Sequence record: OQ420740.1
DNA from: Escherichia phage B9-1
Reading direction: 5' to 3' (one strand)
Length of the DNA: 64,000 nucleotides
Shown: piece by piece, positions 1 to 64,000 of the stretch
Layout of the letters: each line of letters begins with the position of its first letter
Position numbering within the stretch: position 1 is the stretch's first letter
Program-made: the position numbers and the translations under genes
Notes under the pieces: model-generated
What the model was told of the DNA's origin: nothing
The model's database searches: none
What the model saw: only the letters and a program-made list of their open reading frames with translations

Positions 1-3000
1 AACGGAACGTCGTTGACTGTCCACGAACACCCAGACCCTTGGCCTGATCCTGGAAAACCTCACCCAGGTGCTCGTACACTGAAAATTGTCAGCCATGATG
101 CAGGATATTTCGGAATACGCTGGGAAGCCACAGTAAGATATGCAGACGGGACAACAAACAACATAGGGATTACACTTGGAGGCACCAGTGAAGATAGCTC
201 TCTGAAAATTGCCTACACCCCTAGGGGCATCTCTATTGATAATATGGATGTTGTTCGCAATGGTTACGGCGATGTGAATGTCAAAGTTACTCTTGGCGAA
301 CATCTTGGTGGGGAAAGGATCATCATGTATGCCTTTGATCATGACCCGCGAACCAATGGAACTTATGCAAATCAGGCATGGAGTTACCTGATAAATGCAC
401 CTGAGCCGAATACTAAAGAGTTCTACTACGGTATGAAGCGAGATGTATGCAAGAAAACAGGAACACATGACTGGATTGCTATCTGCGTTAAAGATGAGCG
501 CACAGCTTGGGATGAGCCTGTTAATAGATGGTTCATAGGTATTCCTACCAGAAGCGATAAGTATATCGCAGAATACATTGTGTGCATGGGCGGTACCAAC
601 CTAAATATGTGTTGGAACGAAGATGCAAACAAATACTCTGATTATGACTATATGAGAGATTACTCTTGTAATCAGTGGTTTAACCAATCAACAGGGTATC
701 CTCCACGACAGGCGAGAGTAAACCCTGCAATCTTTACAGATACGCAGGTTTTCTTGACAAAACAGGCCAACGAGGTTCAGACCTTCAAGAACAAATACGA
801 CCCTAACAAGTGGTTTTATAACTGTTATGGCGCATTTTTCTGGGGTCCTGGCGAACTGCCTAATGGAGGATCTTGCTTCGAGGCTGCAACTTACGCCAGT
901 GACAGGTTCATGGGGCAGGTTAAGAAGTACAAGATAATCCCAGGGCCTGAAACTTTAGGCAACGCTGTTGACCCATATATCATCATGACAGCACTAAGAT
1001 CGAACATGGACGGAACATCCATATCTATGCAAGTTCCAGTAACAAACGGGTACAAACGTGTTGTGATGATCATTAAGTGCGACTTAATAGGTAAGCAAGT
1101 TCTTGCAGAAAACGGAACCTCAACACATCTATTCGAGACTGCTCTGCATTATCAGTTTGCTGATTCACCTTTTGCAGGGGATAAGAGAATATCTGATACA
1201 GACAACACTCGATGCAAGAAATTTATGCTTGGTGGTGGATGGTGGTGGTATGAATTTGATTTAACAGACAAATTCACTGACACGTCTAAAGTGGTGACAG
1301 GGCTTCGTCTAGATCTTGGCGAAAACATGCACAAAAGTGTTTGTGATGGCACCTACGGTGACCCAACAATCTACTTAAAGTATGTCTCTTTTGAGCATCC
1401 GGAAGATGTTGTTTACGGTCCAAAACTGAGATTGTTTGGCAGTTGGATTGCAAAAGACAGGGTAGGCATGGGTAAAAAGGTAAGAGGGTTCTTGGTTGAT
1501 GCAGGAACAGAAGACATGCTGGTTAATGCAGTGTGGCCTGAATTACCTGGGACTCAGTGGGATAACTCAGCCAAGTCCATAAACTGGTTCAACATTCACA
1601 GAGCTATGTGGACAACTAACTGCTACCTGTGGAAAGAGTTGAATGACGGCGCTTTCGGGTTTACAGGTGGCAGAAGAATGGCAATCATTTGCTGGACAAC
1701 GCTGCAAAGATGTTATGACCATGACTACGAGATTGGGGGTAGGGCATGGAAAAATATTAGGGATAGAATCATAACTAACTTCGCAGACCCTAATGGTGGT
1801 GGAGCGTATGGCTTCGACTGCAGCAGGCTCATCCATTTGAACGGGTCCTCTGCATATAAGAAAGAGGGTTACTCTGGATCTATGATTGAGTGGGGCCTGG
1901 TGAAAGATGCTCGCGTATTGATGGGTCAACAACTTGCTGCTGCAATAGGACCTAACGCAGTGCAGTCTGTTAAACCAGCGTGGTTCGATATCCCAATATG
2001 GTCATCTGGAACACCAGGAACTGCGGCAATCAACCCTACCACTGGGGATCTGGAAATCTCTTGGGAGGACTTGAAGCAGGTTGGTGGCTGGGATAAGACA
2101 GGCTACCAGGTACAATGGTGGAGATCTGACGGATCGTTAGCGGCTGATGAGTTTGTTAAGGACAATTTCTACACTATGTCCTCTGCAAAAGCACAGCAAT
2201 TGTTTGGTCAGGCAACTCCGTCAACGATCACCATGTCCATGTGCTGTAAAGACAACAGGACTGGAGCCCTGGGACCAAGGGTTGCTAAAGTTTTCTCAGG
2301 TATTAAATGGAATCTCCCTGTTCAAAGTGTTTCATGGAAGCAAATAGGTGATAACAAGCTGCTGGTTACTCCTGCCTGTCAGTTCAACGCAACTCTTAAC
2401 GTTGATCCTGCTGTTGCGGCAAACTCAGCTAAAGCTTCTGACTTCTCTGTGTCTAACACTGCTATGGCAGATGTGAGGAAGATTGATACACTGAATGCCA
2501 GAATTACCTGTAAAAACACTTATGGCACATTCCAGATCATCAACAACTTCACAGATGCTGATTCTAAGGTAGTGAGGACAGCAAGCCAGACTATGCAGTT
2601 GGGAACTCTGGCATACTCTGCCTTGATCACTGAACAATCTCCTACCCTTCAGGGTGGGGGTGTTGGTAAGTTGATCACAACACCTGTGTGGAAGCCAAAT
2701 GAGTGGGTTGTGTTTGATTTGACTGTAGACTTCTCCAGTGACAATAACTGGACATGGGTAAGGAATTGCTTGTCACAGTTGATGGGTGGTCCAAGCTCTG
2801 TTAGTGATAGCCACGACTCTACTGACCCGAGCGTGTTCCAGGTGGGTAAAACTCACCCAGAAACTGGGGCACAGTTGCCTGACAGGAAGTATGCTTTGGT
2901 TTGCATCTCTTACGGAAAAGCAGATGTCACCTTCTCAGGGACGCACACTTATAACGGAACTTACAACTTCTCAAGGAAGTATAGTCTCAAGGCTGGTAAC

Positions 3001-3663
3001 ATTATAGATGAAGTTGGTGCGTTGTATAACCCAGGTAACGGCATAGGGATTGTGGGTGGTAAACTGCAGATGCAGGAACCTTCTATTACCCCTTCCAATG
3101 TGTCTGGGATTAGAAAGACTTGGGAAAGCAGTAATACCAACATTGCAACAGTGGATGCTACCACAGGGCTGGTAACATTTAAAGCCCCTGGTAATGTCAC
3201 TATAAAGTTTGTAGTTACTGATGATGCAGGGCGCAAAACGTCTTCAACATCTTTTACTGTCAAACAGATGACACCACAGTGGAGAATGTGGATAGGTACA
3301 GCAACAAACGGGGCATACCCTAATCCGGCAGGTACTTCTGGTATGAAGACTTTCTCTACAAGCAAACCGATGGAGTACGGCAGCGGTCCTAAGGTAGGGC
3401 AGATGGTGTACTTTGGTGCGTATATTCCTGAAATTATAGGGCTTCCGAGAAGTCAGCTTCAGTTGCTGTTTGGGGCTGGTGTTGACGATCTTGCCACTTT
3501 CGGGTATAGCGACAACATCGAGGCTGCAAGGAGTTCAGGATGGGTAGGGTTCAGAATGGAGTCTGGAAAGGAAGGCAGGATTCTAGGGACAGCCTCTATA
3601 GGTGTTATGTTCCCTGGTGACCAGCAGTATCGTCTGGAAGCCTACGCGACTTTCTCTCTTTAA
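1..3663 (+). CDS. Large virion structural / tail-fibre-like protein with C-terminal Ig-like (Big_2-type) domain; 5' end probably upstream of window
   Basis: Track ORF 13..3663 (1216 aa) with frame open back to position 1; Ig-like segment ITPSNVSGIRKTWESSNTNIATVDATTGLVTFKAPGNVTIKFVVTDDAGRKTSSTSFTV; followed by intrinsic terminator. Confidence 0.6.
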   Translation, partial: NGTSLTVHEHPDPWPDPGKPHPGARTLKIVSHDAGYFGIRWEATVRYADGTTNNIGITLGGTSEDSSLKIAYTPRGISIDNMDVVRNGYGDVNVKVTLGEHLGGERIIMYAFDHDPRTNGTYANQAWSYLINAPEPNTKEFYYGMKRDVCKKTGTHDWIAICVKDERTAWDEPVNRWFIGIPTRSDKYIAEYIVCMGGTNLNMCWNEDANKYSDYDYMRDYSCNQWFNQSTGYPPRQARVNPAIFTDTQVFLTKQANEVQTFKNKYDPNKWFYNCYGAFFWGPGELPNGGSCFEAATYASDRFMGQVKKYKIIPGPETLGNAVDPYIIMTALRSNMDGTSISMQVPVTNGYKRVVMIIKCDLIGKQVLAENGTSTHLFETALHYQFADSPFAGDKRISDTDNTRCKKFMLGGGWWWYEFDLTDKFTDTSKVVTGLRLDLGENMHKSVCDGTYGDPTIYLKYVSFEHPEDVVYGPKLRLFGSWIAKDRVGMGKKVRGFLVDAGTEDMLVNAVWPELPGTQWDNSAKSINWFNIHRAMWTTNCYLWKELNDGAFGFTGGRRMAIICWTTLQRCYDHDYEIGGRAWKNIRDRIITNFADPNGGGAYGFDCSRLIHLNGSSAYKKEGYSGSMIEWGLVKDARVLMGQQLAAAIGPNAVQSVKPAWFDIPIWSSGTPGTAAINPTTGDLEISWEDLKQVGGWDKTGYQVQWWRSDGSLAADEFVKDNFYTMSSAKAQQLFGQATPSTITMSMCCKDNRTGALGPRVAKVFSGIKWNLPVQSVSWKQIGDNKLLVTPACQFNATLNVDPAVAANSAKASDFSVSNTAMADVRKIDTLNARITCKNTYGTFQIINNFTDADSKVVRTASQTMQLGTLAYSALITEQSPTLQGGGVGKLITTPVWKPNEWVVFDLTVDFSSDNNWTWVRNCLSQLMGGPSSVSDSHDSTDPSVFQVGKTHPETGAQLPDRKYALVCISYGKADVTFSGTHTYNGTYNFSRKYSLKAGNIIDEVGALYNPGNGIGIVGGKLQMQEPSITPSNVSGIRKTWESSNTNIATVDATTGLVTFKAPGNVTIKFVVTDDAGRKTSSTSFTVKQMTPQWRMWIGTATNGAYPNPAGTSGMKTFSTSKPMEYGSGPKVGQMVYFGAYIPEIIGLPRSQLQLLFGAGVDDLATFGYSDNIEAARSSGWVGFRMESGKEGRILGTASIGVMFPGDQQYRLEAYATFSL

Positions 3664-3675
3664 CAAGTAGTAGAT

Positions 3676-3706
3676 AAAAAAGGGGCCAAATGGCCCCTTT
3701 CTTTTT
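3676..3706. terminator. Bidirectional intrinsic terminator between convergent genes
   Basis: A-run 3676-3680, hairpin AGGGGCC-aaat-GGCCCCT 3681-3698, T-run 3699-3706; sits between + gene stop (3663) and - gene stop (3711). Confidence 0.75.
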
Positions 3707-3710
3707 ATAG

Positions 3711-3911
3711 TTAGTAATACTCCCAACATGCCCCATCTTCAGACGGCTTGACGCGCTTACCTTTATGGTCAACATAGGTATAGCCACAACCTTCACAAAT
3801 AACAGGTGCTGCATAGCCTTCCTTCCACTGATCCTCAGTGATCAGACCTTCCAAATCTTTGCAGTCAAAGCCAAACAACTCTTCAGAGCAATCTTTACAA
3901 AAATCAGCCAT
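3711..3911 (-). CDS. Small cysteine-rich (CxxC...CxxC zinc-ribbon-like) protein
   Basis: Track ORF 66 aa; CKDCSEE...CEGCGY cysteine pairs. Confidence 0.55.
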   Translation of the reverse strand: MADFCKDCSEELFGFDCKDLEGLITEDQWKEGYAAPVICEGCGYTYVDHKGKRVKPSEDGACWEYY

Positions 3912-3914
3912 TTC

Positions 3915-4397
3915 TCAGTCCTCGCATTTAACAAATTTTTCTACAGATCCACCAAGCACAGCTTGTTGTTTGATGGCACTTTCTTCTTCATAGTGGATAG
4001 ACTTATGTGCCGTACCTCCGAACTTACCTGTGTGGAAGGTGTGCACCCAAATCTCTTTGGGAAGGGATTTATTCTCTTCTTCCACCAATTCCCACATACC
4101 CCACAAGTGATCTGTGATATCTTTGATGAAATACCCCTCGCCGAGGTTTGTATTCACACTATAGGCCGATTCGTGATCTCCACAAATATAACGGAAGGCA
4201 GTGTACTCCTTCCCAGGTGTGAAGTGGGTATCCATCAGTATAGCTGTTAGAGAATTAGGGTCTCGAAAGCCCAAGAACTTTAGTTTAACAATTTCGACGT
4301 TCACACTTGCAAGATTATCCATGACAATCTCCTCTGCTTGGTTGATGAGATAATCATATATAAATCTGGTGTTGATGTCAAGCTTAATTTTAAGCAA
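3915..4397 (-). CDS. Hypothetical protein (160 aa)
   Basis: Track ORF; tightly packed co-directional block; no recognised motif. Confidence 0.6.
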   Translation of the reverse strand: MLKIKLDINTRFIYDYLINQAEEIVMDNLASVNVEIVKLKFLGFRDPNSLTAILMDTHFTPGKEYTAFRYICGDHESAYSVNTNLGEGYFIKDITDHLWGMWELVEEENKSLPKEIWVHTFHTGKFGGTAHKSIHYEEESAIKQQAVLGGSVEKFVKCED

Positions 4398-4485
4398 TTT
4401 GAGAGGGTATTTTATTTAGAAGGGTAATCACACAGAGGCAGGTAGTTTATGAAGGCATAGGCCTCGTTTGAGGCCTTAAAATAGG

Positions 4486-4869
4486 TTACGACGATACCTT
4501 GACAGATTTATCTGATAAAGCTGGGAAACCTAAAGCAGCACCAAGACCGCCATACGCTATCCACCACTGGAGTTCATCGTGGCACCATTTTCCAATCAAG
4601 AAGGTGCTGTAGTAGCGGGTCAGTATCTTGGCATATGCTTTAGGATCTGCATTCTCCGGTATGATAATGCTTGGTGGGCGTTTGTTATGACCACAGCAGC
4701 AGTTTAAGGTCTTCAATCCTGCCGCCCATAGGCTCATGATAGGTTTAGCCATGCACTTATCAAGGCACACACGTTTTTTGCCGTCACGGAGCTTTTTAGG
4801 CACATCAACGATAACATTTGGATGCTTGGCACCTTTCACTTTCCAATTATAAGATTTACACTTGCACAT
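4486..4869 (-). CDS. Hypothetical Cys-rich protein (127 aa)
   Basis: Track ORF; cluster CLDKC...NCCCGHN suggests metal binding; family not recognised. Confidence 0.55.
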   Translation of the reverse strand: MCKCKSYNWKVKGAKHPNVIVDVPKKLRDGKKRVCLDKCMAKPIMSLWAAGLKTLNCCCGHNKRPPSIIIPENADPKAYAKILTRYYSTFLIGKWCHDELQWWIAYGGLGAALGFPALSDKSVKVSS

Positions 4870-4899
4870 TTAGTCAGTCTCCATCTAGAAAGCCATATT

Positions 4900-5070
4900 T
4901 TACTTAAAGTCTTTGTCACCTATTACGATTGCACGAATCCACTCATTGTGATGCTCAATGGATGTAAGGTGTAACATAATGCAGTGATTGTCATTACCAA
5001 ACACGGCTCGATAAGCCTTAGCAGCACCATGATATAACTTCCACATCACGTAATGGTATCTTCGTTTCAT
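4900..5070 (-). CDS. Small hypothetical protein (56 aa)
   Basis: ORF below track cutoff, MKRRYHYVMWKLYHGAAKAYRAVFGNDNHCIMLHLTSIEHHNEWIRAIVIGDKDFK; its ATG overlaps stop of upstream gene (ATGA). Confidence 0.3.
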   Translation of the reverse strand: MKRRYHYVMWKLYHGAAKAYRAVFGNDNHCIMLHLTSIEHHNEWIRAIVIGDKDFK

Positions 5071-5546
5071 GGTTCTTTCTCCGGTTCAGGATCTGGATAA
5101 TCTTCAATAATAAAGGGCCATCCGTTACGCTTAGCGTCAGACTTATACTCAATCTCCTTCATTGCAAACTCTAACTGATTCTTAGCCGGAATGCAAGCTG
5201 GAGAATCATCAACCCAGATGTCTGGGTAGATATCAAACTGCGCCAGATAAGCGGCCTTCTGAACGCCTTCAGTATAAAACACTCCAACATCTAACTCCTT
5301 GCGCCAGTATTCGATGTCCACGTTGTCTTGAGTGATGAATCGGAAAGTCACAAGATAGACTGTCCACCCTTCCTTCTTCAGGTCCTTAATAAGGCGGGAG
5401 AAGATGAAAGGGCTCGCATTAAACGTTCCATCAAAGTCGATAGCAATGATGTGGGTGCCGTGACGAGTCTCATATGGATTGCTCGTGGTGAGATTGCTGT
5501 AGTTGAAAGGTACTTCTTCTCCGCAGTAGCTGTAGTCCATATTCAC
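5067..5546 (-). CDS. HAD-superfamily phosphatase-like protein (possible nucleotidase)
   Basis: Track ORF 159 aa; HAD motif I IIAIDFDGTF and distal acidic motif WVDDSP. Confidence 0.6.
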   Translation of the reverse strand: MNMDYSYCGEEVPFNYSNLTTSNPYETRHGTHIIAIDFDGTFNASPFIFSRLIKDLKKEGWTVYLVTFRFITQDNVDIEYWRKELDVGVFYTEGVQKAAYLAQFDIYPDIWVDDSPACIPAKNQLEFAMKEIEYKSDAKRNGWPFIIEDYPDPEPEKEP

Positions 5547-5818
5547 ACCTTCTCGTTGATAAATTTACGGGCGGTTTGGTGAGTTGTTTCTGCTGTCTTC
5601 AGAATGATATTAATTTTATTGTCAAGATCATTCATCTCAGCAGTTAATTCAGGAATCTCTCCAGCATGCATGGTGAAATCATACATAGACATACCCAGGA
5701 TCTCATTGATTCGGCGGTTGCATTCTGCAGCACGTTGGTTCATTTTCCAAGCTAACACTAGAGCCTCTTGCGTAGCCTCTAGTGCAAAGTCTAATACGTC
5801 AGCTTCTTCTTTCGTCAT
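5543..5818 (-). CDS. Hypothetical protein (91 aa)
   Basis: Track ORF; 4-nt overlap with downstream gene. Confidence 0.55.
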   Translation of the reverse strand: MTKEEADVLDFALEATQEALVLAWKMNQRAAECNRRINEILGMSMYDFTMHAGEIPELTAEMNDLDNKINIILKTAETTHQTARKFINEKV

Positions 5819-5874
5819 CTCAGTCTCTCTTGTTGTATTGTTGATAGGTGTATGAATGCTTTATAACTCACCTT

Positions 5875-6441
5875 TTATTCAAACTGCAATAGCAAATCCA
5901 CTACCGCGCTAGGTCTGTCAACAAACTCACCGGGTCCACATGCCCACAGAGGGTATCCGTCTACATACCGCCAAATCCAACCTGCAGTGTGGAGTTCTAG
6001 CAGGGCAGTACCGTCCTTACTGTCAACCACTCTTTCCCACAGTGTTGGGCAGCGAAGCTTGAGGATCGGATCCCCTCCCTTATACCCATCCATGTAGATA
6101 CCCATTGCAAAGTTCAGCATCATCTTTTTGTGCACTGACCTCTTACTGAGGGTGCTCATCACTTCCTCTTTGTGGATGTTTGTAAGCTTCTCCTTGGCTA
6201 CCTGCAGATCGTTGCAGCCATTGTTCAGAAGATCTTCCAGACACTTGACCCGAAGGTCGTGAATATCTTTGTCGTGCACCGTTGGTACAGGGTCGTAGCG
6301 ATATAGCACTGTTGATACAAGGTTGCTCGGGTGTGGGTCTGACAGCAACCCATAACCCCAATACTCCTCTGTATCTGAAAGGACAAGACACCCAATGTCT
6401 CTGTCAAGCTTTCCTGTGTTGTAAGCCACATTGACCGCCAT
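5875..6441 (-). CDS. Hypothetical protein (188 aa)
   Basis: Track ORF; no recognised motif. Confidence 0.6.
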   Translation of the reverse strand: MAVNVAYNTGKLDRDIGCLVLSDTEEYWGYGLLSDPHPSNLVSTVLYRYDPVPTVHDKDIHDLRVKCLEDLLNNGCNDLQVAKEKLTNIHKEEVMSTLSKRSVHKKMMLNFAMGIYMDGYKGGDPILKLRCPTLWERVVDSKDGTALLELHTAGWIWRYVDGYPLWACGPGEFVDRPSAVVDLLLQFE

Positions 6442-6443
6442 AA

Positions 6444-6689
6444 TTATAGCTCCACTAGCAAAGTGCTCTCAAAATGCCTCTCATGCAGACCACTATAAGG
6501 AACCACTTCCACAACACCGTCGCGGATGTATGGAGTCATCATGGTGACATAATCACCGAACGGGTTGGCATTATCACTAACCACGACCACATGCTGCCCC
6601 TCCTTGGCAGAGTGCCAGATAGATCTGCACTTCATCATGTGTTCGAGAGCGCCAGGTAAAATCTTGTTACGTTCTTTACGGGTCTTCAT
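6444..6689 (-). CDS. Hypothetical protein (81 aa)
   Basis: Track ORF in co-directional block. Confidence 0.5.
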   Translation of the reverse strand: MKTRKERNKILPGALEHMMKCRSIWHSAKEGQHVVVVSDNANPFGDYVTMMTPYIRDGVVEVVPYSGLHERHFESTLLVEL

Positions 6690-7135
6690 AACAGATATAG
6701 CTCCTTATGAAAGTGGGCTTTCAATTTCTCACCGAGAAACTTCTTGATACCTTCCTCTAAAGTGTTTTCGATGTAGTCCAGCTTAACTGCTTCGATAGAC
6801 ATATCATAGATCGCCAGCTCTAAGCTGTCAAGTCCCATCATAGCATGAACCATAAGATTTTCATCTTCAGATACATTCAGGGGACTTCCTATAACATCTG
6901 GAGGCAGAATAGTTTCCCAATTATTCTGGGCGGTAGATCTCCCGCCATCCACCTTACGTCTCAGCTCGAATGTATTCTTAGTGTAGAACACTTCATAAGA
7001 AACGATACGACTGTCACTCTCATAATAGACGAAGTTCAAGTAGGAGCCCAGCCGTAGTCGGCAAACTTCTACCCCAAACCATTGTTTCTTATAAGAATTC
7101 AGGCTAATGCTGTCGCATTCACGTTTGCTCAACAC
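6686..7135 (-). CDS. Hypothetical protein (149 aa)
   Basis: Track ORF; 4-nt overlap with neighbour. Confidence 0.55.
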   Translation of the reverse strand: MLSKRECDSISLNSYKKQWFGVEVCRLRLGSYLNFVYYESDSRIVSYEVFYTKNTFELRRKVDGGRSTAQNNWETILPPDVIGSPLNVSEDENLMVHAMMGLDSLELAIYDMSIEAVKLDYIENTLEEGIKKFLGEKLKAHFHKELYLL

Positions 7136-7151
7136 GGCTCTCTCCTTCTTG

Positions 7152-7385
7152 TTAATCTTCGTAAATAATGATTTCTGCTTTAGGTTTTCGTGCTTTCAGG
7201 TCCAGCTCTATCCAGTGCACCATCGCTGTTTCAAGAAAAACAGCCTGGATGCATCCGTCTTCAGCGTGCCCTACCAGCATAACAAGATCTTCACATTCAT
7301 CATCTGCATCACGGACATACAAGATCTCTCCAGATTCAAAGTCTTTCACAACCTGATTGCTGGATAATTTACGAATTTTTGCCAT
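7152..7385 (-). CDS. Small protein, member of tandem paralogue array (77 aa)
   Basis: Track ORF; shares GEI/GTVV core and acidic C-terminus with next three genes. Confidence 0.5.
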   Translation of the reverse strand: MAKIRKLSSNQVVKDFESGEILYVRDADDECEDLVMLVGHAEDGCIQAVFLETAMVHWIELDLKARKPKAEIIIYED

Positions 7386-7386
7386 A

Positions 7387-7650
7387 TCAGAAACCCTCTA
7401 AAAAGCTCTTGTAGAAAATAATCTCAGTATCCACACCAGTCACGATCTTGTCGTTCCTGATTTCATCTGTAAGATAGGTGTCAAAACGCAGCACCTGTGT
7501 GGTATTGTCACACATCCACTCGGCTGTTACCATGGCAAAAATCTTAGCATCTTCATTATCTGGTGTAAATGTCACCACCTCACCGCATTTAAACTTTTCG
7601 ATAGGTTGCGTGTTAGCTTTTGGTTCTGCAATGGTGATTTTCGTGGTCAT
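7387..7650 (-). CDS. Small protein, tandem paralogue array member (87 aa)
   Basis: Track ORF; CGEVVTF core similar to neighbours. Confidence 0.55.
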   Translation of the reverse strand: MTTKITIAEPKANTQPIEKFKCGEVVTFTPDNEDAKIFAMVTAEWMCDNTTQVLRFDTYLTDEIRNDKIVTGVDTEIIFYKSFLEGF

Positions 7651-7913
7651 TATTCTCCTCCTTCTTTTGAATAGCTTGTCTCTCCAAGGATGGTAATTTT
7701 GGTGTCAAGCTCTGTAACTTTCATGTTTGGTGGCAGATCGTACAACTCATTATTTTCTAAATCGAACCCCCATACACAATGTTCCCCTGTTTTGACAATC
7801 ATAACTATGTTTTGAATGCCGTCTCCGTCACAACTTACCACGGTCCCACATGGAAAACTGTCTGCACGCTTTTTGTTCTTCACTTTAGAATTGAATACAA
7901 TGCTAGTAGCCAT
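7650..7913 (-). CDS. Small protein, tandem paralogue array member (87 aa)
   Basis: Track ORF; MAT..F.S..K.KK...GTVV...FDL...ILGE pattern shared with 7913..8176. Confidence 0.55.
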   Translation of the reverse strand: MATSIVFNSKVKNKKRADSFPCGTVVSCDGDGIQNIVMIVKTGEHCVWGFDLENNELYDLPPNMKVTELDTKITILGETSYSKEGGE

Positions 7914-8176
7914 TATTGTTCCTCCACCATAACTTCGCCAAGAATTTCTATGCAGGCATCCATTTCTGTAACAACCAAGGTGTGAGGTAGTTCTGCAAAC
8001 ACCTTTCTGAACAGGTCAAATACCCCAACATATATGTTTGCAGGATGTGATCTCACAACAAGTGCTGTATTCACATCTCCAAGTTCATCAACAAACATCA
8101 CCACAGTACCTGGAGCTACTGAAGACAGATACTTCTTAGTTTTACGGTTGGATGCAAATTTTAACTCTGTTGCCAT
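7913..8176 (-). CDS. Small protein, tandem paralogue array member (87 aa)
   Basis: Track ORF; clear similarity to 7650..7913. Confidence 0.55.
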   Translation of the reverse strand: MATELKFASNRKTKKYLSSVAPGTVVMFVDELGDVNTALVVRSHPANIYVGVFDLFRKVFAELPHTLVVTEMDACIEILGEVMVEEQ

Positions 8177-8191
8177 AAATAATCTCCTCCT

Positions 8192-9673
8192 TTATTTAAC
8201 GTACTCGATTAATTCCACAGTTCTCCCAAAGCTAGGGATATAATTTTTATTATACCCTTCGGTGAGAACCCATAAAGTATCGTACTTTTTCCACTTGTTG
8301 TCAACAGCCTTTTGTTCAAAGTTATGCTCAAAGTATAGGTCGGTAAGGACGATGACATCTTTTGCATTTGGTATGTTAGCATCCAGATACTCGAACACGC
8401 AGGCGGCTGTTGTGCCCCATGTTGAGTGGACCTCATAGTTGATCATCTCATCGATGTTACCGCGAGTGTATACTTTAACCTCTCCAACCTCGGTTGACCA
8501 ACAGAACATCGTAACCTTAAACTCTTTATACAAATTGCACAACCCGGTGATCTCATTGAACATTTTCTTTAAAGTTCTTTGTGAGATCGATCCAGAAACG
8601 TCTAAAGCCACCACAATATCTATAGTGTTTTCCGGATTACGACCAGGAACAATAACGTGCTGATTCTTGTTTATAGCTCCAACTTTTCGCATTGTGGTGG
8701 TCAAAGACCCAGATCGGCGACCCGGTTTTCTGTAGGTTAACTCAGCCTTCCTTTTAGATAACATACGTTGCTTAATAATATCTATATAATTGATTACAGG
8801 CTTGCCTCTGTTTTTGACAAACTCGCGCACCGCCTCGGGGCAACGACCTCCTGAAGCTTGCATTGCTGCTTCCAACATGTCACCAGAGTCCTGCATGGCC
8901 TGATCTTTATCCGATTGACTGATTACTGGTTGCGGCTGATCATACCCCATAGCCTTTCCAAGATCATCACTAGTGCCACCGTTCCCGCTCATGTGATCAT
9001 CGGTTTGTCGTTTATCTCCTTGGGAGTTCTCTCCTTTACCGTTCTTACTTTTACCGCTATTCTGATCTCTTTGTTTATCAAGAACTGCATAGACGTTCTC
9101 AGCAATCCATCCATGAAACTTCATGTCGCAGTAGCAACTAGCTAAGAAGCCAAAAGGCTTACCTTTTACGAACTCAGTGCTTTTCCCCTTCGGGAAGAAA
9201 ACACAAGGAGGCTTGCTAAAGTCAACCACAAGACCTGTGTTGATAACGTGATCACAAGCAATATTGAACAGTTCCGGCTCAAAGCTTTTACCACGGACCA
9301 GATGATCACAGATAATATGCCCCACCTCATGTGACAGAAGAAAGGCCACCTCTTTCACAGATTTTGGGGAATAGAAAACCTCAGCCATCTCAAACTGCTT
9401 GTCAGTCAGAGATGCTTTAAGAATGGTTTTACGCTCATCTGCCAACCCCATAATGAACTCAGGGCTGTAGTAGATGCGTTTATGGTCTGTTGCCATAGTG
9501 GAGCACCATGTGTGGTTTTCTACGAACTGCAACCCTGACAACAGTGTGCCATAAAACGGCAGCTTTTCAAGAAGGTACATGCGAGCGGCCTGCAGCATTC
9601 GCAAGGCATCATCTTTTTGTGCGGTAATGATTTCTGAACTTCTGCTATCCATTAAAACTCCAGAAGGGGCCAT
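8192..9673 (-). CDS. Putative metallopeptidase (HExxH) fused to von Willebrand factor A domain
   Basis: Track ORF 493 aa; HEVGHIICDH zinc-protease motif; C-terminal VWA MIDAS motif VVALDVSGSIS. Confidence 0.8.
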   Translation of the reverse strand: MAPSGVLMDSRSSEIITAQKDDALRMLQAARMYLLEKLPFYGTLLSGLQFVENHTWCSTMATDHKRIYYSPEFIMGLADERKTILKASLTDKQFEMAEVFYSPKSVKEVAFLLSHEVGHIICDHLVRGKSFEPELFNIACDHVINTGLVVDFSKPPCVFFPKGKSTEFVKGKPFGFLASCYCDMKFHGWIAENVYAVLDKQRDQNSGKSKNGKGENSQGDKRQTDDHMSGNGGTSDDLGKAMGYDQPQPVISQSDKDQAMQDSGDMLEAAMQASGGRCPEAVREFVKNRGKPVINYIDIIKQRMLSKRKAELTYRKPGRRSGSLTTTMRKVGAINKNQHVIVPGRNPENTIDIVVALDVSGSISQRTLKKMFNEITGLCNLYKEFKVTMFCWSTEVGEVKVYTRGNIDEMINYEVHSTWGTTAACVFEYLDANIPNAKDVIVLTDLYFEHNFEQKAVDNKWKKYDTLWVLTEGYNKNYIPSFGRTVELIEYVK

Positions 9674-9685
9674 TGGCCCCTGTCA

Positions 9686-10735
9686 TTATTTAACGTGCTT
9701 GAAAATACCAGCCAACTCGGTCATTGTCATGCGAGTGGTCTTCATAAGGTCTGTCATAGCCTTCTCCATGATTGGAGATACTACCATGAAGTTACCTTTG
9801 GTGAAACCTTTGTTCCAGTCGGTAACTAATAGGGGTTTAAGTCCGGCACCGAGACGTTCACCAGTTAAAGCACAACATTTTCGAATGTATGTGCTCTTAA
9901 ACTGGCTGAATGACAGATCAACTTTCATACCTGCATCGTAGAACGTCTGGCAATAGAAAGTGTAAGCTTTGGCAATCTCAACATCGTCAGGCAGTGCAGG
10001 AACCTCTTCTGTAAGCTCTTCTTCGACCCCTTGAGGCTCTTTTTCCTCTTCGTAAGCCTGTTGCGTCATCTCTTCAATCTCCTCTACTACAGGCTCGTTT
10101 ACAATGTCAGAAATGTGCTTGTTGGCTCCACGATTAGCCATGAAGTTTTTAAAATCCTGCATTGGTGACATATCTTCCTCCCATTCTTCGTCAAAGAGTG
10201 CTAGTTTATCCTCTTCCGTTCCATATTGCAAGATGAAATCTTCAAAAGTGTAATCACCTTTCAATTTCTCCATACGCTCTTCGCTCAGGTGGAGCATCAT
10301 CTGCTGGACAATTTTTCGATCAGTTTTGTCTTTAATCAAGACTGCGGTCTTTTTATCTACCAGGCAGTCCTTTAGGGAGTTGCATCTCAATCCCACCACA
10401 CAACAATTATCAACCGCATAAGGACCTTCATCATCTATCCGCTCCAGAGATGGGTAGAAAGGATTTCCCAGTCCGTTTTCATCTGTGTGCATGTCGAAAG
10501 GTATAAGGGTATAGTCGCATACTCCCTCTCCTAAAAGTTTTTTACCAAATAGGAGATATTCTTCCCATGACAGGTTGAACTCTATATCCCGTTTCCGTGC
10601 GTTATTCTGTTTGCGTCTGTATTTTTTGAGCAAGCGCTCTAACTCTTCTGGTGTATAATATTTTTCAAGATTCATGAGTTGTCTCTTGTTCTCTGTGGGT
10701 GGAGAAATCTTACCAAGTGCCTGAGAAGATGTCAA
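9686..10735 (-). CDS. HNH-like endonuclease domain protein
   Basis: Track ORF 349 aa; SLERIDDEGPYAVDNCCVV resembles HNH core; acidic central region. Confidence 0.55.
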   Translation of the reverse strand: MTSSQALGKISPPTENKRQLMNLEKYYTPEELERLLKKYRRKQNNARKRDIEFNLSWEEYLLFGKKLLGEGVCDYTLIPFDMHTDENGLGNPFYPSLERIDDEGPYAVDNCCVVGLRCNSLKDCLVDKKTAVLIKDKTDRKIVQQMMLHLSEERMEKLKGDYTFEDFILQYGTEEDKLALFDEEWEEDMSPMQDFKNFMANRGANKHISDIVNEPVVEEIEEMTQQAYEEEKEPQGVEEELTEEVPALPDDVEIAKAYTFYCQTFYDAGMKVDLSFSQFKSTYIRKCCALTGERLGAGLKPLLVTDWNKGFTKGNFMVVSPIMEKAMTDLMKTTRMTMTELAGIFKHVK

Positions 10736-10748
10736 CCTGAAAAACGTG

Positions 10749-10777
10749 TTGACTTTACTCTAAATCCACGATATAGT
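10749..10777 (+). promoter_or_regulatory. sigma70-type promoter for rightward module
   Basis: -35 TTGACT 10749-10754, 17-bp spacer, -10 TATAGT 10772-10777; RBS TAGGAG before ATG 10818. Confidence 0.55.
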
Positions 10778-10817
10778 GCACCCATTCAAAAGAAAACTAA
10801 CATAGGAGCACTTACTC

Positions 10818-11717
10818 ATGACAAATCTTAACAGTTTTAGCACCAGGTGGAAACAAGATATCACAACCAATCTCTCAGCAGGTGATATCCTTTCTGCAAT
10901 TTACGAGGCTTTGGATGATAAAGCTACTTCAAAATCGGTTTGTACTAATCCGCTAATCCCTGTAGTGATGAAGGTAATTGAGCGGAGGTTGGTATCTGGG
11001 TCCGATAAGTGGACATACCTTGATAATGGAGGGCATACTTACTCCAACGGATATGTTGATATAAAAGTGGAATACGCAGTATCATACCGCCGGAGCGGTT
11101 CTGTAACTTTCAACTTCTCTGGAGGTTTCCGATCTCTGGCAACTTCACCTTTTGTTTCCTCAGAGGAGAAGTATGAGCTGCCATTTCTTTGGATGATGGC
11201 TAACGCGACAGGAAAAACCCCCGTTAGCATCCGAGTAAAATACAACTACAACGGATCTAGTAAGATCTATGCCGAGAGTGTCTCAGCAAGTTTTTATTTT
11301 GTGATGGGGGATGGAATCCTCAAACATATAAAGATGTGCGATATGCATGATGTTATAAATGAAGTGACTGATAAGAATGTCCTAGTGAAAGACCTCAATA
11401 ATTTTTATACACCTGGAGACTATTACGTCAACCGCCCACTGTGCATCTTTAATGCCGCACACCCTTTAGGTGAGTATTTGATCGCCAATAGCGATATTGC
11501 CAATAATCGCTTCGAGGTAGCAAGAGTACAGAATGAGGTGTTGACATCTTGCAAGAGCGGTGATAAGTTTACCGAAGAAGAGATGGGTGTTTTAGAGATG
11601 ATGGGATATAAGTGTAGCCTTTGGGTAGATGAGGTGTTTAATGACGGCATCTATGGACAGGATATTTACCCACTAAAGAAGTATACTGATTCCAGTTTAA
11701 TTTACGCGGGGATTTGA
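10818..11717 (+). CDS. Hypothetical protein (299 aa)
   Basis: Track ORF; first gene of rightward block after divergent intergenic region. Confidence 0.65.
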   Translation: MTNLNSFSTRWKQDITTNLSAGDILSAIYEALDDKATSKSVCTNPLIPVVMKVIERRLVSGSDKWTYLDNGGHTYSNGYVDIKVEYAVSYRRSGSVTFNFSGGFRSLATSPFVSSEEKYELPFLWMMANATGKTPVSIRVKYNYNGSSKIYAESVSASFYFVMGDGILKHIKMCDMHDVINEVTDKNVLVKDLNNFYTPGDYYVNRPLCIFNAAHPLGEYLIANSDIANNRFEVARVQNEVLTSCKSGDKFTEEEMGVLEMMGYKCSLWVDEVFNDGIYGQDIYPLKKYTDSSLIYAGI

Positions 11718-11719
11718 CT

Positions 11720-11992
11720 ATGATGAAGTCATGTGGTAGTGTATATTATGTTGGTGAGAATGTTCAGGCAGATAGTGTGTGGAAATCCATTAAGTCCACC
11801 ACCGATGATGCCTTCTTGAGCGGATCATGTTTCCCCAATCCTGGGGACATTCTCCCTTACCCTGGGGATTTTGTTGTCAATAAGATGGACGGTTACACCG
11901 TGTGCCTGATGGTTGAAAAAATCTTTTTAGACACTAGACACAATCACCGTCTTGTGTTAAAATTTCAAGAATGTAAAATGACAGTTGCCTAA
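11720..11992 (+). CDS. Hypothetical protein (~90 aa)
   Basis: Track ORF 11714..11992; ATG at 11720 preferred over TTG 11714. Confidence 0.5.
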   Translation: MMKSCGSVYYVGENVQADSVWKSIKSTTDDAFLSGSCFPNPGDILPYPGDFVVNKMDGYTVCLMVEKIFLDTRHNHRLVLKFQECKMTVA

Positions 11993-12004
11993 GGAGGCCT
12001 ACCA

Positions 12005-12361
12005 ATGTCTAAAGTTACTTATCGTGCAGCTATTTACTGCAATGAGCAACCAATCAATAGTGATGGTCACTGCTTTTTTAAAGAAAATCAGTTGGGCTGT
12101 ATTGCCCTCCCTGATGAAGGGGAAGGTTATATGATTGCATTGACAGGGTTTGAGCCTGAAGCCTTGGAAGCCAATCTGGACTACCTGGTAGAGAAGGGTG
12201 CTGCAGACTTGGTTGCCAATGGCCTCTCCATAAGCCTTGAAGAAGTGGAGCGCTTCATGGGCAATTACCGTGTAGTGCGTGAGTTTACTGTCGAGGTGGA
12301 AACTCCAGAGTGGGGTGGTACTGAAACTAATGCTGAAGAAAAAGAAGAGGAGGCAGAATAA
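12005..12361 (+). CDS. Hypothetical protein with acidic C-terminus (118 aa)
   Basis: Track ORF; RBS AAGGAGG upstream; ends EEKEEEAE. Confidence 0.6.
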   Translation: MSKVTYRAAIYCNEQPINSDGHCFFKENQLGCIALPDEGEGYMIALTGFEPEALEANLDYLVEKGAADLVANGLSISLEEVERFMGNYRVVREFTVEVETPEWGGTETNAEEKEEEAE

Positions 12362-12618
12362 TGAAAGTGCAAATCTTAACTAATGCCGAGAAGATGTTTA
12401 TCGAAGATACGCCTTTTGAAACTGGTGAGCTACAGTTTGTATATTTTGTTGACTTAGATAAGGTTTTTCCTGCGCTGAATCTGGGTTTGGAGAAAGTACC
12501 TTATAAAACTCTATGCCAGGTTGTCCGTGCCTTAGCGGCAGATGGAGAGTTCCACACCTTTGAAGATATCCAGACCTATGGGTATCTTGAACTGCAACGA
12601 GAAGAAGAGGTAGACTGA
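12361..12618 (+). CDS. Hypothetical protein (85 aa)
   Basis: Track ORF; start overlaps upstream stop. Confidence 0.55.
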   Translation: MKVQILTNAEKMFIEDTPFETGELQFVYFVDLDKVFPALNLGLEKVPYKTLCQVVRALAADGEFHTFEDIQTYGYLELQREEEVD

Positions 12619-12620
12619 TA

Positions 12621-13001
12621 ATGGCCCAGTGGAAGACAACAGTTGACCTTCATGATCAGTGGTTAGGACGCATAACTGAAGACGGGAAACTGGTAGAGTG
12701 GGACAACAAACATGTTAGCGAGTTGGCAAGTATTGTGGCTGGCAAGTTACGCTCCAAGTTCCCTGAACAGCTGGATCCTGATAGTTCAAAGTTCGATCCT
12801 GAGTTGGAGGATGTTGTATACTACTTCGATACCGTTGATGACTACGACGCGTGGTTTGCAGCACGGGAGCTTTACCCACAAGGCTCTGCTATGCGCAAGA
12901 TGGAAGAAGATTATCCTCCGTGTGAGCAATTCAATAGTGCAATGACTTGCCTCTATGATTGGGCAGATAAGAACCTTGTCTGGATTCGGACTGCATTTTA
13001 G
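12621..13001 (+). CDS. Hypothetical protein (126 aa)
   Basis: Track ORF. Confidence 0.6.
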   Translation: MAQWKTTVDLHDQWLGRITEDGKLVEWDNKHVSELASIVAGKLRSKFPEQLDPDSSKFDPELEDVVYYFDTVDDYDAWFAARELYPQGSAMRKMEEDYPPCEQFNSAMTCLYDWADKNLVWIRTAF

Positions 13002-13045
13002 TGGGTAGGGATGGCGGCAAGGATGCTGCTTAAGGAGCAGTAGAG

Positions 13046-13315
13046 ATGTTATACCAGCAGTACGAACTTCGTGCAGAAAAAGAATTAAATTTTGACAAAG
13101 ATATTCACAGATATTATTATGGGAAAGTTAGAGGGCAAGCAAGAAAGTGTACTCCAACACTCTTTTATGCCAGCAGACGACTAGCGCCAGAAGAGGCAAC
13201 AGCAGAAAGGGTTGCATATGGCTGGAGAGTTGCGTATGATATTGACAGATCCGATGTGATGTCTGTTTTGGAAAACTTTGAAAACACTTACACACAAGTA
13301 GAGGACTTTTACTAA
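13046..13315 (+). CDS. Hypothetical protein (89 aa)
   Basis: Track ORF; stop overlaps next start. Confidence 0.55.
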   Translation: MLYQQYELRAEKELNFDKDIHRYYYGKVRGQARKCTPTLFYASRRLAPEEATAERVAYGWRVAYDIDRSDVMSVLENFENTYTQVEDFY

Positions 13316-14499
13316 TGTCAAGAAACGTATTCGAAAGTGGTCAAATCACTGTCCGCGAGTTGCCAGCTATTATTCAATTTGCCCAGCGTCATAACCGATC
13401 TGTCCTGATTTTAGGACCGATGGGCGTGGGGAAGAGCCAGGTGATGAAGCAGATTGCTGATAGTATGTTCGGTGAGCGAGATGACAACCTTGTTGACGTG
13501 CGACTGTCAGATAAAGACCCTGCTGACTTATCTGGGCTACCTATCCCTGTAGAGTCGGATGGGACTACACGTACAGTGTTTGCAATTCCAGAATTTTGGC
13601 CTGCAGATCCGGACTGGAGCGGAATTATCTTTCTAGACGAGCTTACTCATGCAGATAACTACCTGCAGAAGGTTGCAATGCAAATTATGCTCGACCACAA
13701 GTGCGGCACCTATGCATTTCCTAAGGGCTCTGTTTTTGTAGCTGCAGGTAACCGTGCTACAGACGGTGCTGTTCTTTCGGCGCTCGAAGCTCCTCTAGCT
13801 AACCGCTTTATCATTGTAGAAGTTACAAGCAGTGCAGAGGTGTTTATTGAGGACTATGCATTCCTTAATGGGGTGCACTCCTCTGTAATTGGATATCTGA
13901 AAAGAGTCCCATCAGCCATTGATAATTATGAGGCCATGGCTGAGATTAATTGTCCATCTTTTGCCACACCGCGATCTTGGGTTGCTGCATCTGACATCTT
14001 GCACGATTTTGACAGCGGTATTATTTCTGACGCTATGGCCCGTGTCCTTCTACAAGGTGCCATTGGTCACACTGCAGCGGTAGAAATTTGGACCTACCAC
14101 ACCAAGAAACGAAACTTGCCAGAAATCGGTCGGATTATGGCAGGAGGCTGCAAAGAATATGTAGGTCCTAAGCAGCCAGACATCTTGTGGATTCTGGGGT
14201 CTGAAGGTTGTATCGCTATTCGTAATATGATGGAAAATGCAAGTATCTCCGACGAAGATCTCGTCAGCTGTGTGGCAAACTTCCTTGATTTCCTTTGGGA
14301 AAATTTCAAGGATGAGAACCGAGACTTTGTATTCTCAGTCTTTATGGCGATGATGAAACCTAACGCCTTAGGAAATGCCTTACTTATTGGTAAAGGCAGG
14401 GACAAGATCGTTGCTCAGCTGATCAAAGCATACCCAAACCTGATGAAGATTGTAAAAGAGTTTGGTGAAGAGTTTAGCGCCATTTTAGCTAAAGCTTGA
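13315..14499 (+). CDS. MoxR-like AAA+ ATPase (AAA_5 type)
   Basis: Track ORF 394 aa; Walker A ILGPMGVGKSQ; Walker B IIFLDELTHAD; AAGNRA...LANRF arginine-finger region. Confidence 0.8.
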   Translation: MSRNVFESGQITVRELPAIIQFAQRHNRSVLILGPMGVGKSQVMKQIADSMFGERDDNLVDVRLSDKDPADLSGLPIPVESDGTTRTVFAIPEFWPADPDWSGIIFLDELTHADNYLQKVAMQIMLDHKCGTYAFPKGSVFVAAGNRATDGAVLSALEAPLANRFIIVEVTSSAEVFIEDYAFLNGVHSSVIGYLKRVPSAIDNYEAMAEINCPSFATPRSWVAASDILHDFDSGIISDAMARVLLQGAIGHTAAVEIWTYHTKKRNLPEIGRIMAGGCKEYVGPKQPDILWILGSEGCIAIRNMMENASISDEDLVSCVANFLDFLWENFKDENRDFVFSVFMAMMKPNALGNALLIGKGRDKIVAQLIKAYPNLMKIVKEFGEEFSAILAKA

Positions 14500-14508
14500 G
14501 GAGGTTGT

Positions 14509-14889
14509 ATGGCTAAAGTAGGTAAGCGGGGAAACTACTTGGTGGTATTGACCGAGGAGCCGGAGAAGGAGTACGAATGCAGCTCCGCTTGTGTGATCGA
14601 TATCCGAGAAAAAGATGTGGATGAAATCTGGTTTAAAATACTGGACGCTTGCGACAGCAGTGACTATTTCTTCATCTATGTCAACGATAAAGCGGGGTTC
14701 TTCCATGACGATGGGGAATTACCGTATGAAATCTATGAACTTGTAGAGGCTTGCCATCGTGGAGATGCGGAGTTGTTTGGTCTACGGCTGAAAAGCGGTA
14801 AATTCTTCTATCAAGATGAATGCATGAATCTTCACAACTTCGTAGAGGGGACTTGCAACGATGGAGAGATTTTGGCACACTACGATTAA
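14509..14889 (+). CDS. Hypothetical protein (126 aa)
   Basis: Track ORF with RBS GAGGAGG; followed by terminator. Confidence 0.6.
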   Translation: MAKVGKRGNYLVVLTEEPEKEYECSSACVIDIREKDVDEIWFKILDACDSSDYFFIYVNDKAGFFHDDGELPYEIYELVEACHRGDAELFGLRLKSGKFFYQDECMNLHNFVEGTCNDGEILAHYD

Positions 14890-14902
14890 TTTCTAAGACA
14901 CA

Positions 14903-14929
14903 CCCCGCTTCGGCGGGGATTTTCTATTT
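14903..14929 (+). terminator. Intrinsic terminator
   Basis: Hairpin CCCCGC-ttcg-GCGGGG 14903-14918 followed by ATTTTCTATTT. Confidence 0.7.
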
Positions 14930-14938
14930 GGAGCTATT

Positions 14939-15439
14939 GTGAAAATTAAAATCTTTGCTATTATTTTGAGCGCATTTTTATCGCTGCCTGTTGTTGCAGC
15001 ACCAAAACAAAAAGTATATCACACTTGCAAGCCGTCGGATACTAAGGAAAACATTCTAGCATGCAATATCTACAGGGAGGCTAGAGGGGATGGCACGATG
15101 GGTATGCTGGCATCCGGATTTGCCACACTAAACAGGAAATCTCACCCCAAATACCCAGACACTATAAGAAAGATTGTCTACCAACCTAACCAGTTTTCGT
15201 GGACAAACCACGGCAAAACTTTTAAGGTGACAGAAAAAGATTCATGGGATCACGCTAAAAGTCTTGCAAAGATGCTTCTAAAGGTCTATAATAACAACCA
15301 TGTTGCATACATGGCTATGGATATAACAGGCGGAGCAACACACTACCATACAACAAAAGTACGACCGAAATGGGCAAAAAAGATGCAGAGGACAGCTCAA
15401 TTCGGGAGCCATATCTACTACAAGGAGCGCAATAAATGA
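14939..15439 (+). CDS. Secreted SleB/CwlJ-like cell-wall hydrolase (GTG start)
   Basis: Track ORF 166 aa; N-terminal signal peptide MKIKIFAIILSAFLSLPVVAAP; motifs ILACNIYREARGDG and QPNQFSW typical of Hydrolase_2 family. Confidence 0.65.
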   Translation: MKIKIFAIILSAFLSLPVVAAPKQKVYHTCKPSDTKENILACNIYREARGDGTMGMLASGFATLNRKSHPKYPDTIRKIVYQPNQFSWTNHGKTFKVTEKDSWDHAKSLAKMLLKVYNNNHVAYMAMDITGGATHYHTTKVRPKWAKKMQRTAQFGSHIYYKERNK

Positions 15440-17418
15440 TTGTAAACAGCAATGAAACTAAAGCGGTGCTAACTGGGAATATGGAGGTAACCAGGGGATC
15501 AATTTCTCTGAACAAAGAGACTTTTGGGCTAATCATCAAAGGGATTTATGAAGATAAGGTACTGGCAAGCTGCCGTGAACCGATCTTCAATGCTGTGGAC
15601 TCACATGTTGAGTCTGGACGAGGTGATGTACCGATCATCATTCACTCTCCTACAGACCTTGAACCATACTTCTTTGTGCAGGACGTTGGATTAGGCATGT
15701 CAGAAGAGATGGTCCGTAACACTTTCATGAACCTAGGTGAGTCGACCAAGCGCAACAGCAACGCTCTGGTAGGCAATAAAGGTGTTGGTTCAAAGGCCCC
15801 GTTCAGCATGGTGGACACTTTCGATGTAATCAGTGTGCACAACGGTGTGGAAAGCACATACCTATTGTTCTTGGACCAGGGTATCCCAAATGTCACCAAG
15901 ATCCGTGAGCGGAAGACTGAAGAGCACAACGGGGTAAAAGTTCAGTTTCATGTTAAGAAAGAGCATGTTCTGAAATATCGCACCGCTATTGCATCATGCC
16001 TGCGCTATGCAAAATTTCCGTTCACTGTCACCGACCCGATGACGAGCAAGATGCTGGAGGGAGACAAAGTAGAGGCGCAGTATTATTATGAAAAAGATGG
16101 TTGGAAGATGACCATCCTGAAGGGTTATACCAGCTCTGACGAGAGTCGTGTGGTAATGGGTCACCAACCTTACCGTTCTAAGTTCCTGGAGACACTAATA
16201 GATTATCCTGCAATTTGTGTAGAGATCCCTATCGGAGATTGCAATATTAACCCAGGGCGTGAATGGACCATAGAAGGTCACGACGATGGTGGATTCCAAG
16301 AGCGTTTGGAAGCTTTTGTCAAAGAAGGCATTCGCCTTCGTGGAGCAGAAGTTGTTGCAGAACTGGAGACAGCAAAAACATCCTCAGAAGCACGCGAGAT
16401 GATGAAGAACAGTGGAGTGTTCGGGCACATCTTCGGTAAGAATTTTATGTATGACCGCTGGGAAGAAACAGGGCTAGGAAATTTGGGGGACTGCGAGATC
16501 TTCGCTGGCGGCTTAAATAAAGGCCGCATAGGTTACGCCTGCTACGGAAAGGTAGAATTCTTACGGGGAGTTTATTTAGTATTTAACGACGGAGACGGCA
16601 AATATAACCGGAATAAGTGTAACTACTTAAGCGAGATTACCGGACGCAACGTTTTCTATTGCCGTAACACGGATCTGGTGAAAGAGTTTAAAGAGGCGGC
16701 ACACCATCCGTTTTTTGCAGATACGGTCAAATTGTTATCGGAGCTTCCACGCCGACCTACGAAGAAAGGTGAAACCAAAACCCGTTACGAACCAGGCTAT
16801 TGGGTTAAAAAACTTGAGAAGGATGGTTACTTCCGGCGTGAGCGTATTACTAAGGCAGAGTTCAGGAAGATTAAGCACTGCATACCGTATGAGGGGGATA
16901 TCCAACGCGGAAGTTGTTGGCTAGGGCAGATGAGCAACATCTACCAGCAAGATTATGACCGTGTGCGTTCGGCACTCCAGATTCCTGAAGGGGAAGATCT
17001 GTACCTGGTGTCGGAATCTCGTCTGCTTTGGACTGATCCTGATTGCCAATATGTTACAGAGAAGAATGTGGAACATTTGTTGAAAGAGGATGCTTGGAAA
17101 TTCTTACTAACTCGCGCAGCAAATGAAACTTCATATGACAGCCTGTACAGACAGTTAGGTAAAATTATCCCCATGCAGGATTTTGGAAGTTATCGGCCAC
17201 ATTTCCACAAGTGGGAAGGTAGCACCACGTGGAAGTACGGTGAGCTAAATCATCGTGCCAAAATCTTAATCGCCAACCGGGTTAAGTGCGGGAAGGCCTA
17301 TATTGCAAGATTGGAAAAGAAATATCCACTTTTGAAGCATGTAGGCTTGAAATATTGGGACACTCCTGCTATGATTGAATACCGTGAACTGATTGATACA
17401 AAGAATAACATCAAATAA
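15436..17418 (+). CDS. GHKL-family ATPase domain protein, possibly rIIA-like
   Basis: Track ORF 660 aa; N-box EPIFNAVDS, G1 box VQDVGLGM, G2 box GNKGVGSKA; rIIA assignment is inference from domain type and size. Confidence 0.6.
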   Translation: MIVNSNETKAVLTGNMEVTRGSISLNKETFGLIIKGIYEDKVLASCREPIFNAVDSHVESGRGDVPIIIHSPTDLEPYFFVQDVGLGMSEEMVRNTFMNLGESTKRNSNALVGNKGVGSKAPFSMVDTFDVISVHNGVESTYLLFLDQGIPNVTKIRERKTEEHNGVKVQFHVKKEHVLKYRTAIASCLRYAKFPFTVTDPMTSKMLEGDKVEAQYYYEKDGWKMTILKGYTSSDESRVVMGHQPYRSKFLETLIDYPAICVEIPIGDCNINPGREWTIEGHDDGGFQERLEAFVKEGIRLRGAEVVAELETAKTSSEAREMMKNSGVFGHIFGKNFMYDRWEETGLGNLGDCEIFAGGLNKGRIGYACYGKVEFLRGVYLVFNDGDGKYNRNKCNYLSEITGRNVFYCRNTDLVKEFKEAAHHPFFADTVKLLSELPRRPTKKGETKTRYEPGYWVKKLEKDGYFRRERITKAEFRKIKHCIPYEGDIQRGSCWLGQMSNIYQQDYDRVRSALQIPEGEDLYLVSESRLLWTDPDCQYVTEKNVEHLLKEDAWKFLLTRAANETSYDSLYRQLGKIIPMQDFGSYRPHFHKWEGSTTWKYGELNHRAKILIANRVKCGKAYIARLEKKYPLLKHVGLKYWDTPAMIEYRELIDTKNNIK

Positions 17419-17428
17419 GGAGACCAAG

Positions 17429-18634
17429 ATGATTTTCATCTACGAACATTTCAAAACTCGTAAAGAAGCACGTGACCGCCGTGCAGAACTTGAGAAGAAG
17501 GGTTTCACATGCGCTATTGAGAAAGGTAACACAACCTGGACACTGGCAGTAGGTGCCCCAGAGTTGTTCGATCCTGACCGTGACAGCGTCTGCTACACCC
17601 GTGAGGATTTTGAAACCCGTGAAGAGGCCCGTTTATTTCGATATGGGCTGGAAGATAACGGTAAGTACGCCATGATCTTAGATTTAGGAGAAGGTTCCGT
17701 TAAACGTTGGGGTGTGGTATATCCACTGTGTGTTGTTCACGGTGTAGGGTTCACTGGGGTAGCAATCAAGTCAGAAGAACCTTTAGTAGAAGTAAAAGAC
17801 CCGGTGCTGGAGGTGGTGAGCAGTGTGTCTCAGCAACAGACCCGAAGCATCGAGCCTTTGGTGGTTATTTGCGGGGAACTCCTCCAGATCACCTGCAACG
17901 AAGGTATTTTTGAAATTCGCCGCAGTGAAAGTGAGGAAGTTTACCAGAAAGTCTTCGACCATATCTCTGTTCAGGAATATGACGAGGCAATTGGTGAAAT
18001 CCTTGTCTGGCTGGAACGCAAGAATGAGTTCACCACACTTGCAGACAACCTGATCATGAAAGATGGTAAGCTCTACTACTACGGTGTAGAGATGCGATCC
18101 ACCATTGCAAAGAAAATTGAGAAAGATTATGCAGACGGAACACTGGATGACCGCTATGTGAAATTCCTCGTTCGCCTGCTACGCAATCCTTCTGCAAAAT
18201 CTGTAAACATGCTCTACGATTTTATGCAGGCAAACGACATTCAGATTGCAGAAGATGGTCGAATCATTTGCTACAAAGGGGTTCAGTTTAACGGCGACAA
18301 GTGGGTGGATTGGCACAGTGGTAAAGTCCCACAATACCAGGGGGCTTTTGTATCCATGCCTCGTAACTTTGTAGAGGATGATCCGGAAGCTGCATGCTCT
18401 TATGGCCTGCACTGTGCCAGCAAAGAGTATGCAAAGAGCTACGGAACTGTGATGACGGTTATGGTTGACCCTGCCGATGTAGTTAGTGTACCTTACCAAC
18501 ACAACAGCGCCAAGTGCCGTGCATGCCGCTACGAAATCGTAGTAGCTCCAGAATCGCGCAAAGATGGCGACCCAATTGAGTACGTGGTTGACCGCGACGG
18601 TAATACTATCGACATTATCTACGAGGAGGCGTAA
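17429..18634 (+). CDS. Hypothetical protein, possible rIIB-like partner of upstream gene
   Basis: Track ORF 17393..18634; ATG 17429 preceded by RBS AAGGAGA is the likely start; partner call is by position only. Confidence 0.5.
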   Translation: MIFIYEHFKTRKEARDRRAELEKKGFTCAIEKGNTTWTLAVGAPELFDPDRDSVCYTREDFETREEARLFRYGLEDNGKYAMILDLGEGSVKRWGVVYPLCVVHGVGFTGVAIKSEEPLVEVKDPVLEVVSSVSQQQTRSIEPLVVICGELLQITCNEGIFEIRRSESEEVYQKVFDHISVQEYDEAIGEILVWLERKNEFTTLADNLIMKDGKLYYYGVEMRSTIAKKIEKDYADGTLDDRYVKFLVRLLRNPSAKSVNMLYDFMQANDIQIAEDGRIICYKGVQFNGDKWVDWHSGKVPQYQGAFVSMPRNFVEDDPEAACSYGLHCASKEYAKSYGTVMTVMVDPADVVSVPYQHNSAKCRACRYEIVVAPESRKDGDPIEYVVDRDGNTIDIIYEEA

Positions 18635-20004
18635 TGGAAAAAGGGCAGTACGATGTAGGCACAGATGCTGCCCTTGTTGCAATCATGAGCGGTGAGAATG
18701 TCTTCGTAAGTGGACCTGGTGGAACCGGGAAGACATATCTTATCAACATGATCCAGTCCATGTATGGAGACTCTTGCATAACGGTTGCCCCGACAGGGGT
18801 AGCCGCTTTAAACGTTAATGGAGCAACAGCGCACCGAACTTTCGATCTTGCCGCAGGTGTGAGCATGGAGTCAGACTGGACAGCAATAAGGGCAAAAACA
18901 GCAAAGCCTCTGAAAAGCAAGGCATTTACCATCCTGATTATCGATGAAATCTCTATGATCCGTGCTGACAAGTTCATAGAGATGGATAGAAAACTCCGCT
19001 TTCTTCGGAAAAATGACAAACCTTTCGGAGGCATTCAGGTGTTATTGTTTGGAGATTTCTACCAAGCACCTCCAGTTGTCTCTTCTATGGAGAAAGAAGC
19101 CTACTTCAACTTCTACCACACAGACCTGTGTTGCTATACAGAATCTTGGGAGGATCTTAATCTTCACAACATAGCCTTAGTAGACCAGTTCCGTCAGGAA
19201 TCTGTTCGCTTCGCCACAATGTTGAACTGTGTTCGTGAAGGTCGTCGCATAAAAGAGGTTGTAGCAGAGCTTAACACTCGTTGCTATCATGGTGGTGTCC
19301 CAACAGATGCCTTGACCATCTGTGCCACCAATAAGCAAGCAGAGGAGGTGAACAGACGTTTCTATGATGCCATCAAGGCCCCAGAGAAGACCTACATTGG
19401 TAAAATGAAAGGTAAGTTCCCTTCCACACTACCTGTGGAGCAGGAAATGAGGCTGAAGATAGGGATGAAGGTTATGATAACCTCAAACGATGTTGACCCT
19501 ACTCACAAAGTTCCGTATTATGTTAACGGGACACGTGCCACAGTGGTAAAATTCAAGACCAAATCCGTAGTAGTTGAGCTAGAAGACGGAACACAGGTTG
19601 AAATTGAGCCAAGATTGTGGGAGAATAACGAGTACAAACCTTCCCAGAGGTACAATATTGCCGAAAGGAAGATGGAGAAGTTCATAGAGAGGGTTGTGAT
19701 CGGGTCTTATGAGCAACTTCCTTTGAAATCTGGGTACGCAGTAACATCGCATAAAAGTCAAGGACTTACGTTAGATTGTTACAACCTAGACCTCGGAAAG
19801 AACGGAGCTTTCTCTCCCGGAATGACGTATGTTGCCTTGAGTCGGGTTAAGACGATACAAGGAATAAACTTGTTGCGTCCATTAAGAGAGGTGGATATTA
19901 TTGTTGACCCGAGAGTCGTAGAGTTTTATAATACAACTTTCCCTGGCTTAGACGAGAAAGTCAGGAAAGATTTTGAAACTAGAGCAGAAAAGGGGGACGT
20001 ATGA
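18634..20004 (+). CDS. SF1B DNA helicase (Dda/Pif1/RecD-like)
   Basis: Track ORF 456 aa; Walker A SGPGGTGKTY; Walker B LIIDEISM; C-terminal GYAVTSHKSQGLT...YVALSRV. Confidence 0.85.
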   Translation: MEKGQYDVGTDAALVAIMSGENVFVSGPGGTGKTYLINMIQSMYGDSCITVAPTGVAALNVNGATAHRTFDLAAGVSMESDWTAIRAKTAKPLKSKAFTILIIDEISMIRADKFIEMDRKLRFLRKNDKPFGGIQVLLFGDFYQAPPVVSSMEKEAYFNFYHTDLCCYTESWEDLNLHNIALVDQFRQESVRFATMLNCVREGRRIKEVVAELNTRCYHGGVPTDALTICATNKQAEEVNRRFYDAIKAPEKTYIGKMKGKFPSTLPVEQEMRLKIGMKVMITSNDVDPTHKVPYYVNGTRATVVKFKTKSVVVELEDGTQVEIEPRLWENNEYKPSQRYNIAERKMEKFIERVVIGSYEQLPLKSGYAVTSHKSQGLTLDCYNLDLGKNGAFSPGMTYVALSRVKTIQGINLLRPLREVDIIVDPRVVEFYNTTFPGLDEKVRKDFETRAEKGDV

Positions 20005-20342
20005 GTTTGTGGAGAAATATCGTTAACTACGTGTGTGGCAATCCGACTCCTGAAGAGAAGGATGTTGTGATTCACGATTTTACTAAAAGATCTCGTGAAA
20101 AAGATCTACTGCTAACAAAGGTGACTGATAAAGATCCTGCAGTAGGGGACTGGGCAGGTTTTGCGTTTACATCGGACAAATACACCTTTAACAAAGGTGA
20201 CTACCTTGTTGTGGATTTTAACGAAGATATTGAGGGTGCTGAACCTTACTATCAAACCCTTATTGTTGCAGGGTGTGTTGATCTCTCTGCAGGCATGCAC
20301 AGTTTGATTCTTTTTGAGCTTGACTCTGAAGACCTTGAGTAG
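20001..20342 (+). CDS. Hypothetical protein (113 aa)
   Basis: Track ORF; overlaps helicase stop. Confidence 0.55.
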   Translation: MSLWRNIVNYVCGNPTPEEKDVVIHDFTKRSREKDLLLTKVTDKDPAVGDWAGFAFTSDKYTFNKGDYLVVDFNEDIEGAEPYYQTLIVAGCVDLSAGMHSLILFELDSEDLE

Positions 20343-20403
20343 TAAGATGTGAGTATAAAGGGGAGGCACTCCTCCCCACAAAAACTAAGGAGAGCACCAA
20401 ACG

Positions 20404-21747
20404 ATGAGTAAAACCAAATTAGAACTTACCTGGATAGGTAAGAACGAGCGCAAAAAGCTAGAGCCTCACATTTTGCGAGAAGATTCGAGCAAGTCTTATC
20501 ACGCCAGTAAAAAGGTGACCGAAAACGATATTTTTGATAATAAACTGATTTTTGGAGATAACTTACTGGCATTGAAGGCACTAGAGCAAGAGTATGCAGG
20601 CAAAGTGAAGTGTGTTTACATAGACCCGCCATTTAATACCGGAAGGGATTTTGAGCACTACGATGATAGCCTGGAGCACTCCATTTGGCTGGGCTTAATG
20701 CGGGACAGATTAGAAATAATTCGTAATCTGCTAAGCGATGATGGAGTGATATTCGTTCACTTAGATGACTGCGAAATGGCTTATTTAAAAGTCTTGATGG
20801 ACGAGATTTTTGGTCGTGCAAATCAGTTAAATACCATATCGATGACTACAAATTGCCCTTCAGGCTTTAAGGCAACAGGAACTACAGTTTTCTCCACAGC
20901 AAACTTTTTGCTTGTATATGCAAAAGATCGTACCAAGAAACCACTTAACAAAATCTATATACCTAAAGAGTATGATACGGGATATAACAAATATCTATTA
21001 AACCCAGATGACCATTATAAAAGTTGGACGTGGTGCGGTATTGCCGATGCGTTTGCAAAGGCCAATGGCTATAAAGATACAAAAGAAGCCAAGAAAAAAC
21101 TGCCTGATACATTTGATGATGAATTAGCACAATTTGCAATTGATAATGCAGAACGTGTATTTCAATCCGTTGCAATTGGCGGTGGTGCCAAAATAAAGAG
21201 AAAAGAAACTATCGAGAAGTCAAAGAAAGATAGGGATAAGGTTTATGTACATCCAAATGAGGATGTCGAAGGCTTTTATATCGCAAATGGTAGGCAAATG
21301 GTCTTTTATTCCAATAGGCTTTTGGAAATTGACGGTGAGATGCAGCCTGCTGAACTAATAACTGATGTTTGGACTGACATTAGTTGGAATGGAATAGCAA
21401 ATGAAGGGGGCGTTAGTTTCAAAAATGGAAAAAAACCTGAAGCGCTTTTGAAGCGGATTTTAAAAATGTGTACGCGAGAAGGAGATTTAGTATTGGATTC
21501 ATTCGGCGGTTCGGGGACTACTGCTGCTGTAGCTCACAAGATGAAAAGACGTTGGATCTCTGTTGAGCTAGGAGATCATTGTCATACCCATATTATTCCA
21601 CGCTTGCAAAAAGTGATCGATGGTGAAGATCAAAGTGGTATTTCTAAATCTGTAAACTGGCAAGGTGGTGGGGGCTTTCGTTATTACAAACTTGCCCAGA
21701 ACTTAGTTGTGAAAGATAAGCTTGACTCAGAAGAAGATTTAGAGTAA
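20404..21747 (+). CDS. DNA N6-adenine/N4-cytosine methyltransferase (beta-class)
   Basis: Track ORF 447 aa; motif IV DPPF then motif I LDSFGGSGTT; N-terminal LELTWIGK. Confidence 0.85.
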   Translation: MSKTKLELTWIGKNERKKLEPHILREDSSKSYHASKKVTENDIFDNKLIFGDNLLALKALEQEYAGKVKCVYIDPPFNTGRDFEHYDDSLEHSIWLGLMRDRLEIIRNLLSDDGVIFVHLDDCEMAYLKVLMDEIFGRANQLNTISMTTNCPSGFKATGTTVFSTANFLLVYAKDRTKKPLNKIYIPKEYDTGYNKYLLNPDDHYKSWTWCGIADAFAKANGYKDTKEAKKKLPDTFDDELAQFAIDNAERVFQSVAIGGGAKIKRKETIEKSKKDRDKVYVHPNEDVEGFYIANGRQMVFYSNRLLEIDGEMQPAELITDVWTDISWNGIANEGGVSFKNGKKPEALLKRILKMCTREGDLVLDSFGGSGTTAAVAHKMKRRWISVELGDHCHTHIIPRLQKVIDGEDQSGISKSVNWQGGGGFRYYKLAQNLVVKDKLDSEEDLE

Positions 21748-21803
21748 TATTTAAAATATCGAAGGAGAGGTCTACTCTTAACACAAGATAAGGAGAACAC
21801 CGA

Positions 21804-22109
21804 ATGATGAAGCGTTATAAACCATATACTTTTGAAATCGATTTCGAACTTGACAATATGCTCACTGTAGAGGCTCAGGCAGTTGTCCAGTTGCCAGATC
21901 CAGAGTGCCGTGATTCTGATGTTGATTATTATGGATTTAGACAGATTACTGATGTGCATGTTTACCACAACGGAGAAGAGGTGGATTTTCACCAACTGCC
22001 GAACGATATGCGCCACTCGATTTACAAACGGGCAGCACGTGAACTAGAGTCCTATCTGGATGCAGCAACAACAGCGGCTGCATTTGCTGAAGAGACAGGA
22101 GGTTTCTGA
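21804..22109 (+). CDS. Hypothetical protein (101 aa)
   Basis: Track ORF with RBS AAGGAGA. Confidence 0.55.
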   Translation: MMKRYKPYTFEIDFELDNMLTVEAQAVVQLPDPECRDSDVDYYGFRQITDVHVYHNGEEVDFHQLPNDMRHSIYKRAARELESYLDAATTAAAFAEETGGF

Positions 22110-22504
22110 TGATTACAGATGTGAAGATTATCCAATACCACCTAACCAAATTAGAAGATGCTGAAAAAGAGCTTTCAGAAGTTCTGAACAGTGGGTATAC
22201 TTTACTGACATGCTCCTGTTCAGACACATACATTGTGTGGACACTTGCTAAGAAGGAAGAACCAGCAGGAATCTTGGTGCCAAACCCTAAGATTATTAGT
22301 GAGGTGGACGACTACTCTCAGGATGGCCTACCAGAAGGCTGGGAAACATGGGAAGGTGGTGAAAACCCTGCACCAGGTAAGTGGGTAAAATACAAACTAC
22401 GTAGCGGTGCACAGTATGCTGACTACTCTGATGACCTAGACTGGAGTCACTCTTCACCAGGATCATCTGCAAGTGCATATGATATTGTTGCTTTTCAGGA
22501 ATAA
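22109..22504 (+). CDS. Hypothetical protein (131 aa)
   Basis: Track ORF; ATGA overlap. Confidence 0.55.
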   Translation: MITDVKIIQYHLTKLEDAEKELSEVLNSGYTLLTCSCSDTYIVWTLAKKEEPAGILVPNPKIISEVDDYSQDGLPEGWETWEGGENPAPGKWVKYKLRSGAQYADYSDDLDWSHSSPGSSASAYDIVAFQE

Positions 22505-22516
22505 GGAGAGAGTGTT

Positions 22517-22999
22517 ATGTCAGATTTTATGTGGAAGGTAGGCTACGCTGCTCCCGAGATGTGCAAGGCCTGCTTTGTGAAAATAGGCCGCGAGGATATC
22601 GACAAAGTTATCTTTAAGTTTCGTGATGTGGCTGTAATCGGCAACCGAGTGCTTAAGCACTTAAAAAATCTGAAACTCACCAAAAAGAAATTCTTCGGGC
22701 TTTTTGAAGAGAAAGTTGATGCTTGGACCCATTGCATTCAGGAAGCTAAATCTCACTACAGTGCTATTGTTACTCCAGAACGGGTAGCCAAGATGGAAGG
22801 ATTCATCAACAGCACGGAGTTTGAGTGCTTAAAAGCTGCCCTTGATAGTTATCCAAAGTGCCTCAAACATCTCGACAAGTATGTAGAAGAGGATGGGGAA
22901 ATGTATCTCACTCTGGATGCATACTATGAGATGCAAGAAATTTTAAATTTAGATTTGACATTGGTATCCACCGAGTATACAATAGGTATCCGGGTTTAA
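22517..22999 (+). CDS. Hypothetical protein (160 aa)
   Basis: Track ORF with RBS AAGGAGAG. Confidence 0.6.
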   Translation: MSDFMWKVGYAAPEMCKACFVKIGREDIDKVIFKFRDVAVIGNRVLKHLKNLKLTKKKFFGLFEEKVDAWTHCIQEAKSHYSAIVTPERVAKMEGFINSTEFECLKAALDSYPKCLKHLDKYVEEDGEMYLTLDAYYEMQEILNLDLTLVSTEYTIGIRV

Positions 23000-23005
23000 C
23001 ACTAG

Positions 23006-23032
23006 GCCCTGCCCGAAAGGGTGGGGCTTTTT
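23006..23032 (+). terminator. Intrinsic terminator (hairpin with G.U pairs, GAAA loop)
   Basis: GCCCTGCCC-gaaa-GGGTGGGGC then TTTTT; identical hairpin recurs at 33152. Confidence 0.7.
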
Positions 23033-23050
23033 GCATTAGGAGACAGCAAA

Positions 23051-23815
23051 TTGAAATTTATCTACAAAGAACACTACCACAAAGGTGTTGTGTGGAGTCT
23101 ATTTGACGGGTCTGGTGGTGCAGTTATTGACTGGGCAAAAGCTGGATATCTGTGCCTGTGCTTTAACGCAGAAGGTGCTGACCATGGCAGTTATGCAGAG
23201 GTGATAACCGATCATCCCAACATTCACTACGTGGATTATTGGATTGACCCGTGGTTCCCTCAAGAAACTTTTTGCATGTACCCAGCTCCAGACTTTATTC
23301 TTGCATTTCCTCCGTGCACGCATTTAGCAGTATCAGGTGCTGCACATTTTAAGAAAAAGCTGGCTAAGGACCCTCTGATTCAAATTAATGCTGTAAAAGA
23401 TGCTCGGGTTGCAGAAGAGTTGGGAGAGATTTACGATTGCCCGTGGCATGTAGAGAATCCTGTGGGAGTTATGTCCACACTGTGGCGAAAACCTGATTAC
23501 CGTTTTCATCCTTCAGATTATGGCGGGTATTTACCGGAGGATGATGTAAACCCCTGGTTTCCTGAATTTATAGCTCCACGGGATGCCTACCCAAAAATAA
23601 CTTGCGGTTGGATAGGCAATGGATTTATAATCCCCGCCACAAAACCTGTCCCGCAAATAGTTGATGTGGTTAGTGGTTATTCCATGCAACACGCTAAGCT
23701 AGGTGGAAAGAGTGCAAGGACGAAGATGATTCGAAGCCTTACACCACGTGGCTGGGCAAGAGCTGTATTCTTAGCAAACGAGCCTGCAGTAAGGAGAAGA
23801 ATTAATGGGCAGTAA
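23051..23815 (+). CDS. Putative C5-cytosine methyltransferase-like protein (TTG start)
   Basis: Track ORF 23021..23815 begins inside the terminator hairpin; TTG 23051 follows RBS AGGAGA; motifs SLFDGSGG (motif I), AFPPC (PC motif), VENPVG (ENV motif). Confidence 0.5.
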   Translation: MKFIYKEHYHKGVVWSLFDGSGGAVIDWAKAGYLCLCFNAEGADHGSYAEVITDHPNIHYVDYWIDPWFPQETFCMYPAPDFILAFPPCTHLAVSGAAHFKKKLAKDPLIQINAVKDARVAEELGEIYDCPWHVENPVGVMSTLWRKPDYRFHPSDYGGYLPEDDVNPWFPEFIAPRDAYPKITCGWIGNGFIIPATKPVPQIVDVVSGYSMQHAKLGGKSARTKMIRSLTPRGWARAVFLANEPAVRRRINGQ

Positions 23816-25883
23816 ATTCATGGCATCTGCATACAACCGTTTCGGTGAGCCAAACCCGAAAGCAACTAAGTATAAAAGTGGGGGAAGTGTGAAACGAGAC
23901 TATCGTGATGAAAAAGAAGTTGAAACTGTAGAGACTGTTTTAGAAAATACTAAAATTGTCCCTGTTCCACAACAAAATATTGGACTGATGGCTGCACAAT
24001 ATTTTGGTGTACGATCATCGCTATCCCAAGAGGATGGTGTAACTGTTACTGCCACCTACTTTCCGTATTACGACCGCTACGGTAATCTATCTGGCTTTAA
24101 AAAGCGTGACTGGACAATCCCTAAAGAGCAAAGGGGCCATTTCTCGGTTGTCGGCATAGTAAAGGCCAACTCCCAGATGTTTGGTCAAAAGCTGTGTGCA
24201 TCCTCCAACAACCGCAAGCAGATTAACGTTTGTGAGGGGGAAGGGGATGTTATTGCAGCGTGGCAGGCTGCATATCAGGTACAAGTAAAAGGAATTCTCA
24301 CCAATGCTAAAGCCCCAGCGAAGGTGAAGCAGTGGGCTAAAGAAGTCCAGGATGGGATCGATGCAGTTATCAACGGCGGCGATCTTGCAGGAAAACCATG
24401 CCTGCCTTTTGTTGGAATTAACTGCGGGTGTGCAAACGCAGTAGACACTTTTGCGAACAATGAGAAATTTATCCGTAGCTACGGAACAGTAGTCCTTGCA
24501 ATGGACAACGATGCAGCTAACGAGGTAGAGAAGCAAAAACACGTTATCAAAGGTGTTGAAGCTACGCATAATATCGCAGCATTTTTGATGGCTGACAACG
24601 TTTACCACGTGGAATACCCAGGTGAGGTAAACGACCCTGATGGTGTAAAAGATATTCGTGACATGCTGAAGGCTAAAAAGCTGGAAGATATTGTCAACAT
24701 GTTCCGTCACCCAGTCAAATATGTGCCTGATGCTGTATCTGATTTAGAAGACTTCTCCATTGAATCTCTTCGTAAGAAGACTTCCAATGGCGTGGATATT
24801 AGTGCAGAGTTCCCTAAACTGCAGAAGATGCTGAAAGGACTCCACAAAGGCACCTTGATGATGCTGACAGGCCCGTCTGGCGGTGGTAAAACAACTGTAG
24901 CCAAGAAGCTGGAACATTGCATTGCAAGATACTTGATGGATCCAACATGCCCTAAAGCTGATGATTATGAAGAGGATGATCGCCTGTGCCTGATTCACCT
25001 TGAAGAGGATCCTGAGGAAGCAATCAACTCTCTGTACGCTAACCAGCTGGGGTTTGATGTTAAAGAGTTTGTTGAAGACCCCAGTCAGTTCCTGACCGAT
25101 CAGGAGCACGCTGAGATTCATCAATCTTGGGCCAAGGCCGGAAAAATCAAAGTGTTCAAGCATTTCGGCTCCATCCCTGTAGATGAGCTGATCACTAAGC
25201 TTAAACAAATGGTGTGCCTGTATCACTGCCGTTACATTGTGCTGGATCACTTGTCTATGGTGATTTCAGGGCTTAATGTTAAGGATGAGCGTAAAGAGCT
25301 TGACATGGCTATGACTCAACTAGCCGCGTTCTGTAAGCAGTTTAATGTGTTTATCTTGGTGATTGCTCACCTGAAGCGCACAGAGATTGTACCTCCGAAG
25401 GATAAGGATGGAAATCCGTTACCTTTCTGGTACCCTGTACGAAAAGAGAACCTTCGCGGTAGTGCCGGATTGGAGCAACTTAGCTGGGTGGTTGTCGGGG
25501 TAGAGGCAGAGGAGATGGTGGATCGTTCCCGTGGACGTGTCCGACTGGTAGGTCTTAAAAACCGCCCAGCAAAAACCTTAGGTATTGCGGACACTCTAGT
25601 TATGGATCCTCACACAGGCAAGTTCCATGATGCCAGCAACTGGTACTGGGACAAAGAAATGCAGATGTTTACAGACGGGGAAGGTGGGGAGGTTGTTTGG
25701 AGACCTCAGGCTATGTTTGAGGATCAGGAGCATGCAGTTGTAGAAACACCTGTGGGCAAGGTTGTGGCTGATAAGGTTGTAACTCCTACTGTTAACCCTG
25801 TTGACACACAGGAAGACCTTCAGTATGATGATCCGTCCTCTAACCACGTTCCGGGTTTTGAAGACGACGAAACACCTTTTTAA
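23805..25883 (+). CDS. Primase-helicase (Toprim primase domain + DnaB/gp4-like helicase)
   Basis: Track ORF 692 aa; Toprim VCEGEGDVIA and VVLAMDNDAAN; Walker A LTGPSGGGKTT. Confidence 0.85.
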   Translation: MGSKFMASAYNRFGEPNPKATKYKSGGSVKRDYRDEKEVETVETVLENTKIVPVPQQNIGLMAAQYFGVRSSLSQEDGVTVTATYFPYYDRYGNLSGFKKRDWTIPKEQRGHFSVVGIVKANSQMFGQKLCASSNNRKQINVCEGEGDVIAAWQAAYQVQVKGILTNAKAPAKVKQWAKEVQDGIDAVINGGDLAGKPCLPFVGINCGCANAVDTFANNEKFIRSYGTVVLAMDNDAANEVEKQKHVIKGVEATHNIAAFLMADNVYHVEYPGEVNDPDGVKDIRDMLKAKKLEDIVNMFRHPVKYVPDAVSDLEDFSIESLRKKTSNGVDISAEFPKLQKMLKGLHKGTLMMLTGPSGGGKTTVAKKLEHCIARYLMDPTCPKADDYEEDDRLCLIHLEEDPEEAINSLYANQLGFDVKEFVEDPSQFLTDQEHAEIHQSWAKAGKIKVFKHFGSIPVDELITKLKQMVCLYHCRYIVLDHLSMVISGLNVKDERKELDMAMTQLAAFCKQFNVFILVIAHLKRTEIVPPKDKDGNPLPFWYPVRKENLRGSAGLEQLSWVVVGVEAEEMVDRSRGRVRLVGLKNRPAKTLGIADTLVMDPHTGKFHDASNWYWDKEMQMFTDGEGGEVVWRPQAMFEDQEHAVVETPVGKVVADKVVTPTVNPVDTQEDLQYDDPSSNHVPGFEDDETPF

Positions 25884-25941
25884 TGTTTAACCAAGAGTGG
25901 GAGGGGTAGTACAACCGCCTCCCCTTTAAGGAGAACTGTAT

Positions 25942-28719
25942 ATGAGCATGTGGTCGTTCGATTTTGAGGCCTCTGGCCTGCTGGAAGACCCAGATCTTTA
26001 TTATCACTGCGGTTTGTTTAAAGAGCTGAATAAGAACCGTTTTATGCTGTTCCTTCCTCTAAATGACCGCACACACTACTCTGAAGAGGATGTGGAGAAA
26101 GCTAAGAACTTCATTCTGGCAAAGAAGACCCTTTATACAGATTTTGATGTTCGCATAGCAGATTTTTCAGAGTTGGAGGGTTGGCTTACAGGTAACTCAG
26201 ACTGGTCACCTACAGCTTTGAACTGTCATAACTGCTACAGCTACGACTTTATGCTAATGGAGAGATTATCCGGTATTCATTTTGATATGTTCCGTGATCC
26301 TAAATGCATGGGGACTATCAACGACCACCAGGTTAATCTGTTCGATACGTTAGCAATGAGTCGAATCTTGTGGCCTGACCGCCCTTTGCCAAAAGGTTGT
26401 CCGGACGCAGTATTTAATCCAGTTACCAAGAAAATGCAGCCTGTTGGGCCTCATGGCCTTATGGCATGGGGCTATGCCCTTGGTAACCAGAAAGTTCAAA
26501 TCGATGACTGGCGTGAGCTTCCGCTGTGGAAGTATGTGGATCGTGTGTTCGAGGACGTTATCATTCAGGAGTTGCTCTGGAAGGAGTTGGTAGCTGAATC
26601 AAAAGGTGTATTCTACGGCAAATCTGACATGCAGAACTTTATGTACGATCCTGCCAAAGAGAAGCCGAAAGGCTTCAAGAAGATCACCTGGAAGAACGCA
26701 TTACGCCGAGGCATGTTACAGCACTTCCTGATGGAGCTGCAGGCTCGACAGGGGGTGTATTTCGACATAGATGGGGCTATTGCTCTACGTGACCGTTGCG
26801 ATGCGTGGATGAAAGAGATCGCTGATCGTGTTGAACCACAACTCCCTTTAAAAGAGCTATCAATGTCTCAACGGCCTAAGTTTCCTGAAAAGCCGTTTAA
26901 CCAGGATGGGACAATCTCCAATAATGGTTGGAAATGGTTAAAAGACAAGCTTGGCTACCCTGTGGACATGAGTGCTTTAGAGTTCAAAGCTCCTCCTAAG
27001 CGAGCATTTACCTCCACAGGGGATGTAAGTAAGATGGGGATAAAATGGTGTGAAGAGATGGGCTGTAAAGACCCCGATAAGATGGCTGATTTCTTGAGGG
27101 GGTATATCAAAGGAACTTCTACACCACACCCTTTACCTAAAGAGCTGATGGATCAGGCGATAAGTGACCTACAGCAGAAGCGAATGCCTGACTGCAAGAT
27201 ACCTATGAAAATCAGCAATCAGGACGACATCAAGCGATACCTGATCAGTGCTGGTTGGCTCCCAACAATGTGGAGAACTAAGGATGTAACTAAGGACAGC
27301 AAGAAGAAAGCTTTACCTGATGCAGATGTTGATGCACGAGTATATGCATATATGGACGAGCTTTTGGAGTCAGAGTATTGTGACCTAATTATCAACTTCT
27401 GGAACAAAACTGATGCTAAGTTCCAGACAACTGTACATAAGTTCAGAAGCTTCCCTAACTCTGAAAGAATTAAAAAGGAAGTGTTCGGGAAAATACGTAG
27501 AAAAGCCAGAGCGCTTATTACTTCTCCGCAACTGAAAGATACGTTTGGACACCTATGTCCGAATCTTGAAAAATTGAACGGAGAGATGGCTAAAGATATC
27601 GTTTTGTGGTTATCATTGCGAAACCGCAGATCGGTCCTTGATCCAATCAAGGAAGATAAGGTCGATACTGGTCTTCTTAATCATCCACGTTTGAAGATTG
27701 ACCACAAGCTTCCTGCTAAAAGTTCTGGATTAACAAACACTTCCAGACAGAAACATAGTATTTGTGCAAACATGCCTAAACCATCTCCTAAAGTGGTTAT
27801 GGGTAAAGAGATGCGTAGTCTGTGGGGTGTTCCTCCGGGATACTTTGAGATCGGTATTGACGGGTCCAACTTAGAGCAGCTCATCGGGGCCTGGGGTGCC
27901 TTTGAGTTTGACAACGGTCTGTATTATGATGTTGTAAGTAACGGGGACGCGCACCAAAACAATGCTGAGGCATATACAAAAGTAGCAGGTAGAGAGGTGT
28001 CTCGTAACGATGGTAAACCTATCACGTATGGGGTTATGTATGGGGCACAAAAAGATAAAGTTGCAGATATGCTGGATATCTCTCCAGAACTGGGGCAGAG
28101 AGTAATTGATGCTCTCTGGGATGCCAACCCAGGTCTTAAGGGGCGCAAAGAGGATCTGGAGAAATTCTGGGAAGCAACAGGTAAGAAATTTATCTACTCT
28201 TTTGACGGGCATGCCATTTGGACCCGCTCTAAACACTCTTTGCTTAATGCATATCAGCAAAATGGCGGTGCATCGTTGTGCGACTTGGTCGGAATCCTCA
28301 TGCACCACCAAATGGTGAAGCGTGGATGGTATGATGAAGGTGTTCGTCGTATTATTTATTACCATGACGAATATCAGCTTCAAGTGCCTGACACCCCTAA
28401 GTATAAAACTGTATACACCTTCGACACAATTGAAGAGCTGGAAACATTTAAAGCCCAACAAGAGGCTAAACTTCATGTGTTCGACGGTCATAAGTACAAA
28501 AAGGCACGCAAAGATGAGGACGGAAACGAAGTGGTTGACAAGGACGGAAATACGGTATACGATCCTATCTTGAACGATGACGGAAAGCTTGAACTTATCT
28601 GGAGCCCTGTGGGCGAAATGGTGGTGCATTGCTTCTGGCAGGCTTCTAAAATGATGGGCGTTCCGTTCCAGATCACAGGTGAATACTTGTGCGGTCGTAA
28701 CTGGGGCGATTGTCACTAA
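25942..28719 (+). CDS. Family A DNA polymerase
   Basis: Track ORF 925 aa; exo-like FDFEASGL; motif A GIDGSNLEQL; motif B GKPITYGVMYG; motif C YYHDEYQLQV. Confidence 0.9.
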   Translation: MSMWSFDFEASGLLEDPDLYYHCGLFKELNKNRFMLFLPLNDRTHYSEEDVEKAKNFILAKKTLYTDFDVRIADFSELEGWLTGNSDWSPTALNCHNCYSYDFMLMERLSGIHFDMFRDPKCMGTINDHQVNLFDTLAMSRILWPDRPLPKGCPDAVFNPVTKKMQPVGPHGLMAWGYALGNQKVQIDDWRELPLWKYVDRVFEDVIIQELLWKELVAESKGVFYGKSDMQNFMYDPAKEKPKGFKKITWKNALRRGMLQHFLMELQARQGVYFDIDGAIALRDRCDAWMKEIADRVEPQLPLKELSMSQRPKFPEKPFNQDGTISNNGWKWLKDKLGYPVDMSALEFKAPPKRAFTSTGDVSKMGIKWCEEMGCKDPDKMADFLRGYIKGTSTPHPLPKELMDQAISDLQQKRMPDCKIPMKISNQDDIKRYLISAGWLPTMWRTKDVTKDSKKKALPDADVDARVYAYMDELLESEYCDLIINFWNKTDAKFQTTVHKFRSFPNSERIKKEVFGKIRRKARALITSPQLKDTFGHLCPNLEKLNGEMAKDIVLWLSLRNRRSVLDPIKEDKVDTGLLNHPRLKIDHKLPAKSSGLTNTSRQKHSICANMPKPSPKVVMGKEMRSLWGVPPGYFEIGIDGSNLEQLIGAWGAFEFDNGLYYDVVSNGDAHQNNAEAYTKVAGREVSRNDGKPITYGVMYGAQKDKVADMLDISPELGQRVIDALWDANPGLKGRKEDLEKFWEATGKKFIYSFDGHAIWTRSKHSLLNAYQQNGGASLCDLVGILMHHQMVKRGWYDEGVRRIIYYHDEYQLQVPDTPKYKTVYTFDTIEELETFKAQQEAKLHVFDGHKYKKARKDEDGNEVVDKDGNTVYDPILNDDGKLELIWSPVGEMVVHCFWQASKMMGVPFQITGEYLCGRNWGDCH

Positions 28720-28770
28720 TGTAAACTATCAACACACGGAAGTGTTGTTAGACAAAGAGAGGAGACTTTT

Positions 28771-29055
28771 ATGGTAGTAGAACCAACAAAAACATTTACC
28801 TCCATGACTATCCCTGTCATTATGCAGGTAGAGTGCGTTCAGGTGTCCCAAGTGTGGCCCGGTACTAAAATTCCAACAGGGCCCGATTTCTTTCAGGTCG
28901 GCAAAGTGTATAATGTCTGGAAGGCACCGGATTGTTATCCTTTCATCAAAGATGACCGTGGGATGCTGTGGTATCTTGGAAATGATTTGACACTGCATCT
29001 TGGAAATGCTATTATTGCAGTGTTCCGGCTCAACAAGAAGGAGACAGATCAATGA
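28771..29055 (+). CDS. Small protein, GKVY/WY paralogue family (94 aa)
   Basis: Track ORF; FFQVGKVYNVW...DDRGMLWYL shared with next two genes. Confidence 0.55.
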   Translation: MVVEPTKTFTSMTIPVIMQVECVQVSQVWPGTKIPTGPDFFQVGKVYNVWKAPDCYPFIKDDRGMLWYLGNDLTLHLGNAIIAVFRLNKKETDQ

Positions 29056-29279
29056 CAACTTTGGTTAAAGCTACATTTGTAGAAGAAAAGATGACAGACC
29101 TGTCATTCTTTGAAGAAGGTAAGGTCTACAAGGTTTATTACGATAAGGATCGCAGGAACAATATGATCGAAGACGAGGACGGTATCTCCTGGTATATCTC
29201 CCATCTGGCAAATGGTGAGTATCATATCTATGGGACCACCCTACTTGCCAAGTTTGTAGTTGTTGAAGAGGATCTATGA
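29052..29279 (+). CDS. Small protein, GKVY/WY paralogue family (75 aa)
   Basis: Track ORF; FFEEGKVYKVY...DEDGISWYI. Confidence 0.55.
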   Translation: MTTLVKATFVEEKMTDLSFFEEGKVYKVYYDKDRRNNMIEDEDGISWYISHLANGEYHIYGTTLLAKFVVVEEDL

Positions 29280-29470
29280 AAGTAAAGTATCTGGCTGAAG
29301 GTATGAGTAGGTATTTTACCCTTGGGGAAGAGTATTGGCCCTTCACGGAAAATGGAGATGTATACGTGAAGGATGACCAAGGTGTGCCGTGGTTTCTGCA
29401 CCATAATGGGTTGGGATATTCCATCTACTGCGGTGCGGTGAACAACACAACCCTTGCAGAGTTTGTATAG
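29276..29470 (+). CDS. Small protein, GKVY/WY paralogue family (64 aa)
   Basis: Track ORF; YFTLGEEYWPF...DDQGVPWFL. Confidence 0.5.
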   Translation: MKVKYLAEGMSRYFTLGEEYWPFTENGDVYVKDDQGVPWFLHHNGLGYSIYCGAVNNTTLAEFV

Positions 29471-29480
29471 AGGAGGTAGA

Positions 29481-29852
29481 ATGTTAGTAAAAGGTACCCA
29501 CACAGTCAAGCAACGTATTGAAGTTGAGATTGATGACTGCGAGCTGAAGCATATTTTACAGTCATGCTCCAACGTTTTGCTCCTCAGTATTCTCCAGGAG
29601 CGAGCGGAGAACGAGTTCTTAAATGCACTGGCAGGCCGCCCCGGTGACTTCTGTGTGCGTAAGCGTGGTGACAACAAGTCATGGTTGTGGGAAATCGATG
29701 CCGACTGGGATTACCACAAAAATGAGGGTATAGATGAGCCTATTCGTGAATTGACAGACAAAGAGATTCAGATGTACAATGAAGTTTGTCATTGGGCAAA
29801 ACGCCAACAAATTTACCTCGACCCTGTGTGGCTGATTGAAAATAGCCATTGA
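29481..29852 (+). CDS. Hypothetical protein (~123 aa)
   Basis: Track ORF 29454..29852; ATG 29481 after RBS GAGGAGG preferred. Confidence 0.55.
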   Translation: MLVKGTHTVKQRIEVEIDDCELKHILQSCSNVLLLSILQERAENEFLNALAGRPGDFCVRKRGDNKSWLWEIDADWDYHKNEGIDEPIRELTDKEIQMYNEVCHWAKRQQIYLDPVWLIENSH

Positions 29853-29927
29853 CAAGAAGTAAGATTAGATATAAGATGCTTCACACAAACAGAGCGTTGA
29901 TTTCAAATAATTAAGGAGACCTCCAAG

Positions 29928-30182
29928 ATGAAAATCACTTTGAAGCCAGAATGCGTTGCAAATGACCGAGCTTTTAAAGATTGCACAGTCGGTGCAATTT
30001 ATGAAGCAGAGTTTTGTGAGAATCCCCTGGTAAAAGCCCTTCTGGAAGAAGGGACCTATTTATCACAAGAAGAGCTAGATGAGTTGGAAAACTCAGCCCA
30101 GTGTCTTACCTTTAAAGATGATGAAGGAGATTCTGTCTGGTGCACTGTTAACGAAGTAGTTTTTGTAAAACCTGAGCATTAA
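29928..30182 (+). CDS. Small Cys-containing protein, paralogue of 30246..30506 (84 aa)
   Basis: Track ORF; KPECVANDRAFKDCT...DDEGDSVWCT. Confidence 0.55.
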   Translation: MKITLKPECVANDRAFKDCTVGAIYEAEFCENPLVKALLEEGTYLSQEELDELENSAQCLTFKDDEGDSVWCTVNEVVFVKPEH

Positions 30183-30185
30183 TAC

Positions 30186-30222
30186 TTGACAATAGCGATA
30201 GGGCCTAATATAATGGCCCTAT
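30186..30222 (+). promoter_or_regulatory. sigma70-type promoter whose -10 is embedded in a perfect palindrome
   Basis: -35 TTGACA 30186-30191, 17-bp spacer, -10 TATAAT 30209-30214; palindrome ATAGGGCC-taatataat-GGCCCTAT 30198-30222. Confidence 0.6.
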
Positions 30223-30245
30223 CAAAACGAAAGGGTACCACAGCA

Positions 30246-30506
30246 ATGACCAAACAATATCAACGAATTAAAGCCAAGGTTAAGCCAGACTATCTGGAGA
30301 AGGACTCTGCTTTTCGGGACTGCACGGCAGATAAAGTTTACACAGGTTCCGTTCTGTTAAACGACGAATTTGAAGTGGATGTTCTTGGTAAAGAGGCCGT
30401 TATCGAAGATGACAACGGGGACTGTGTTTTCTGCACCACCCGTGAGCTGGAAGTCTTAGAATACTTCGGTGAAATCTTCAACTCATTAGATGACGAGGAA
30501 GCGTGA
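30246..30506 (+). CDS. Small Cys-containing protein, paralogue of 29928..30182 (~86 aa)
   Basis: Track ORF 30186..30506 starts on the promoter -35; ATG 30246 preferred; KPDYLEKDSAFRDCT...DDNGDCVFCT. Confidence 0.55.
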   Translation: MTKQYQRIKAKVKPDYLEKDSAFRDCTADKVYTGSVLLNDEFEVDVLGKEAVIEDDNGDCVFCTTRELEVLEYFGEIFNSLDDEEA

Positions 30507-30907
30507 TGAAAAACATTTGGGATATTAATATCTTTGAAGCCTCGGAGCTTGACGGTGCCGATGGGGTTATTATAGTTTCTGATGGGAAGGCAACATTGAC
30601 CTCTGGACTGACCTATGAGGACACTACCTACGCATTGGGCGATCTTGCCTTGTTGAAATCCACAGGTGACTCTCTGGAAGAACGTCTGCAAGGATTTGCC
30701 TTTAAAGAAGGCACAAGCACCACACTAATGTGCACTACACGCACTGTTCAGTTGGGCAACGGGGTCTATATGGTCATTGCAGTGTGCCCCAAATTCAGCA
30801 ACATCAATAAAGATGATGCTGACGCTGTCAACGACGTGGTTGTCCTCTTCGTTGGTGACGCTATGGCAGATCTGATGAATGCAGGAGAAGCAGCAAATGA
30901 AGACTGA
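30503..30907 (+). CDS. Hypothetical protein (134 aa)
   Basis: Track ORF; ATGA overlap. Confidence 0.55.
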   Translation: MMKNIWDINIFEASELDGADGVIIVSDGKATLTSGLTYEDTTYALGDLALLKSTGDSLEERLQGFAFKEGTSTTLMCTTRTVQLGNGVYMVIAVCPKFSNINKDDADAVNDVVVLFVGDAMADLMNAGEAANED

Positions 30908-31199
30908 AAACATCAACCCAACAGGATTCTTGAAAGTATACCGTGAACTGCTGTATACTACAGAAGATAGTGTTCTAGAGTATCCAGAATATCTTTTGCT
31001 GTATAAGTATCTACAGGAAGCTGGTGAAAATCTACCAGTTAGTGCAGAAGGCGGTCCGAACTGGATATACAGCGCATGGAGAAAGGTTGACATTCTCCCA
31101 GATCCAGGAAAAGATATGGTAGTTTGGCAGCTTATCAACAACATCGGGATTCCAATCTTTGATGAGGCTGTTAAAATCTATTTTGAACTTGACGATTAA
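30897..31199 (+). CDS. Hypothetical protein (~100 aa)
   Basis: Track ORF 30879..31199; ATG 30897 after RBS AGGAGA preferred. Confidence 0.5.
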   Translation: MKTENINPTGFLKVYRELLYTTEDSVLEYPEYLLLYKYLQEAGENLPVSAEGGPNWIYSAWRKVDILPDPGKDMVVWQLINNIGIPIFDEAVKIYFELDD

Positions 31200-31216
31200 T
31201 ATCAGGAGACCTTAAG

Positions 31217-31462
31217 ATGGCTGAAGTAGTTGCTCGCGCAGGACAGAAAGTACGTTGTGTTGAAGTTGGTTTCGGCGGCAAAGGTTGCCAGAACCTGACA
31301 CAAGGTAAGGAATACGCTGTTATTTCTGGTGGTGGCGATAAGAGCATTGTGTTCGATGACCATATTCTGGATGCTGAAAACTTTGAAATAATTGACGATG
31401 ATGGTGATCCAATCACCTGCCTGCTGAACGGGAGTTGGGGTACTTTCGAAGTAATTGGCTAA
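31217..31462 (+). CDS. Small Gly-rich protein (81 aa)
   Basis: Track ORF; RBS AGGAGA; loosely resembles the small paralogue families. Confidence 0.55.
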   Translation: MAEVVARAGQKVRCVEVGFGGKGCQNLTQGKEYAVISGGGDKSIVFDDHILDAENFEIIDDDGDPITCLLNGSWGTFEVIG

Positions 31463-31499
31463 CAAATACCTGTTGTAATTTACAGAAGGAGATGCTAAA

Positions 31500-31910
31500 A
31501 TGGTGTCTCCTTTATGTTGTTCAAATAAAATCGGAGATTCCACAATGGAACAAATGAACGATCAAACGTCGGTTGCGATGAACGGGCAAGAACAACCTCA
31601 AGAATTTTTCTTAGGGTTAAGCAAAGATCAAGTGTCTCTTCTACTAGTGCTTTCTTCTTTCATGGGAAGACTTCAGGAGCTTACACAACAGCCAGAGGCT
31701 GAACAATTATTCCAGGCTCTGCGTGAAGAAGAAAAATATCGCCGTTTGGACTATGCCTTAGGTTGGGTAGCTCAACAACGAGATATGCTGATGGCCCTCT
31801 CTGGGACCACGAGTTTTGCAATGGGCCTGTTGGCTCAAGTTCAGGACAAATTAATTCAAGCAGGGTTTGCACACACGGCAAACACTAACGAAGAACAAGG
31901 AGATAAATAA
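31500..31910 (+). CDS. Hypothetical protein (136 aa)
   Basis: Track ORF; RBS AAGGAGA 7 nt upstream. Confidence 0.55.
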   Translation: MVSPLCCSNKIGDSTMEQMNDQTSVAMNGQEQPQEFFLGLSKDQVSLLLVLSSFMGRLQELTQQPEAEQLFQALREEEKYRRLDYALGWVAQQRDMLMALSGTTSFAMGLLAQVQDKLIQAGFAHTANTNEEQGDK

Positions 31911-33136
31911 TGAGCGTTATTCAACAATTCGCTAACCCGATGAATCCGCGTGAAACTGTTTTACTGGCTCACGGCATGATTAAACGTGTCAGCATCAAGC
32001 CTATCAAAGGTGCTGATCCTACAACAGGTATTAAAACCACTGTGTGGCAAGGTAAGAAAATTGAATCCAGCCACACCATCTCTTTACTGATTTCTGAACT
32101 GGACTCCTCTGATAACCTGCTCCAAGGTGGTGAAGAAGTTTGGATCAGCATGGGTGATAAGCTGCTTAAGCCTGGTCATCAAGACTCCGTCTCTGTTAAA
32201 ATTGATGACAAGTGGGAAACAGTAACGCCAGGATGGATCGTAAATATCCCTTTAAAGGCAAATGAGCATAACGGTAAGACCTACTACAAAGGCTCACTGG
32301 CTAAAATGGTTAAGTTGGGGGCAGGAGAGGCTCCAGCAGCTCCACAGCAACAAAAACAGCAACAAGGCACACAATCACAAGGTCAGAAGCAGAAACCTCA
32401 GCAGAATGCCAATCAGGACGTTTTACGCATCTATGGTGATGTGACTCAGATTGTTGGTAACGTGGTTACTGTCAATGACCACAAGATTGGCGAAGGTGCT
32501 ATGGTTGTCTCTGATGAGCAGCTTAAAGACCTAGTGGTAGGTGGTCGTGTTGCGGCTATTGTTGACAAAGACACCGGGAATATTATCAGCGGTTTTAAAG
32601 CCTACCCGCCCAAGGCAGAGAACGGAACTCAAGGCTCTGGTGGTAAGCGTAAATCTTCTTATGATCCTATCGGTGTAGAAACAGGACATAGCATCAATGC
32701 GTTGCAAATCATCCTGGATCGCGGGTTTAAGGTAGACAATCCTTTAGACGTGGCTAAAACACTACACGTTGTCACCATTGAGCTTAAGAAAGAGTACGCT
32801 CAAGCTACCAACCGAACTGAAGATGAAGTAGGTGCCAGTGTTGGTAATGCGGTATTGAACGCTTGTCGCCGTATTGACAAGAAAACGAAAGTTGACGATT
32901 TTGCAGTAGCAATTACTGCAGAGGCAAAAGATGTCTTGACTAATCTTGCTGAACCGTTGTATGATTGGATCAAGAACGGTGCGGGAGCCACTGACCATCA
33001 AGAACCTCAAGCTGCCAAACAGGAAGCTGCTCCACAGCAAAACACTGTAGACGCTCCTCCTGTAGATAATGATGAAGATGACCCTATGGATCAGAATCCG
33101 GCACAGTACGCCTTTGATGATGACATTCCTTTTTAA
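31910..33136 (+). CDS. ssb: Single-stranded DNA-binding protein-like, with E. coli SSB-type acidic C-terminal tip
   Basis: Track ORF 408 aa; Q/P-rich linker; C-terminus YAFDDDIPF matches the bacterial SSB tip; OB fold not verifiable by eye. Confidence 0.7.
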   Translation: MSVIQQFANPMNPRETVLLAHGMIKRVSIKPIKGADPTTGIKTTVWQGKKIESSHTISLLISELDSSDNLLQGGEEVWISMGDKLLKPGHQDSVSVKIDDKWETVTPGWIVNIPLKANEHNGKTYYKGSLAKMVKLGAGEAPAAPQQQKQQQGTQSQGQKQKPQQNANQDVLRIYGDVTQIVGNVVTVNDHKIGEGAMVVSDEQLKDLVVGGRVAAIVDKDTGNIISGFKAYPPKAENGTQGSGGKRKSSYDPIGVETGHSINALQIILDRGFKVDNPLDVAKTLHVVTIELKKEYAQATNRTEDEVGASVGNAVLNACRRIDKKTKVDDFAVAITAEAKDVLTNLAEPLYDWIKNGAGATDHQEPQAAKQEAAPQQNTVDAPPVDNDEDDPMDQNPAQYAFDDDIPF

Positions 33137-33151
33137 CATCTAGTTAACATG

Positions 33152-33179
33152 GCCCTGCCCGAAAGGGTGGGGCATTTTT
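33152..33179 (+). terminator. Intrinsic terminator, same hairpin as at 23006
   Basis: GCCCTGCCC-gaaa-GGGTGGGGC then ATTTTT. Confidence 0.7.
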
Positions 33180-33198
33180 GTATATAGAGGACTGAAAA

Positions 33199-33615
33199 AT
33201 GACATTAGAAGATATCATTGTTAAACCTGAGAACTATGACCAATACAATCTATCAACTCAATCTGTGGATCTTGGATGCGCCACTGTCAGTGCGTGGCTG
33301 GTTAACGGAAAAGAGCTGGATAAATGCTTAGAAGCTCACATGACTGTGAACAAGTTCCTTGATGAAAATACTCACTGGCTGGAAGGTGCAGGTGTATACG
33401 CTTCGTGGCTAGAGAGTATGGGATTTGACTACCAATCTGAAGAGGGGTGGTGGAGCTATCTGGCTATCTGTCCAGAGACGTTGCAATGCTTCATGAAATA
33501 TTCTGAAGATTTGGAGTACCGGGCGGTGGTTGACAGTGCTATTGCCCGTTATAGCCGCAAACCTTTTTCCCATGACATTAAAACTGTGGAAGAATTTGTT
33601 GAAGTTTTCTGTTGA
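33199..33615 (+). CDS. Hypothetical protein (138 aa)
   Basis: Track ORF; RBS AGAGGA. Confidence 0.6.
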   Translation: MTLEDIIVKPENYDQYNLSTQSVDLGCATVSAWLVNGKELDKCLEAHMTVNKFLDENTHWLEGAGVYASWLESMGFDYQSEEGWWSYLAICPETLQCFMKYSEDLEYRAVVDSAIARYSRKPFSHDIKTVEEFVEVFC

Positions 33616-33711
33616 CACGGGTTGTAAGGTGTGCAATTATAACCTTGTTGAGCTGGAGGATGTGATGAACGAAGAAAACTGGGATGTGTAACTAACAGGA
33701 GGCCACTGCCC

Positions 33712-33909
33712 ATGATTTATCGAATCCGTGTGAGAGAAGATGCACCAGGTTGTTACTTTGACTGGCGTGGGTGGTGGTTTCTCCACCCAATGGATGGACT
33801 CACAGATAGAATGCTAGATGCTGCCCTTTACACAGATACTGACATAGAGTATAATCTTTACTTGAAGGATGGTATCGATAACGGCCTGTTTGAAGCAATT
33901 CCTGCGTAA
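33712..33909 (+). CDS. Hypothetical protein (65 aa)
   Basis: Track ORF; RBS AGGAGG. Confidence 0.5.
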   Translation: MIYRIRVREDAPGCYFDWRGWWFLHPMDGLTDRMLDAALYTDTDIEYNLYLKDGIDNGLFEAIPA

Positions 33910-33974
33910 GAGAATGTGATCGCCATGTTTTATGATCTTCCTGTAGCACCACCTATTGATCCTGGAGAACTACG

Positions 33975-34400
33975 ATGATTTATGAAATGCCAAAACTGAT
34001 TCGTGACGATGCACGAAACGCCCACACCTTTATTATGGGCAAGCGCATGGATATTATTTGTCACAAAGACTTCTGGGAAGGGAGCTACTTCACAGAATAT
34101 TTTGGAAAAATGGATGATGGCCTACTGATCCAGTTTTACACCGATGCGGAAAACAACATTAGTTGGGAGTTCGAGACCGAAGATGTCCATAAACTTTTCA
34201 CCTTCCTCGACATTAAGGTTAAGGCCAAGTTTGAAGAAGGTGAGTGCGACGATTGTGGATTTTATGAGGTAACGGATTTCTATCTTCCGAGCGGTAAAAA
34301 CCTTTACTATGAAAGCCACTTCGGTAACTCCAATATGCCACAGTGCTGGACTGAGTTTTTTGAAATTGTGGAAGAGGAGCTGGAATATCGTGATTATTGA
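33975..34400 (+). CDS. Hypothetical protein (141 aa)
   Basis: Track ORF. Confidence 0.55.
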   Translation: MIYEMPKLIRDDARNAHTFIMGKRMDIICHKDFWEGSYFTEYFGKMDDGLLIQFYTDAENNISWEFETEDVHKLFTFLDIKVKAKFEEGECDDCGFYEVTDFYLPSGKNLYYESHFGNSNMPQCWTEFFEIVEEELEYRDY

Positions 34401-34848
34401 TACTGTAGAGGGAGATTTAATCTCCCTTTTTAAGAGCGGTGCTGGTCACCTGATCCACGGTTGTAACTGCTTCCACACAATGGGGAAGGGTGTAGCAAAG
34501 CAGATTGCTCGTGAATTCCCTCAAGCATTGGAAGCTGATAAAATGACTATGCACGGTTGCCTAAGTAAACTGGGCGCGTTCTCCCGCTGGGAGCACTTAT
34601 CTCCGAGAGGTATTGTCTACGGAATAAATCTGTATACTCAGTTCTACCCAGGGCCTAATGCTGAATATTTCTCAATACTGAAAGGATTTGAGCGAGTCAA
34701 TGAAGTATTTGAGGGGTCGATTTTACCATTCTACATCCCTAAGATCGGGTGCGGCATAGGCGGTTTGAAGTGGGAACATGTAGAGGACATTATTAACCTT
34801 GCCACTTTTGATATAGATATTATCGTGGTGGAGTACAAAGAGTGTTGA
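34390..34848 (+). CDS. Macrodomain protein (ADP-ribose binding/processing fold); start uncertain
   Basis: Track ORF 34309..34848; GTG 34390 after GAGGAG proposed; motifs HGCNCFHTMGKGVAKQI and later IGCGIGG fit macrodomain signatures. Confidence 0.6.
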   Translation: MIIDTVEGDLISLFKSGAGHLIHGCNCFHTMGKGVAKQIAREFPQALEADKMTMHGCLSKLGAFSRWEHLSPRGIVYGINLYTQFYPGPNAEYFSILKGFERVNEVFEGSILPFYIPKIGCGIGGLKWEHVEDIINLATFDIDIIVVEYKEC

Positions 34849-34902
34849 CAGCTATATTTTAAGGTGGTATAGTCACCACAACGATTAAGACAGGGGAGCA
34901 CT

Positions 34903-35097
34903 ATGGAGACTAAAATCTTAATTCTAGCTGTGGTAGATACAACAGAAGGAGCCATGTTTGAATCTGCAGGAGGGTATTTCTACCTGCCCTACGGAAAAAG
35001 AACTTCCGAGCCGAGTAAAGATTCAATCATCAAAGTGTTCCCGTGTGCTTTCTGGCTGGAGATTCTGGTAGAAGATTGCAGAGGCTTGGGGAGATAA
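34903..35097 (+). CDS. Hypothetical protein (64 aa)
   Basis: Track ORF. Confidence 0.45.
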   Translation: METKILILAVVDTTEGAMFESAGGYFYLPYGKRTSEPSKDSIIKVFPCAFWLEILVEDCRGLGR

Positions 35098-35099
35098 TT

Positions 35100-35294
35100 A
35101 TGAGAAACAAGAAAGAGCTTTACTCTGGCGAGTGGATAAACGATCAACAGGTAGGAGAGGTAACCTGCTTCCGTTGCTTTACTCGGTACAATCTTAAAAC
35201 TGCACCAAAAAGTGTTCCAAAGACTGACGGTTATTACATAAAAGAACCTCATTGCCCGAAGTGTAAATGCCGAGTATACTGGAGTAACCTGTAA
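35100..35294 (+). CDS. Small zinc-ribbon protein (~64 aa)
   Basis: Track ORF 35043..35294; ATG 35100 after RBS GGGGAG; CFRC...CPKC. Confidence 0.5.
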   Translation: MRNKKELYSGEWINDQQVGEVTCFRCFTRYNLKTAPKSVPKTDGYYIKEPHCPKCKCRVYWSNL

Positions 35295-35298
35295 AAGG

Positions 35299-35326
35299 TT
35301 GACATCTGAAAACTGCGGTATATAAT
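35299..35326 (+). promoter_or_regulatory. sigma70-type promoter
   Basis: -35 TTGACA 35299-35304, 16-bp spacer, -10 TATAAT 35321-35326. Confidence 0.6.
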
Positions 35327-35357
35327 ATAAACATAAACTAGCAGAGAGGGATAAATT

Positions 35358-35549
35358 ATGGTAATTTTTAATCGAGACGGTATCATAGTTAGACAGCACC
35401 CATTCCTTGAATACTATCAGGTTGAGCAATGGTGTTACGGTGATTGCAGTCATTCCTATGGGCAAAGTTGGGGATATCGCACAGTTTTTGAATCAACAGA
35501 TCTTGATAAAGTAAAACAGAAAGTCTTAGAACTTCTTAACAACAAGTGA
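35358..35549 (+). CDS. Hypothetical protein (63 aa)
   Basis: Track ORF downstream of promoter. Confidence 0.5.
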   Translation: MVIFNRDGIIVRQHPFLEYYQVEQWCYGDCSHSYGQSWGYRTVFESTDLDKVKQKVLELLNNK

Positions 35550-35559
35550 GTATTATACT

Positions 35560-35892
35560 ATGGTAACATTAGAAAGACGTAAAGCTATCGCCGCCACACT
35601 GGCAGACATCTTTTGGGATTGCAATTTAAAAGATACCCGATATTGCGGCGCATCTGTAGATGTATTATTCCCACGGCCCACCATTGTTGCAATGGGTAGC
35701 CTGCTGGGTGTAGTTGCAGGTGCATGGGATAAGGAAGGTGGTTTCTATATCTGGCAGCCTGACTACGGGACCTGGAAAGAAGTAAGGGGTGCTGATGACT
35801 TTGGGCCTGCAGTTGCTAAGATGGATGGCTGGGAAATTTATGTTGGAAACGACATGAAGCTGAAAGGTGAGATTGTTTACTGGTTACCTTAA
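35560..35892 (+). CDS. Hypothetical protein (110 aa)
   Basis: Track ORF. Confidence 0.55.
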   Translation: MVTLERRKAIAATLADIFWDCNLKDTRYCGASVDVLFPRPTIVAMGSLLGVVAGAWDKEGGFYIWQPDYGTWKEVRGADDFGPAVAKMDGWEIYVGNDMKLKGEIVYWLP

Positions 35893-35912
35893 TAAAACGC
35901 AGGAGATAAAGT

Positions 35913-36158
35913 ATGAACAAAGGGTGGACATTTGTAGACGGCGTTAAAAACATGCCTCTAGGAAAGTATATTGTAGCCATGGCAGATGAGAATGGCAAGG
36001 TGGATTTCGGAGTTTGCGAGATTGTTCTTGCAGGATCTGGTGACTATGCCCACAAAACTGGGATAATTAACGGTCATTTCTACTTTGATTACAACCCTGT
36101 TGTGGCGTATATGGCTATGCCAGAGTTAGAGCTCCCAAAGGAGGGTGCAAATGTTTAA
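35913..36158 (+). CDS. Hypothetical protein (81 aa)
   Basis: Track ORF; RBS AGGAGA. Confidence 0.55.
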   Translation: MNKGWTFVDGVKNMPLGKYIVAMADENGKVDFGVCEIVLAGSGDYAHKTGIINGHFYFDYNPVVAYMAMPELELPKEGANV

Positions 36159-36348
36159 GCTTAAATCTGCATGGAACATTGCTGTGGGTGATGAGATCCG
36201 CATCCCTGGTGGGAAGACCGTTATGAAGATATCTCGTATTGAATACGAAGGCGACCGTGTATTCCACATCTTTGCAGAAGATGGTCGGGAAATTTATGTA
36301 CAAGCGGGCTCTCACATCTATATCCGTAAGAAAGGGGATGACAAATGA
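36145..36348 (+). CDS. Hypothetical protein (67 aa)
   Basis: Track ORF; RBS AAGGAGGG. Confidence 0.5.
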   Translation: MQMFKLKSAWNIAVGDEIRIPGGKTVMKISRIEYEGDRVFHIFAEDGREIYVQAGSHIYIRKKGDDK

Positions 36349-36674
36349 CAGAGATCATTATTTCAACTGCAGGGTATGTATTCCTGACAATCATTGCTCT
36401 GACCATTTTGGTGGCGGTATATGGATTTGTTATTCTACCTATTCTTGAGACAATTAGTTTGTGTCGGTGTTGGAGAAAGGCTTACGGTCCACAGCCGTGG
36501 AGGGACTGGCCCCACCTGGTTCGCATAGCGTTCTCTTATGCTTATGATCACGCCAGCAGTGCATGCATAACCGGGTATCACGCTCACAATTGGAACTGGG
36601 AGGGGTTGGGTAGATGGAATGTTATAAAGACCATACCTCTACGTATGCACAAGCCTAAAAACAAAGACAGTTGA
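36345..36674 (+). CDS. Putative membrane protein (109 aa)
   Basis: Track ORF; N-terminal hydrophobic helix IIISTAGYVFLTIIALTILVAVYGFVILPIL. Confidence 0.55.
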   Translation: MTEIIISTAGYVFLTIIALTILVAVYGFVILPILETISLCRCWRKAYGPQPWRDWPHLVRIAFSYAYDHASSACITGYHAHNWNWEGLGRWNVIKTIPLRMHKPKNKDS

Positions 36675-36985
36675 TACTTGAAAATCCCTGGCACATCAAG
36701 TATAAGGAGGATTTCTAAAATGGACTTCCTCCTTTTGATATTTTACCTGGCCGGATATTTTAAAATTCTTAGAAAATCAGAAAATGGATCGAAAACTAAA
36801 ATGGATTTTTCAAGACAGGCGCGATAAGATGTGCTGCTCATTCTATCGTTCGCACCGTACTTTAAGTTACTATTCCAGATTTTCCGCACATACTCTCACC
36901 CTTCTACCAGGACTTTCCCAGCTTACCTTTGACCCTTTATAACAATAAACCCATTATTCTCAGTAGGTTTTGATACATCTCTCTC

Positions 36986-37151
36986 AGTACTCGATCTGTT
37001 TTTCGTTTCAAAGATTGAATTTTCTGAAAATTTTTCTCGATAAATTTCTTAGTACTCGATCTGTTTTTCGTTTTCTGAATCAGATTTTCTGGAAATCGTT
37101 CCGGAGCTCGACCTGAAATTTTTGGGGACGAAATCGATTTTTCGTTTTCGG
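36986..37151. repeat. AT-rich iteron-like direct repeats in non-coding DNA
   Basis: AGTACTCGATCTGTTTTTCGTTT at 36986-37008 and 37051-37073; related CTCGACCTGAAATTTTTGG 37107-37125 and CGAAATCGATTTTTCGTTTTCGG 37129-37151. Confidence 0.7.
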
Positions 37152-37282
37152 AAATGGATTTTTAAAATTTGTATATGGAAATACTTAAGGAGGTATTATT
37201 TTATATAGAATTGTCACGGTAGGTAATTAGCATGCTAACTAAATTTATGAAATGCGAAAAGTTCTCATTTAGAATTTTGAAT

Positions 37283-37490
37283 GATAATCATTCTCGTTTG
37301 CAGAATAACGGGCACCCCCGGTGATTGTCTCCCGGCCCCTGTTGCCCCGGCTTGTTATTATAGTATCACACAGGACAAAGAAAGCAAGGATTTTTTGCAT
37401 AAATTTTTAAATGATAATGATAACCGTTCTCATTTTATGCAGCGCCCATCCCCGGTGGTTGTCTCCCCCGTCACCGGTGCCTGCCGTCCT
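37283..37490. repeat. Two direct copies of a GC-rich ~50-bp element (third, inverted copy at 46052-46100)
   Basis: AATGATAA...CCCGGTGATTGTCTCCC at ~37283-37340 and AATGATAATGATAA...CCCCGGTGGTTGTCTCCCCCGTCACCGGTGCC at ~37420-37490. Confidence 0.65.
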
Positions 37491-37652
37491 TTCGATAGGT
37501 ATATTGTGCCACCTGGCGGGGCCGCTGTCAACACTTTTCAAAAAAATTCTAACCTGATGCGCTAACCGTTGCAACCTGGCGGGGCCAGCCTGGCAGGGCT
37601 ATGCTATAGGGTAGGCAACAACTGAAGAGGAGGTACAAAAATAAAAGGTAAT

Positions 37653-37820
37653 ATGATCCCTGGAAATGTAGCGATTAATGACGCTGAGGCTATCGCCCTG
37701 GTTGAAAAGGCTATGGCGGGAGCGTTGGAACATAAAGAAGAGTACGAAAAAATGATGGTTAACCTGGCAGGGCGGCGGCTGGAGAATTCTGCCCAAAAAA
37801 TAATTCTAACTAATGGTTGA
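37653..37820 (+). CDS. Small hypothetical protein (55 aa)
   Basis: ORF below track cutoff, MIPGNVAINDAEAIALVEKAMAGALEHKEEYEKMMVNLAGRRLENSAQKIILTNG; RBS GAGGAGG/AAAAGG upstream. Confidence 0.35.
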   Translation: MIPGNVAINDAEAIALVEKAMAGALEHKEEYEKMMVNLAGRRLENSAQKIILTNG

Positions 37821-37896
37821 CAGCTCGGATAGTTCTGTTATTCTTATCCTCGCAAGGTGAACAACACCACACTAATTAACAGAGAGGATAAAAATC

Positions 37897-38094
37897 ATGA
37901 ACGCCTACGGAATTAAAGTACGTCGCAACACTCGCCAGGCCGTCACCGATCAAATGATTTGCCAGGTGGACGTAACCATCAACAACGGGCAAGGCCTTTA
38001 TAAATTCCGTCGCGGTCAGAGCTACACCCGGCAACAGCTTAATCGTTGCGCCCTGACAAAAGGCCAGATCAACCACTGGTTTAATAAAAAATAA
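37897..38094 (+). CDS. Small basic protein (65 aa)
   Basis: Track ORF; RBS AGAGAGGA. Confidence 0.5.
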   Translation: MNAYGIKVRRNTRQAVTDQMICQVDVTINNGQGLYKFRRGQSYTRQQLNRCALTKGQINHWFNKK

Positions 38095-38097
38095 GTA

Positions 38098-38126
38098 TTG
38101 ACATACAGTCTGACACCAAATACACT
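38098..38126 (+). promoter_or_regulatory. sigma70-type promoter
   Basis: -35 TTGACA 38098-38103, 17-bp spacer, -10 TACACT 38121-38126. Confidence 0.5.
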
Positions 38127-38158
38127 AAAAGCACAAAAGACACTAAGAGGATAAAATC

Positions 38159-38557
38159 ATGAAAACCACTACCTTTAATTTTGATAATGCGGACTTTTCT
38201 TTTTCTGATGTCAAGAACTGCCGCCGTGATCGTGGATTTTACAAGGCTTATAATCTGGTGGGCCTGGACGATGACAATAATTTGCACGAAGTAGCTGAGA
38301 TCCGGTATTATGCCGCCGCCAGCGGGAACACTCAATACTGTGTTTTTTGGATTCACGACAACAAGAACAATAAGTACGGTTATACTGGCGGGAAGGCGAG
38401 CGGTCACGGTTACGATAAAGCTAATGCAGCACTTGAGAGCGCATTAAATGCTATGGGGATCACTGCCAACGGCTGGATCTATGAAGAAGAGTTTTTGTCG
38501 GCACTTGCTAACCACCTGGGCTATAAAAAGCACATTGTAACATGCGCCCACGAATAA
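38159..38557 (+). CDS. Hypothetical protein (132 aa)
   Basis: Track ORF; RBS AAGAGGA. Confidence 0.6.
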   Translation: MKTTTFNFDNADFSFSDVKNCRRDRGFYKAYNLVGLDDDNNLHEVAEIRYYAAASGNTQYCVFWIHDNKNNKYGYTGGKASGHGYDKANAALESALNAMGITANGWIYEEEFLSALANHLGYKKHIVTCAHE

Positions 38558-38563
38558 AAATTG

Positions 38564-38620
38564 TTGACACGCTGCAAAATTCAAGTAAACTAATCACAAA
38601 AGGCGGGAATGTTTCCCGCC
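38564..38620 (+). promoter_or_regulatory. sigma70-type promoter plus 5' leader hairpin
   Basis: -35 TTGACA 38564-38569; weak -10 TAAACT ~38586; hairpin GGCGGGAA-tg-TTTCCCGCC 38602-38620 then AACACAAAGGA and ATG 38640. Confidence 0.5.
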
Positions 38621-38639
38621 AACACAAAGGAAAAAGATC

Positions 38640-39044
38640 ATGAATAAGAACGTACGCCGCATCATGAATGAACTGGCAAACGATGAAAAAATTATTGACA
38701 TGCATTTGATCAACATTTGCCGCCGTTGTGTAACATATAACAACCGCGCCGCAAAAGCGCGTGAGATGAACGCAAAAGGCACCTTAAAGCCCTTCCAGGT
38801 GGTGGTAAAGGCCATTAAAGATGTAACTAATACGGCAAATCAGGTACAGGGGAACACCAACGAAAGTACCAATATTGATCCGGCTTACATCATGAAACGG
38901 ATCCGGACCTGCAAGAACAAAGAGCAGGTGTATAACGTCATAGACTGGTTGGATTCCATGGGCGACGTGGTGTACAATAGGTTTTCTGCAGCTATCGAGA
39001 TCCAGCTTGACAGGTTGGACGGTAAAGTACTGAAAACTTACTAA
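38640..39044 (+). CDS. Hypothetical protein (134 aa)
   Basis: Track ORF. Confidence 0.6.
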   Translation: MNKNVRRIMNELANDEKIIDMHLINICRRCVTYNNRAAKAREMNAKGTLKPFQVVVKAIKDVTNTANQVQGNTNESTNIDPAYIMKRIRTCKNKEQVYNVIDWLDSMGDVVYNRFSAAIEIQLDRLDGKVLKTY

Positions 39045-39093
39045 GTTTATTTTTAGATGGCCTTGACTACAGGGCCATCAATAAAGTAAACTA
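39043..39093 (+). repeat. Conserved ~45-bp intergenic element, copy 1
   Basis: TAAGTTTATTTTTAGATGGCCTTGACTACAGGGCCATCAATAAAGTAAACT, starting on the stop codon; internal hairpin GATGGCC...GGCCATC. Confidence 0.7.
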
Positions 39094-39123
39094 ATCTCAG
39101 TTAAGCGAAAAAGGGGCTTTAAG

Positions 39124-39243
39124 ATGAGCACTACACGCCAATACACAAAGGTAACTATTATCGCCTGCGTTGTCGGTTACATCCTGGCGCAAATGTTAAT
39201 GAGTAGCGCTAACAGTTTTGCAAAATTTTTCTTAAATTTTTAA
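39124..39243 (+). CDS. Small hydrophobic peptide (39 aa)
   Basis: ORF below track cutoff, MSTTRQYTKVTIIACVVGYILAQMLMSSANSFAKFFLNF; weak RBS. Confidence 0.25.
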   Translation: MSTTRQYTKVTIIACVVGYILAQMLMSSANSFAKFFLNF

Positions 39244-39271
39244 TTGACAAGCTAACCCAAATCAGTATACT
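39244..39271 (+). promoter_or_regulatory. sigma70-type promoter
   Basis: -35 TTGACA 39244-39249, 16-bp spacer, -10 TATACT 39266-39271; then leader hairpin GGGAAAACTTCCC 39285-39297. Confidence 0.6.
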
Positions 39272-39322
39272 TAAACACGTAAACGGGAAAACTTCCCAGA
39301 ACACACAAAAGGAGAAAACACC

Positions 39323-39664
39323 ATGACTACTATGACCGCCGCAGAAAAAGCTATTCAGGTTGCCGCACTGAAAAAACAGATCGCAGACCTTGAGAACAAG
39401 ATCGATAACTTTGAAATCGACGAGGACAAGTACGACGAAAACTATGATGAATGGTTAGACGAGGTCTACGGCGAAATCATGATCGGAAACATTTCTTTTC
39501 TTCCGTCGCGTATCCTCAAGGAGCTAGATCCTATCGCTTACCGCTGCGGATTTAGCGACTACATCGACAGCCTGGATATTGAGGACGATGAAGAGTACCA
39601 AGAATTGCAAACAGAGTTGGAAGAAGCAAAAGAAGAGCTTGCAGAACTGGAAGAAAACGAGTAA
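39323..39664 (+). CDS. Highly acidic coiled-coil-like protein (113 aa)
   Basis: Track ORF; RBS AAGGAGA; D/E-rich, e.g. DEDKYDENYDEWLDE and DIEDDEEYQELQTELEEAKEELAELEENE. Confidence 0.6.
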   Translation: MTTMTAAEKAIQVAALKKQIADLENKIDNFEIDEDKYDENYDEWLDEVYGEIMIGNISFLPSRILKELDPIAYRCGFSDYIDSLDIEDDEEYQELQTELEEAKEELAELEENE

Positions 39665-39713
39665 GTTTATTTTTAGATGGCCTTGACTCCAGGGCCATCA
39701 ATAAAGTAAACTT
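39663..39713 (+). repeat. Conserved ~45-bp intergenic element, copy 2
   Basis: TAAGTTTATTTTTAGATGGCCTTGACTCCAGGGCCATCAATAAAGTAAACT, starting on the stop codon. Confidence 0.7.
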
Positions 39714-39750
39714 TACACTGTTAACACTGAACTAATGAGGAGTTAAAACC

Positions 39751-39996
39751 ATGGCAGCACTAATCACCAAATACTATGCCCCTACCAACACCAAAAGCGC
39801 CCGGATCATGGTAAAAGGCTTCGGACGTAAAAAGGTTTACACCTGGGATTATTCCCTAGACATGGAAGACAACTACACCAACGCGATGACCGATTTTATT
39901 AACGAGCTGAATACGCGGATCTTAACAAATTATAAAATTACCGACATTGCTTATATAGGTGAAGGCGGGATCTGTTTTGTAGGCATTGTGAAATAG
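39751..39996 (+). CDS. Hypothetical protein (81 aa)
   Basis: Track ORF; RBS GAGGAG. Confidence 0.55.
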   Translation: MAALITKYYAPTNTKSARIMVKGFGRKKVYTWDYSLDMEDNYTNAMTDFINELNTRILTNYKITDIAYIGEGGICFVGIVK

Positions 39997-40047
39997 TTAT
40001 TTTTTCGGTGGTCCTGGTTGCAGGGCCATCTATAAAAATAATTTACT
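39997..40047 (+). repeat. Diverged copy of the ~45-bp intergenic element
   Basis: TTATTTTTTCGGTGGTCCTGGTTGCAGGGCCATCTATAAAAATAATTTAC, directly after a stop codon. Confidence 0.5.
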
Positions 40048-40071
40048 AACACCATGAAAGGAGAAAGTAAC

Positions 40072-40425
40072 ATGATCAGCGGTGCAAGTTTTATTATTGG
40101 CGCTATTGCTACGGCTTTAATTGTAAACAAGATCCAATCCAAAAACGAAAAAGAGAGCAACGCCCTTGCAGAATATCCATTTTGGACATTTAACGATAAC
40201 GAAGATTATATTATAAAGTATAAAAATAAAGAAGGTGACCAAGTAACACCGCGACCGATCCCGGCTTACAAGATGCAGGAAACACTATACCGCCTGGAGG
40301 CGGGGGGCGCAAAAATTGTGGACTTTTGGGGATACGATCACACAGATCAGGAAGTTATAAAGCGCCGTATCCGGGCTATTCAGGCCAATATTGAAGTTAG
40401 CAAGGGGGGAATATATGAAGATTAA
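40072..40425 (+). CDS. Putative membrane-anchored protein (~117 aa)
   Basis: Track ORF 40054..40425; ATG 40072 after RBS AGGAGA; N-terminal helix ISGASFIIGAIATALIV. Confidence 0.55.
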   Translation: MISGASFIIGAIATALIVNKIQSKNEKESNALAEYPFWTFNDNEDYIIKYKNKEGDQVTPRPIPAYKMQETLYRLEAGGAKIVDFWGYDHTDQEVIKRRIRAIQANIEVSKGGIYED

Positions 40426-40612
40426 TTTTGAGAAGATTGTAAAGCGATCTCATGATTCCGAAGAGCTGCCGGAACGCCGCCAGCGTAACAATAAACTGAA
40501 TAAGCCAAAAAGATTTGGAAAGATCTGGCGAAATCATTATGATCGTAAATTGCCTGGCCTACTTTTGGAACGTGAACGACAGGCAGAACGATACCGCCAT
40601 AAAGACAAATAA
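40415..40612 (+). CDS. Small basic protein (~65 aa)
   Basis: Track ORF 40391..40612; ATG 40415 after GGGGGGA preferred. Confidence 0.45.
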   Translation: MKINFEKIVKRSHDSEELPERRQRNNKLNKPKRFGKIWRNHYDRKLPGLLLERERQAERYRHKDK

Positions 40613-40620
40613 CAACCAAC

Positions 40621-40647
40621 GCCCCGCCATTGTGCGGGGCTTTTTAT
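40621..40647 (+). terminator. Intrinsic terminator
   Basis: GCCCCGC-cattgt-GCGGGGC then TTTTTATTT. Confidence 0.75.
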
Positions 40648-40793
40648 TTCTATCCTACGAATAGCGCCCCTGGTTGGCCCTATAAGCGCCAAAAAGGCCC
40701 CCACCTATGCAATCCCCTTTCTTAACCTGAAAACATCGCCCAGGGCCGTTTTATGGCGTTAAAAATATTATTGACAGTGATTTTATTTAAAGC

Positions 40794-40821
40794 TTGACAT
40801 CTTAAACAGGTTAGCTATACT
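40794..40821 (+). promoter_or_regulatory. sigma70-type promoter
   Basis: -35 TTGACA 40794-40799, 16-bp spacer, -10 TATACT 40816-40821. Confidence 0.6.
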
Positions 40822-40853
40822 AACCACATCAAAGAGAGAAAGGAGTAAACGCC

Positions 40854-41114
40854 ATGCGTAAATTAAAAAATTTTGATAAGGTTGATGTTGTCCTGAATAA
40901 TTTTTACTACTGCAACAACAAGGCCATTTGGTGGCGTGATAGTTCCACCGATAAAGTCAAGGCGCGCTTTCTCCAGGGGCACTGGCAAGGCCGCCCAGTG
41001 ATTAAAATCATGGGGCAATTGGTAGCGTTTAAAAATTGCCGCCGTGTTGATGACGTTGAAGAGATCTTGAACATTTTACGCCACAATAATTTAAAAAATA
41101 GTGTTGACAAGTAA
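40854..41114 (+). CDS. Hypothetical protein (86 aa)
   Basis: Track ORF; RBS AAGGAG. Confidence 0.6.
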   Translation: MRKLKNFDKVDVVLNNFYYCNNKAIWWRDSSTDKVKARFLQGHWQGRPVIKIMGQLVAFKNCRRVDDVEEILNILRHNNLKNSVDK

Positions 41115-41160
41115 ATCTCGATAAGTATAATTAAACACACAGGCGGGAAAACTTCCCGCC
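41104..41160 (+). promoter_or_regulatory. Near-consensus sigma70 promoter plus 5' leader hairpin
   Basis: -35 TTGACA 41104-41109, 16-bp spacer, -10 TATAAT 41126-41131; hairpin GGCGGGAA-aac-TTCCCGCC 41142-41160; RBS AGGAGA; ATG 41189. Confidence 0.7.
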
Positions 41161-41188
41161 ACTAACAAAGAAAACAGGAGAAAATATC

Positions 41189-41812
41189 ATGACCACCGTT
41201 AACATTACCACAGGTTACAATTTATCTTTCGACGTGCTGACCGACGAACAAAAAGAAAAAGCCGTTGAAATGGTCCGCGAAAGAGAAGAACACAGCGGGG
41301 ATAACTTTTTTGCAGAAAGTGTAATTGAATACTATAAAGAATATGTTTTTCCAGAGTATGGCCTTGAAGATACCGAAGTACATTGGTCCGGCTTTTGGTG
41401 CCAGGGTGACGGCGCGTCAATCAGTGCTGAAAACGTTGATTTAGAAAAATTCTTGCGTAAAGTCAAATCTCTGACTAAATTCCGCTCAATTCGTAACTTG
41501 TTCGGCACAATGCACGATGGCGAGCTATCTGCAAGTGTTGAGCGTGATCCATATAGCCGCCATAGTCACGAAAACACTGTAAGCGGGTACATTGATACTA
41601 CATGGCTAGACCTGACAGCCAAGCAAGAAAGTAAGGTTGAAGAGCTGGAAGAGCTGATCACCGAGACGGTACGGGAGCTATCCCGCAAGGTTTATGTAGA
41701 CCTGGAGGAGGCCTATCTTGAACAGTTTACTACCGAAAACCTGATCGGCCTTATTGAAGCCAATGATTGGCGGTTTAATGTGGATGAATATGGGGAGATG
41801 AGTTTTTCATAA
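41189..41812 (+). CDS. Hypothetical acidic protein (207 aa)
   Basis: Track ORF; largest gene in the island; no motif recognised. Confidence 0.65.
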   Translation: MTTVNITTGYNLSFDVLTDEQKEKAVEMVREREEHSGDNFFAESVIEYYKEYVFPEYGLEDTEVHWSGFWCQGDGASISAENVDLEKFLRKVKSLTKFRSIRNLFGTMHDGELSASVERDPYSRHSHENTVSGYIDTTWLDLTAKQESKVEELEELITETVRELSRKVYVDLEEAYLEQFTTENLIGLIEANDWRFNVDEYGEMSFS

Positions 41813-41820
41813 ATAAAGTG

Positions 41821-41877
41821 TTGCAATAATCTAAAAACCTGCTATATTAAAACTCAAGGGGCGAGATGACTTGCCCC
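41821..41877 (+). promoter_or_regulatory. sigma70-type promoter plus 5' leader hairpin
   Basis: -35 TTGCAA 41821-41826, 16-bp spacer, -10 TATATT 41843-41848; hairpin GGGGC-gagatgactt-GCCCC 41858-41877. Confidence 0.6.
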
Positions 41878-41901
41878 ACACAAAACAAAGAGGATAACAT
41901 C

Positions 41902-42282
41902 ATGAAAAACACCACCAAGGCTATTGACACCGTTATGTTTAACCTGGTTACATTCCGTGAAGATATGAAAGATCTTCCACGTGAAACAGTGTGCGACCAT
42001 ATCGAAAACTATCGCAAACTTATTAAAGAATTGCCATTAAAACGAGATCAGTACGCGGCTAACGCTATGCTTAACGCCATGATCAAAAAGATGATCCAGT
42101 GTGATTTAACTCTGGCCTATGATTATGCAGGTGGTCGTTTTGCAGTATACAATCAGCCCGTGCCTGGTATGAGCACCACCGAAGAATTGCACGCGCTCAA
42201 TCTAAAACAAGACGTGTGGGATAATATGCCCCGCGTGGTGGTGTGGGCAGAAAGCGGAAAGATTTACGGCGATAATTTTTAA
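41902..42282 (+). CDS. Hypothetical protein (~127 aa)
   Basis: Track ORF 41866..42282; ATG 41902 after RBS AAGAGGA preferred. Confidence 0.6.
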   Translation: MKNTTKAIDTVMFNLVTFREDMKDLPRETVCDHIENYRKLIKELPLKRDQYAANAMLNAMIKKMIQCDLTLAYDYAGGRFAVYNQPVPGMSTTEELHALNLKQDVWDNMPRVVVWAESGKIYGDNF

Positions 42283-42348
42283 TCAGGTAACAGGCGGCGG
42301 CATATTTGCCGCCCTATTGTTAAGAAGAATTGTAAGAGGGTACATAGA

Positions 42349-42720
42349 ATGGAATTTATTATTTTGGCTATATTAGTTGCCTTGTTTAACGCCTGGATCG
42401 CTGGCAAGATGGGCAGATCTGCCTTTTTATGGTTTATTATATCTATCTTCCTGGGAGTGGTTGCAACTATTGTATTGGTTATCCTTGCAATTGTTGATAA
42501 GGGGAATAATAGAAAGGGTAAAGTATTTTCAGACCTGTACGACGCTCAAACATTTGTCAACGCCTACTACAGCGATCTTCCAGTCTCCCTACGTTGCAGC
42601 CTTGCACAACAGGTTTTCGATGAAGCTAAAACCAGAGATCACGCCCATGAGATATGTTTAACTGAGGCGGATCGCCTATTTGAGAGGAATAGAAAATATG
42701 TGGACCAACCGTTTAAATAA
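42349..42720 (+). CDS. Putative membrane protein (123 aa)
   Basis: Track ORF; two hydrophobic helices near N-terminus. Confidence 0.6.
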   Translation: MEFIILAILVALFNAWIAGKMGRSAFLWFIISIFLGVVATIVLVILAIVDKGNNRKGKVFSDLYDAQTFVNAYYSDLPVSLRCSLAQQVFDEAKTRDHAHEICLTEADRLFERNRKYVDQPFK

Positions 42721-42770
42721 TGCCACGTTAATTAATCCCTTTAGTGAAGATTTGAAGCCAGCCGCCTGGC

Positions 42771-42956
42771 GTGATGGATTCAATAACGAAAGCTTTATTT
42801 TCAGGCCTGATCTTAAGGAATTTTATAACAATGGATCGAACAACGACAGAGATAATTTTTCTCGTAATGTGCGTGGCGATAATACTCCTGGGGGCCATTG
42901 CAAACCACGTCACTGCTAACAGGAGGGAAGGGGGAGACGATGACACCCAAGGATAA
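42771..42956 (+). CDS. Possible small membrane protein (61 aa); frame choice ambiguous
   Basis: Track ORF with hydrophobic segment IIFLVMCVAIILLGAIA; competing ORF 42680..42919 in another frame. Confidence 0.3.
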   Translation: MMDSITKALFSGLILRNFITMDRTTTEIIFLVMCVAIILLGAIANHVTANRREGGDDDTQG

Positions 42957-43059
42957 GCCCCGCACCGATAAGGCGCGCCGTGTTATGGTATGGCTTGAGA
43001 TCATCGCCCTTGAAATATTGTTAGGCGTAGGGATGTATTTTATCGCTGTAAGTAACTGA
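42940..43059 (+). CDS. Small membrane peptide (39 aa)
   Basis: ORF below track cutoff, MTPKDKPRTDKARRVMVWLEIIALEILLGVGMYFIAVSN; strong RBS AGGAGGGAAGGGGGAG; followed by terminator. Confidence 0.4.
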   Translation: MTPKDKPRTDKARRVMVWLEIIALEILLGVGMYFIAVSN

Positions 43060-43063
43060 TAAC

Positions 43064-43096
43064 GGCCCCCGATCCCTGGGGGCCTAACTTTTTAAA
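43064..43096 (+). terminator. Intrinsic terminator
   Basis: GGCCCCC-gatccct-GGGGGCC then TAACTTTTTAAATTTTTT. Confidence 0.75.
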
Positions 43097-43113
43097 TTTT
43101 TTCTCCCTGGGTG

Positions 43114-43165
43114 TTGCAATCCGATCCAGAATATGGATAATAACAATCAACGGGGAGCAATCCCC
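43114..43165 (+). promoter_or_regulatory. sigma70-type promoter plus 5' leader hairpin
   Basis: -35 TTGCAA 43114-43119, 16-bp spacer, -10 GATAAT 43136-43141; hairpin GGGGAGCAATCCCC 43152-43165 then ACCAACACAAAG. Confidence 0.6.
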
Positions 43166-43196
43166 ACCAACACAAAGACTAAAAAGGAGAAACAAA

Positions 43197-43397
43197 ATGA
43201 GCAACAATATCCGCGTTATTAACTTCAAAAAAGAAGAAAAAATTGCCGTGCTGATTGACGGTCAAGAAATCTTTAAAGGCGATTATGAAGATCATCAGGT
43301 AGCGATCAGTATTACCCGCGTGATTGGTTACCATAATTTTTACCCCCAAGGCGCTGAGGCAGCAGTAAAACGAATTAAAGAGATTGTAGGCCTGTAA
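43197..43397 (+). CDS. Hypothetical protein (66 aa)
   Basis: Track ORF; RBS AAGGAGA. Confidence 0.6.
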   Translation: MSNNIRVINFKKEEKIAVLIDGQEIFKGDYEDHQVAISITRVIGYHNFYPQGAEAAVKRIKEIVGL

Positions 43398-43399
43398 AA

Positions 43400-43444
43400 T
43401 TTATTTTTAGATGGCCTTGACTCCAGGGCCATCAATAAAGTAAA
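43400..43444 (+). repeat. Conserved ~45-bp intergenic element, copy 3
   Basis: TTTATTTTTAGATGGCCTTGACTCCAGGGCCATCAATAAAGTAAA, immediately after stop codon at 43395-43397. Confidence 0.7.
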
Positions 43445-43481
43445 TTTAAACCCTGTTAAAATAATCAGTGCAAAAGGAGTA

Positions 43482-43787
43482 ATGATCATGTTTATCCAGG
43501 CTAATAATCTTTATTTCTTTGATGGTCAGATCGTAGACGGCGTGGAGGTGGAAATCACCGGGTGCCCTGGCGGTCAGGTTATGACTTTTCGGAATAATGC
43601 CTTTGATGATTCTCATATCGTTATGAGAATGGAAGTTAGTAAGCTGGACGATAAGAAAACACTCATTGATTATTCCGTGAAAGATCATCCAGACTACCAC
43701 ATGATCTATGGCGATTTGTGCATTGTTGACCGTGACAAGGTGGGCGGCATTGTGATCGCTATTGTGAACGATGTTTTCTCTAAATAA
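43482..43787 (+). CDS. Hypothetical protein (101 aa)
   Basis: Track ORF; RBS AAGGAG; ATG 43488 equally possible. Confidence 0.6.
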   Translation: MIMFIQANNLYFFDGQIVDGVEVEITGCPGGQVMTFRNNAFDDSHIVMRMEVSKLDDKKTLIDYSVKDHPDYHMIYGDLCIVDRDKVGGIVIAIVNDVFSK

Positions 43788-43927
43788 TTCCGGCAAATGA
43801 TGCAAAATAAGGCCCCTGGCAGGGCCTGCAGCGATATAATCACATAAAGGCTATGCGGTTGCATGGCCTTTATTATTTTAGCGTTACAGCTGCCCCCAAG
43901 GCGCTTAAAAAATTTTTAAAGAAGTAC

Positions 43928-43955
43928 TTGCATCAAGTCCTACAATATGGATAAT
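43928..43955 (+). promoter_or_regulatory. sigma70-type promoter
   Basis: -35 TTGCAT 43928-43933, 16-bp spacer, -10 GATAAT 43950-43955; same ATATGGATAATAA block as the 43114 promoter. Confidence 0.55.
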
Positions 43956-44016
43956 AAAGGGTGTCGGGGGGCGGTGAGGCCTCCAATCATTAACCAGATA
44001 GATAGGAGTTAAAACC

Positions 44017-44301
44017 ATGGCTATTGTTACCGTTGGCGATGTAGTAGAAATGGAAGCCAAATACTTAAAAGCGGGTATGCATATCATACGGAATGATCAA
44101 GAATTGTTATTAACCATGGTTGAATATAATCCCGGTCAGGATTATCCTAGCGTTGACTACTTTTTCCAGTATGTTGATGAAGAATTAAAAGAGGATGAGG
44201 CTTATCAGGGTGAATTTTGCAATTTCTTTTGCTCTGACGAGGTTGTAAAAGTTATTTATCAACCTGGTGTACCTTTCCCGTTGCACGCCATCAATAAATA
44301 A
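44017..44301 (+). CDS. Hypothetical protein (94 aa)
   Basis: Track ORF; RBS TAGGAG. Confidence 0.6.
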   Translation: MAIVTVGDVVEMEAKYLKAGMHIIRNDQELLLTMVEYNPGQDYPSVDYFFQYVDEELKEDEAYQGEFCNFFCSDEVVKVIYQPGVPFPLHAINK

Positions 44302-44367
44302 GCCTGGCGGGGCCGAAAAGGCCCCTCCTGAAATTATGAAAAAAAAAATAAAGAGGGGTGAATCATC

Positions 44368-44604
44368 ATGATTGAACAAATTAAAAGCACTAAACCGAAC
44401 GTTAACGGCAATGTTTCTCACTTTATTGGTGATAATGAAAGAGGGACACCGTACGCTGCGGTAACAGTTCAACCGAACGGGGATTATTGGTTTACTGTAT
44501 ATGGATCTTATTCTTTTGGGCGTCCGGTGCATGATAGAATTTTAAAAGTAGCTAATCCGACCGGGAAGAATATCACAGCAGAAAAATTTTTTGAAAATAG
44601 TTGA
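44368..44604 (+). CDS. Hypothetical protein (78 aa)
   Basis: Track ORF; RBS AGAGGGG. Confidence 0.55.
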   Translation: MIEQIKSTKPNVNGNVSHFIGDNERGTPYAAVTVQPNGDYWFTVYGSYSFGRPVHDRILKVANPTGKNITAEKFFENS

Positions 44605-44651
44605 CATGACCGTATAAGACTGTAGTATATAAATCAAAGGGGGCAAGCCCC
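44601..44651 (+). promoter_or_regulatory. sigma70-type promoter (-35 overlaps upstream stop codon) plus leader hairpin
   Basis: -35 TTGACA 44601-44606, 16-bp spacer, -10 TAGTAT 44623-44628; hairpin GGGGGCAAGCCCC 44639-44651 then ACCAACCACAAAGAGGA. Confidence 0.55.
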
Positions 44652-44676
44652 ACCAACCACAAAGAGGATAAAAATC

Positions 44677-44856
44677 ATGGCTATTATTGCAAAGACCGAG
44701 ATTGTAGGGTTAGATTCTATTCTCCTGGCATATGAGGAGGCTATAGAAATGTATGTGGTTTCCTATGGTGAGTATATCCGTGAATATAAATCTATTGATC
44801 TAGCTTTTGAATGTTATATTCGCCAGGTCAATAAAGCATATGATGATTATCGTTAA
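44677..44856 (+). CDS. Small hypothetical protein (59 aa)
   Basis: ORF just below track cutoff, MAIIAKTEIVGLDSILLAYEEAIEMYVVSYGEYIREYKSIDLAFECYIRQVNKAYDDYR; preceded by promoter, hairpin and RBS AAGAGGA. Confidence 0.45.
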   Translation: MAIIAKTEIVGLDSILLAYEEAIEMYVVSYGEYIREYKSIDLAFECYIRQVNKAYDDYR

Positions 44857-44948
44857 AATAGTTTGACAACAAACAACACCGTCTAACAAAGCATAATACA
44901 TAAGGTGGTGGAATGGTCCGCCACCTGGAGCAAGAAGAGGAAAACAAG

Positions 44949-45053
44949 ATGAAACAGAAATTAATTGATGCGATGATCCTGGTTATTGCCCTGGGTATTG
45001 GCCTGATTGCAACCATGGCTAATATGATCTTGTCTTCCAACGGTATCGGATAA
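44949..45053 (+). CDS. Small membrane peptide (34 aa)
   Basis: ORF MKQKLIDAMILVIALGIGLIATMANMILSSNGIG; RBS AGAAGAGGA; preceded by hairpin GGTGGTGGAATGGTCCGCCACC. Confidence 0.3.
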   Translation: MKQKLIDAMILVIALGIGLIATMANMILSSNGIG

Positions 45054-45062
45054 GGTGGGCAA

Positions 45063-45278
45063 ATGATCACCAACAAAACAGGCAAAACAGAATTTTTACG
45101 CAACTTGCAGATCGGCAAGCCTGAGATCTGGTATTGCACTAAAACACCACGTGACGAAATGAAAGATTTTACCGCCACGCTGAAGCGGGTAAAGATATCT
45201 ATCACGCAGAAAAAAGCCTTGATAGTGGTTGAAGGTGAGATCCCTCAAGCCGTTGTTATAGTTGAGCGTACAGCATAG
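45063..45278 (+). CDS. Hypothetical protein (71 aa)
   Basis: Track ORF; RBS AAGGTGGG. Confidence 0.5.
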   Translation: MITNKTGKTEFLRNLQIGKPEIWYCTKTPRDEMKDFTATLKRVKISITQKKALIVVEGEIPQAVVIVERTA

Positions 45279-45369
45279 TTTAATTTATACAGATACCCGA
45301 AAATTAACCAACAAAGCATAAACAGGCGGTTACTGCCGCCTTAAACGTAGCAGAAAGAGGATAGACACA

Positions 45370-45654
45370 ATGAAAAAGATGATCGCAGTGGTTGCCCTGG
45401 TTGTTGGACTTAATGCGCCTGTAATGGCTAAAGAGTTGGCAAAAGAGGTAGATCTAACTGATATCCATGCCGTCAATCAAATCGGGGTTACTTATCGCCT
45501 ATGCCTTGCCGCAAAAACTTTTAAGGACGGCACTACAGAGTACTACGGATTCGAGGGCGTCCGGTGCGGTGAACTTGCTCGCGACCTTAAAGAAGATCCA
45601 GACCTGGAGGATCTGCCGATAACCGTAAACGGGAAAACTTACGTGAACCGTTAA
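45370..45654 (+). CDS. Small secreted protein with signal peptide (94 aa)
   Basis: Track ORF; N-terminus MKKMIAVVALVVGLNAPVMAKE; RBS AGAGGA; upstream hairpin GGCGGTTACTGCCGCC. Confidence 0.6.
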   Translation: MKKMIAVVALVVGLNAPVMAKELAKEVDLTDIHAVNQIGVTYRLCLAAKTFKDGTTEYYGFEGVRCGELARDLKEDPDLEDLPITVNGKTYVNR

Positions 45655-45656
45655 CC

Positions 45657-45791
45657 ATGAGAAAGATAATTATTACCATAGGGATCGTGGCGGCAATGTT
45701 GGCGATCTTTCCCCTTATGGTTAGGTATGTGCTGATCAGTGTTGTCCTGGTAGTCAGCGATCTAATGTTATATATTAACTCATTGTTTTAG
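45657..45791 (+). CDS. Small membrane peptide (44 aa)
   Basis: ORF MRKIIITIGIVAAMLAIFPLMVRYVLISVVLVVSDLMLYINSLF, directly after previous stop. Confidence 0.3.
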   Translation: MRKIIITIGIVAAMLAIFPLMVRYVLISVVLVVSDLMLYINSLF

Positions 45792-45799
45792 GTGGAATA

Positions 45800-45991
45800 A
45801 TGACAGCAGAAGAAGTTAAAAAAGTACTGGCAGTACTGCGCTACCATAATCACAGAAAGGTAATAGATGATCCTGATTATGTAGATTCAAGCCTAGAAGA
45901 GGATACACTACAAGCTATCAGCCATATGCAAGAATTGTTTAAGCGTATGACAGAGAAGAACAGATCCGACTACATAGGCGAAAAAATATAA
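45800..45991 (+). CDS. Hypothetical protein (63 aa)
   Basis: Track ORF; RBS AGGTGG. Confidence 0.5.
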   Translation: MTAEEVKKVLAVLRYHNHRKVIDDPDYVDSSLEEDTLQAISHMQELFKRMTEKNRSDYIGEKI

Positions 45992-46051
45992 TCCTTAAAT
46001 ACTATAAAGCAGGGCTTGCAACGGTCCTGTTTTTTGTTACACTTGTTTCAC

Positions 46052-46100
46052 GGGTGGCACCTGGCGACGGGGGGAGACAATCACCGGGCCTGCCTGTCAT
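46052..46100 (-). repeat. Inverted copy of the GC-rich element found at 37283-37490
   Basis: Reverse complement ATGACAGGCAGGCCCGGTGATTGTCTCCCCCCGTCGCCAGGTGCC aligns closely with 37436-37490. Confidence 0.6.
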
Positions 46101-46119
46101 ATAAAAACTATAAAAACCG

Positions 46120-46173
46120 TTGACACCTGCCAGGCGGTGGGGTAACATTTATCTTGAAGGGGCAAAAGTGCCC
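46120..46173 (+). promoter_or_regulatory. sigma70-type promoter plus leader hairpin
   Basis: -35 TTGACA 46120-46125, 17-bp spacer, -10 TAACAT 46143-46148; hairpin GGGGCAAAAGTGCCC 46159-46173 then ACACAACAACC. Confidence 0.5.
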
Positions 46174-46202
46174 ACACAACAACCAGAAGAGAGGAAAACG
46201 CC

Positions 46203-46475
46203 ATGTTAGGCTGGATTAACCAAGAAGTCGAATCACGTTTTAACGCTATTTGGGATCTCATCGAAAAAGAGGACGGAACATCAAGCCCTTATCTCAATAA
46301 TCTTGAATTCCATTTCGTGGAAGCGATGAACGCAGAACATGATCACGAAGGTGGTGCGGACGAGTTCGCTAAAGGGTATGGCTTCAACAATGCCAACGAA
46401 ATGATCGAGGCGGTTGTACTCCAGGCTGAGGAAGATTATCAATTAAAAACGCTTGAATTCTGCCGCCGTAAGTAA
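46203..46475 (+). CDS. Hypothetical protein (90 aa)
   Basis: Track ORF; RBS AGAGAGGA. Confidence 0.6.
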   Translation: MLGWINQEVESRFNAIWDLIEKEDGTSSPYLNNLEFHFVEAMNAEHDHEGGADEFAKGYGFNNANEMIEAVVLQAEEDYQLKTLEFCRRK

Positions 46476-46537
46476 TAAGATAATGACACGGGCCAAAAGG
46501 CCCACTAAACCAGGACCACATAAAGAGGAAAAACATC

Positions 46538-46801
46538 ATGAAACGTCTGGATCAGCTCAAACTAGTTCAGTACATGGCTTACAAAATTCTTGAAGTCCAA
46601 AAAGGTAGCAAAAAAGAAGTTTGCGAGAAAGCTTACAAGATCTTTACTCGCAAAAAAGACGATTGGATGTTACGCCAGACTAAAAAGGCTGATATCTTGG
46701 GGTGCCTGGAAGAAGAGATCCGGCTTGAAGAACAAGAAGAGATCCGCCGTAGTGAGGCAGATTATCAGGCAGCTTGGGAAAACTGGATGAGCAACAAATA
46801 A
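46538..46801 (+). CDS. Hypothetical basic protein (87 aa)
   Basis: Track ORF; RBS AAGAGGA; preceded by hairpin GGGCCAAAAGGCCC 46490-46503. Confidence 0.6.
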   Translation: MKRLDQLKLVQYMAYKILEVQKGSKKEVCEKAYKIFTRKKDDWMLRQTKKADILGCLEEEIRLEEQEEIRRSEADYQAAWENWMSNK

Positions 46802-46867
46802 TACAACAAGCTACATGGTCAGGGGCAATAAAGCCCCTTGATCACATAAAAATTATGCTATCCTTGG

Positions 46868-46896
46868 TTGACAGGGATCGGCAGTTTTGCTATATT
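46868..46896 (+). promoter_or_regulatory. sigma70-type promoter
   Basis: -35 TTGACA 46868-46873, 17-bp spacer, -10 TATATT 46891-46896. Confidence 0.6.
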
Positions 46897-46945
46897 CTTT
46901 TTTGAAGGGAAGTTGTAAGAAAATTAACTAAGAGGTAAAAACACC

Positions 46946-47365
46946 ATGAACATTAAATCTGATAATCCGGCATATAGCTTTGATAACGCTTTTTGTCACG
47001 GTCCGGCGGCGAAAGGATTCGAAATCGATGGTAAACTAGTTATTGTTAATGTTGACGGGGAAGAGGTTGCAGTATATCCGGTGGCAGACGTTAAAAGCCG
47101 TCTACAATGCCGCATGGATGTTACCGCCTACCAGCTTGATCCGGTCCGGGTAGTTGCCCTAGTCCTGGAAGAAGAAATTAAAGCAATGCACCACAGCAAC
47201 AAGTTTATTGGTGACGCTCAAGATAATATGCAGGTATGCCGCCATAAAGTTAATGAAGTACTTAAAGAGTACGGCTATAAGGATTTAATGATCAAGCGTG
47301 ATGAAAAATTCCGTTACCGTAACGACCTGGCAAATCGGATTTTTGAAATATACGAATCATTATAA
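46946..47365 (+). CDS. Hypothetical protein (139 aa)
   Basis: Track ORF; RBS AAGAGG; last gene of rightward island. Confidence 0.65.
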   Translation: MNIKSDNPAYSFDNAFCHGPAAKGFEIDGKLVIVNVDGEEVAVYPVADVKSRLQCRMDVTAYQLDPVRVVALVLEEEIKAMHHSNKFIGDAQDNMQVCRHKVNEVLKEYGYKDLMIKRDEKFRYRNDLANRIFEIYESL

Positions 47366-47384
47366 TTTCTTAACTGAATTATCA

Positions 47385-47410
47385 AGGGGCTTAAAGGCCC
47401 CTTTCTTTTT
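47385..47410 (+). terminator. Intrinsic terminator
   Basis: AGGGG-cttaaagg-CCCCT then TTCTTTTT. Confidence 0.7.
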
Positions 47411-47412
47411 GT

Positions 47413-49819
47413 CTGCTCTTCTCCTACCATAAACGGCCCTACCTGGCAAGTGGAATAATTGACTAGCCATCAATCCCACACACTGTACAAATATACATAT
47501 AAAATAACTATTGCATAATCTTTCACTGTGTGGTAGCAGGGCCATTTTTACCCGTTTTCTCTCCCAAAAGTGCACGTAATGCCGCTATTGCACAAATTTT
47601 AACCTGATGCACATCTCCAATATCTTGTCAACAACTAAAAATCTTTATAAGTCATACACTTACACAACATAGAAAGCGTGTCCTACGCGAAAAATCGAGT
47701 ATAACTATAGCCGCCAGATCTCAGAATTCACGTACGAACACCATTCTATAGTCTGCAAAGTATTTATTCCAACCACAGAATAACGGAATAGTCAATACCT
47801 GCATAAAATAATTATTCGTGTAAACTGCATAACATAAATCAGCTCAGGTGTCAACATTTTTCGTAAACAGTCCGAAATTATCACGATGAGTTATCATAAA
47901 CAGAGAAATCTTTAGTCGTCTAATGTTTACTGTACATTACTATACTGACTGGAATCATTAGATGACTAAGAGAAAGATAAGAAATAATTAATAATGTAAT
48001 TGTTTTACCTGTAACAATAAGGCAACTATGCAAACGAATGGCATGGCGCGACGGAGTCGCGACATAATATAAAAGCAGTAACAATCACCCCCGTGATAGT
48101 TTTTCTGCAATCTATTACTCAGATCATAGTTGCCTTGTATTTAGTTAATCATGACATAACAAGCAAGGCAACTATAGATCTTCTAATAGTTGCCCTGCTT
48201 TTATATTATGTCATAGATTGTTAGCTTGTTAATTGTTTTCATGCAAACGAATGGCATGGCTTATCATCTCTGTGTAAACTGTTCAGGCGTAAACAGTCTA
48301 TGCGTAAACAGTGAGATATGGAATAGTAACAGCCGTTATTGTGTCATATTGTGTGACATTGTGTCCGGTGTCTGGTGTCCAGTGTGTCAGACAAGTTTTT
48401 CTCCTCTTTGTCAAGTGCTGCATGAAAAATTTACAAACTGGTATGGTAGCATTTTTGCGGCCCTGTTTACATTCAGGAATGTATGTATAATCCTTGTTGT
48501 GTGGGCGTTTAGACGTCTGGACGGTCAGAAGTCTGCAGGTCAATATCTAATCTATTGGTTGCTAACTATATCCCACACAAATAGTAAGAAATATAATTGT
48601 TATATGCGTAAACAGTAACCCATGTTATCAATCCCTGCATGTATCGCCAGTGGTGCGCATAATGGGTATTATGTTAAATTGCCCGTAATGATAACCATTC
48701 TCACAATGATAGGTATTCTCATTCACTCCCACAAGATAGATTGCAAATGTTGTGCCACTGTGTGAACGGCCTGGCCTATTAATTTGCCTCACTGCCTCGA
48801 TATTTGAGAATTATTATAAAAATGAGAAGTATTCCCATTCCGTCCGCCTGGCAGCACTCCTGTAGGACAGGCACAAAATCGGGGTATAACTGGACCTGTT
48901 CAGATATTTCTGGCTGACTCTTCAGGCCTGTGTGGGAAAAGCCAACCTCTCCGGCGGCGGGGAGGGGTCAATTAAAAAATTTACGTGGTGTATGAAGCGC
49001 TCTTCAGGTAAGGCAGGTATTATGGGATGAAACCCTCTTCAGATGATGATATTTGTGGGTGTGATATTTGCTGGAAAGCCAGATATGACGGGACTCCCGG
49101 CAGGGGTGGGGTAGTACAGACAGGGAAAATGTGGGAATGTGATGGAGTAAATTGATCAGGTAGGTAGGATATGGAATATGTTACAAGTATGTTAAATATG
49201 GAGGTAGGATATTTGTAAGATTTGTGTGTAAAATCAAATACTTAAGTGGTGTTGTGGTATTTTCTATAAATAATTCAAGTTTAATAGGTGATATTTGTCT
49301 CCATCCACTTTGTGTGGTAAACAGATTCTAATTGAATTGGTTTACAAGTGTATATAAAGTATACAAATTAAAGATATAAGAAACCCCCCTCCCCCTTCGG
49401 CTACCATTCACCTTTTCCTCTGACTGGTACTTAAACACTTATTCAGACTCTTCAGGTTATCACCCATATACTATATGGCAGTGACTGGTGTCCTCCGGCC
49501 CCTCTTTCGTCACCCGTCCGCTTCGCCATGCTAATGCCATAGCCAAATGTTCGGTTGTTCACCCTGTTCACTCAGGTGTATCTCCATACCCCTTCAAACC
49601 GAAGAGAACAGAAAACCCGAATTACTCGGTAAAAGAAAAGAGAAGAACTTAATTTTATCAAGATAGGCAAGAATGTCAAGGGATGACTGCTCACTAAACA
49701 AGCAAACAGTCATGTGTGGTGGGTAAGTAACTGTGTTGGTAGGAAATTTAGTTGAAAGATGTTATAGGTGCCTCCAGAACCTTAGCTGGGCAGCTAAACC
49801 TGCAAAGCAGACTTGTGTG
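47413..49819. other. 2.4-kb non-coding, repeat-dense region between convergent gene blocks
   Basis: No convincing ORF; CGTAAACAGT x4, ATGCAAACGAATGGCATGGC x2, AAGGCAACTAT x4 in alternating orientation, palindrome GTCGCGAC, CTCTTCAGG x4. Confidence 0.7.
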
Positions 49820-50101
49820 TCAGTCCAAAGGTTCATCTACTACTTCACTGAAATCAATGGTCAGAGTCTCTTCCCAACCATCAATCTCAGCACCGGAGTA
49901 GAGATCTTTAGGGTCTACATCAAGGGCTTCCGCAACAGCATCTATATTTAACACCTCTGGCAGGTATGATTCATCAAATTCAAGGTAAATCAGGCCACGA
50001 GTGTTGTCAGCCCCACCAAATATTTCTATTTTCATGAAATCTCCTCTGGAAATGAGAGTGTGAACGGGGTTTATACGTTCCAATACGATGGAATTATGCA
50101 C
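49820..50101 (-). CDS. Hypothetical protein (93 aa)
   Basis: Track ORF; last gene of leftward block. Confidence 0.55.
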   Translation of the reverse strand: MHNSIVLERINPVHTLISRGDFMKIEIFGGADNTRGLIYLEFDESYLPEVLNIDAVAEALDVDPKDLYSGAEIDGWEETLTIDFSEVVDEPLD

Positions 50102-50155
50102 GTTTGCCTCTTCAGGCCATGCTTTAGCATGATAAACTTATGTGGGCTCGGTGCT

Positions 50156-50341
50156 TCATAGTCTCCCACCTCTGAACTCTTCGTGCTCAGGCATAATAGA
50201 GAACCAGATGGCTATGATATCTTCCCACGTTAGGTCATCAGCCTCAGGATCCACCTGGGACGGAGATAGAGAATCCTCAGAATTGAAGTTTTCCTCTGTC
50301 ACCCCTTCAGATGTCTCTTTAGATGCATGTGTGTTGGTCAT
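50156..50341 (-). CDS. Small acidic protein (61 aa)
   Basis: Track ORF; D/E-rich. Confidence 0.45.
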   Translation of the reverse strand: MTNTHASKETSEGVTEENFNSEDSLSPSQVDPEADDLTWEDIIAIWFSIMPEHEEFRGGRL

Positions 50342-50662
50342 GTTCCACCCGTGAGTATTCCGGCAACATGTTTAAAAATAAGACTTTATCGACATATGGC
50401 TGGAACGTGTCGATGCTATAAGCATATTTCAGGAGCGGTAATGTGTCAACAGAAGCGCCGCGAGGGTTTGGTTAAAATCCGAGCGTATGGTGATTTGGGT
50501 CAAAACGGACGTGCGTTCTCGCTACGCTCGAAATAGAGAGTTGCTTGTAAGCCGCCCTTAAACGCTCTGTAATGAGATTAACTGCTTAAGGTATGGAATC
50601 GTTCACCGGATAAAGAAAAGGACGCCACAGAGCGTCCTATGTGCCTTAAATTTGATACTTTG

Positions 50663-50974
50663 CTATACCCATGAAGGCTTGTCTAGGTTTGAGTAACTAA
50701 AAGGTGTCAAAAGGTGACTGTCAAAATCTTTCAAACTCTCCAGATCTTTTTCCTCGTCTTGACACCATCTGTGCCTACATTTATTGTTGTAGTGCATGGA
50801 GTGCATAGCGTTCTGCAACTTAACAGGTACAAGGGATTCAGGAGTAGATAGAATTGTTGGGTATGCCAGGACTATCTCAAACAATGGAAACACATCGAAA
50901 CTGAAGTCTATTTCTGCTGAGGTTGCTGGCATATAGGAGTATTTAGCTGTCGTTGTAGACATAATCCACCTCAC
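50663..50974 (-). CDS. Hypothetical protein (103 aa)
   Basis: Track ORF; overlaps upstream stop. Confidence 0.55.
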   Translation of the reverse strand: MRWIMSTTTAKYSYMPATSAEIDFSFDVFPLFEIVLAYPTILSTPESLVPVKLQNAMHSMHYNNKCRHRWCQDEEKDLESLKDFDSHLLTPFSYSNLDKPSWV

Positions 50975-51297
50975 ACAGGCTTGATAATACCTTCACCGAA
51001 TAACTCTTCATATTTAATCTTATCAGGATCCCACTCTTGGATAATTTCGAAGACAATGTCCAGCCCGGGGATAATCACTTCTCCAGTATCAAGTCTGGCA
51101 AGAACAAAACCGGAAGGTTGAATGGTTTCCCAGTTGCGACGATTAGAATAGAGAACTTCGAAAATATCACCAACCGCAATCTGCTGATCAAGGTGCTCAA
51201 GATTCTCTTTCATATAAACGCAGCGTATTTTCCGTGCAGGCCACAGGCCCCCTACATCACGTTCATTTAGCTCTTTTACAGTAATCGGCATTAGCAT
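50971..51297 (-). CDS. Hypothetical protein (108 aa)
   Basis: Track ORF. Confidence 0.55.
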   Translation of the reverse strand: MLMPITVKELNERDVGGLWPARKIRCVYMKENLEHLDQQIAVGDIFEVLYSNRRNWETIQPSGFVLARLDTGEVIIPGLDIVFEIIQEWDPDKIKYEELFGEGIIKPV

Positions 51298-51351
51298 CTC
51301 TGATCTCCTTCATAGATAGTAAAAAGAGGGGCTTTGAGCCCCTCTTTGTCA

Positions 51352-51657
51352 TTATTCTACAGAGCGTTTGAACAGAATGTCTGCTTCAGACATGTGCTCA
51401 ACCTCCTCTTCGATTTTAGCTCGACGTTTTTCAGCTTCGTAGCGGATATCGAACTCGGTAGCCACCAATGACTTGATAAACTTAGGAGAATACAAGTGAT
51501 CCTGTTTCTCGACAAGAATAATATCCTTGATAGCGTCTTTCAGATCTTTAATCTGAAGCTGAAGTTCCACCAGCTCTTCAATTGTTTTACGGAGGCGATC
51601 ACGCTCTGCAATGTCAGAAGGAAGAGAGGTGAACAGTTCAACTTTAGATTTAGCCAT
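51352..51657 (-). CDS. Hypothetical coiled-coil protein (101 aa)
   Basis: Track ORF; charged heptad-like sequence. Confidence 0.55.
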   Translation of the reverse strand: MAKSKVELFTSLPSDIAERDRLRKTIEELVELQLQIKDLKDAIKDIILVEKQDHLYSPKFIKSLVATEFDIRYEAEKRRAKIEEEVEHMSEADILFKRSVE

Positions 51658-51685
51658 AGTAAGAGTCTCCTTATATTGTTTTAAA

Positions 51686-52003
51686 TTAACGTTCTACAAA
51701 AATACCGTTCAGTTCGATAACCAGGAATTTCTGGTCTTCACTATCGTCACGTGCCAGCACCTCACAGACGTAGCGGTCATCTCCGTCATCATCACAGTCA
51801 AATACAAGGCTAAGGACTTTATCATGATAAACCTTCGCCACAACTGCCTCGTAAGTATTGCCGATTGTGAATCCAAGATAATCCCCGATGCATTTGACAA
51901 CAACATGGTCGCCAGCATTTAAGTCAATCTTCGTCATTACTGTGCTCCTTGGGTGAGAATATGGTATGTAAAACTTTAACCAGAGATGTGAATAACGCCC
52001 CAA
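51686..52003 (-). CDS. Hypothetical protein (105 aa)
   Basis: Track ORF. Confidence 0.55.
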   Translation of the reverse strand: MGRYSHLWLKFYIPYSHPRSTVMTKIDLNAGDHVVVKCIGDYLGFTIGNTYEAVVAKVYHDKVLSLVFDCDDDGDDRYVCEVLARDDSEDQKFLVIELNGIFVER

Positions 52004-52092
52004 AACACACCGATAGCGCTAAAACAGATAAGGCCATCATTAAAGCTTCAGTAAAATCAGTCATTCCTCACCTCTTGTTAGTCACTATACTA

Positions 52093-52407
52093 TCATTTGT
52101 CTTTGCCGTCAAGAACTTTTTTAAATCTCTCAGGAATATCTCCTGTTCTTAGATAGTTCATGACCTCACAAGGTTCCCACTTAAACTTCTTACACAGCAG
52201 GGCGGCTGAGATTGTCTCATTGCGAAAAGAAAGGATATTAATATCCCACTCTGAGAACCCTAATTTCCGAAGAGTGGCTATAGAAATCCTCACAGCAACC
52301 CAACAAGAGAGGCACGCAACAAACGCTACTGCTACAACCCACACCAAGATGTTCATACAGCCCCTTAATGAAATACAAGACATAGTGCCAAGGTCACTAT
52401 CCAGCAA
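52093..52407 (-). CDS. Putative membrane protein (104 aa)
   Basis: Track ORF; hydrophobic segment ILVWVVAVAFVACLSCWVAV. Confidence 0.5.
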   Translation of the reverse strand: MLDSDLGTMSCISLRGCMNILVWVVAVAFVACLSCWVAVRISIATLRKLGFSEWDINILSFRNETISAALLCKKFKWEPCEVMNYLRTGDIPERFKKVLDGKDK

Positions 52408-52444
52408 ATAATTAACAGTGCCGTTGCAACCTTGGCAAGATTTA

Positions 52445-52732
52445 TCATAGCGTCTCTAAAATTTCATACCCTTCGGGTCGGAAAACAAGCCACTCAGGTG
52501 CTCCATTTGGTCGATACGCTTTATACAGAACAACCTGATCTCGGCACATACACATTGCTACATAGTTTTCATCCACACCTGCAGCCTGCATTGCATCTTC
52601 TTCTCCGGCAACCGCTTTGCTTACAACTTCCTTGGTAGGCAGGTGGGCGATCAGTTCGTCACCATCGTTAATTCCAAAATGGCTGAGTTCTCCATTGGTG
52701 TCTTTAATCTTGATCTTAATCAAATCTTTCAT
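52445..52732 (-). CDS. Small protein, loosely related to MKVK family (95 aa)
   Basis: Track ORF; MQAAGVDE motif, C-terminal YEILETL. Confidence 0.55.
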   Translation of the reverse strand: MKDLIKIKIKDTNGELSHFGINDGDELIAHLPTKEVVSKAVAGEEDAMQAAGVDENYVAMCMCRDQVVLYKAYRPNGAPEWLVFRPEGYEILETL

Positions 52733-53061
52733 TAGTCTTCCCCCAAGTTCAAAGGCCCTAAGATCTCATATGCCAGATTAGAGGTTACCAGGGGATCTTC
52801 TGCATCTTTAGTATTATACCACCCGTGAATAACCAGAGTCCCACTTTGCTTCATGTCTAACTGGAACTGTTCTGCCGTTTCCTCATCCATCTCCAAGATC
52901 TCCATGAGGTATTTGATGTTAGGAAGGTGTGCAGCTGTTACAGTCCCCTCTACTAGGCCTTCAGGCCAACCTACATCCGGATGACAAGTAGGGACCAGAG
53001 AGGTCAGCTTGATAGTGTATGCTTTTTCTGCACGAGCCTTCAGTAACGGATCAATTTTCAT
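52732..53061 (-). CDS. Hypothetical protein (109 aa)
   Basis: Track ORF; overlapping start/stop. Confidence 0.55.
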   Translation of the reverse strand: MKIDPLLKARAEKAYTIKLTSLVPTCHPDVGWPEGLVEGTVTAAHLPNIKYLMEILEMDEETAEQFQLDMKQSGTLVIHGWYNTKDAEDPLVTSNLAYEILGPLNLGED

Positions 53062-53411
53062 TATTCTTCCTCCTCTTCGGTGCCTGCTTCCAGTAGTAAG
53101 TTAAGAACATCTTCAGCAGAAGGTTCGTAGAACTCTTGGCCTTCGTTGTCGATGATGCTATAGTCATCACCACGAATAATCAGAGGATCGTCATCAAAAC
53201 CTTCAAGACCTTTAACAACGACAACACGGTCGATTGCCATCATTGTAAGAACTTTATCGACATCTTCCTCTGCTACACCATACTGCAGCAGAATGTCTTT
53301 GGTAGGAGGAACAGCATCAACCACAACACCGTTACCAAAACCTTCCGGGAGTTTAGCTAAAATATCTTCCGGAACCGCATTCATATCAAAACCTGTGATC
53401 TCTACTTTCAT
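53061..53411 (-). CDS. Small acidic protein, paralogue of 53412..53672 (116 aa)
   Basis: Track ORF; VAEEDVDKVLTMMAIDRVVVVKGLEG; C-terminal EEEEE. Confidence 0.55.
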   Translation of the reverse strand: MKVEITGFDMNAVPEDILAKLPEGFGNGVVVDAVPPTKDILLQYGVAEEDVDKVLTMMAIDRVVVVKGLEGFDDDPLIIRGDDYSIIDNEGQEFYEPSAEDVLNLLLEAGTEEEEE

Positions 53412-53672
53412 TTACAGCACCTCTTCGTCAACTACTTCATAAAAATGGCTCGGGATTGCAATAGCGTTCTCACCTTCACCTACAAACACAGTCCCGTCAA
53501 GGATCAACATCATAAGAATGTCTGTAATATCCTCCTCCGGAACGTTGCCAAAACCTTTAATCAACTTATATGTCGGGACATTCGCCTCTAGGATGTCGCC
53601 ATCTTTAGAACGGAAATCAACACCTTCCTGAATCTCTGCCGTTTCAAGGTTTTTCAATTTAATCTTCATCAA
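53412..53672 (-). CDS. Small acidic protein, paralogue of 53061..53411 (86 aa)
   Basis: Track ORF; VPEEDITDILMMLILDGTVFVGEG; C-terminal YEVVDEEVL. Confidence 0.55.
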   Translation of the reverse strand: MMKIKLKNLETAEIQEGVDFRSKDGDILEANVPTYKLIKGFGNVPEEDITDILMMLILDGTVFVGEGENAIAIPSHFYEVVDEEVL

Positions 53673-53749
53673 TCAGTCTCCTAATCTTGTTAAGATGAAG
53701 GTATTATTGCACACAGGGTTGGTGTTGTCAACACCTGTGTGGCATAAAA

Positions 53750-54145
53750 TTACTGAAACAGTGCAGATAAATTACCTTCTGGTGGGAACTTATCTGCCAG
53801 GAATGGGGTTAGAACAGTGGCCTTCTGAATATCAGGAGTCCACTCATTGTTCAGAACATCCCAGTAGTACGCAATGTTACTGTGTGGGTGCCGCATTACG
53901 AACTTTTTCCCTTCGTAGTCAGTTGAAACCTCTACAGAAGAAATAACAACAGAATCTTCAAGGGTTTCTTCATAGAAAGATCCACCCTCAAATTTCCAAC
54001 GAGATGCAAGAGCTCCTGCCTTAAACGCTGCAGATAACGGATTGTCTGCAAGAACATACATTTCTTGCACTCTATCACTGCGATCTTTGCTTCTTACGTT
54101 GTATACAGTATCTGAGCTATACTCAACACGGTATAGACTTACCAT
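53750..54145 (-). CDS. Hypothetical protein, paralogue of 55952..56350 (131 aa)
   Basis: Track ORF; shared HP.S...YW.....WTP motif. Confidence 0.55.
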   Translation of the reverse strand: MVSLYRVEYSSDTVYNVRSKDRSDRVQEMYVLADNPLSAAFKAGALASRWKFEGGSFYEETLEDSVVISSVEVSTDYEGKKFVMRHPHSNIAYYWDVLNNEWTPDIQKATVLTPFLADKFPPEGNLSALFQ

Positions 54146-54477
54146 TACCGAACCTCCTCAATAACTTCCACATCTGAACCCACCACAAATGCAAAAGGAC
54201 AGGTTTCATGAAAGATATCCGGATCTCCACCGAGCTTGCTAACTATCTCTCCGCCACTAATAAACACAAGCTCACCAATATTCATCAGATTGCTAAAATA
54301 GTAGCCATAATGATTGAAGAATGCAGCTGGGTCAGGTAGACTGGTGGCCTCAAGCTCTACATTGCTTGAGATCACTTTCTTATCATACCCTCGCGCCTTT
54401 TGAGATGCAAGATCTGCAGAGTCTTCAGGAGACCGGAGATGCACAGGAATTGTTTCACCAATAAAGCGTACTTTCAT
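54145..54477 (-). CDS. Small protein, probable MKVK family member (110 aa)
   Basis: Track ORF; MKVRFIG start, C-terminal DVEVIEEVR. Confidence 0.55.
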   Translation of the reverse strand: MKVRFIGETIPVHLRSPEDSADLASQKARGYDKKVISSNVELEATSLPDPAAFFNHYGYYFSNLMNIGELVFISGGEIVSKLGGDPDIFHETCPFAFVVGSDVEVIEEVR

Positions 54478-54481
54478 ATTC

Positions 54482-54745
54482 TCACCCTACAATCATGGCT
54501 TCAAAAGGTGTCATAAACGAATAAACAGCATCATCATCTGCTTCAGGGAATGCCCCCAAAGACTTCATGTCTGAGCCTTTGACAAATACAAGGTTTTGAT
54601 CAAAAGCTTCTTGGGGATCAATCCGATACATATCTTGTAGGATACCGCTTACCTCCTCATCAAGAGGCGAGTATGCTGTGCACGTTTTTCCAATCAAGCT
54701 TTGAGAATCAGGGTATCCACCTGAAGTTTTAAAATAAACAATCAT
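54482..54745 (-). CDS. Small protein, MKVK family member (87 aa)
   Basis: Track ORF; GYPDSQSLIGKTCTA and LVFVKGSDMKSLGA resemble 60256..60489. Confidence 0.55.
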   Translation of the reverse strand: MIVYFKTSGGYPDSQSLIGKTCTAYSPLDEEVSGILQDMYRIDPQEAFDQNLVFVKGSDMKSLGAFPEADDDAVYSFMTPFEAMIVG

Positions 54746-54837
54746 ATAGTATCACCTCTGGTAAGAGATGGGGATTCCTTTCCCACAAATAATTATAAAC
54801 ATTTCTTGTCGAGGAAAGTATTCCAACCCAAGCAGGA

Positions 54838-55107
54838 TTACTCTTCTACAACCTCATACACATCCGGAGTTACAATCAACTCCTCTCCATTACCCGGAGC
54901 AACAAACACTACCAAACCTTCCGGTGTGTGCTTTTTAGCCATCTCGATGACATCTTCTCGCAGAGCTGGCTCCATCAGATCAAAACCTTCACCCAGGGCA
55001 TCACGAACCACCTTCATGTAGTCAACTGGTTGTGCTTCAACGATCATGCCTTCAACCAGTCCACAGTTTTTGTCTGCCAGCTCAGTTTGGAATAATTTAA
55101 TTTTCAT
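54838..55107 (-). CDS. Small acidic protein, MKVK-like (89 aa)
   Basis: Track ORF; MKIKLF start, C-terminal YEVVEE. Confidence 0.55.
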   Translation of the reverse strand: MKIKLFQTELADKNCGLVEGMIVEAQPVDYMKVVRDALGEGFDLMEPALREDVIEMAKKHTPEGLVVFVAPGNGEELIVTPDVYEVVEE

Positions 55108-55250
55108 TTAGAGGTCTCCTCAATTATTTGATATTAATAGCCGTAACCTAACACATTAACTACAACTGCGATTGCAAACATAATTTCAAAGCATGCAATC
55201 TCTACATTTGGGATTAATTTCTTAATCGTGCCCATTGTAGCACCTCAATC

Positions 55251-55562
55251 TCAAAAGTCAATCTTTACTTTGCCTTTTCCCTTACCTTTCTTTCCACCAC
55301 ACTTAGCCAACTGGCGTGCTGCAACATCTACCATACGGTCAGTTGCCTCGTAAGCATCACTACCTTTAGCTTTGGCGATAACTTCTTTTCCAGAAGTGTC
55401 AAAAATGAAAGCCATAACTTCCTGGTGATCATTTTCAACTTTTACACTCACACGTGCATAGTTGGCAGAGGGGTGCAAACGCTCCAGCTTGGACATTTTG
55501 TTGGAAATGAAAGACACCATACCTTCAGTGATCTCTACGTTGCCAGTGATTTCAATTTGCAT
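55251..55562 (-). CDS. hpf: Ribosome hibernation-promoting factor / RaiA-like protein
   Basis: Track ORF 103 aa; MQIEITGNVEITEGM...KLERL...VKVEN...AKAKGSDAYEATDRMVDVAARQLAK closely matches the bacterial HPF/YfiA sequence pattern; lysine-rich tail. Confidence 0.75.
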   Translation of the reverse strand: MQIEITGNVEITEGMVSFISNKMSKLERLHPSANYARVSVKVENDHQEVMAFIFDTSGKEVIAKAKGSDAYEATDRMVDVAARQLAKCGGKKGKGKGKVKIDF

Positions 55563-55643
55563 AATGTGTTCCTTTTAAAGAAGAGGGACCAACCCCTCTT
55601 TGAAAACAATGATACTAAATCTGAAGCGTTGTGTCAACAGTTT

Positions 55644-55934
55644 TTACAACTTGTTGTCGATAGTTTTTAAAATATCTACTGCAAGATCTGCCATTTTACG
55701 AACATACTCTGCAAACTCAACAGGATCCTTGATCAATGAGTTCACAGGGTCATACCCTAAAGCGTTTAAAATGGCTACAGCATCCACGACCTTCTCATCA
55801 TTTGCGAAGATCTCACCGTCAAACTTGTAGGTCCATTTTGAGTCAATCTTGACATCGCAGGATTGGTCCATGCTTATTACACCATCTTTTTTAAACGATC
55901 CGGTGTTATCAGCGTCCAAAACTAAATCCATCAT
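55644..55934 (-). CDS. Hypothetical protein (96 aa)
   Basis: Track ORF. Confidence 0.55.
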   Translation of the reverse strand: MMDLVLDADNTGSFKKDGVISMDQSCDVKIDSKWTYKFDGEIFANDEKVVDAVAILNALGYDPVNSLIKDPVEFAEYVRKMADLAVDILKTIDNKL

Positions 55935-55951
55935 GTAAGCACCCCACTATT

Positions 55952-56350
55952 TCAGCTTATCTTTTCTTCAACAACCCCATAGCTTGGGGCAGAGTCAAGA
56001 GCTTTCTGGTTTAAAAGTGGTGTAGCAGAATCTGCAAACGGTGTCCAGGTTTTTGTTCTGGCATTCCAGTAATGCTTCACTCTGGAATCTGGATGCACTA
56101 TAACAAAAACTTTTTCACTTGTCAACACATTAATTTCTTCCACACCCTTACTGACAATTTCTCCGTCATAGCCTCCAGTCTGGTATCCTTCGTACCAGGT
56201 TCTTGCATAGGCATAGCCAGCCTGCCAGCATGCAGCCTCCTCCGAGGTGGAGACTACGTAGAAGTCTTTCTCAAATTCGGGGATACGACCTTGCTTTACG
56301 CTCCAAGCTCCGCGAATTTTCATTGTAACTTTGAACAGTTTATTTTTCAC
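55952..56350 (-). CDS. Hypothetical protein, paralogue of 53750..54145 (132 aa)
   Basis: Track ORF; HPDSRVKHYWNARTKTWTP motif. Confidence 0.55.
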   Translation of the reverse strand: MKNKLFKVTMKIRGAWSVKQGRIPEFEKDFYVVSTSEEAACWQAGYAYARTWYEGYQTGGYDGEIVSKGVEEINVLTSEKVFVIVHPDSRVKHYWNARTKTWTPFADSATPLLNQKALDSAPSYGVVEEKIS

Positions 56351-56362
56351 AACAGTTCCCCA

Positions 56363-56617
56363 TCACAGCTCTAAAATATCTGCATCTGACCCTGCCCCAA
56401 AGGCATAATACGAGTCCTCTCCGAAATAATATTCCGGGGCACCAGCCGCGATCAGGTCTGATCCCAAGATGAACACCACATTGTGGCCTACATGGCTGTG
56501 ATTTTGCCGCACAGGATCGTCCCACGGCAACCCTTCGAAGTATACAGCAGGTACTACCTTTCCTTTCAGGAAGGATTGTCCCAAGTAGACGTTAGAGTCA
56601 AGAATTTTAACCTTCAT
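56363..56617 (-). CDS. Small protein, MKVK family member (84 aa)
   Basis: Track ORF; MKVKILDSNVYLGQ...GSDLIAAGA. Confidence 0.55.
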   Translation of the reverse strand: MKVKILDSNVYLGQSFLKGKVVPAVYFEGLPWDDPVRQNHSHVGHNVVFILGSDLIAAGAPEYYFGEDSYYAFGAGSDADILEL

Positions 56618-56831
56618 GATCGTCCTCCACTATCTCCACATCCTCTCCTAGGGCAAAGTTGTAGGTCCACTGACTGTCAAAGCATTCCTGGGATGCACCA
56701 GCGGCAATAAGATCTGCACCTTTTATTTTTAAAAGGTCAGGATAATCTTCGTTAGGGATAGCGGTAAACACTTTCCCCACTAAGGGCTCCTGACCAATAT
56801 AGAAGCTTGAATCTAAAACTTTAACTTTCAT
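56607..56831 (-). CDS. Small protein, MKVK family member (74 aa)
   Basis: Track ORF; MKVKVLDSSFYIGQ...GADLIAAGA...VEIVEDD. Confidence 0.55.
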   Translation of the reverse strand: MKVKVLDSSFYIGQEPLVGKVFTAIPNEDYPDLLKIKGADLIAAGASQECFDSQWTYNFALGEDVEIVEDDHEG

Positions 56832-57115
56832 CAGCGGTCTCCATCGGGCGGTTGTGGAACGTAAACACTGTTACGAATCTCGTCAGCAGTGTAGTAACAA
56901 GTTTTACCCTCTCTGTCCCTGGCAGCAATGTATTCAGCTATACCAATAAGTGCCATAGCCTTGGTTGCGTATCTCTTAAGCTCGTTAGCTCCCCAGCAAA
57001 ATCTCTGCCAAAACGGTATGAAACCGAATAGGTACACTTTCTGTTTCACTATCCAATAAGTTCCTTTACAGATCACTTTAAACTCTGCAGCACTATTGCT
57101 AACACCATTGCTCAT
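56831..57115 (-). CDS. Hypothetical protein (94 aa)
   Basis: Track ORF. Confidence 0.55.
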   Translation of the reverse strand: MSNGVSNSAAEFKVICKGTYWIVKQKVYLFGFIPFWQRFCWGANELKRYATKAMALIGIAEYIAARDREGKTCYYTADEIRNSVYVPQPPDGDR

Positions 57116-57127
57116 TATCTTCTCCTT

Positions 57128-57412
57128 TTATTTTTCTGGGTTTGGCAGATATTGCACATTAGCAGGAGGAACACCGGATAGCTCCCAAACAACCATAGTG
57201 CTGTACCCTGGCACACTTCTAACATTTAAAAGAGTAGGAGCACCAACACATTTAAACTTCCTTTTCCCAAATCCGTTCTCCATCATAACCCAGTATCCGG
57301 TATCCTGATCACCGGGAATTTGTGTTCCATCATCGTCCACCCAGCGGACGGTCCATTTCGACACAGCAACAGCCTGGTATTTAAACTTTTTAAACCACTC
57401 GAACAGTTTCAT
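57128..57412 (-). CDS. Hypothetical protein (94 aa)
   Basis: Track ORF. Confidence 0.55.
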   Translation of the reverse strand: MKLFEWFKKFKYQAVAVSKWTVRWVDDDGTQIPGDQDTGYWVMMENGFGKRKFKCVGAPTLLNVRSVPGYSTMVVWELSGVPPANVQYLPNPEK

Positions 57413-57507
57413 AATTCAGCCTCGCATAGCCATGATAACTATAAACAGACAAAGAATGAATCCGAATGCCACGCCACCCATAAACGTTAATATTGATGCG
57501 ACCATAA

Positions 57508-57693
57508 TCAATCAGCCTCGTTTGGCAGCTCTTCCATTTTGACATGCCGGAAAGTGTTGCCGTAATAGTTGATCCATGACATCAGCTCACTTTCTTGCTC
57601 TTCCTCTGGGATGGACTCTCGAACGCTGACAAGTTTTAAGAAAACCCAATCACAATCCACCCCCATCCTACCAGACAGACAATAGTGCTTCAT
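57508..57693 (-). CDS. Hypothetical protein (61 aa)
   Basis: Track ORF. Confidence 0.45.
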   Translation of the reverse strand: MKHYCLSGRMGVDCDWVFLKLVSVRESIPEEEQESELMSWINYYGNTFRHVKMEELPNEAD

Positions 57694-57711
57694 AAAACCC
57701 TCCCGCCTGGT

Positions 57712-57906
57712 TTAGAATATTGCTTCTTCCATTGCACCTGAGAGCAACAAAGAGGTAATCTGGCTAACATTCATCTCAGACTCCACTTCCTCTCCTTTGA
57801 AAGGTTCGCGGCAGAATAGGACTGTTTCAGGATTTTTACTTCGAACAATATAATACAAATCATTCAAAGTGTTGTAGTAATAAGTGTTAAAATGTAAGTT
57901 TTTCAT
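57712..57906 (-). CDS. Hypothetical protein (64 aa)
   Basis: Track ORF; overlaps upstream stop. Confidence 0.45.
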   Translation of the reverse strand: MKNLHFNTYYYNTLNDLYYIVRSKNPETVLFCREPFKGEEVESEMNVSQITSLLLSGAMEEAIF

Positions 57907-58190
57907 TTTCTAGTCCCCTTTTTAGATTTTTGTGCAGAAACGCTTTCTGCAATACGAGACAGGCGTTCTTCTGAAGCTTTACCTACCCCAGGTTTCTTGA
58001 GCGGGTTATCTTTATGACCGCAATCCAATTGGATGCTAGATACATCCCCAACCTTGTAAGTCAATTCTAGCAAAAGGTTGTCGTCCTTGTCAAATGTTTT
58101 TACGATAAATTTTTTATCGTCCTCCTTAACTTCATATCTAGTACCTGCAGTATACAGCATGGTGCCATCAGCGTAGGATATCCAGATCAT
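57903..58190 (-). CDS. Hypothetical protein (95 aa)
   Basis: Track ORF. Confidence 0.55.
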   Translation of the reverse strand: MIWISYADGTMLYTAGTRYEVKEDDKKFIVKTFDKDDNLLLELTYKVGDVSSIQLDCGHKDNPLKKPGVGKASEERLSRIAESVSAQKSKKGTRK

Positions 58191-58534
58191 TGCACCTCCT
58201 TCTGCTGCAACAGCATCAACTCTTTGTTGGAAATCTTTACTGCTGTCTTTATTGTCCCATCTTCACGGAACCACGACCAGAATTCTACAGTATCACCACT
58301 ATCAAGCAAGGCATGACCATGGTAAAAATCTTTGTCCTTAGACAGTTTCTCATCTATATCTGCATCGACACATTCGTGATCCATAGCATTCTGCCTGAAT
58401 GCATCGGTTATACCAATACACGCCTTGCTCTCAAGACTGGTATACCCAATATCTTTTAATTCAGTTTCCCAAGTCCAGTATCCTACAAAAGCTACAACAG
58501 CCACCCACATTAATATCGATTTAATCTTTGACAT
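58187..58534 (-). CDS. Putative membrane-anchored/secreted protein (115 aa)
   Basis: Track ORF; N-terminal hydrophobic ILMWVAVVAFVGYWTW. Confidence 0.55.
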   Translation of the reverse strand: MSKIKSILMWVAVVAFVGYWTWETELKDIGYTSLESKACIGITDAFRQNAMDHECVDADIDEKLSKDKDFYHGHALLDSGDTVEFWSWFREDGTIKTAVKISNKELMLLQQKEVQ

Positions 58535-58594
58535 TCTCTCTACCTCTTTCTTAGTTTATTTAATCATGGCACATCCTTTGTGCCATAATGCACA

Positions 58595-59056
58595 TTACTT
58601 AAACAACAGTTCAAAATAGTGCAAAATTAACAGAAGTTGAATTACGCCTAGCACAACGGCGAGTATGTTGATCTTAGAATCAAAAAACTTCTTAACTTTT
58701 ACCCTAAAAGGCTCCTTAATGTCCTTTACGATCCTATTTATAGATGATTTCATATCCCTGATTACCATCCTAAACATTAGGGACGGATCTTCCTTCTCTG
58801 TAACGGAATCGAAAACATACTCTCTTCGGTCATAAGGACCTCCAGATCTGCGTATTAACCTCTCCACAGATACCTCGTACGACACACCTGTAACGTAATC
58901 ATCTATGACAAGTAGTGACGGATCTTTATCGTCCAAAGGTATCAAAGTTATCTTTCCAGATTTTGTTAAAATTTCTCCTTTTTCAAGCAGTGTGTACCAA
59001 TGCTCTCTACCAAGGTTGTTGAGGCACGTTTTTACATATTTAACAAACATCGTCAC
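58595..59056 (-). CDS. Hypothetical protein with C-terminal hydrophobic anchor (153 aa)
   Basis: Track ORF; C-terminus ILAVVLGVIQLLLILHYFELLFK. Confidence 0.55.
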   Translation of the reverse strand: MTMFVKYVKTCLNNLGREHWYTLLEKGEILTKSGKITLIPLDDKDPSLLVIDDYVTGVSYEVSVERLIRRSGGPYDRREYVFDSVTEKEDPSLMFRMVIRDMKSSINRIVKDIKEPFRVKVKKFFDSKINILAVVLGVIQLLLILHYFELLFK

Positions 59057-59256
59057 CCCTCATCGCACGTCTGATATAGCCATTCTATGAAATCTTGATA
59101 CCACTCTCCCTCTGAGCGCTCCGTAGGCCAATAATCTTCCCCCTCTCTTGCATTAAAATCTGAGTATTCAACTTTCCACTCCTTTACCAGCTCGTGGAGA
59201 AGGTTTTCAGCCTGTTCTAAGGATTTATTTTTTGTCATTACTGTCCCCTTTTTCAA
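59053..59256 (-). CDS. Hypothetical protein (67 aa)
   Basis: Track ORF. Confidence 0.5.
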   Translation of the reverse strand: MKKGTVMTKNKSLEQAENLLHELVKEWKVEYSDFNAREGEDYWPTERSEGEWYQDFIEWLYQTCDEG

Positions 59257-59458
59257 GATAATTATACATCAGTGCCGCACCACCCAAAATGGCTACCAGC
59301 AGTAATACCCCAGAGAGCATTTCAATAAACATGGCTTGAAACATTAGAAGGCCCCCTCTAATTTCACGCACCATTTTAAATACATATTCTTTTCCCATAA
59401 AGGTGCCCGGCTAAGATCTGCGTAGAACGCAATCTCTTTAAGAACAGTATAAACAGTT

Positions 59459-59695
59459 TTAGGTGCGGTATCCATCCCTACTCTCCTTTTTCTCCTTACG
59501 GGTATTCTTGTGGTAATCAACTAGGCACATTATTACGATGAAGATAACAACAGGCCAAAAGGGCGCAGCAGTGATGATGGTGATAAAATCATCAAACTTC
59601 ACCCTTCGTGTAGACACGATGCATATACCTGCCAAGATTACTGCTGTTATAACAGCTACTACCAGGTAACCTATCAGCACAGCATCTATACTCAT
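59459..59695 (-). CDS. Putative membrane protein (78 aa)
   Basis: Track ORF; two hydrophobic helices. Confidence 0.5.
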   Translation of the reverse strand: MSIDAVLIGYLVVAVITAVILAGICIVSTRRVKFDDFITIITAAPFWPVVIFIVIMCLVDYHKNTRKEKKESRDGYRT

Positions 59696-59713
59696 TGGCT
59701 CCTCCTTTGTAGG

Positions 59714-60259
59714 TTAAATTGTACACTGCAGGTGGTTGCCGAGGGTGTCAAGAAAATTATCCCGTTCTTTCTCAGAGTTTTCACGGGTGTAGCTGAAAAA
59801 CATATCTAGAATAACCTTATTGATATATTCCAGCTCCTCTGTGTTCAGGTACTTAGCAGGATCTACAATGACATCCCAAATATCATACAAACCGCACTCA
59901 TGATACCCCCAACGCCACTCAATTGTCAAACTGAGCGGCAAATCTTTACCATCACAAACAACCTTCCATCTACAGATGTTGGTATCTGGACGTACCTGTG
60001 CACGGTATACCTGTACAAAATCCAATTTGAATTTGAGGTACTCGTCATACAATTTAAGTACAAAACTCTCGATTTGTGGAGACACTTTTGCAGCAAACTG
60101 TGCGTATTTGTACTTGCACTGGATGATCTTTCTGCGTTTTGCAGTTAAATTTTTTGCAGCCAGTTGTTCTTCAGTGTATCTCCACCTACGATCAACAAAC
60201 GCAACAGGGTCTTTGTCCCCATAGAGGTCTTCCCAGTTAATCAGAAGCATACCTGTCAC
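59714..60259 (-). CDS. Hypothetical protein (181 aa)
   Basis: Track ORF. Confidence 0.6.
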   Translation of the reverse strand: MTGMLLINWEDLYGDKDPVAFVDRRWRYTEEQLAAKNLTAKRRKIIQCKYKYAQFAAKVSPQIESFVLKLYDEYLKFKLDFVQVYRAQVRPDTNICRWKVVCDGKDLPLSLTIEWRWGYHECGLYDIWDVIVDPAKYLNTEELEYINKVILDMFFSYTRENSEKERDNFLDTLGNHLQCTI

Positions 60260-60489
60260 TCCTCCACAACTTCAAGGCCTTTGCCGCCTCGTTCTGGTAG
60301 ATTACTTAAAGACAGGTAATACGTATAGTCAGGAGAGATCCTGCCAGACTCTGCACCTGCAGCTAGTAAATCTTTTCCCTTAACCATGACAACATTATCG
60401 TTTGCAGATAGCCGTTTTGCTTCCACAATTTTACCAACGCAGTCAACCAAGGAAGGGTACCCTAAATCTGTAAGAAATTTAACTTTCAT
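60256..60489 (-). CDS. Small protein, MKVK family member (77 aa)
   Basis: Track ORF; MKVKFLTDLGYPSLVDCVGKIVEA...KGKDLLAAGA...LEVVEE. Confidence 0.55.
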   Translation of the reverse strand: MKVKFLTDLGYPSLVDCVGKIVEAKRLSANDNVVMVKGKDLLAAGAESGRISPDYTYYLSLSNLPERGGKGLEVVEE

Positions 60490-60528
60490 GCTACCTCCTG
60501 CTTTTACCGTCCCTGGTAAGATAAATTA

Positions 60529-60927
60529 TTACTGAACAGATCGCGGAGCTGGGAAGGATAACTCTTCTAAAGAGAAGATTTCATTTCCCACAATCCATGT
60601 TGCCGGATCATCCGGGTTGACTGGATAGATAATCATCACCTCGTCCGTGTTACATACTCGCTTTTTACCTGTGGAGTTATCAGCAACTAGCATGCGAGGC
60701 TCTTCAGAGATACACAAGTATCCACCACGTCCAACTGTCCCTTCTACAGGATCCTGGCCTTTTATCACGATGAATATCTTCTCTCCTGAGGTGATATTAC
60801 CTTGCACACTCACCGTTTGACCAACCTTGGATGTGCCAATCTTAGTGACTTCGAACATTACATCACGGATAACTGTTGCATAGTTACCAGAGACTTTCTT
60901 ACCTTCTTCAGTAATCTCAATCTTCAT
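60529..60927 (-). CDS. Hypothetical protein (132 aa)
   Basis: Track ORF. Confidence 0.55.
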   Translation of the reverse strand: MKIEITEEGKKVSGNYATVIRDVMFEVTKIGTSKVGQTVSVQGNITSGEKIFIVIKGQDPVEGTVGRGGYLCISEEPRMLVADNSTGKKRVCNTDEVMIIYPVNPDDPATWIVGNEIFSLEELSFPAPRSVQ

Positions 60928-61190
60928 AATCTAGGCTCCTTAAATGAATCTATATAGTCAATTAAATCCCAAGCATCCCTATGACCTGTCAGAGGGTATA
61001 CTTCTCCAAGAGGGATCATAGCAATAAGCCTATCAAAAACCCAGTCTGGACGCAACATTTTATGATGATATTCCCACTCACCTTCCACAGATTTTTTCTG
61101 AGTGATCAGAATCTCTGTGTAGTGTTTTGCCTGTCTTGAGTAAATTGAAAATGACTTATACATAGATGACCCCCCTCTTGTTGAAAACAA
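60924..61190 (-). CDS. Hypothetical protein (88 aa)
   Basis: Track ORF. Confidence 0.5.
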   Translation of the reverse strand: MFSTRGGSSMYKSFSIYSRQAKHYTEILITQKKSVEGEWEYHHKMLRPDWVFDRLIAMIPLGEVYPLTGHRDAWDLIDYIDSFKEPRL

Positions 61191-61199
61191 AATACACTA

Positions 61200-61484
61200 C
61201 TACCAGGTCACTGTCAAGTAGGCAACTGTGTTATTTTTCTCCGGGGAGATGCCAACAACATCCACCTGCAGACCTCCTGCCCTCAAATCCCCAACGATGT
61301 GTGGGAAGTAGTCTGAGAGGTGTGATGGAAGATTTATCGAAAATCCGCATCCCAGAAAGCCTGCTAACGCCTTATTTTGTATCTCCCCTACAATCGCATC
61401 ATAAATGGAGTTAAGCTCGTCAGGGAGAGTTACAGGACGTTTTAGCGCTAACTGGTGCAACTTGTCCTTAGCACTCATTTTCAT
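61200..61484 (-). CDS. Hypothetical protein (~94 aa)
   Basis: Track ORF 61200..61553; internal ATG at 61484 gives an ATGA overlap with the upstream stop and avoids a 73-nt overlap. Confidence 0.5.
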   Translation of the reverse strand: MKMSAKDKLHQLALKRPVTLPDELNSIYDAIVGEIQNKALAGFLGCGFSINLPSHLSDYFPHIVGDLRAGGLQVDVVGISPEKNNTVAYLTVTW

Positions 61485-62014
61485 TTCAAGTCTGCCTCCG
61501 GAGGTGCCAACCACATAAATGGTGGTAGGTCTAAACGGTTCTTCTTGTCCCACACAAAATATGCATATGCTTGCCCGTCAGTTCTGCCATTCGATTGGAA
61601 TGATGGACGCTTAGATATTGTGATCACAGTGGTAGGGGCATTATCAAGCCACCATTCAAATCTGGCCTTGCTTTCCAGAAAATTAAGACGCAAAAGCATA
61701 ATAACTACGTCGGCATCTTTCAACGCCTTGTCCACAAACTCACGAGCCAGGCTGTACGGCGGGTTGGTGATAATACAGTCAACATGGTTGTATTCTGTAT
61801 TCAGATAGTCAACACCTTCTTGGATTTCTCCCCATGCAGATCCTAACGGCATACGGGAGTAGAACACACCTGAGGCGCTATTCCTGCAAGGCTCCAAATA
61901 GGTCCAATCTTCTGGGAACGGGATGAGGTCATACAACCCTTCTGCACACCACTCTGGTGTCACATATTCATCATAGGCGTTACGTTGTTCGTCAGGTTTT
62001 CTAGCACAAGTCAT
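61481..62014 (-). CDS. Small phage Dam-like DNA N6-adenine methyltransferase
   Basis: Track ORF 177 aa; catalytic motif DCIITNPPYS; size fits the short phage Dam family. Confidence 0.7.
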   Translation of the reverse strand: MTCARKPDEQRNAYDEYVTPEWCAEGLYDLIPFPEDWTYLEPCRNSASGVFYSRMPLGSAWGEIQEGVDYLNTEYNHVDCIITNPPYSLAREFVDKALKDADVVIMLLRLNFLESKARFEWWLDNAPTTVITISKRPSFQSNGRTDGQAYAYFVWDKKNRLDLPPFMWLAPPEADLK

Positions 62015-62065
62015 GCAAATCTCCAGATCATAAAAGCCCTCCGAAGAGGGCTTTAAGATTAATGT

Positions 62066-63115
62066 TTAAGCTTCTTCGATAATTCCTGCGCCCAGGATTT
62101 TTTCATTGAGCTCTTTTGCTGTTTTAATAATATTGTCCACCAGACGCTTGCGGGTCTTATCTTTAACCTGAACTTCTTCACCTCCGTTCAGGGTGGTTTT
62201 CAATTGGGACAAAATGTCCTGAAGCTCTACCACAGAGAATCGCTGCAGATCTTCCGAGGTAATCTCACCCAGTGCAATCTTAACGGTCTCACCACTCTCC
62301 ATCTGCAGATTCAGGAACACAGTGTGAACATCACCTTTCATACCATTTGCTTTTGCAGACTCAACAGCGTGAACCAGCTCGTCCAGAGATGTGCATTGGT
62401 GAATCTCTGGCAGGCCTGCTTCGCCTAGCACACCTTCTTCATCACTTTTTGCCAAAAGCTTTTTCGGTTTCTGCCCATTCTGAATGCGCTGAATGTTTTC
62501 ATCGTCCAGAATGATAGCACCAGTTCGAGCTGCCAGCTCTTCTCCATCCAACCACACTTCTCCACCAGCCGTGATGGATGCGATCTCATCTTCTGTCAGA
62601 ACCCCACCGTAGTATTTTTCGATCAGGCGTTCAAAACGTTTCTTCCAGTAGTTGACCTGAGTATTCATGTTCACACCGTTGCCATAGGTGCCACCTTGAT
62701 AGTAGTGGAACATAAACTCTGTGTCCGGAGCCACAGTTCGTTCTTTGCAACCCAGCCATAAGATTGTTCCTGCTGAGCAGCACATCCCTTCAGCGTGTAC
62801 AACAACGCTTGCCTGAGACTCGCGGAATGCCTGCAAATACGCCATGGCAATGTGGACACAACCACCAGGGCTGTTAACAATTACACGGATACTTTCTTCC
62901 GGCTGTGCCATACGAATTGTTTGCAAACGGGACATATGATCCTGCAAATCATCAAGATCGTCAATATAAAGCACGTGGTCAACAACTGGCGTTGGGTAGC
63001 TGTATGTTTCCATAATACCACCGGGCATACCAAACATTTTATTACTCATCGGTTCGAAGCCGTTCTGTTTTTCTTTCATGCCGTGTACCATGGTGCTGCG
63101 AGGTGTTAAATTCAT
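62066..63115 (-). CDS. ClpP-like serine protease with C-terminal extension
   Basis: Track ORF 349 aa; VNSPGG, catalytic Ser in GMCCSAGT, His in FMFHYYQGG; ~150-aa acidic C-terminal extension. Confidence 0.7.
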   Translation of the reverse strand: MNLTPRSTMVHGMKEKQNGFEPMSNKMFGMPGGIMETYSYPTPVVDHVLYIDDLDDLQDHMSRLQTIRMAQPEESIRVIVNSPGGCVHIAMAYLQAFRESQASVVVHAEGMCCSAGTILWLGCKERTVAPDTEFMFHYYQGGTYGNGVNMNTQVNYWKKRFERLIEKYYGGVLTEDEIASITAGGEVWLDGEELAARTGAIILDDENIQRIQNGQKPKKLLAKSDEEGVLGEAGLPEIHQCTSLDELVHAVESAKANGMKGDVHTVFLNLQMESGETVKIALGEITSEDLQRFSVVELQDILSQLKTTLNGGEEVQVKDKTRKRLVDNIIKTAKELNEKILGAGIIEEA

Positions 63116-63184
63116 GTGAGGTCCTTAATGTTGGAAAGTTAAAAGCGATCAAGCGATCTATTTAAACCTGATTCTCATTTGCCT

Positions 63185-63496
63185 TTATTTAGCAATTACC
63201 ATGGAATACTTACAATTGTCAGAAGCATCACAGGTCAACGATTGCCAGTCTACCACATACCACGTGTCATTGTCAACAATTACTTTATCCCCTGTTCTGT
63301 AAAATGTGTTGCTTTCAATAACACGGGACTCAGTGAAGAATCGGTGTCTTCGCTCACGTAGTAGCGCCAAGTTGATTATGTTACCACCGCTGTCCTTAAT
63401 CCACACATTCTTGTATCCTTTGTTTGCCAAAATTGTCTCACCGTTATAGACAAATAGGCAGTATATCTTATTCAGTCTCTCTTGTATTGTAGCCAT
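63185..63496 (-). CDS. Hypothetical protein (103 aa)
   Basis: Track ORF; leftward promoter upstream. Confidence 0.55.
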   Translation of the reverse strand: MATIQERLNKIYCLFVYNGETILANKGYKNVWIKDSGGNIINLALLRERRHRFFTESRVIESNTFYRTGDKVIVDNDTWYVVDWQSLTCDASDNCKYSMVIAK

Positions 63497-63521
63497 ACTG
63501 TCATTCTCCTTTTTTTGTTCG

Positions 63522-63550
63522 ATAATACCTAAAACTTATCTGTTTGTCAA
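63522..63550 (-). promoter_or_regulatory. sigma70-type promoter on minus strand
   Basis: Minus strand reads TTGACA (plus 63545-63550), 17-bp spacer, TATTAT (plus 63522-63527); upstream of 63185..63496. Confidence 0.55.
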
Positions 63551-63594
63551 TAATTGTTTTAGATATTTAAGGGTGGAATAACCACCCTTCTGTA

Positions 63595-64000
63595 TTACTC
63601 GGAAACAGGGGTCCAAATATGATTTGCACGATCCTCGATAAGATTGAGTGCAATCTGACGACCCAACCCGGAACGAACGACATCATCTGGGCTATCAAAG
63701 CTAATCATCCCAACCTCAGGATCTGGATGACGAGTAAAGAAATCCGTTACCCATGCAAGTCCAGACTTACCAGGGATGTCACGTTGGCTATTATCACCCA
63801 TGATTACAAGTGTGGCCTGATCAGAGATCCTTGTGATAATTGACAACATTTCTTCAGGGTTAGTTTGCTGTGCCTCGTCAATTAGGACAAAGCATCGCTC
63901 ATCGAAACTACGACCACGAATGCTTTCAACTTCACAGATCTCGATACGACTGTTCTGACCATCTCCCAGCATTGCGGCAAAAGCACCTTTGCCAACACGA
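63595..64000 (-). CDS. phoH: PhoH-like ATPase, C-terminal part; N-terminus beyond window end
   Basis: Track ORF 63595..63972 with frame open to window edge; FVLIDEAQQT and LVIMGDNSQRDIP match the PhoH family pattern. Confidence 0.7.
   Translation of the reverse strand, partial: RVGKGAFAAMLGDGQNSRIEICEVESIRGRSFDERCFVLIDEAQQTNPEEMLSIITRISDQATLVIMGDNSQRDIPGKSGLAWVTDFFTRHPDPEVGMISFDSPDDVVRSGLGRQIALNLIEDRANHIWTPVSE

Follow-up and report, generated by a model that had tools for sequence, protein, structure and literature searches.

The two genes and their domains

The locus lies in a 64,000-nt stretch of Escherichia phage B9-1 (OQ420740.1; the whole stretch analysed is called the window below), an rV5-like Vequintavirus to which vB_EcoM-ECP26 is 99.2% identical. 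It encodes a DUF2201 protein, here called the VWA-peptidase, on the minus strand and an AAA+ ATPase on the plus strand (Table 1). Both genes are Vequintavirus copies of a conserved two-gene module of many phages and bacteria. The two open reading frames of the original prediction were present as described, and their HEVGH, DVSGS, and Walker motifs were located by translation.

Table 1. Features of the locus, by position in the window or by residue
Feature	Position	Strand	Basis or detail
VWA-peptidase gene (486-aa DUF2201 protein)	8192..9652	-	ORF and Pfam
DUF2201 protein, N-terminal zincin-like domain	residues ~1-200
DUF2201 protein, disordered G/S/D/K-rich linker	residues ~196-232
DUF2201 protein, helical region with conserved RPxRR motif	between linker and VWA domain
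DUF2201 protein, C-terminal VWA/MIDAS domain	residues ~340-486
HEVGH (H108-E109-x-x-H112), candidate zinc-binding catalytic motif	9317..9331	-	translation
H117	9302-9304	-	invariant residue
D134	9251-9253	-	invariant residue
DVSGS, DxSxS part of MIDAS (D351, S353, S355)	8588..8602	-	translation
MIDAS T414	8411-8413	-	completes motif
MIDAS D438	8339-8341	-	completes motif
GC-rich hairpin GGGGCC-AAU-GGCCCC, between Srd-like and VWA-peptidase genes	9665..9681	-	-14 kcal/mol, z -1.8
First gene of minus arm, annotated 'anti-sigma factor', Srd/HNH-like	9686..10675	-	PHROG and GenBank
Divergent intergenic region, back-to-back sigma-70-like promoters	10676..10817	.	consensus scan
Minus-strand promoter TTGACA-17-TAAGAT	10735-10707	-	consensus 10/12
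Plus-strand promoter TTGACT-17-TATAGT	10749-10777	+	consensus 10/12
Six ORFs ahead of ATPase: 299-aa ORF annotated 'fucosyltransferase' and five small ORFs	10818..13315	+
Last of the six ORFs, 89 aa	13046-13315	+	TAATG overlap with ATPase start
Promoter-like site TTGACA-17-TATTAT inside 89-aa ORF	13092-13120	+	consensus 11/12
ATPase gene (394-aa MoxR-clade AAA+)	13315..14499	+	ORF and homologues, profile, fold
Walker A GPMGVGKS	13414-13437	+	translation
Walker B IIFLDE	13624-13641	+	translation
ATPase, other features: sensor-1 N146/R147, R164, R220, C-terminal helical domain
126-aa ORF (no Pfam match) together with the hairpin that follows it	14509..14918	+	ORF list, Pfam scan
Strong hairpin and T-run after 126-aa ORF	14903-14918	+	-14 kcal/mol, z -2.5

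The VWA-peptidase matched DUF2201_N (PF13203; 100.4 bits against a cut-off of 23.2) and then the VWA-like domain DUF2201 (PF09967; 43.5 bits against 26.4) from the N- to the C-terminus, both above the gathering cut-offs, which makes it a full member of this architecture. HEVGH and DVSGS are not chance motifs. H108, E109, H112, H117, and D134, as well as the complete MIDAS, were invariant in 55 diverse homologues with identities to the window protein as low as ~20%. The N-terminal domain gave weak, sub-threshold sequence matches to M48, BepA, HtpX, and the minigluzincin MJ1213, and since VWA matches dominated the fold search with the DUF2201 protein, the zincin fold was not confirmed there. The C-terminal domain had the Rossmann-like VWA fold, with NorD and BchD among the fold matches; its profile matched the integrin alpha-X I domain (E 1.3e-5) in an alignment spanning DVSGS, and the VWA domain of a relative reached the Pfam VWA_CoxE cut-off. 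The noted fusion of a VWA domain to a zincin-like domain, the predicted zinc protease, is not special to this phage: it is the defining architecture and the norm of the DUF2201 family, which comprises 15,371 clusters at 50% identity (E <= 1e-30). The VWA-peptidase occurred in 674 of 50,697 phage records, from N4-like phages, Vequintavirinae, and jumbo phages.

The reading frame had been drawn from 9673; the frame held, but ATG 9652, preceded by GGAG, is the more likely start. The resulting length of 486 aa is also used by GenBank records and by the 536-member cluster P0121. The ATG at 9673 sits in the loop and stem of the GC hairpin, by which it is sequestered in the predicted folding, and this hairpin is a candidate attenuator, processing site, or RNA stabiliser.

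In the ATPase, Walker A and B, sensor 1, the arginine finger, and sensor 2 were all intact, and G37, G39, K40, S41, D108, E109, N146, R147, R164, and R220 were invariant in 51 sequences. The Walker motifs of the "AAA_5-type" label were therefore found, but the label itself did not follow from Pfam: in the direct scan AAA_5 scored 17 bits (cut-off 22) and bpMoxR 16 bits (cut-off 27), and AAA_3 was likewise below threshold. Indirect support was obtained from homologues at E ~1e-45, which carry AAA_3, AAA_5, and bpMoxR, one from Sulfurovum passing both AAA_3 (38.1 against 27) and AAA_5 (34.3 against 22). Midasin was the top PDB match of the family profile (2e-11), and the structures nearest to the predicted fold were CbbQ, NorQ, midasin, and dynein. 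The MoxR clade is defined by a helix-2 insert, a beta-hairpin, in the AAA+ core (Kaur et al. 2020), and the AF2 model contained two strands, residues 75-81 and 84-90, as the predicted insert, placed after beta-2 and before the strand that carries Walker B. Homologues, profile search, and predicted fold together place this divergent AAA+ ATPase in the MoxR clade.

Promoter region and gene order

Both -35 hexamers of the divergent region were invariant in six phages, in an alignment with a mean column identity of 65%, while the flanking proteins in these phages were only 28-66% identical. The promoter calls are consensus matches, and the timing read from them is a prediction. As noted beforehand, the divergent promoter region has the two genes on its opposite arms, but they do not flank it directly: the VWA-peptidase gene is the second of the minus arm, and the ATPase gene, at 2.5 kb from the promoters, is the seventh of the plus arm. 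The first minus-arm gene matched PHROG 3118 at 6e-112 and, more weakly, families of Srd anti-sigma factors and sigma-70 decoys; it probably shares a transcript with the VWA-peptidase gene. No Pfam domain was found in the five scanned ORFs ahead of the ATPase, and the conservation of the promoter-like site in the last of the six was inseparable from coding constraint. The hairpin after the 126-aa ORF probably terminates the ATPase-containing transcript; the plus arm continues into rIIA, rIIB, helicases, and primase.

Comparison of gene neighbourhoods, which had been proposed as a check, showed, at all 66 viral loci with enough sequence, the ATPase gene followed by a co-directional DUF2201 gene no more than 540 bp away. 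The same adjacent, co-directional, ATPase-first order was present in N4 (gp24/gp25), Atu_ph07, Cronobacter phage CR3, Sulfurivermis, phage-like contigs, and 46 bacterial loci. The view that the two proteins, a MoxR-class ATPase and the VWA partner usual for such ATPases, belong together gained support, as almost all other genomes examined encode their homologues side by side. Pairing is not obligatory, since at 19 bacterial loci no DUF2201 gene lay within 8 kb of the ATPase gene. The separation into divergent units proved real and unusual for the family: genes on opposite strands, 3.6 kb apart in the window and 3.5-3.9 kb apart overall, flanking the conserved back-to-back promoters, were found only in Vequintavirus and one related Klebsiella-phage lineage. 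Set against the order in relatives, the split is a genuine lineage-specific rearrangement, and because CR3, of the same subfamily, keeps the adjacent order, it arose within Vequintavirinae. The adjacent, ATPase-first order is ancestral; the rearrangement that split the pair took place in the ancestor shared by Vequintavirus and its nearer relatives.

In lineages with the split arrangement, down to ~45-54% identity, every catalytic and MIDAS residue was intact, and the split has inactivated neither gene. By host genus, the numbers of phage records with the ATPase and with the VWA-peptidase were nearly the same, and they were equal for Escherichia (213/213), Pectobacterium (26/26), and Cronobacter (17/17), and identity dropped in parallel by lineage (73, 54, 35, and ~26% for the ATPase; 63, ~45, 34, and ~22% for the VWA protein).

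The neighbours of the pair in other phages included thymidylate synthase, DHFR, 5'-3' exonuclease, DNA polymerase, and RNA ligase, and gp24/25 of N4 have, for example, dCTP deaminase and rIIA/B in their surroundings; the early/middle position is compatible with a morphogenetic role, as the N4 virion protein gp17 is encoded in the same region. The Sulfurivermis pair is flanked by ferrochelatase and thioredoxin. Since bacterial pairs were surrounded by cellular, non-prophage genes, the module does not need virions. At the loci examined, no single enzyme was a conserved neighbour across lineages and no pair lay inside a structural module, with "virion structural" PHROG matches in 2 of 112 neighbour ORFs.

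Proposed function and alternatives

We consider it moderately probable, by analogy with characterised MoxR-VWA pairs, that the two proteins carry out the ATP-driven remodelling and cleavage of a non-structural client. The VWA domain would capture an acidic or extended client peptide through its metal-bound MIDAS site, the hexameric ATPase would engage the DUF2201 co-factor physically and use ATP to remodel the client, and the attached zincin domain would then cleave it, forming a two-polypeptide, adaptor-guided processing machine. Since both genes are read outward from conserved sigma-70-type promoters, early synthesis by host RNA polymerase would be expected, the VWA-peptidase being made alongside the host-takeover genes of the minus arm and the ATPase alongside the rII and replication genes of the plus arm. 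A host or non-structural phage protein is a more likely client than a virion component. The earlier suggestion of a protease activated by a chaperone and directed at a host or phage target is plausible. Most characterised MoxR-VWA systems serve metal-centre or complex maturation and not client cleavage, which counts against proteolysis. A bolder proposal, to which we give a low probability, is that the pair forms an AAA+ protease working in trans and guided by its adaptor, with which virulent phages would degrade or process one particular host protein (such as a defence, transcription, or nucleoid factor) before late genes are expressed. The split would then provide temporal or dosage gating in Vequintavirus, the peptidase-adaptor being expressed among the earliest genes of host takeover and the motor alongside those for rII and replication, and the bacterial module would be a dedicated regulatory protease.

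The alternatives differ in what the pair acts upon. [quoted passage not shown] 2021, PMC7824862). In ATV, p618 (MoxR) binds p892 (VWA) and the two have been linked to tail development; a large myophage depends on many assembly factors, and N4 gp17 also fits. The absence of the pair from every structural module examined and the 2 of 112 structural neighbour ORFs make such a role unlikely, since the surrounding genes serve replication or nucleotide metabolism or are small early genes, the window genes lie near sigma-70-like early promoters, and the bacterial chromosomal pairs have cellular neighbours and no virion genes close by. Moreover, ATV p892 has no peptidase domain (PMC7824862), and a pair of the p618/p892 type would be expected in a structural gene module or in virions, whereas the window context is early, rII, and replication.

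The pair may instead act as a maturation chaperone without proteolysis, in the manner of NorQ/NorD, CoxD/CoxE, CbbQ/CbbO, or the chelatases, and insert or exchange a metal or cofactor or reactivate an enzyme, with the HExxH domain handling metal or binding the client; the target might be a nucleotide-metabolism enzyme. CbbQ and NorQ among the nearest ATPase structures, NorD and BchD among the VWA matches, the VWA_CoxE hit of a relative, the recurrence of nucleotide-metabolism enzymes as neighbours, and the ferrochelatase and thioredoxin of Sulfurivermis all point this way. However, the HExxH glutamate was as invariant as the histidines, as expected for a hydrolytic enzyme but not needed merely to bind metal, no one enzyme was a conserved neighbour across lineages, and a phage early-region neighbourhood is weak evidence, so we regard this function as equally improbable. 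Least probable of all is that the proteins are uncoupled in Vequintavirus, acting independently with other partners or with one of them dispensable. The 3.6 kb between different transcription units, the bacteria in which the ATPase has no nearby DUF2201 gene and a different conserved upstream gene (~450 aa), and the translational coupling of the ATPase to the 89-aa ORF would fit, but equal numbers of both genes are kept in essentially all Vequintavirus and related genomes, every motif residue is intact, the two proteins diverge in parallel, and the same conserved promoter region starts both arms.

The client-cleavage reading is the favoured one. The module is among the more widespread conserved gene pairs without an assigned function in virulent phages, and it is common in bacteria too; identifying the client would show what this core gene pair does in several therapeutically used phage families and add a protease-bearing variant to MoxR-VWA biology. 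That the pair tolerates separation is weak evidence that neither co-translation nor a fixed single-operon stoichiometry is required, and the window region is a natural system for manipulating the two genes independently.

Comparison with known systems

The module was already known, being common, annotated, and published as a phage pair in 2021, and the window adds little new; what is unusual here is limited to the placement of the two genes on opposite arms of a divergent early promoter. GenBank records of Vequintavirus label the genes "MoxR ATPase" and "putative metallopeptidase" or "VWA-like domain-containing protein". No experimental study of a phage DUF2201/MoxR pair emerged from the literature search. 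Against the PADLOC defence-system models, the VWA-peptidase had no match and the ATPase only marginal P-loop matches.

The module was seen in N4 and N4-like phages, jumbo phages, Certrevirus, and bacteria. N4 gp24 (ATPase) and gp25 are homologous to the window proteins (profile HMMs, E 3.6e-58 and 1.6e-75) at a sequence identity of only ~22-26%, and gp25, annotated "HNH endonuclease", is a strong member of DUF2201_N (3e-87) and DUF2201 (1e-46). In both phages the ATPase gene lies upstream of rIIA-rIIB in a non-structural region, but the N4 genes are adjacent and co-directional, ATPase first, while those of the window are 3.6 kb apart on opposite strands. Closer in sequence is the CR3_112/CR3_113 pair of Cronobacter phage CR3 (Certrevirus, Vequintavirinae), with ~34-35% identity; like the window ATPase it lies on the plus arm downstream of a divergent region, although its genes are adjacent. 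The zincin-like/VWA fusion of phages has an explicit description in Iyer et al. (2021; Viruses 13:63, PMC7824862), who reported a MoxR-vWA pair, with an N-terminal metallopeptidase in the vWA protein, in group 2.2 jumbo phages. Atu_ph07 gp264/gp263, of this type, have the same two-protein architecture and are homologous (E 1e-80 and 2e-93), but the genes are adjacent, unlike those of the window, and virion assembly or processing was proposed for them, whereas the window context points to an early/middle, non-structural role.

ATV p618/p892 is likewise a viral MoxR-VWA chaperone/co-chaperone pair, for which interaction and ATPase stimulation were shown experimentally; it belongs to an archaeal virus, and p618 is a virion component in extracellular tail growth. 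The VWA partners in NorQ/NorD, CbbQ/CbbO, CoxD/CoxE, and RavA/ViaA have no zincin domain, and these pairs mature metal centres or enzymes and do not serve proteolysis. In the Pfam scan, the window ATPase also fell short of the thresholds for these families.

Domain composition of the two proteins

The open reading frames of the VWA-peptidase (a DUF2201 protein) and of the ATPase (a MoxR-clade AAA+ protein) were both present in the window, and the motifs originally read from them were recovered by translation: HEVGH at 9317-9331 (-) and DVSGS at 8588-8602 (-) in the VWA-peptidase, and the Walker A GPMGVGKS at 13414-13437 and the Walker B IIFLDE at 13624-13641 in the ATPase. The VWA-peptidase had been started at ATG 9673, which sits within a GGGGCC-AAU-GGCCCC hairpin; the more likely start is ATG 9652, which has GGAG ahead of it and which GenBank records and the 536-member cluster P0121 also use. 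The 33 nt that separate the Srd-like and VWA-peptidase genes contain this hairpin (-14 kcal/mol, window 9645-9692 (-)), which may serve as an attenuator or a processing site or may stabilise the mRNA.

Profile search of the VWA-peptidase gave DUF2201_N (named "putative metallopeptidase domain" in Pfam) with an E value of 1.7e-28 and DUF2201 ("VWA-like domain") with an E value of 4.1e-11, both far above the Pfam cut-offs. The alignment of 55 homologues, with identity to the window protein down to about 20%, contained 12 invariant residues, among them H108, E109, H112, H117, and D134 as well as the full MIDAS set of D351, S353, S355, T414, and D438. Because of these scores and this invariance, the motifs are not chance occurrences. 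A single-sequence search of the PDB with the VWA-peptidase gave no match, and VWA matches filled both lists in two fold searches with the full-length model. The N-terminal domain showed sub-threshold sequence links to the known peptidases Peptidase_M48, BepA, HtpX, and the minigluzincin MJ1213. The fusion of a VWA domain to a predicted zincin-like domain, which had been regarded as special, turned out to be a very common architecture, since a profile search retrieved 15,371 of 1.84 billion cluster representatives at E <= 1e-30; the best 150 of the 15,371, which were listed, were mostly near-full-length matches.

A simple profile scan did not confirm the "AAA_5-type" label given to the ATPase, because the direct Pfam matches (AAA_5, AAA, and bpMoxR) were all below threshold. 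Despite this, homologues, profile and structural model place the protein in the MoxR clade as a predicted member. AAA_3, AAA_5, and bpMoxR are present in homologues that match it at E values of about 1e-45, with 31-35% identity across about 85% of the length, and a Sulfurovum homologue passed the cut-offs of AAA_3 and AAA_5. Midasin ranked first in the PDB search with a 51-sequence profile (E 2e-11), and the search with the single sequence gave Clp matches at the P-loop level only. The AlphaFold model (pLDDT 85) contained the helix-2 β-hairpin insert, which is the defining feature of the clade of MoxR, midasin, dynein, and chelatase (Kaur et al. 2020). Walker A, Walker B, sensor 1, the arginine residues, and sensor 2 were all invariant in the 51-sequence alignment.

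Pairing of the genes and their separation in Vequintavirus

The ATPase alignment, used as the query, retrieved 80 viral loci; the single ATPase sequence gave close relatives only. The partnership originally proposed from MoxR-VWA pairs in bacteria was supported by neighbourhood comparison, in which the homologues adjoined almost without exception. Outside the Vequintavirus lineage, all 66 viral loci with enough downstream sequence had the DUF2201 gene directly 3' of the ATPase gene, on the same strand and with a gap of <=540 bp. This order was kept in phage N4 (gp24/gp25), the Agrobacterium jumbo phage Atu_ph07 (gp264/gp263), and Cronobacter phage CR3 (CR3_112/113), as well as in the Sulfurivermis fontis chromosome, phage-like metagenome contigs, and 46 bacterial loci, mostly of Campylobacterota. 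The records per host genus in the phage database were nearly equal for the ATPase and the VWA-peptidase (Escherichia 213/213, Pectobacterium 26/26, Cronobacter 17/17), and the identities of the two proteins dropped in parallel across lineages. Near-universal adjacency, matched record counts and parallel divergence thus support the pairing, although it was not absolute: 19 bacterial loci had the ATPase without a DUF2201 gene within 8 kb, and in 2 the DUF2201 gene was distant.

In about 47 Campylobacterota loci (L097-L175), the gene directly preceding that of the ATPase encodes a conserved protein of ~450 aa (for example L125 6559-7947 and L136 6650-7999), and the two genes often overlap at the ATPase start. 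By eye the ~450-aa protein is helical-repeat-like, and the one copy scanned (L125) had no Pfam match. In Sulfurovum, the unit of this gene and the ATPase gene was present without the DUF2201 gene. No homologue of the ~450-aa protein was found in the phage loci.

The split of the two genes onto opposite strands was seen in the window, in 8 other Vequintavirus loci, and in L013, a locus of a related Klebsiella-phage lineage (ATPase identity 54%), with the genes 3.5-3.85 kb apart. The split arose within Vequintavirinae, since the two genes are still adjacent in CR3, a member of that subfamily. The small ORFs flanking the pair in CR3 and L014 were compared to trace the rearrangement, and no homologues were detectable among them. 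The predicted divergent promoter region contains two back-to-back sigma-70-like promoter sequences between the annotated start of the Srd-like gene at 10675 (-) and the 299-aa ORF at 10818 (+), and both -35 hexamers were invariant in 6 phages in which the flanking proteins are 28-66% identical. The VWA-peptidase gene is the second on the minus arm, which then runs into about 14 small ORFs, and the ATPase gene is the seventh on the plus arm. A further promoter-like site at 13092-13120 (11/12 match) lies inside coding sequence, which makes its conservation uninformative.

Neighbouring genes and existing annotation

Features of the window around the gene pair
Feature	Position	Strand	Remark
VWA-peptidase gene	8192-9652	-	486 aa
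Srd-like gene	9686-10675	-	first on minus arm; annotated "anti-sigma factor"; PHROG 3118
Minus-strand promoter		-	TTGACA-17-TAAGAT; sigma-70-like consensus
Plus-strand promoter		+	TTGACT-17-TATAGT; sigma-70-like consensus
299-aa ORF	10818-11717	+	annotated "putative alpha 1-3 fucosyltransferase"
ATPase gene	13315-14499	+	394 aa
Palindromic GC hairpin	14903-14918		CCCCGC-UUCG-GCGGGG; between 126-aa ORF and cell-wall hydrolase gene

The 6.7-kb region matched 121 phage records, nearly all of Vequintavirus (rV5/FV3-like E. coli myophages), with Escherichia phage vB_EcoM-ECP26 on top (99.2% identity). These records name the ATPase "MoxR ATPase" or "ATPase", and they give the VWA-peptidase the name "putative metallopeptidase" or "VWA-like domain-containing protein". 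The DUF2201 protein is also widely misnamed, as "HNH endonuclease" in PHROG 1314 and several RefSeq records and as "anti-sigma factor" in ECP26-type records; the copies affected include that of the window, N4 gp25 (L092 5165-6307), and Atu_ph07 gp263 (L094). Both names were rejected, as neither domain was detected. Sixteen "Campylobacter phage" records, mostly with C. jejuni as the host, were >=90% identical in DNA to the Vequintavirus region, and three of them (MG065644, MG065677, and MG065682) were about 98-99% identical to the window in these proteins; the sixteen records are probably mislabelled or contaminated.

The product of the Srd-like gene had weaker similarity to T4 Srd, to "decoy of host sigma70" families, and to endonuclease VII/HNH-like PHROGs, and its C-terminal third looks, by eye, like a duplicate of the N-terminal domain. 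The VWA-peptidase gene is immediately followed at 7152-8176 (-) by four small genes in tandem, of which three encode exactly 87 aa and the fourth 77 aa. ORFs 7650-7913 and 7913-8176 are clearly paralogous (38% identity, E 1.6e-11), and the rest of the array aligns only weakly. The product of the 299-aa ORF had no Pfam or NCBIfam match and falls in a PHROG of unknown function, and its fucosyltransferase name appears to be an unsupported legacy annotation.

The start codon of the ATPase gene and the stop codon of an 89-aa ORF overlap in the sequence TAATG (13312-13316). This overlap was kept in 7/7 relatives aligned, the L013 equivalent included, which suggests translational coupling of the ATPase with the 89-aa protein. 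Downstream of the ATPase gene are a 126-aa ORF, the strong terminator hairpin, a cell-wall hydrolase gene, rIIA, rIIB, helicases, and primase. On the plus strand the hairpin comes with T-rich sequence, and its score was terminator-like on both strands. In both Vequintavirus (window 13315-18634) and N4 (L092 9938-20075), a few genes separate the MoxR-type ATPase gene from rIIA-rIIB, which follow it on the same strand; the two phage families are otherwise unrelated, and the synteny is loose.

Gene context and proposed function of the pair

Family, the folds of the ATPase and VWA domains, gene order and promoter conservation form the established part of this analysis, and what we propose beyond them is inferred. 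In the window the pair is accompanied by predicted early promoters and by rII and replication genes. Its neighbours are dCTP deaminase and rIIA/B in N4; DNA polymerase, glutaredoxin, and RNA ligase in Atu_ph07; and 5'-3' exonuclease, thymidylate synthase, and DHFR in metagenomic phages. The bacterial pairs have cellular neighbours such as GGDEF/PAS, an ExoX-like exonuclease, a PIF1-like helicase, and MoeA, and no virion genes were found among their commonest neighbour families. These non-structural contexts favour a non-structural client. We therefore lean somewhat towards a pair that would carry out ATP-driven, VWA-guided remodelling and cleavage of such a client, from the host or the phage. 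Kaur et al. (2020) outlined how such systems work in general: a peptide of the client is captured by the VWA MIDAS site, and the MoxR ring remodels the client.

Iyer et al. (2021, PMC7824862) reported this pair from jumbo phages and, with ATV p618/p892 as the parallel, proposed a role in virion assembly with peptidolytic processing; given the gene contexts, we consider that role unlikely here. Maturation of an enzyme or metal centre without proteolysis is similarly improbable, as the invariant catalytic glutamate of the VWA-peptidase counts in favour of real hydrolysis. The two proteins might also have become functionally uncoupled after the split, which we regard as still more doubtful than either. 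Searches of NCBIfam and PADLOC gave no meaningful match, and on the PADLOC outcome the label of a known defence or counter-defence system was rejected.

The literature searched contained no experimental study of any phage DUF2201/MoxR pair, and the main text of the CRISPRi-ART paper, in which EdH4 and N4 were used, mentions neither gene. The separation of the pair across a conserved divergent promoter in Vequintavirus and one related Klebsiella-phage lineage was not found in the literature searched; already known are the genes with their annotation, the fusion of the two domains, and the pairing of MoxR with the VWA-peptidase in phages.

Follow-up and report, generated by a model that had tools for sequence, protein, structure and literature searches.

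Known type III Mods recognize asymmetric sites and methylate one strand, EcoP15I being an example. In the small Dam family of phages (PF05869/TIGR01712; HP1- and T1-type), a catalytic domain of roughly 170 aa targets GATC. Within EcoP15I Mod, the target recognition domain (TRD) spans aa 263-384, the N-terminal domain (NTD) and methyltransferase (MTase) domains serve dimerisation, and the C-terminal domain (CTD) makes “extensive contacts” with Res (PDB 4zcf). The “Dcm” of phage K42/KarlJaspers (Bas06) produces 5mC, as measured by LC-MS, and triggers retron Ec86 (bioRxiv 10.1101/2023.08.16.553469; Wang et al., Cell Rep 2024). The bas51_0176 protein of phage Bas51 (Escherichia phage WalterGehring) triggers retrons Asa1 and Squ1, with escape mutations D69G, D79G and T83P (2025; PMC12548924). 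The BASEL study described Vequintavirinae as “exceptionally susceptible” to restriction-modification (RM), without effective protection from the tested type I, II and III systems (PMC8594841).

The window analyzed here, 64,000 nucleotides of Escherichia phage B9-1 (OQ420740.1), is genome sequence of a Vequintavirus (rV5-like) E. coli phage that is 98% identical in nucleotide sequence to Escherichia phages ECP2303 and S127 BCL3 and has 117 related records. It contains exactly three MTase genes: P1, a beta-class type III Mod (20404-21747, + strand, 447 aa); P2, a short C5-cytosine MTase (23051-23815, + strand, 254 aa, TTG start); and P3, a minimal gamma-order N6-adenine MTase (61481-62014, − strand, 177 aa). 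An earlier note had proposed three MTases of different classes, and the genes and every motif it quoted were found where it had placed them. The classes do differ, with P1 beta (motif IV before I), P2 C5 and P3 in gamma order (X-I-IV), and profile and motif matches far beyond chance establish all three as real orphan phage DNA MTases. All 146 window ORFs of 80 aa or more were scanned for motifs, and amino-MTase motifs occurred in P1 and P3 only. One other ORF (8192-9673, − strand) has PPC and ENV but lacks FxGxG; in relatives, the gene at the corresponding position carries the annotation metallopeptidase/VWA protein. Three small ORFs between P1 and P2 have strong matches only to PHROGs of unknown function and weak matches to families labelled “methyltransferase” or “ligase”; they also occur in P1-less phages and are therefore set apart from the MTases.

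The three MTases are largely known already, in that more than 100 GenBank relatives annotate the genes and one has been characterized at the bench. Taken together, they are probably genuine, independently acquired orphan MTases that each mark phage DNA at a single type of site: P3 at GATC, P2 as 5mC at a short motif, and P1 as a captured host type III Mod. The host origin of P1 is the sole point that is modestly new.

Domain structure and source of P1

P1 has DPPF at residue 74 and FGGSG at residue 367, the beta order in which motif IV is N-terminal to motif I, with the TRD between them. PF01555 (N6_N4_Mtase) matches with E=9.8e-44 and 150.4 bits against a curated cut-off of 26.7, and the PADLOC model MTase_III (PDLC03636) matches with E=6e-203 over positions 2-445 of its 575. 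In the PDB, P1 is closest to type III Mods (6k0w, 2e-29; EcoP15I, 6.5e-23), and by both the PADLOC model and the PDB structures P1 has the NTD, MTase and TRD similarity of a type III Mod. P1 resembles the EcoP15I and EcoP1I Mods in its beta-class motif order and in having an NTD, a split MTase domain and a central TRD, but the relationship is distant only (~25-30% related), and P1 has neither a CTD nor a Res partner. Motif IV also differs, being DPPY in EcoP15I Mod; P1 is assigned as N6-adenine-type, with a small probability of N4-cytosine activity given DPPF instead of DPPY.

A 568-aa host Mod is homologous to P1 as far as residue 439 of P1, equivalent to about residue 520 of EcoP15I Mod, and P1 ends between the EcoP15I MTase domain (which ends at 516) and the CTD (539-644). 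Alignments with the PADLOC model, the host Mod and EcoP15I showed the Res-contacting CTD to be absent from P1. No res gene is adjacent to P1, whose neighbors are a PIF1/Dda-like helicase gene and small ORFs. Extrapolating from EcoP15I, P1 would dimerise and methylate without its CTD.

Evidence for the source of P1 came from a blastn search of 5426 complete E. coli genomes, 24 of which carry a mod copy with 94% nucleotide identity (query positions 1-1330). This mod belongs to an island with the order HTH-SNF2-Abi-AIPR-Mod(568 aa)-Res(912 aa), adjoining tRNA-Sec (selC). P1 is 95% identical in amino acid sequence to the E. coli Mod (WP_024226319.1, 568 aa) over about residues 1-439/443. The start and stop of homology, read from a three-way DNA alignment, delimit a host-derived segment at 20391-21720 (+ strand) that is ~94% identical in nucleotide sequence to the selC-island mod and extends from ~10 nt upstream of the ATG through codon 439. 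There are 20 amino acid differences in 440 codons and none in codons 190-352 (20971-21459, + strand), a distribution with a chance probability of ~1e-4. The invariant block covers the predicted TRD, and it matches the position of the EcoP15I TRD between the two MTase half-domains. Values of dN/dS (0.087 phage versus host, 0.065 phage versus phage) show purifying selection on P1 at the sequence level.

At 68 of 80 bacterial loci with P1 homologues, a longer Mod is followed immediately by a type III Res (REase_III, E=4e-232); this Mod continues for ~420 nt past the region homologous to P1 and has 568 aa in E. coli. An SNF2 protein is encoded upstream at 49 of the 80. P1 has a predicted recognition domain identical to that of the selC-island Mod, which is accompanied by the Res-like helicase-nuclease WP_024226320.1. 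It differs in lacking the last ~125 residues (the CTD) and the Res, SNF2, Abi and AIPR neighbors, and in being housed in a phage replication operon, with its final 8 codons copied from a phage ORF. These comparisons identify P1 as a type III Mod subunit evidently captured from a bacterial host, with the CTD left behind. Classification of the selC island as MADS was rejected; its first gene is MAD1-like by NCBI label, but the remainder is unlike the described 8-gene MADS operon.

A diverged direct repeat of phage positions 20317-20407 lies at 21719-21810 (+ strand), with 68 of 94 positions identical and a local alignment score of 74 against a shuffle maximum of 39. The source copy comprises the tail of the upstream ORF, a leader and ATGA. 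The second copy provides the last 8 codons of P1 (LDSEEDLE), its stop codon and the leader of the next ORF; the ORF upstream of P1 terminates in ...ELDSEDLE. Junction alignments with the P1-less relative Bas59 show a clean insertion at the start codon of the next ORF. P1 is an accessory gene, present in ~73% of relatives and missing from ~27%.

From these sequence comparisons we infer the activity and motif of P1 and a role against restriction; the protein resembles an anti-restriction device directed at a single host system. P1 keeps the dimerisation N-terminus, the catalytic core and the recognition domain, minus the Res-docking domain, and would write the host island's own “self” mark on phage DNA. 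It is proposed that progeny are pre-protected against island strains because P1 marks DNA without docking to Res. We tentatively put at slightly below even the chance that P1 is such a counter-defence gene, made from a trimmed host immune component and conferring host-independent immunity to the selC island by placing its “self” mark without Res recruitment. A more speculative proposal is that P1 poisons host Mod-Res assembly via heterodimers formed through its retained N-terminal and MTase interfaces. Since Vequintavirinae were restriction-sensitive in every BASEL-tested system, any benefit of P1 would be narrow. If the counter-defence proposal is true, the presence or absence of P1 among Vequintaviruses (~73% versus ~27%) would track exposure to island-bearing strains. 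P1 is a clean, datable instance in which a lytic phage acquired the methylase of a restriction system from the species it infects. It also yields a prediction about which E. coli strains P1-positive and P1-negative phages can infect, which is relevant to the choice of rV5-like phages for therapy or biocontrol.

The short C5-cytosine MTase P2

P2 has the catalytic motifs of a C5-MTase, namely FDGSG (I), FPPC (IV) and ENP (VI), and matches PHROG 757 with E=5.8e-87. A Pfam search returned nothing at E<=0.1, with the PF00145 threshold not reached, and a few homologues have a precomputed PF00145 match. Sequence-only PDB searches with the single sequence and with a profile gave marginal matches (E 0.5-1). 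A confident structure model and fold search recovered the C5-MTase fold, the feature on which the earlier note had made its reading of the short ORF depend. The same fold and motifs I, IV and VI occur in the DNMT3A/3B catalytic domain, M.HhaI and M.HaeIII, and DNMT3 likewise has a very small TRD. Identity to classical C5-MTases is 13-18%, and P2 is at least 70 residues shorter than the bacterial type II C5-MTases.

P2 starts at TTG 23051 behind an AGGAGA ribosome-binding site, and the same 765-nt gene is annotated in GenBank relatives. A longer ORF starting at GTG 23021 was rejected because it begins within a terminator-like, G+C-rich hairpin followed by a T-run (23004-23029, + strand, 11 stem pairs) just upstream of P2. 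This hairpin and a promoter-like site (22955-22983, + strand; TTGACA-17-TACAAT, 11/12 match) were identified by consensus scan only. At its other end, P2 overlaps a primase/helicase gene (start 23805) by 11 nt.

P2 had been described as unusually short and as possibly lacking a TRD, and neither suggestion is supported by comparison with its family. A length of ~225-260 aa is the norm among 4176 homologues, the phage members of this very common family having about 230-250 aa, and the family occurs in 1533 phage records. In P2, ~78 residues, a hypervariable loop among them, separate motif IX from the motif VI/VIII region, and region 150-230 is conserved with one variable loop. Residues C89 (of PPC), E135, N136, P137 and G-S-G are invariant across 34 P2-family sequences. 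A 236-aa homologue methylates DNA in vivo (bioRxiv 10.1101/2023.08.16.553469). That P2 is inactive or a non-DNA enzyme, being too short for a TRD, is highly improbable given the invariance of the catalytic Cys, Glu and SAM-loop residues in the 34 homologues, in vivo DNA methylation by a homologue of the same length, and maintenance of the family across the 1533 phage records.

The K42/Bas06 Dcm belongs to the P2 family, is 54% identical to P2 and has equivalent catalytic residues, although the two phages are from different families. The mutations that inactivate the K42 enzyme, C82A, E128A, K175A and K176A, align to C89, E135, K182 and I183 of P2, so that K176 of K42 is replaced by I183. The variable loops also differ (DNPGW... 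in K42, YSMQH... in P2), and the specificity of P2 may therefore differ. By analogy with its homologues, P2 most likely forms 5-methylcytosine at a short motif, using a much reduced recognition region. CCWGG is the suggested motif of the 54%-identical homologue; P2, with its different variable loop, may act on another.

GATC and GTAC adenine methylation

P3 has NPPY at residue 84 and matches PHROG 799 with E=5.1e-67, with Pfam families below their cut-offs. The description of P3 as “Dam-like” stands for specificity, which is for GATC, but not for family, since P3 is not an alpha-class Dam and falls below the cut-offs of PF05869 (19.2 versus 28.1 bits) and TIGR01712 (16.1 versus 97). A Pfam search at E<=0.1 gave no match to alpha-class Dam families, the motif order is X-I-IV without an insert, and P3 is unrelated to the alpha-class Dam of E. 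coli and T4. It is like the small phage Dam family in acting on GATC with a catalytic domain only. The P3 family profile matches the M.TaqI catalytic domain (E=6e-06), and the fold of the AF2 model (pLDDT 89.1) matches gamma-class DNA MTases and Dim1/KsgA. With the M.TaqI catalytic domain and type I HsdM, P3 shares the X-I-IV order, NPPY and a Rossmann fold, but it has no TaqI-type TRD.

P3 is identical at 177 of 177 residues to bas51_0176 and has the same genomic place, adjoining a ClpP-like protease gene; GATC activity was measured in Bas51 rather than in this isolate, with no difference between the two proteins. The sole Bas51 MTase with D69, D79 and T83 is bas51_0176. In the published nanopore run, which consists of 6mA calls only, wild-type Bas51 had 1405 methylated adenines in GATC, 509 in GTAC and 576 elsewhere, as compared to 35, 511 and 349 in the T83P mutant (PMC12548924). 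By our own count, the Bas51 genome has 703 GATC sites, or 1406 adenines. Essentially all GATC sites of the phage are methylated on both strands by a protein identical to P3 (1405 of the 1406 counted adenines; PMC12548924). By this identity, P3 is a catalytic-domain-only, GATC-specific adenine MTase.

Methylation of GTAC adenines in Bas51 is ~99% complete (509-511 of 516), irrespective of T83P. The observed/expected ratio for GTAC is 0.59-0.65 in the phage versus 0.90 in a 50-kb E. coli sample, and this depletion fits past restriction pressure. GTAC methylation is independent of P3, E. coli K-12 is not known to have a GTAC MTase, and the P1 orthologue is one of only two adenine-MTase candidates left in Bas51, all of which would be consistent with P1 acting on this palindrome as a type II-like orphan MTase that makes the T83P-independent GTm6AC. 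This is nevertheless improbable. P1 belongs to the type III Mods and its homologues are linked to Res; known enzymes of this type act on asymmetric sites and one strand. The other candidate, bas51_0200, is a fourth MTase located outside the window; it is kept in all 120 relatives and belongs to the gamma class, as does M.HpyAXII, the known adenine MTase for GTAC, in which the motif IV Asn is residue 87 versus 85. Moreover, the 349 “other” sites approximate the yield of a 5-bp asymmetric motif in 140 kb (~275 by our own estimate). An assignment of GTAC m6A to P1 by elimination was dropped, since bas51_0200 is a third adenine-MTase candidate and P1 is a type III Mod. A search of bas51_0200 homologues for a link to M.HpyAXII found no named relatives, with PF26055 listed for some homologues, and a small unannotated ORF downstream of bas51_0200 homologues in three bacterial neighborhoods had no PDB match, R.PabI-like proteins included.

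Restriction, retrons and other roles

The earlier note suggested that three classes of MTase might provide broad self-protection. The presence of three classes plus a fourth enzyme elsewhere in the genome, the methylation of every GATC and ~99% of GTAC adenines in Bas51, and the depletion of GTAC, which fits past restriction pressure, are consistent with joint protection against host restriction systems. Broad protection is very doubtful, however, because Vequintavirinae are “exceptionally susceptible” to RM (PMC8594841) and each enzyme covers its own motif only; any protection would be motif-specific. The MTases are also liabilities because P3 and the P2 homologue trigger retron defences. With four methylases in a phage that is nonetheless restriction-sensitive, P3 a retron trigger and the P2 homologue a trigger of Ec86, these phages are well suited to comparing what methylation gains with what it costs. 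No literature on RsaI/KpnI digests or 5mC in rV5-like phages was found, and papers on Druantia and retron Eco2 mention Vequintavirinae but not their MTases.

An alternative is that the methylases serve phage DNA transactions, such as replication, packaging, gene timing or the avoidance of MutH nicking at unmethylated GATC, rather than anti-restriction. P1 and P2 lie within the replication module, where P2 shares its last 11 nt with the primase/helicase gene; the genes for P2, P3 and the fourth MTase belong to the core, with 116-120 of ~120 relatives having them; and the phages remain RM-sensitive. The T83P phage, presumably grown on dam+ K-12, is almost without GATC methylation, indicating that P3 rather than the host supplies it. 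This alternative is still rather unlikely, since P1 is an accessory gene whose product mirrors the specificity domain of a host RM system, and published phages with P3 loss of function still plated at 1-4e10 PFU/ml, as compared to ~5-6e10 for the wild type.

Three methyltransferase genes in the window

The open reading frames (ORFs) and motifs of all three DNA methyltransferases lie where the earlier note placed them. The first gene, P1 (20404-21747, + strand), encodes a beta-class enzyme of the type III Mod kind and matches Pfam PF01555 far above the cut-off (E=9.8e-44). The second, P2 (23051-23815, + strand), encodes a short C5-cytosine methyltransferase that matches PHROG 757 (5.8e-87); a Pfam search with P2 returned no match. 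The third, P3 (61481-62014, - strand), encodes an N6-adenine methyltransferase that matches PHROG 799 (5.1e-67), and Pfam methyltransferase families match it, but below their cut-offs. When all 146 ORFs with 80 aa or more were scanned for motifs, the window gave no further methyltransferase candidates. Over positions 20000-24000, identity is 98% to Escherichia phages ECP2303 and S127 BCL3 and 92-97% to more than 100 rV5-like myoviruses (genus Vequintavirus). Many of these relatives' GenBank records already annotate all three genes, with P1 labelled an adenine or type III methylase, P2 a “Dcm-like C5 cytosine methyltransferase” and P3 an “N6 adenine methyltransferase”. The finding of three methyltransferases is real and mostly known already.

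Comparison of positions 20000-24000 and 61400-62100 with the phage collection also returned 16-20 “Campylobacter phage” records (MG0656xx, stated host C. jejuni) that share 92.5-94.7% identity with this E. coli Vequintavirus, a similarity that points to mislabelled phages or contaminants in the data set concerned. Between P1 and P2 (21804-22999) lie three conserved ORFs of 101, 131 and 160 aa, assigned to PHROGs 4240, 11995 and 12900 and to no function. PHROGs that bear the label “DNA methyltransferase” or “DNA ligase” match them weakly, and phages that lack P1 have these ORFs too.

A host-derived type III Mod

Type III Mod subunits are the closest solved structures to P1, and P1 matches the PADLOC type III methyltransferase model at 6e-203, but over positions 2-445 of 575 only. 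Evidence for the origin of P1 came from complete E. coli genomes, where a chromosomal gene in 24 of 5426 matches nucleotides 1-1330 of P1 at 94% identity. In a further 80 E. coli genomes similarity is confined to the conserved ends, as expected of alleles with different recognition domains. In two genomes examined, the host mod gene lies in an integrase-bearing island adjoining tRNA-Sec (selC), with the order HTH regulator (MAD1-like), SNF2 protein, Abi_2, AIPR, Mod (568 aa) and Res-like helicase (912 aa); in E. coli SMN013SH2 this gene set occupies NZ_CP023673.1 48302-57651. The P1 and host Mod proteins are identical at 421 of 443 residues. Strains that encode this host Mod (WP_024226319.1) include 2014C-3011, SMN013SH2, CFSAN004176 and 90-1.

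Homology to the host runs from ~10 nt 5' of the ATG to P1 codon 439, and the host gene continues for ~125 codons beyond. The end of homology aligns near residue 520 of EcoP15I Mod. In the EcoP15I structure, the methyltransferase domain ends at 516 and the ModA C-terminal domain (CTD, 539-644) extensively touches Res; Mod dimerises via its N-terminal and methyltransferase domains, and the dimer is active as a stand-alone methylase (PMC4490356). Because P1 ends before the region corresponding to the CTD, this alignment indicates that all parts for DNA recognition and methylation are present and that the part that docks the nuclease is absent.

The insertion site is visible in phages without the gene. 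P1 is present in 85 of 116 related phage records and cleanly absent from the rest (e.g. Bas59). In P1-less phages the leader ...AAACGATGA is followed directly by the next ORF, which places the host fragment at the start codon of that ORF. At the 3' junction in this window, the last eight P1 codons, LDSEEDLE, come from a diverged 92-nt repeat that copies the tail of the upstream phage ORF together with the leader. In the related phage Bas51, where P1 corresponds to bas51_0070, a few extra host bases are kept before the gene ends by frameshift. The CTD is absent in both junction forms. In synonymous distance the host branch is short (~0.055) and lies between the two phage copies (~0.125 and ~0.175); a single capture of P1, predating the divergence of the P1-bearing phages, fits this pattern. 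Comparing phage with host copies gives a dN/dS of 0.087, and comparing two phage copies gives 0.065. None of the 20 amino acid differences between phage and host falls in residues 190-352 (chance probability ~1e-4), a segment predicted to include the recognition domain.

Judged from sequence, the best reading is probably that P1 marks phage DNA as “self” for the host island. P1 would write the selC island's own mark, and marked virions would be pre-protected against island-bearing strains. Counter-defence of this kind is known; a Mod that comes from the host and lacks the CTD adds a modestly new detail to it.

A search with one genome per species found 80 bacterial loci with full-length P1 relatives (35-94% identity). 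When the flanking ORFs were clustered, a ~900-aa gene followed the P1 relative on the same strand in 68 of the 80 loci, and a ~1000-aa gene preceded it in 49. The downstream gene encodes a type III Res by PADLOC (REase_III, E=4e-232) and by Pfam (ResIII with an endonuclease domain); the upstream one encodes a SNF2 helicase called DrmD-like by PADLOC. This SNF2-Mod-Res linkage across phyla may represent a distinct type III-like defence variant. Also among the 80 loci are relatives in two unrelated marine or MAG assemblies, Catenovulum agarivorans DS-2 contig31 (94% protein identity) and a Gammaproteobacteria MAG (91%), both probably mis-binned Vequintavirus or enterobacterial contigs.

The smaller enzymes and the source of GTAC methylation

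The earlier note described P2 as unusually short and perhaps lacking a target-recognition domain. P2, whose Bas51 counterpart is bas51_0074, starts at a TTG at 23051, preceded by an AGGAGA ribosome-binding site; the start of the longer alternative (GTG-23021) falls within a terminator-like hairpin. P2 is indeed short for C5-methyltransferases generally. Among its own kind it is not, with the best 120 of 4176 homologous proteins spanning 219-262 aa. The family occurs in 1533 of 50,697 phage records by tblastn with one member. Across 34 family sequences there is little or no variation in the SAM loop (G-S-G), F-P-P-C89, E135-N136-P137 and R-S-L-T-P-R, and ~78 residues, including one hypervariable stretch with two forms, separate WRKPD from SLTPRG. 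The AlphaFold model of P2 is confident (pLDDT 90.9), and its top Foldseek matches are the DNMT3A/3B catalytic domains. The 236-aa Dcm of phage KarlJaspers/Bas06 is 54% identical to P2. In the near-identical phage K42, Dcm triggers retron Ec86, and LC-MS detects a rise in 5mC in multicopy single-stranded DNA (msDNA) (bioRxiv 10.1101/2023.08.16.553469). The inactivating K42 Dcm mutations C82A, E128A, K175A and K176A correspond to C89, E135, K182 and I183 of P2, whose variable loop is unlike the K42-type loop. Together, the family lengths, the ~78-residue region and the activity of the homologue indicate that P2 has a normal length for its family and does not lack a target-recognition domain.

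In an alignment of 40 homologues, YxTP and EPCxGxG are conserved across the P3 family and T-N-P-P is invariant, an arrangement that places P3 in the gamma order X-I-IV. The family profile matches the M.TaqI catalytic domain (E=6e-06), and the confident P3 model (pLDDT 89) has a fold like that of gamma-class DNA adenine methyltransferases and Dim1/KsgA. Judged by the model, P3 is too small to hold a separate recognition domain. P3 is identical to bas51_0176 of the BASEL phage Bas51 (WalterGehring) at 177 of 177 residues. A 2025 study showed that retrons Asa1 and Squ1 are triggered by a Bas51 “N6 adenine methyltransferase”, that the escape mutations are D69G, D79G and T83P, and that GATC methylation is gone in T83P phage (PMC12548924). 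Three Bas51 genes bear that product name; D69, D79 and T83 occur together only in bas51_0176 (and P3). Methylated adenines numbered 1405 in GATC, 509 in GTAC and 576 elsewhere in wild-type Bas51, and 35, 511 and 349, respectively, in T83P (PMC12548924). We counted 703 GATC (1406 adenines) and 258 GTAC sites (516 adenines) in the Bas51 genome; hence, virtually all GATC and ~99% of GTAC adenines are methylated. GATC methylation in Bas51 is accounted for by P3, as the identical protein.

The P3-independent GTAC methylation has two candidate sources, P1 and a fourth methyltransferase, bas51_0200, which lies outside the window and was found in the whole Bas51 annotation (MZ501111.1 124069-124887, - strand). 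This 272-aa gamma-class protein (YYTNPE...EPSAGRG...GNPPF) belongs to PHROG 5172 (“unknown function”), and its gene is kept in all 120 related records at 90-100% nucleotide identity. Type III Mods use asymmetric target sites, and M.HpyAXII, a known GTAC adenine methyltransferase, is gamma-class like bas51_0200. On these grounds we favour bas51_0200 over P1 as the putative GTAC methylase; a tie of bas51_0200 to a GTAC system was sought and not found. P1 sites are expected among the 349 other methylated adenines.

Protection and other features of the window

Self-marking of phage DNA by orphan methyltransferases, as the earlier note proposed, is borne out. The proposal of broad protection is not, since each enzyme covers one motif and Vequintavirinae were “exceptionally susceptible” to RM systems in BASEL (PMC8594841). 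The phage has fewer GTAC sites than expected (observed/expected 0.59-0.65; a 50-kb E. coli sample gives 0.90); observed/expected counts show no depletion of GATC or CCWGG. A cost of these methyltransferases is that they expose the phage to retron sensing.

Elsewhere in the window, positions 51314-51407 (- strand) match the Rfam sRNA family sraA weakly (37.7 bits, gathering score 56, E=0.003), probably by chance. Positions 47400-50000 include ~2.5 kb without a convincing ORF, where relatives annotate no gene either, and tRNA and Rfam searches of this region found none. Here both the gene orientation and the cumulative GC skew change direction. Two perfect repeats lie in the region, a direct one of 20 nt (48028, 48241) and an inverted one of 18 nt (48061, 48195). 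It may be an origin or control region.

Follow-up and report, generated by a model that had tools for sequence, protein, structure and literature searches.

The DNA analysed here is a 64,000-nt window of Escherichia phage B9-1 (OQ420740.1), and all positions given below are positions in that window. It belongs to a Vequintavirus (an rV5-like E. coli myovirus), with 98% nucleotide identity to S127 BCL3 and more than 100 close relatives. In this region, some 20 records named 'Campylobacter phage' (e.g., MG065674 and MG065655, host C. jejuni) share 96-98% identity with E. coli rV5-like phages, and their host labels look doubtful. On the plus strand, the coding sequence at 31910..33136 starts with ATG, overlaps the preceding ORF by one base and encodes an SSB-like protein of 408 amino acids plus a stop codon, the orthologue of Bas52_0087 (PHROG 4477). 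Directly after the gene, on the same strand, there is a strong terminator-like hairpin (33152..33173) with a 9-bp stem (7 G-C) and a T-run, the whole element covering 33152..33183.

The protein ends in ...DDPMDQNPAQYAFDDDIPF (in short, ...QYAFDDDIPF), and its final seven residues, FDDDIPF (aa 402-408; 33113..33133, plus strand), are the same as the C-terminus of E. coli SSB, as present in PDB chain 1eqq_A (...SNEPPMDFDDDIPF). The first-pass annotation had described an ORF ending in the exact E. coli SSB tip after a Q/P-rich linker, and this description holds: 7 of 7 residues are identical, a six-frame scan found the tip only once in the 64-kb window, and the linker is real, with 13 Q+P and a net charge of -9 in aa 357-400. 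A second Q-rich linker lies at aa 139-170, with 16 Q+P among its 32 residues. The length, previously put at about twice that of bacterial SSB, is 408 aa vs. 178 aa for E. coli SSB (2.3x), and is explained by the two extra folded domains of the AlphaFold2 model. The feature is genuine and non-random, and it makes biological sense.

Among the PHROGs, phrog_4477 (of 'unknown function') was matched over aa 1-408 with E=2e-172, and this PHROG 4477/Bas52_0087 family spans Vequintavirinae and Stephanstirmvirinae. With the family profile, an exhaustive HMMER search of 1.84 billion representatives revealed a small family of about 250 clusters at 50% identity, whose members come in a long (370-420 aa) or a short (260-300 aa) form. 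A Pfam scan of the 408-aa protein gave no match, and none of 129 diverse members matched a Pfam SSB family (PF00436 in 0/129) or PF10991 (DUF2815). When PDB sequences were searched by single-protein phmmer and with the family profile, only the bacterial SSB tail was returned, and the NCBIfam SSB models matched only the last 40-80 residues, far under their cut-offs (for TIGR00621, 12.9 bits vs. a cut-off of 53.95, in the tail only). As sequence assignment failed everywhere except in the tail, the 'SSB' labels that depositors gave to a few relatives appear to be tail-based. A relation to T7 gp2.5 was rejected at the sequence level (hhalign probability 0.2%). The protein belongs to a distinct, Pfam-less phage SSB-like family, outside the bacterial SSB family.

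Residues P407 and F408 are invariant in 27 relatives. Of the 129 distant members, 98 have x-P-F at the C-terminus, the exact DDDIPF is seen in 28, and most of the others finish with an aromatic residue after an acidic stretch; the tip is the best conserved part across these members, followed by the helical bundle and then by the N-terminal domain, while the middle barrel is present in about a third of them (occupancy 0.31). Given this invariance and the family-wide conservation, the tip is, judged by sequence comparison, not a product of chance. The phAPEC8-like short forms (about 295 aa, without the middle barrel; ESCO5 locus L003 4596..5483, L018 and L021) end in EPPMDFDDDIPF, which means that their twelve terminal residues are identical to those of E. 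coli SSB, and such an identity suggests a transfer of tail-coding DNA rather than convergence.

The AlphaFold2 model of the 408-aa protein, built on 27 homologues, contains three confident domains with disordered linkers between them and a disordered tail after them. The all-beta, OB-like N-terminal domain (aa 1-138; 31910..32323), a putative ssDNA-binding domain, is followed by the disordered Q/P-rich linker (aa 139-170; 32324..32419; pLDDT <50) and by a small second beta barrel of IF1/S1-like type (aa 171-232; 32420..32605), which is not present in the short (260-300 aa) family members and which Foldseek matched to IF1 over 68 columns with prob 1.0. After a short linker comes a four-helix bundle (aa 251-356; 32660..32977; pLDDT 87-96), the best-conserved folded domain, and then the acidic Pro/Gln-rich tail (aa 357-401; 32978..33112), which is disordered; all these parts lie on the plus strand. 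In the model itself, the bundle spans aa 253-355 and the disordered tail aa 359-408.

An OB-like N-terminal domain was modelled; the matches to known structures are weak and Foldseek against the PDB gave no significant structural match. The weak PDB matches were OB folds (TEBP-alpha, D. radiodurans SSB, DUF2815/gp2.5-like proteins, RPA and IF1), and for a gp2.5-type fold the scores were E=0.049 (4klk) and E=0.23 (4jg2); generic OB matches scored equally well or better. In BFVD, the significant matches were uncharacterised members of the same family, followed by weak matches to viral SSBs and to a DUF2815 protein (E=5e-3, prob 0.99). Because the Foldseek and BFVD matches to OB proteins are weak, we consider the predicted OB assignment reasonable and of moderate confidence, and it agrees with the independent Phold/AF2 analysis in a recent preprint (bioRxiv 10.64898/2026.04.29.721553).

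Two other functions could be imagined for such a fold. It seems highly improbable that the beta domains do not bind nucleic acid at all and that the protein is a scaffold which uses the tip in some other way: the fold scores are modest, OB or SH3-like barrels serve many functions and the N-terminal domain has a low net positive charge, but OB-fold ssDNA binders dominate the structure-match lists (with modest scores), and the genomic context, the tail architecture and the independent Phold annotation agree with one another. It is likewise unlikely, to a lesser degree, that the protein is primarily a mediator of single-strand annealing or recombination, by gp2.5-like annealing or with a RecO-like combination of OB and helical domains. 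Such a role would be compatible with that of an SSB, yet the RecO matches span just 76-96 residues, which is consistent with the OB domain alone, and there is no sequence relation to gp2.5.

The gene lies in a replication module with the order rIIA/rIIB, PIF1/RecD-like helicase, DNA methyltransferases, primase-helicase, family-A polymerase, small ORFs, SSB-like gene and hairpin. The DnaB-like (T7-type) primase-helicase is encoded at 23805..25883 and the family-A DNA polymerase at 25942..28719, both on the plus strand, and the SSB-like gene is downstream of both, as it is in Bas52; the order of polymerase and then SSB-like gene is kept in Stephanstirmvirinae and metagenomic relatives. The HATPase-domain ORF at 15436..17418 was considered as topoisomerase-like and rejected, because in the curated BASEL annotation it is rIIA, with rIIB next to it. 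The methyltransferase ORFs at 20404..21747 and 23021..23815 comprise an N6/N4 DNA methylase (PF01555 match) and a Dcm-like C5-cytosine methyltransferase named so by the depositors (no Pfam match), and the annotation of other parts of the genome has more methyltransferases. Downstream of the SSB-like gene, at a distance of about 1.2 kb, positions 34309..34848 code for a Macro-domain protein (PF01661, E=2e-7). Between the polymerase and SSB-like genes, strong sigma-70-like promoter matches are clustered at 28987..30214, among them a perfect TTGACA-17-TATAAT at 30186..30214; the promoter scan of 28600..33400 gave 13 sites vs. 7.8 expected.

The rV5 genome paper lists a ligase, a polymerase and two helicases, and no SSB. 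In the curated BASEL genome of Bas48, where the orthologue is annotated as 'hypothetical protein', the stretches 1-82 kb and 100-137.6 kb contain no annotated SSB, and tblastn of E. coli SSB against the window gave no match to its OB domain. Therefore, with no other SSB in the annotation covered (the rV5 paper and these two stretches of Bas48) or by tblastn, the SSB-like protein is the sole visible SSB candidate. We consider that the ORF probably encodes the phage's own replicative ssDNA-binding protein, serving a T7-type replisome made of the primase-helicase and the family-A polymerase. Binding of ssDNA would fall to the N-terminal OB-like domain, perhaps together with the second barrel, as fold and context suggest; the four-helix bundle would mediate self-association or another protein contact, and the disordered acidic tail ending in FDDDIPF may be a docking peptide, given its identity to the host SSB-Ct and the T7 precedent. 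The weak basicity of the N-terminal domain (net +3) counts against the replicative reading.

The primase-helicase of the same phage ends in ...GFEDDETPF* (25854..25880, plus strand), i.e., in an acidic tail with terminal Pro-Phe. All recovered Vequintavirinae primase-helicases end in acidic x-P-F (ETPF, DCPF, DTPF, GSPF or DSPF; L004 1018..3081 and L030-L044), and more distant helicases end in acidic-F, like the DTDF of T7 gp4. In T7, gp2.5 and gp4 have acidic tails with a terminal Phe, and the polymerase is the docking site for both. By analogy, the tail of the SSB-like protein may have a phage partner besides or instead of host partners, and since the primase-helicase has a comparable acidic ...PF ending, tails of this kind probably also find their docking site on the phage polymerase, following the T7 example, which makes the family-A polymerase a candidate partner of both tails. 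The ...ETPF tail thereby complicates the idea of host recruitment, as the T7 parallel would point to a partner in the phage replisome.

Taken to its end, this parallel leads to the proposal that the tail serves the phage replisome only (polymerase and/or helicase, as in T7) and that its identity to the host tip comes from shared ancestry or a transfer of tail DNA. The proposal is compatible with a replicative SSB, and we hold it possible, if on the less probable side. The shared acidic endings of the SSB-like protein and the helicases, near and distant, speak for it, and so does the endonuclease described below, which by inserting at the tip codons could spread tail-coding DNA between genes. 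However, an identity to the host of seven residues here, and of twelve in the phAPEC8-like relatives, exceeds what an acidic-plus-Phe tail would need, the helicase tails (ETPF, DCPF, DTPF) are more diverged, and the orthologue is genetically linked to the ExoI-controlled DRT10 defence.

In EmilHeitz (Bas49), a 638-bp insertion (locus L064 135..772) interrupts the gene precisely at its last codon and stop, a point equivalent to 33131..33136 in the window. It carries a homing-endonuclease gene, and the 5' end of this endonuclease gene, read in the SSB frame, gives the extension APVGLQYGKSRIHAL. In many relatives (rV5, EmilHeitz and cluster P0001) 15 such residues, APIGLQY..., follow the tip, and the tip-buried cluster P0001 alone has 533 member sequences, while in bov10K2 and Bas51 the endonuclease gene comes after an intact stop. 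The tip is terminal in Bas48, Bas51, Bas52 and Bas57. The homing-endonuclease cassette is found in about 52 rV5-like records, and about half of the rV5-like genomes have it at this exact point; further cassette loci are L065 2036..2614 and L070 1347..1787. In other Vequintavirinae, fragments of the cassette's 5' part lie where primase-helicase genes end. In T1-like phages, a related cassette is placed in the same way at the 3' ends of canonical SSB genes, and its endonuclease has the N-terminal Cys-rich module in common; in P22-like g341c the extension alone remains, with an unrelated gene downstream. Since the cassette or its remnants sit at the tip-codon ends of SSB-like, canonical SSB and helicase genes, the tip-coding DNA behaves, as far as these comparisons indicate, like a homing site; natural variants with a buried tip are common. 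The extension was also considered as a functional second motif co-varying in the helicase and the SSB-like protein; this was rejected, because near-identical genomes differ in it and endonuclease insertion explains it.

Most endonuclease-bearing alleles seen, together with the endonuclease-free cluster P0005, have FCDDIPF in place of FDDDIPF (EmilHeitz L064 1..183, P0001), which could reflect immunity of the target site or else a co-conversion tract. Among near-identical genomes of the Klebsiella type, homology ends exactly after the terminal PF codon of the helicase (L036 and L060, from about 3519 onward, vs. L035, L037 and L038); one set of these helicases has the extension APIGLQYAKHAIYVI, while in the other a stop comes next and then an inserted ORF of unrelated sequence (MMIQKRERGGERNLLPVTDL...).

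As structures of its complexes have established, the E. coli SSB-Ct is recognized by ExoI, RecQ, PriA and chi in part through the free carboxylate of its terminal Phe. As 15 residues are added after the tip in the tip-buried phages, canonical tip docking with a free C-terminal Phe would not be strictly essential in them, and these natural relatives also complicate the host-recruitment idea. To hypothesize further, a family of endonuclease genes with a conserved zinc-finger-like N-terminus might move between canonical SSBs, the SSB-like family and primase-helicases, spreading or burying the tip as they go; the x-P-F tail shared by the SSB-like protein and the primase-helicase would be both a T7-style replisome currency and a mimic of the recruitment signal of host SSB. 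We find this doubtful; if it were true, tip-masked variants would differ in their host interactions and in their visibility to defence systems such as DRT10.

The orthologue has already been reported. In a preprint of 30 April 2026 (bioRxiv 10.64898/2026.04.29.721553), mutants of Bas52 escaping the DRT10 (UG17) reverse-transcriptase defence system were isolated, and both escape mutations, D252V and Y351C, were in Bas52_0087, which is needed for DRT10 activation and was called the DRT10 trigger. The authors predicted it by AF2/Phold to be SSB-like, with two OB folds and a disordered C-terminus, noted its FDDDIPF motif resembling the E. coli SSB C-tip, and proposed that it may compete with or displace host SbcB/ExoI, which restrains DRT10; they also suggested oligomerisation in DRT10 sensing. 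In the same study, overexpression of SbcB weakened the DRT10 restriction of Bas52, and Bas52_0087 expressed alone was neither toxic to E. coli nor enough to trigger DRT10 (10.64898/2026.04.29.721553). The window protein is identical to Bas52_0087 (Bas52, MZ501102) in 396 of 408 residues (97%), with twelve substitutions and no gaps. In our model, both escape positions fall into the four-helix bundle, which the text of the preprint does not single out: D252, conserved in 106/129 members, caps helix 1, and Y351, at the end of helix 4, is variable among the 129 members. With both positions in it, the bundle would be the part that matters for DRT10 sensing, via oligomerisation or another contact, and its proposed role in self-association or protein contact is consistent with these escape mutants.

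The first-pass annotation also suggested that the protein may recruit or titrate the host proteins that interact with SSB, and this is plausible, for putative partners, and is the preprint's hypothesis as well. As the phage protein and host SSB end in one and the same tip, ssDNA coated by the phage protein could present the host recruitment signal to partners such as ExoI. ExoI/SbcB restrains DRT10 and is a known SSB-tip partner (10.64898/2026.04.29.721553), and, by indirect genetics, host ExoI may be a relevant partner. It seems very unlikely that the protein is mainly a decoy instead of a replicative SSB, that is, an SSB-tip mimic soaking up host partners, e.g., ExoI or the RecJ/RecQ nucleases. 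Its exact host tip, the proposed competition with or displacement of SbcB and the weaker DRT10 restriction of Bas52 upon SbcB overexpression would suit a decoy, but the protein has two predicted OB-like domains, the synteny of the replication module is conserved across subfamilies, Bas48 has no further annotated SSB candidate in 1-82 and 100-137.6 kb, and natural tip-buried variants are common. In addition, since the orthologue alone is non-toxic and does not trigger DRT10, strong titration of essential host partners is argued against. The replicative reading with a docking tail is the one we prefer.

Because the observation and the host-partner hypothesis were essentially published already, as prediction and genetics for a 97%-identical orthologue, their novelty is low. 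The increments of this study are that the escape positions map to the helical bundle, that the helicase has a matching tail and that a homing endonuclease inserts at the tip codons; these are useful leads rather than discoveries. It is emerging that phage SSBs commonly trigger bacterial immunity, and host genome maintenance has its hub in the SSB tip. A non-canonical scaffold with the exact host tip offers a handle on two questions: whether the phage replisome takes in repair and replication enzymes of the host, and how DRT10-type defences tell phage-coated from host-coated ssDNA. The natural variants, with the tip terminal or buried and with a helicase that has a matching tail, could act as ready-made experiments. 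The DARNA and Hna papers concern SSBs of other phages and provide general context only.

Compared to E. coli SSB (PF00436, TIGR00621), the phage protein has in common the predicted OB-type fold, the disordered low-complexity linker and the FDDDIPF tip, but it shows no sequence homology beyond the tail and has two extra folded domains. The SSBs of P1, P22-like g341c and T1-like ESh4/SCS31 also have DDDIPF-type tips, some with the same endonuclease-derived extension, although these are canonical bacterial-type SSBs of 150-170 aa by annotation and N-terminal sequence; for example, the N-terminus of g341c, MASRGVNKVI..., resembles E. coli SSB. With the T7 gp2.5/gp4/gp5 system, phage B9-1 shares a (here probable) SSB with an acidic, Phe-ended tail, a primase-helicase with a similar tail and a family-A polymerase, and there is a weak structural resemblance to DUF2815 proteins (PF10991), the group of gp2.5. 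Unlike gp2.5, to which it has no sequence relation, the phage B9-1 protein has a tip of the host-SSB type (DDDIPF vs. DGDF) and extra barrel and helical domains. Finally, Bas52_0087 (QXV84166.1, phage RudolfGeigy/Bas52) has the same gene position, FDDDIPF tip, D252 and Y351 as the window protein, and what our model additionally resolves, compared to the preprint, is the conserved four-helix bundle that contains both escape positions.
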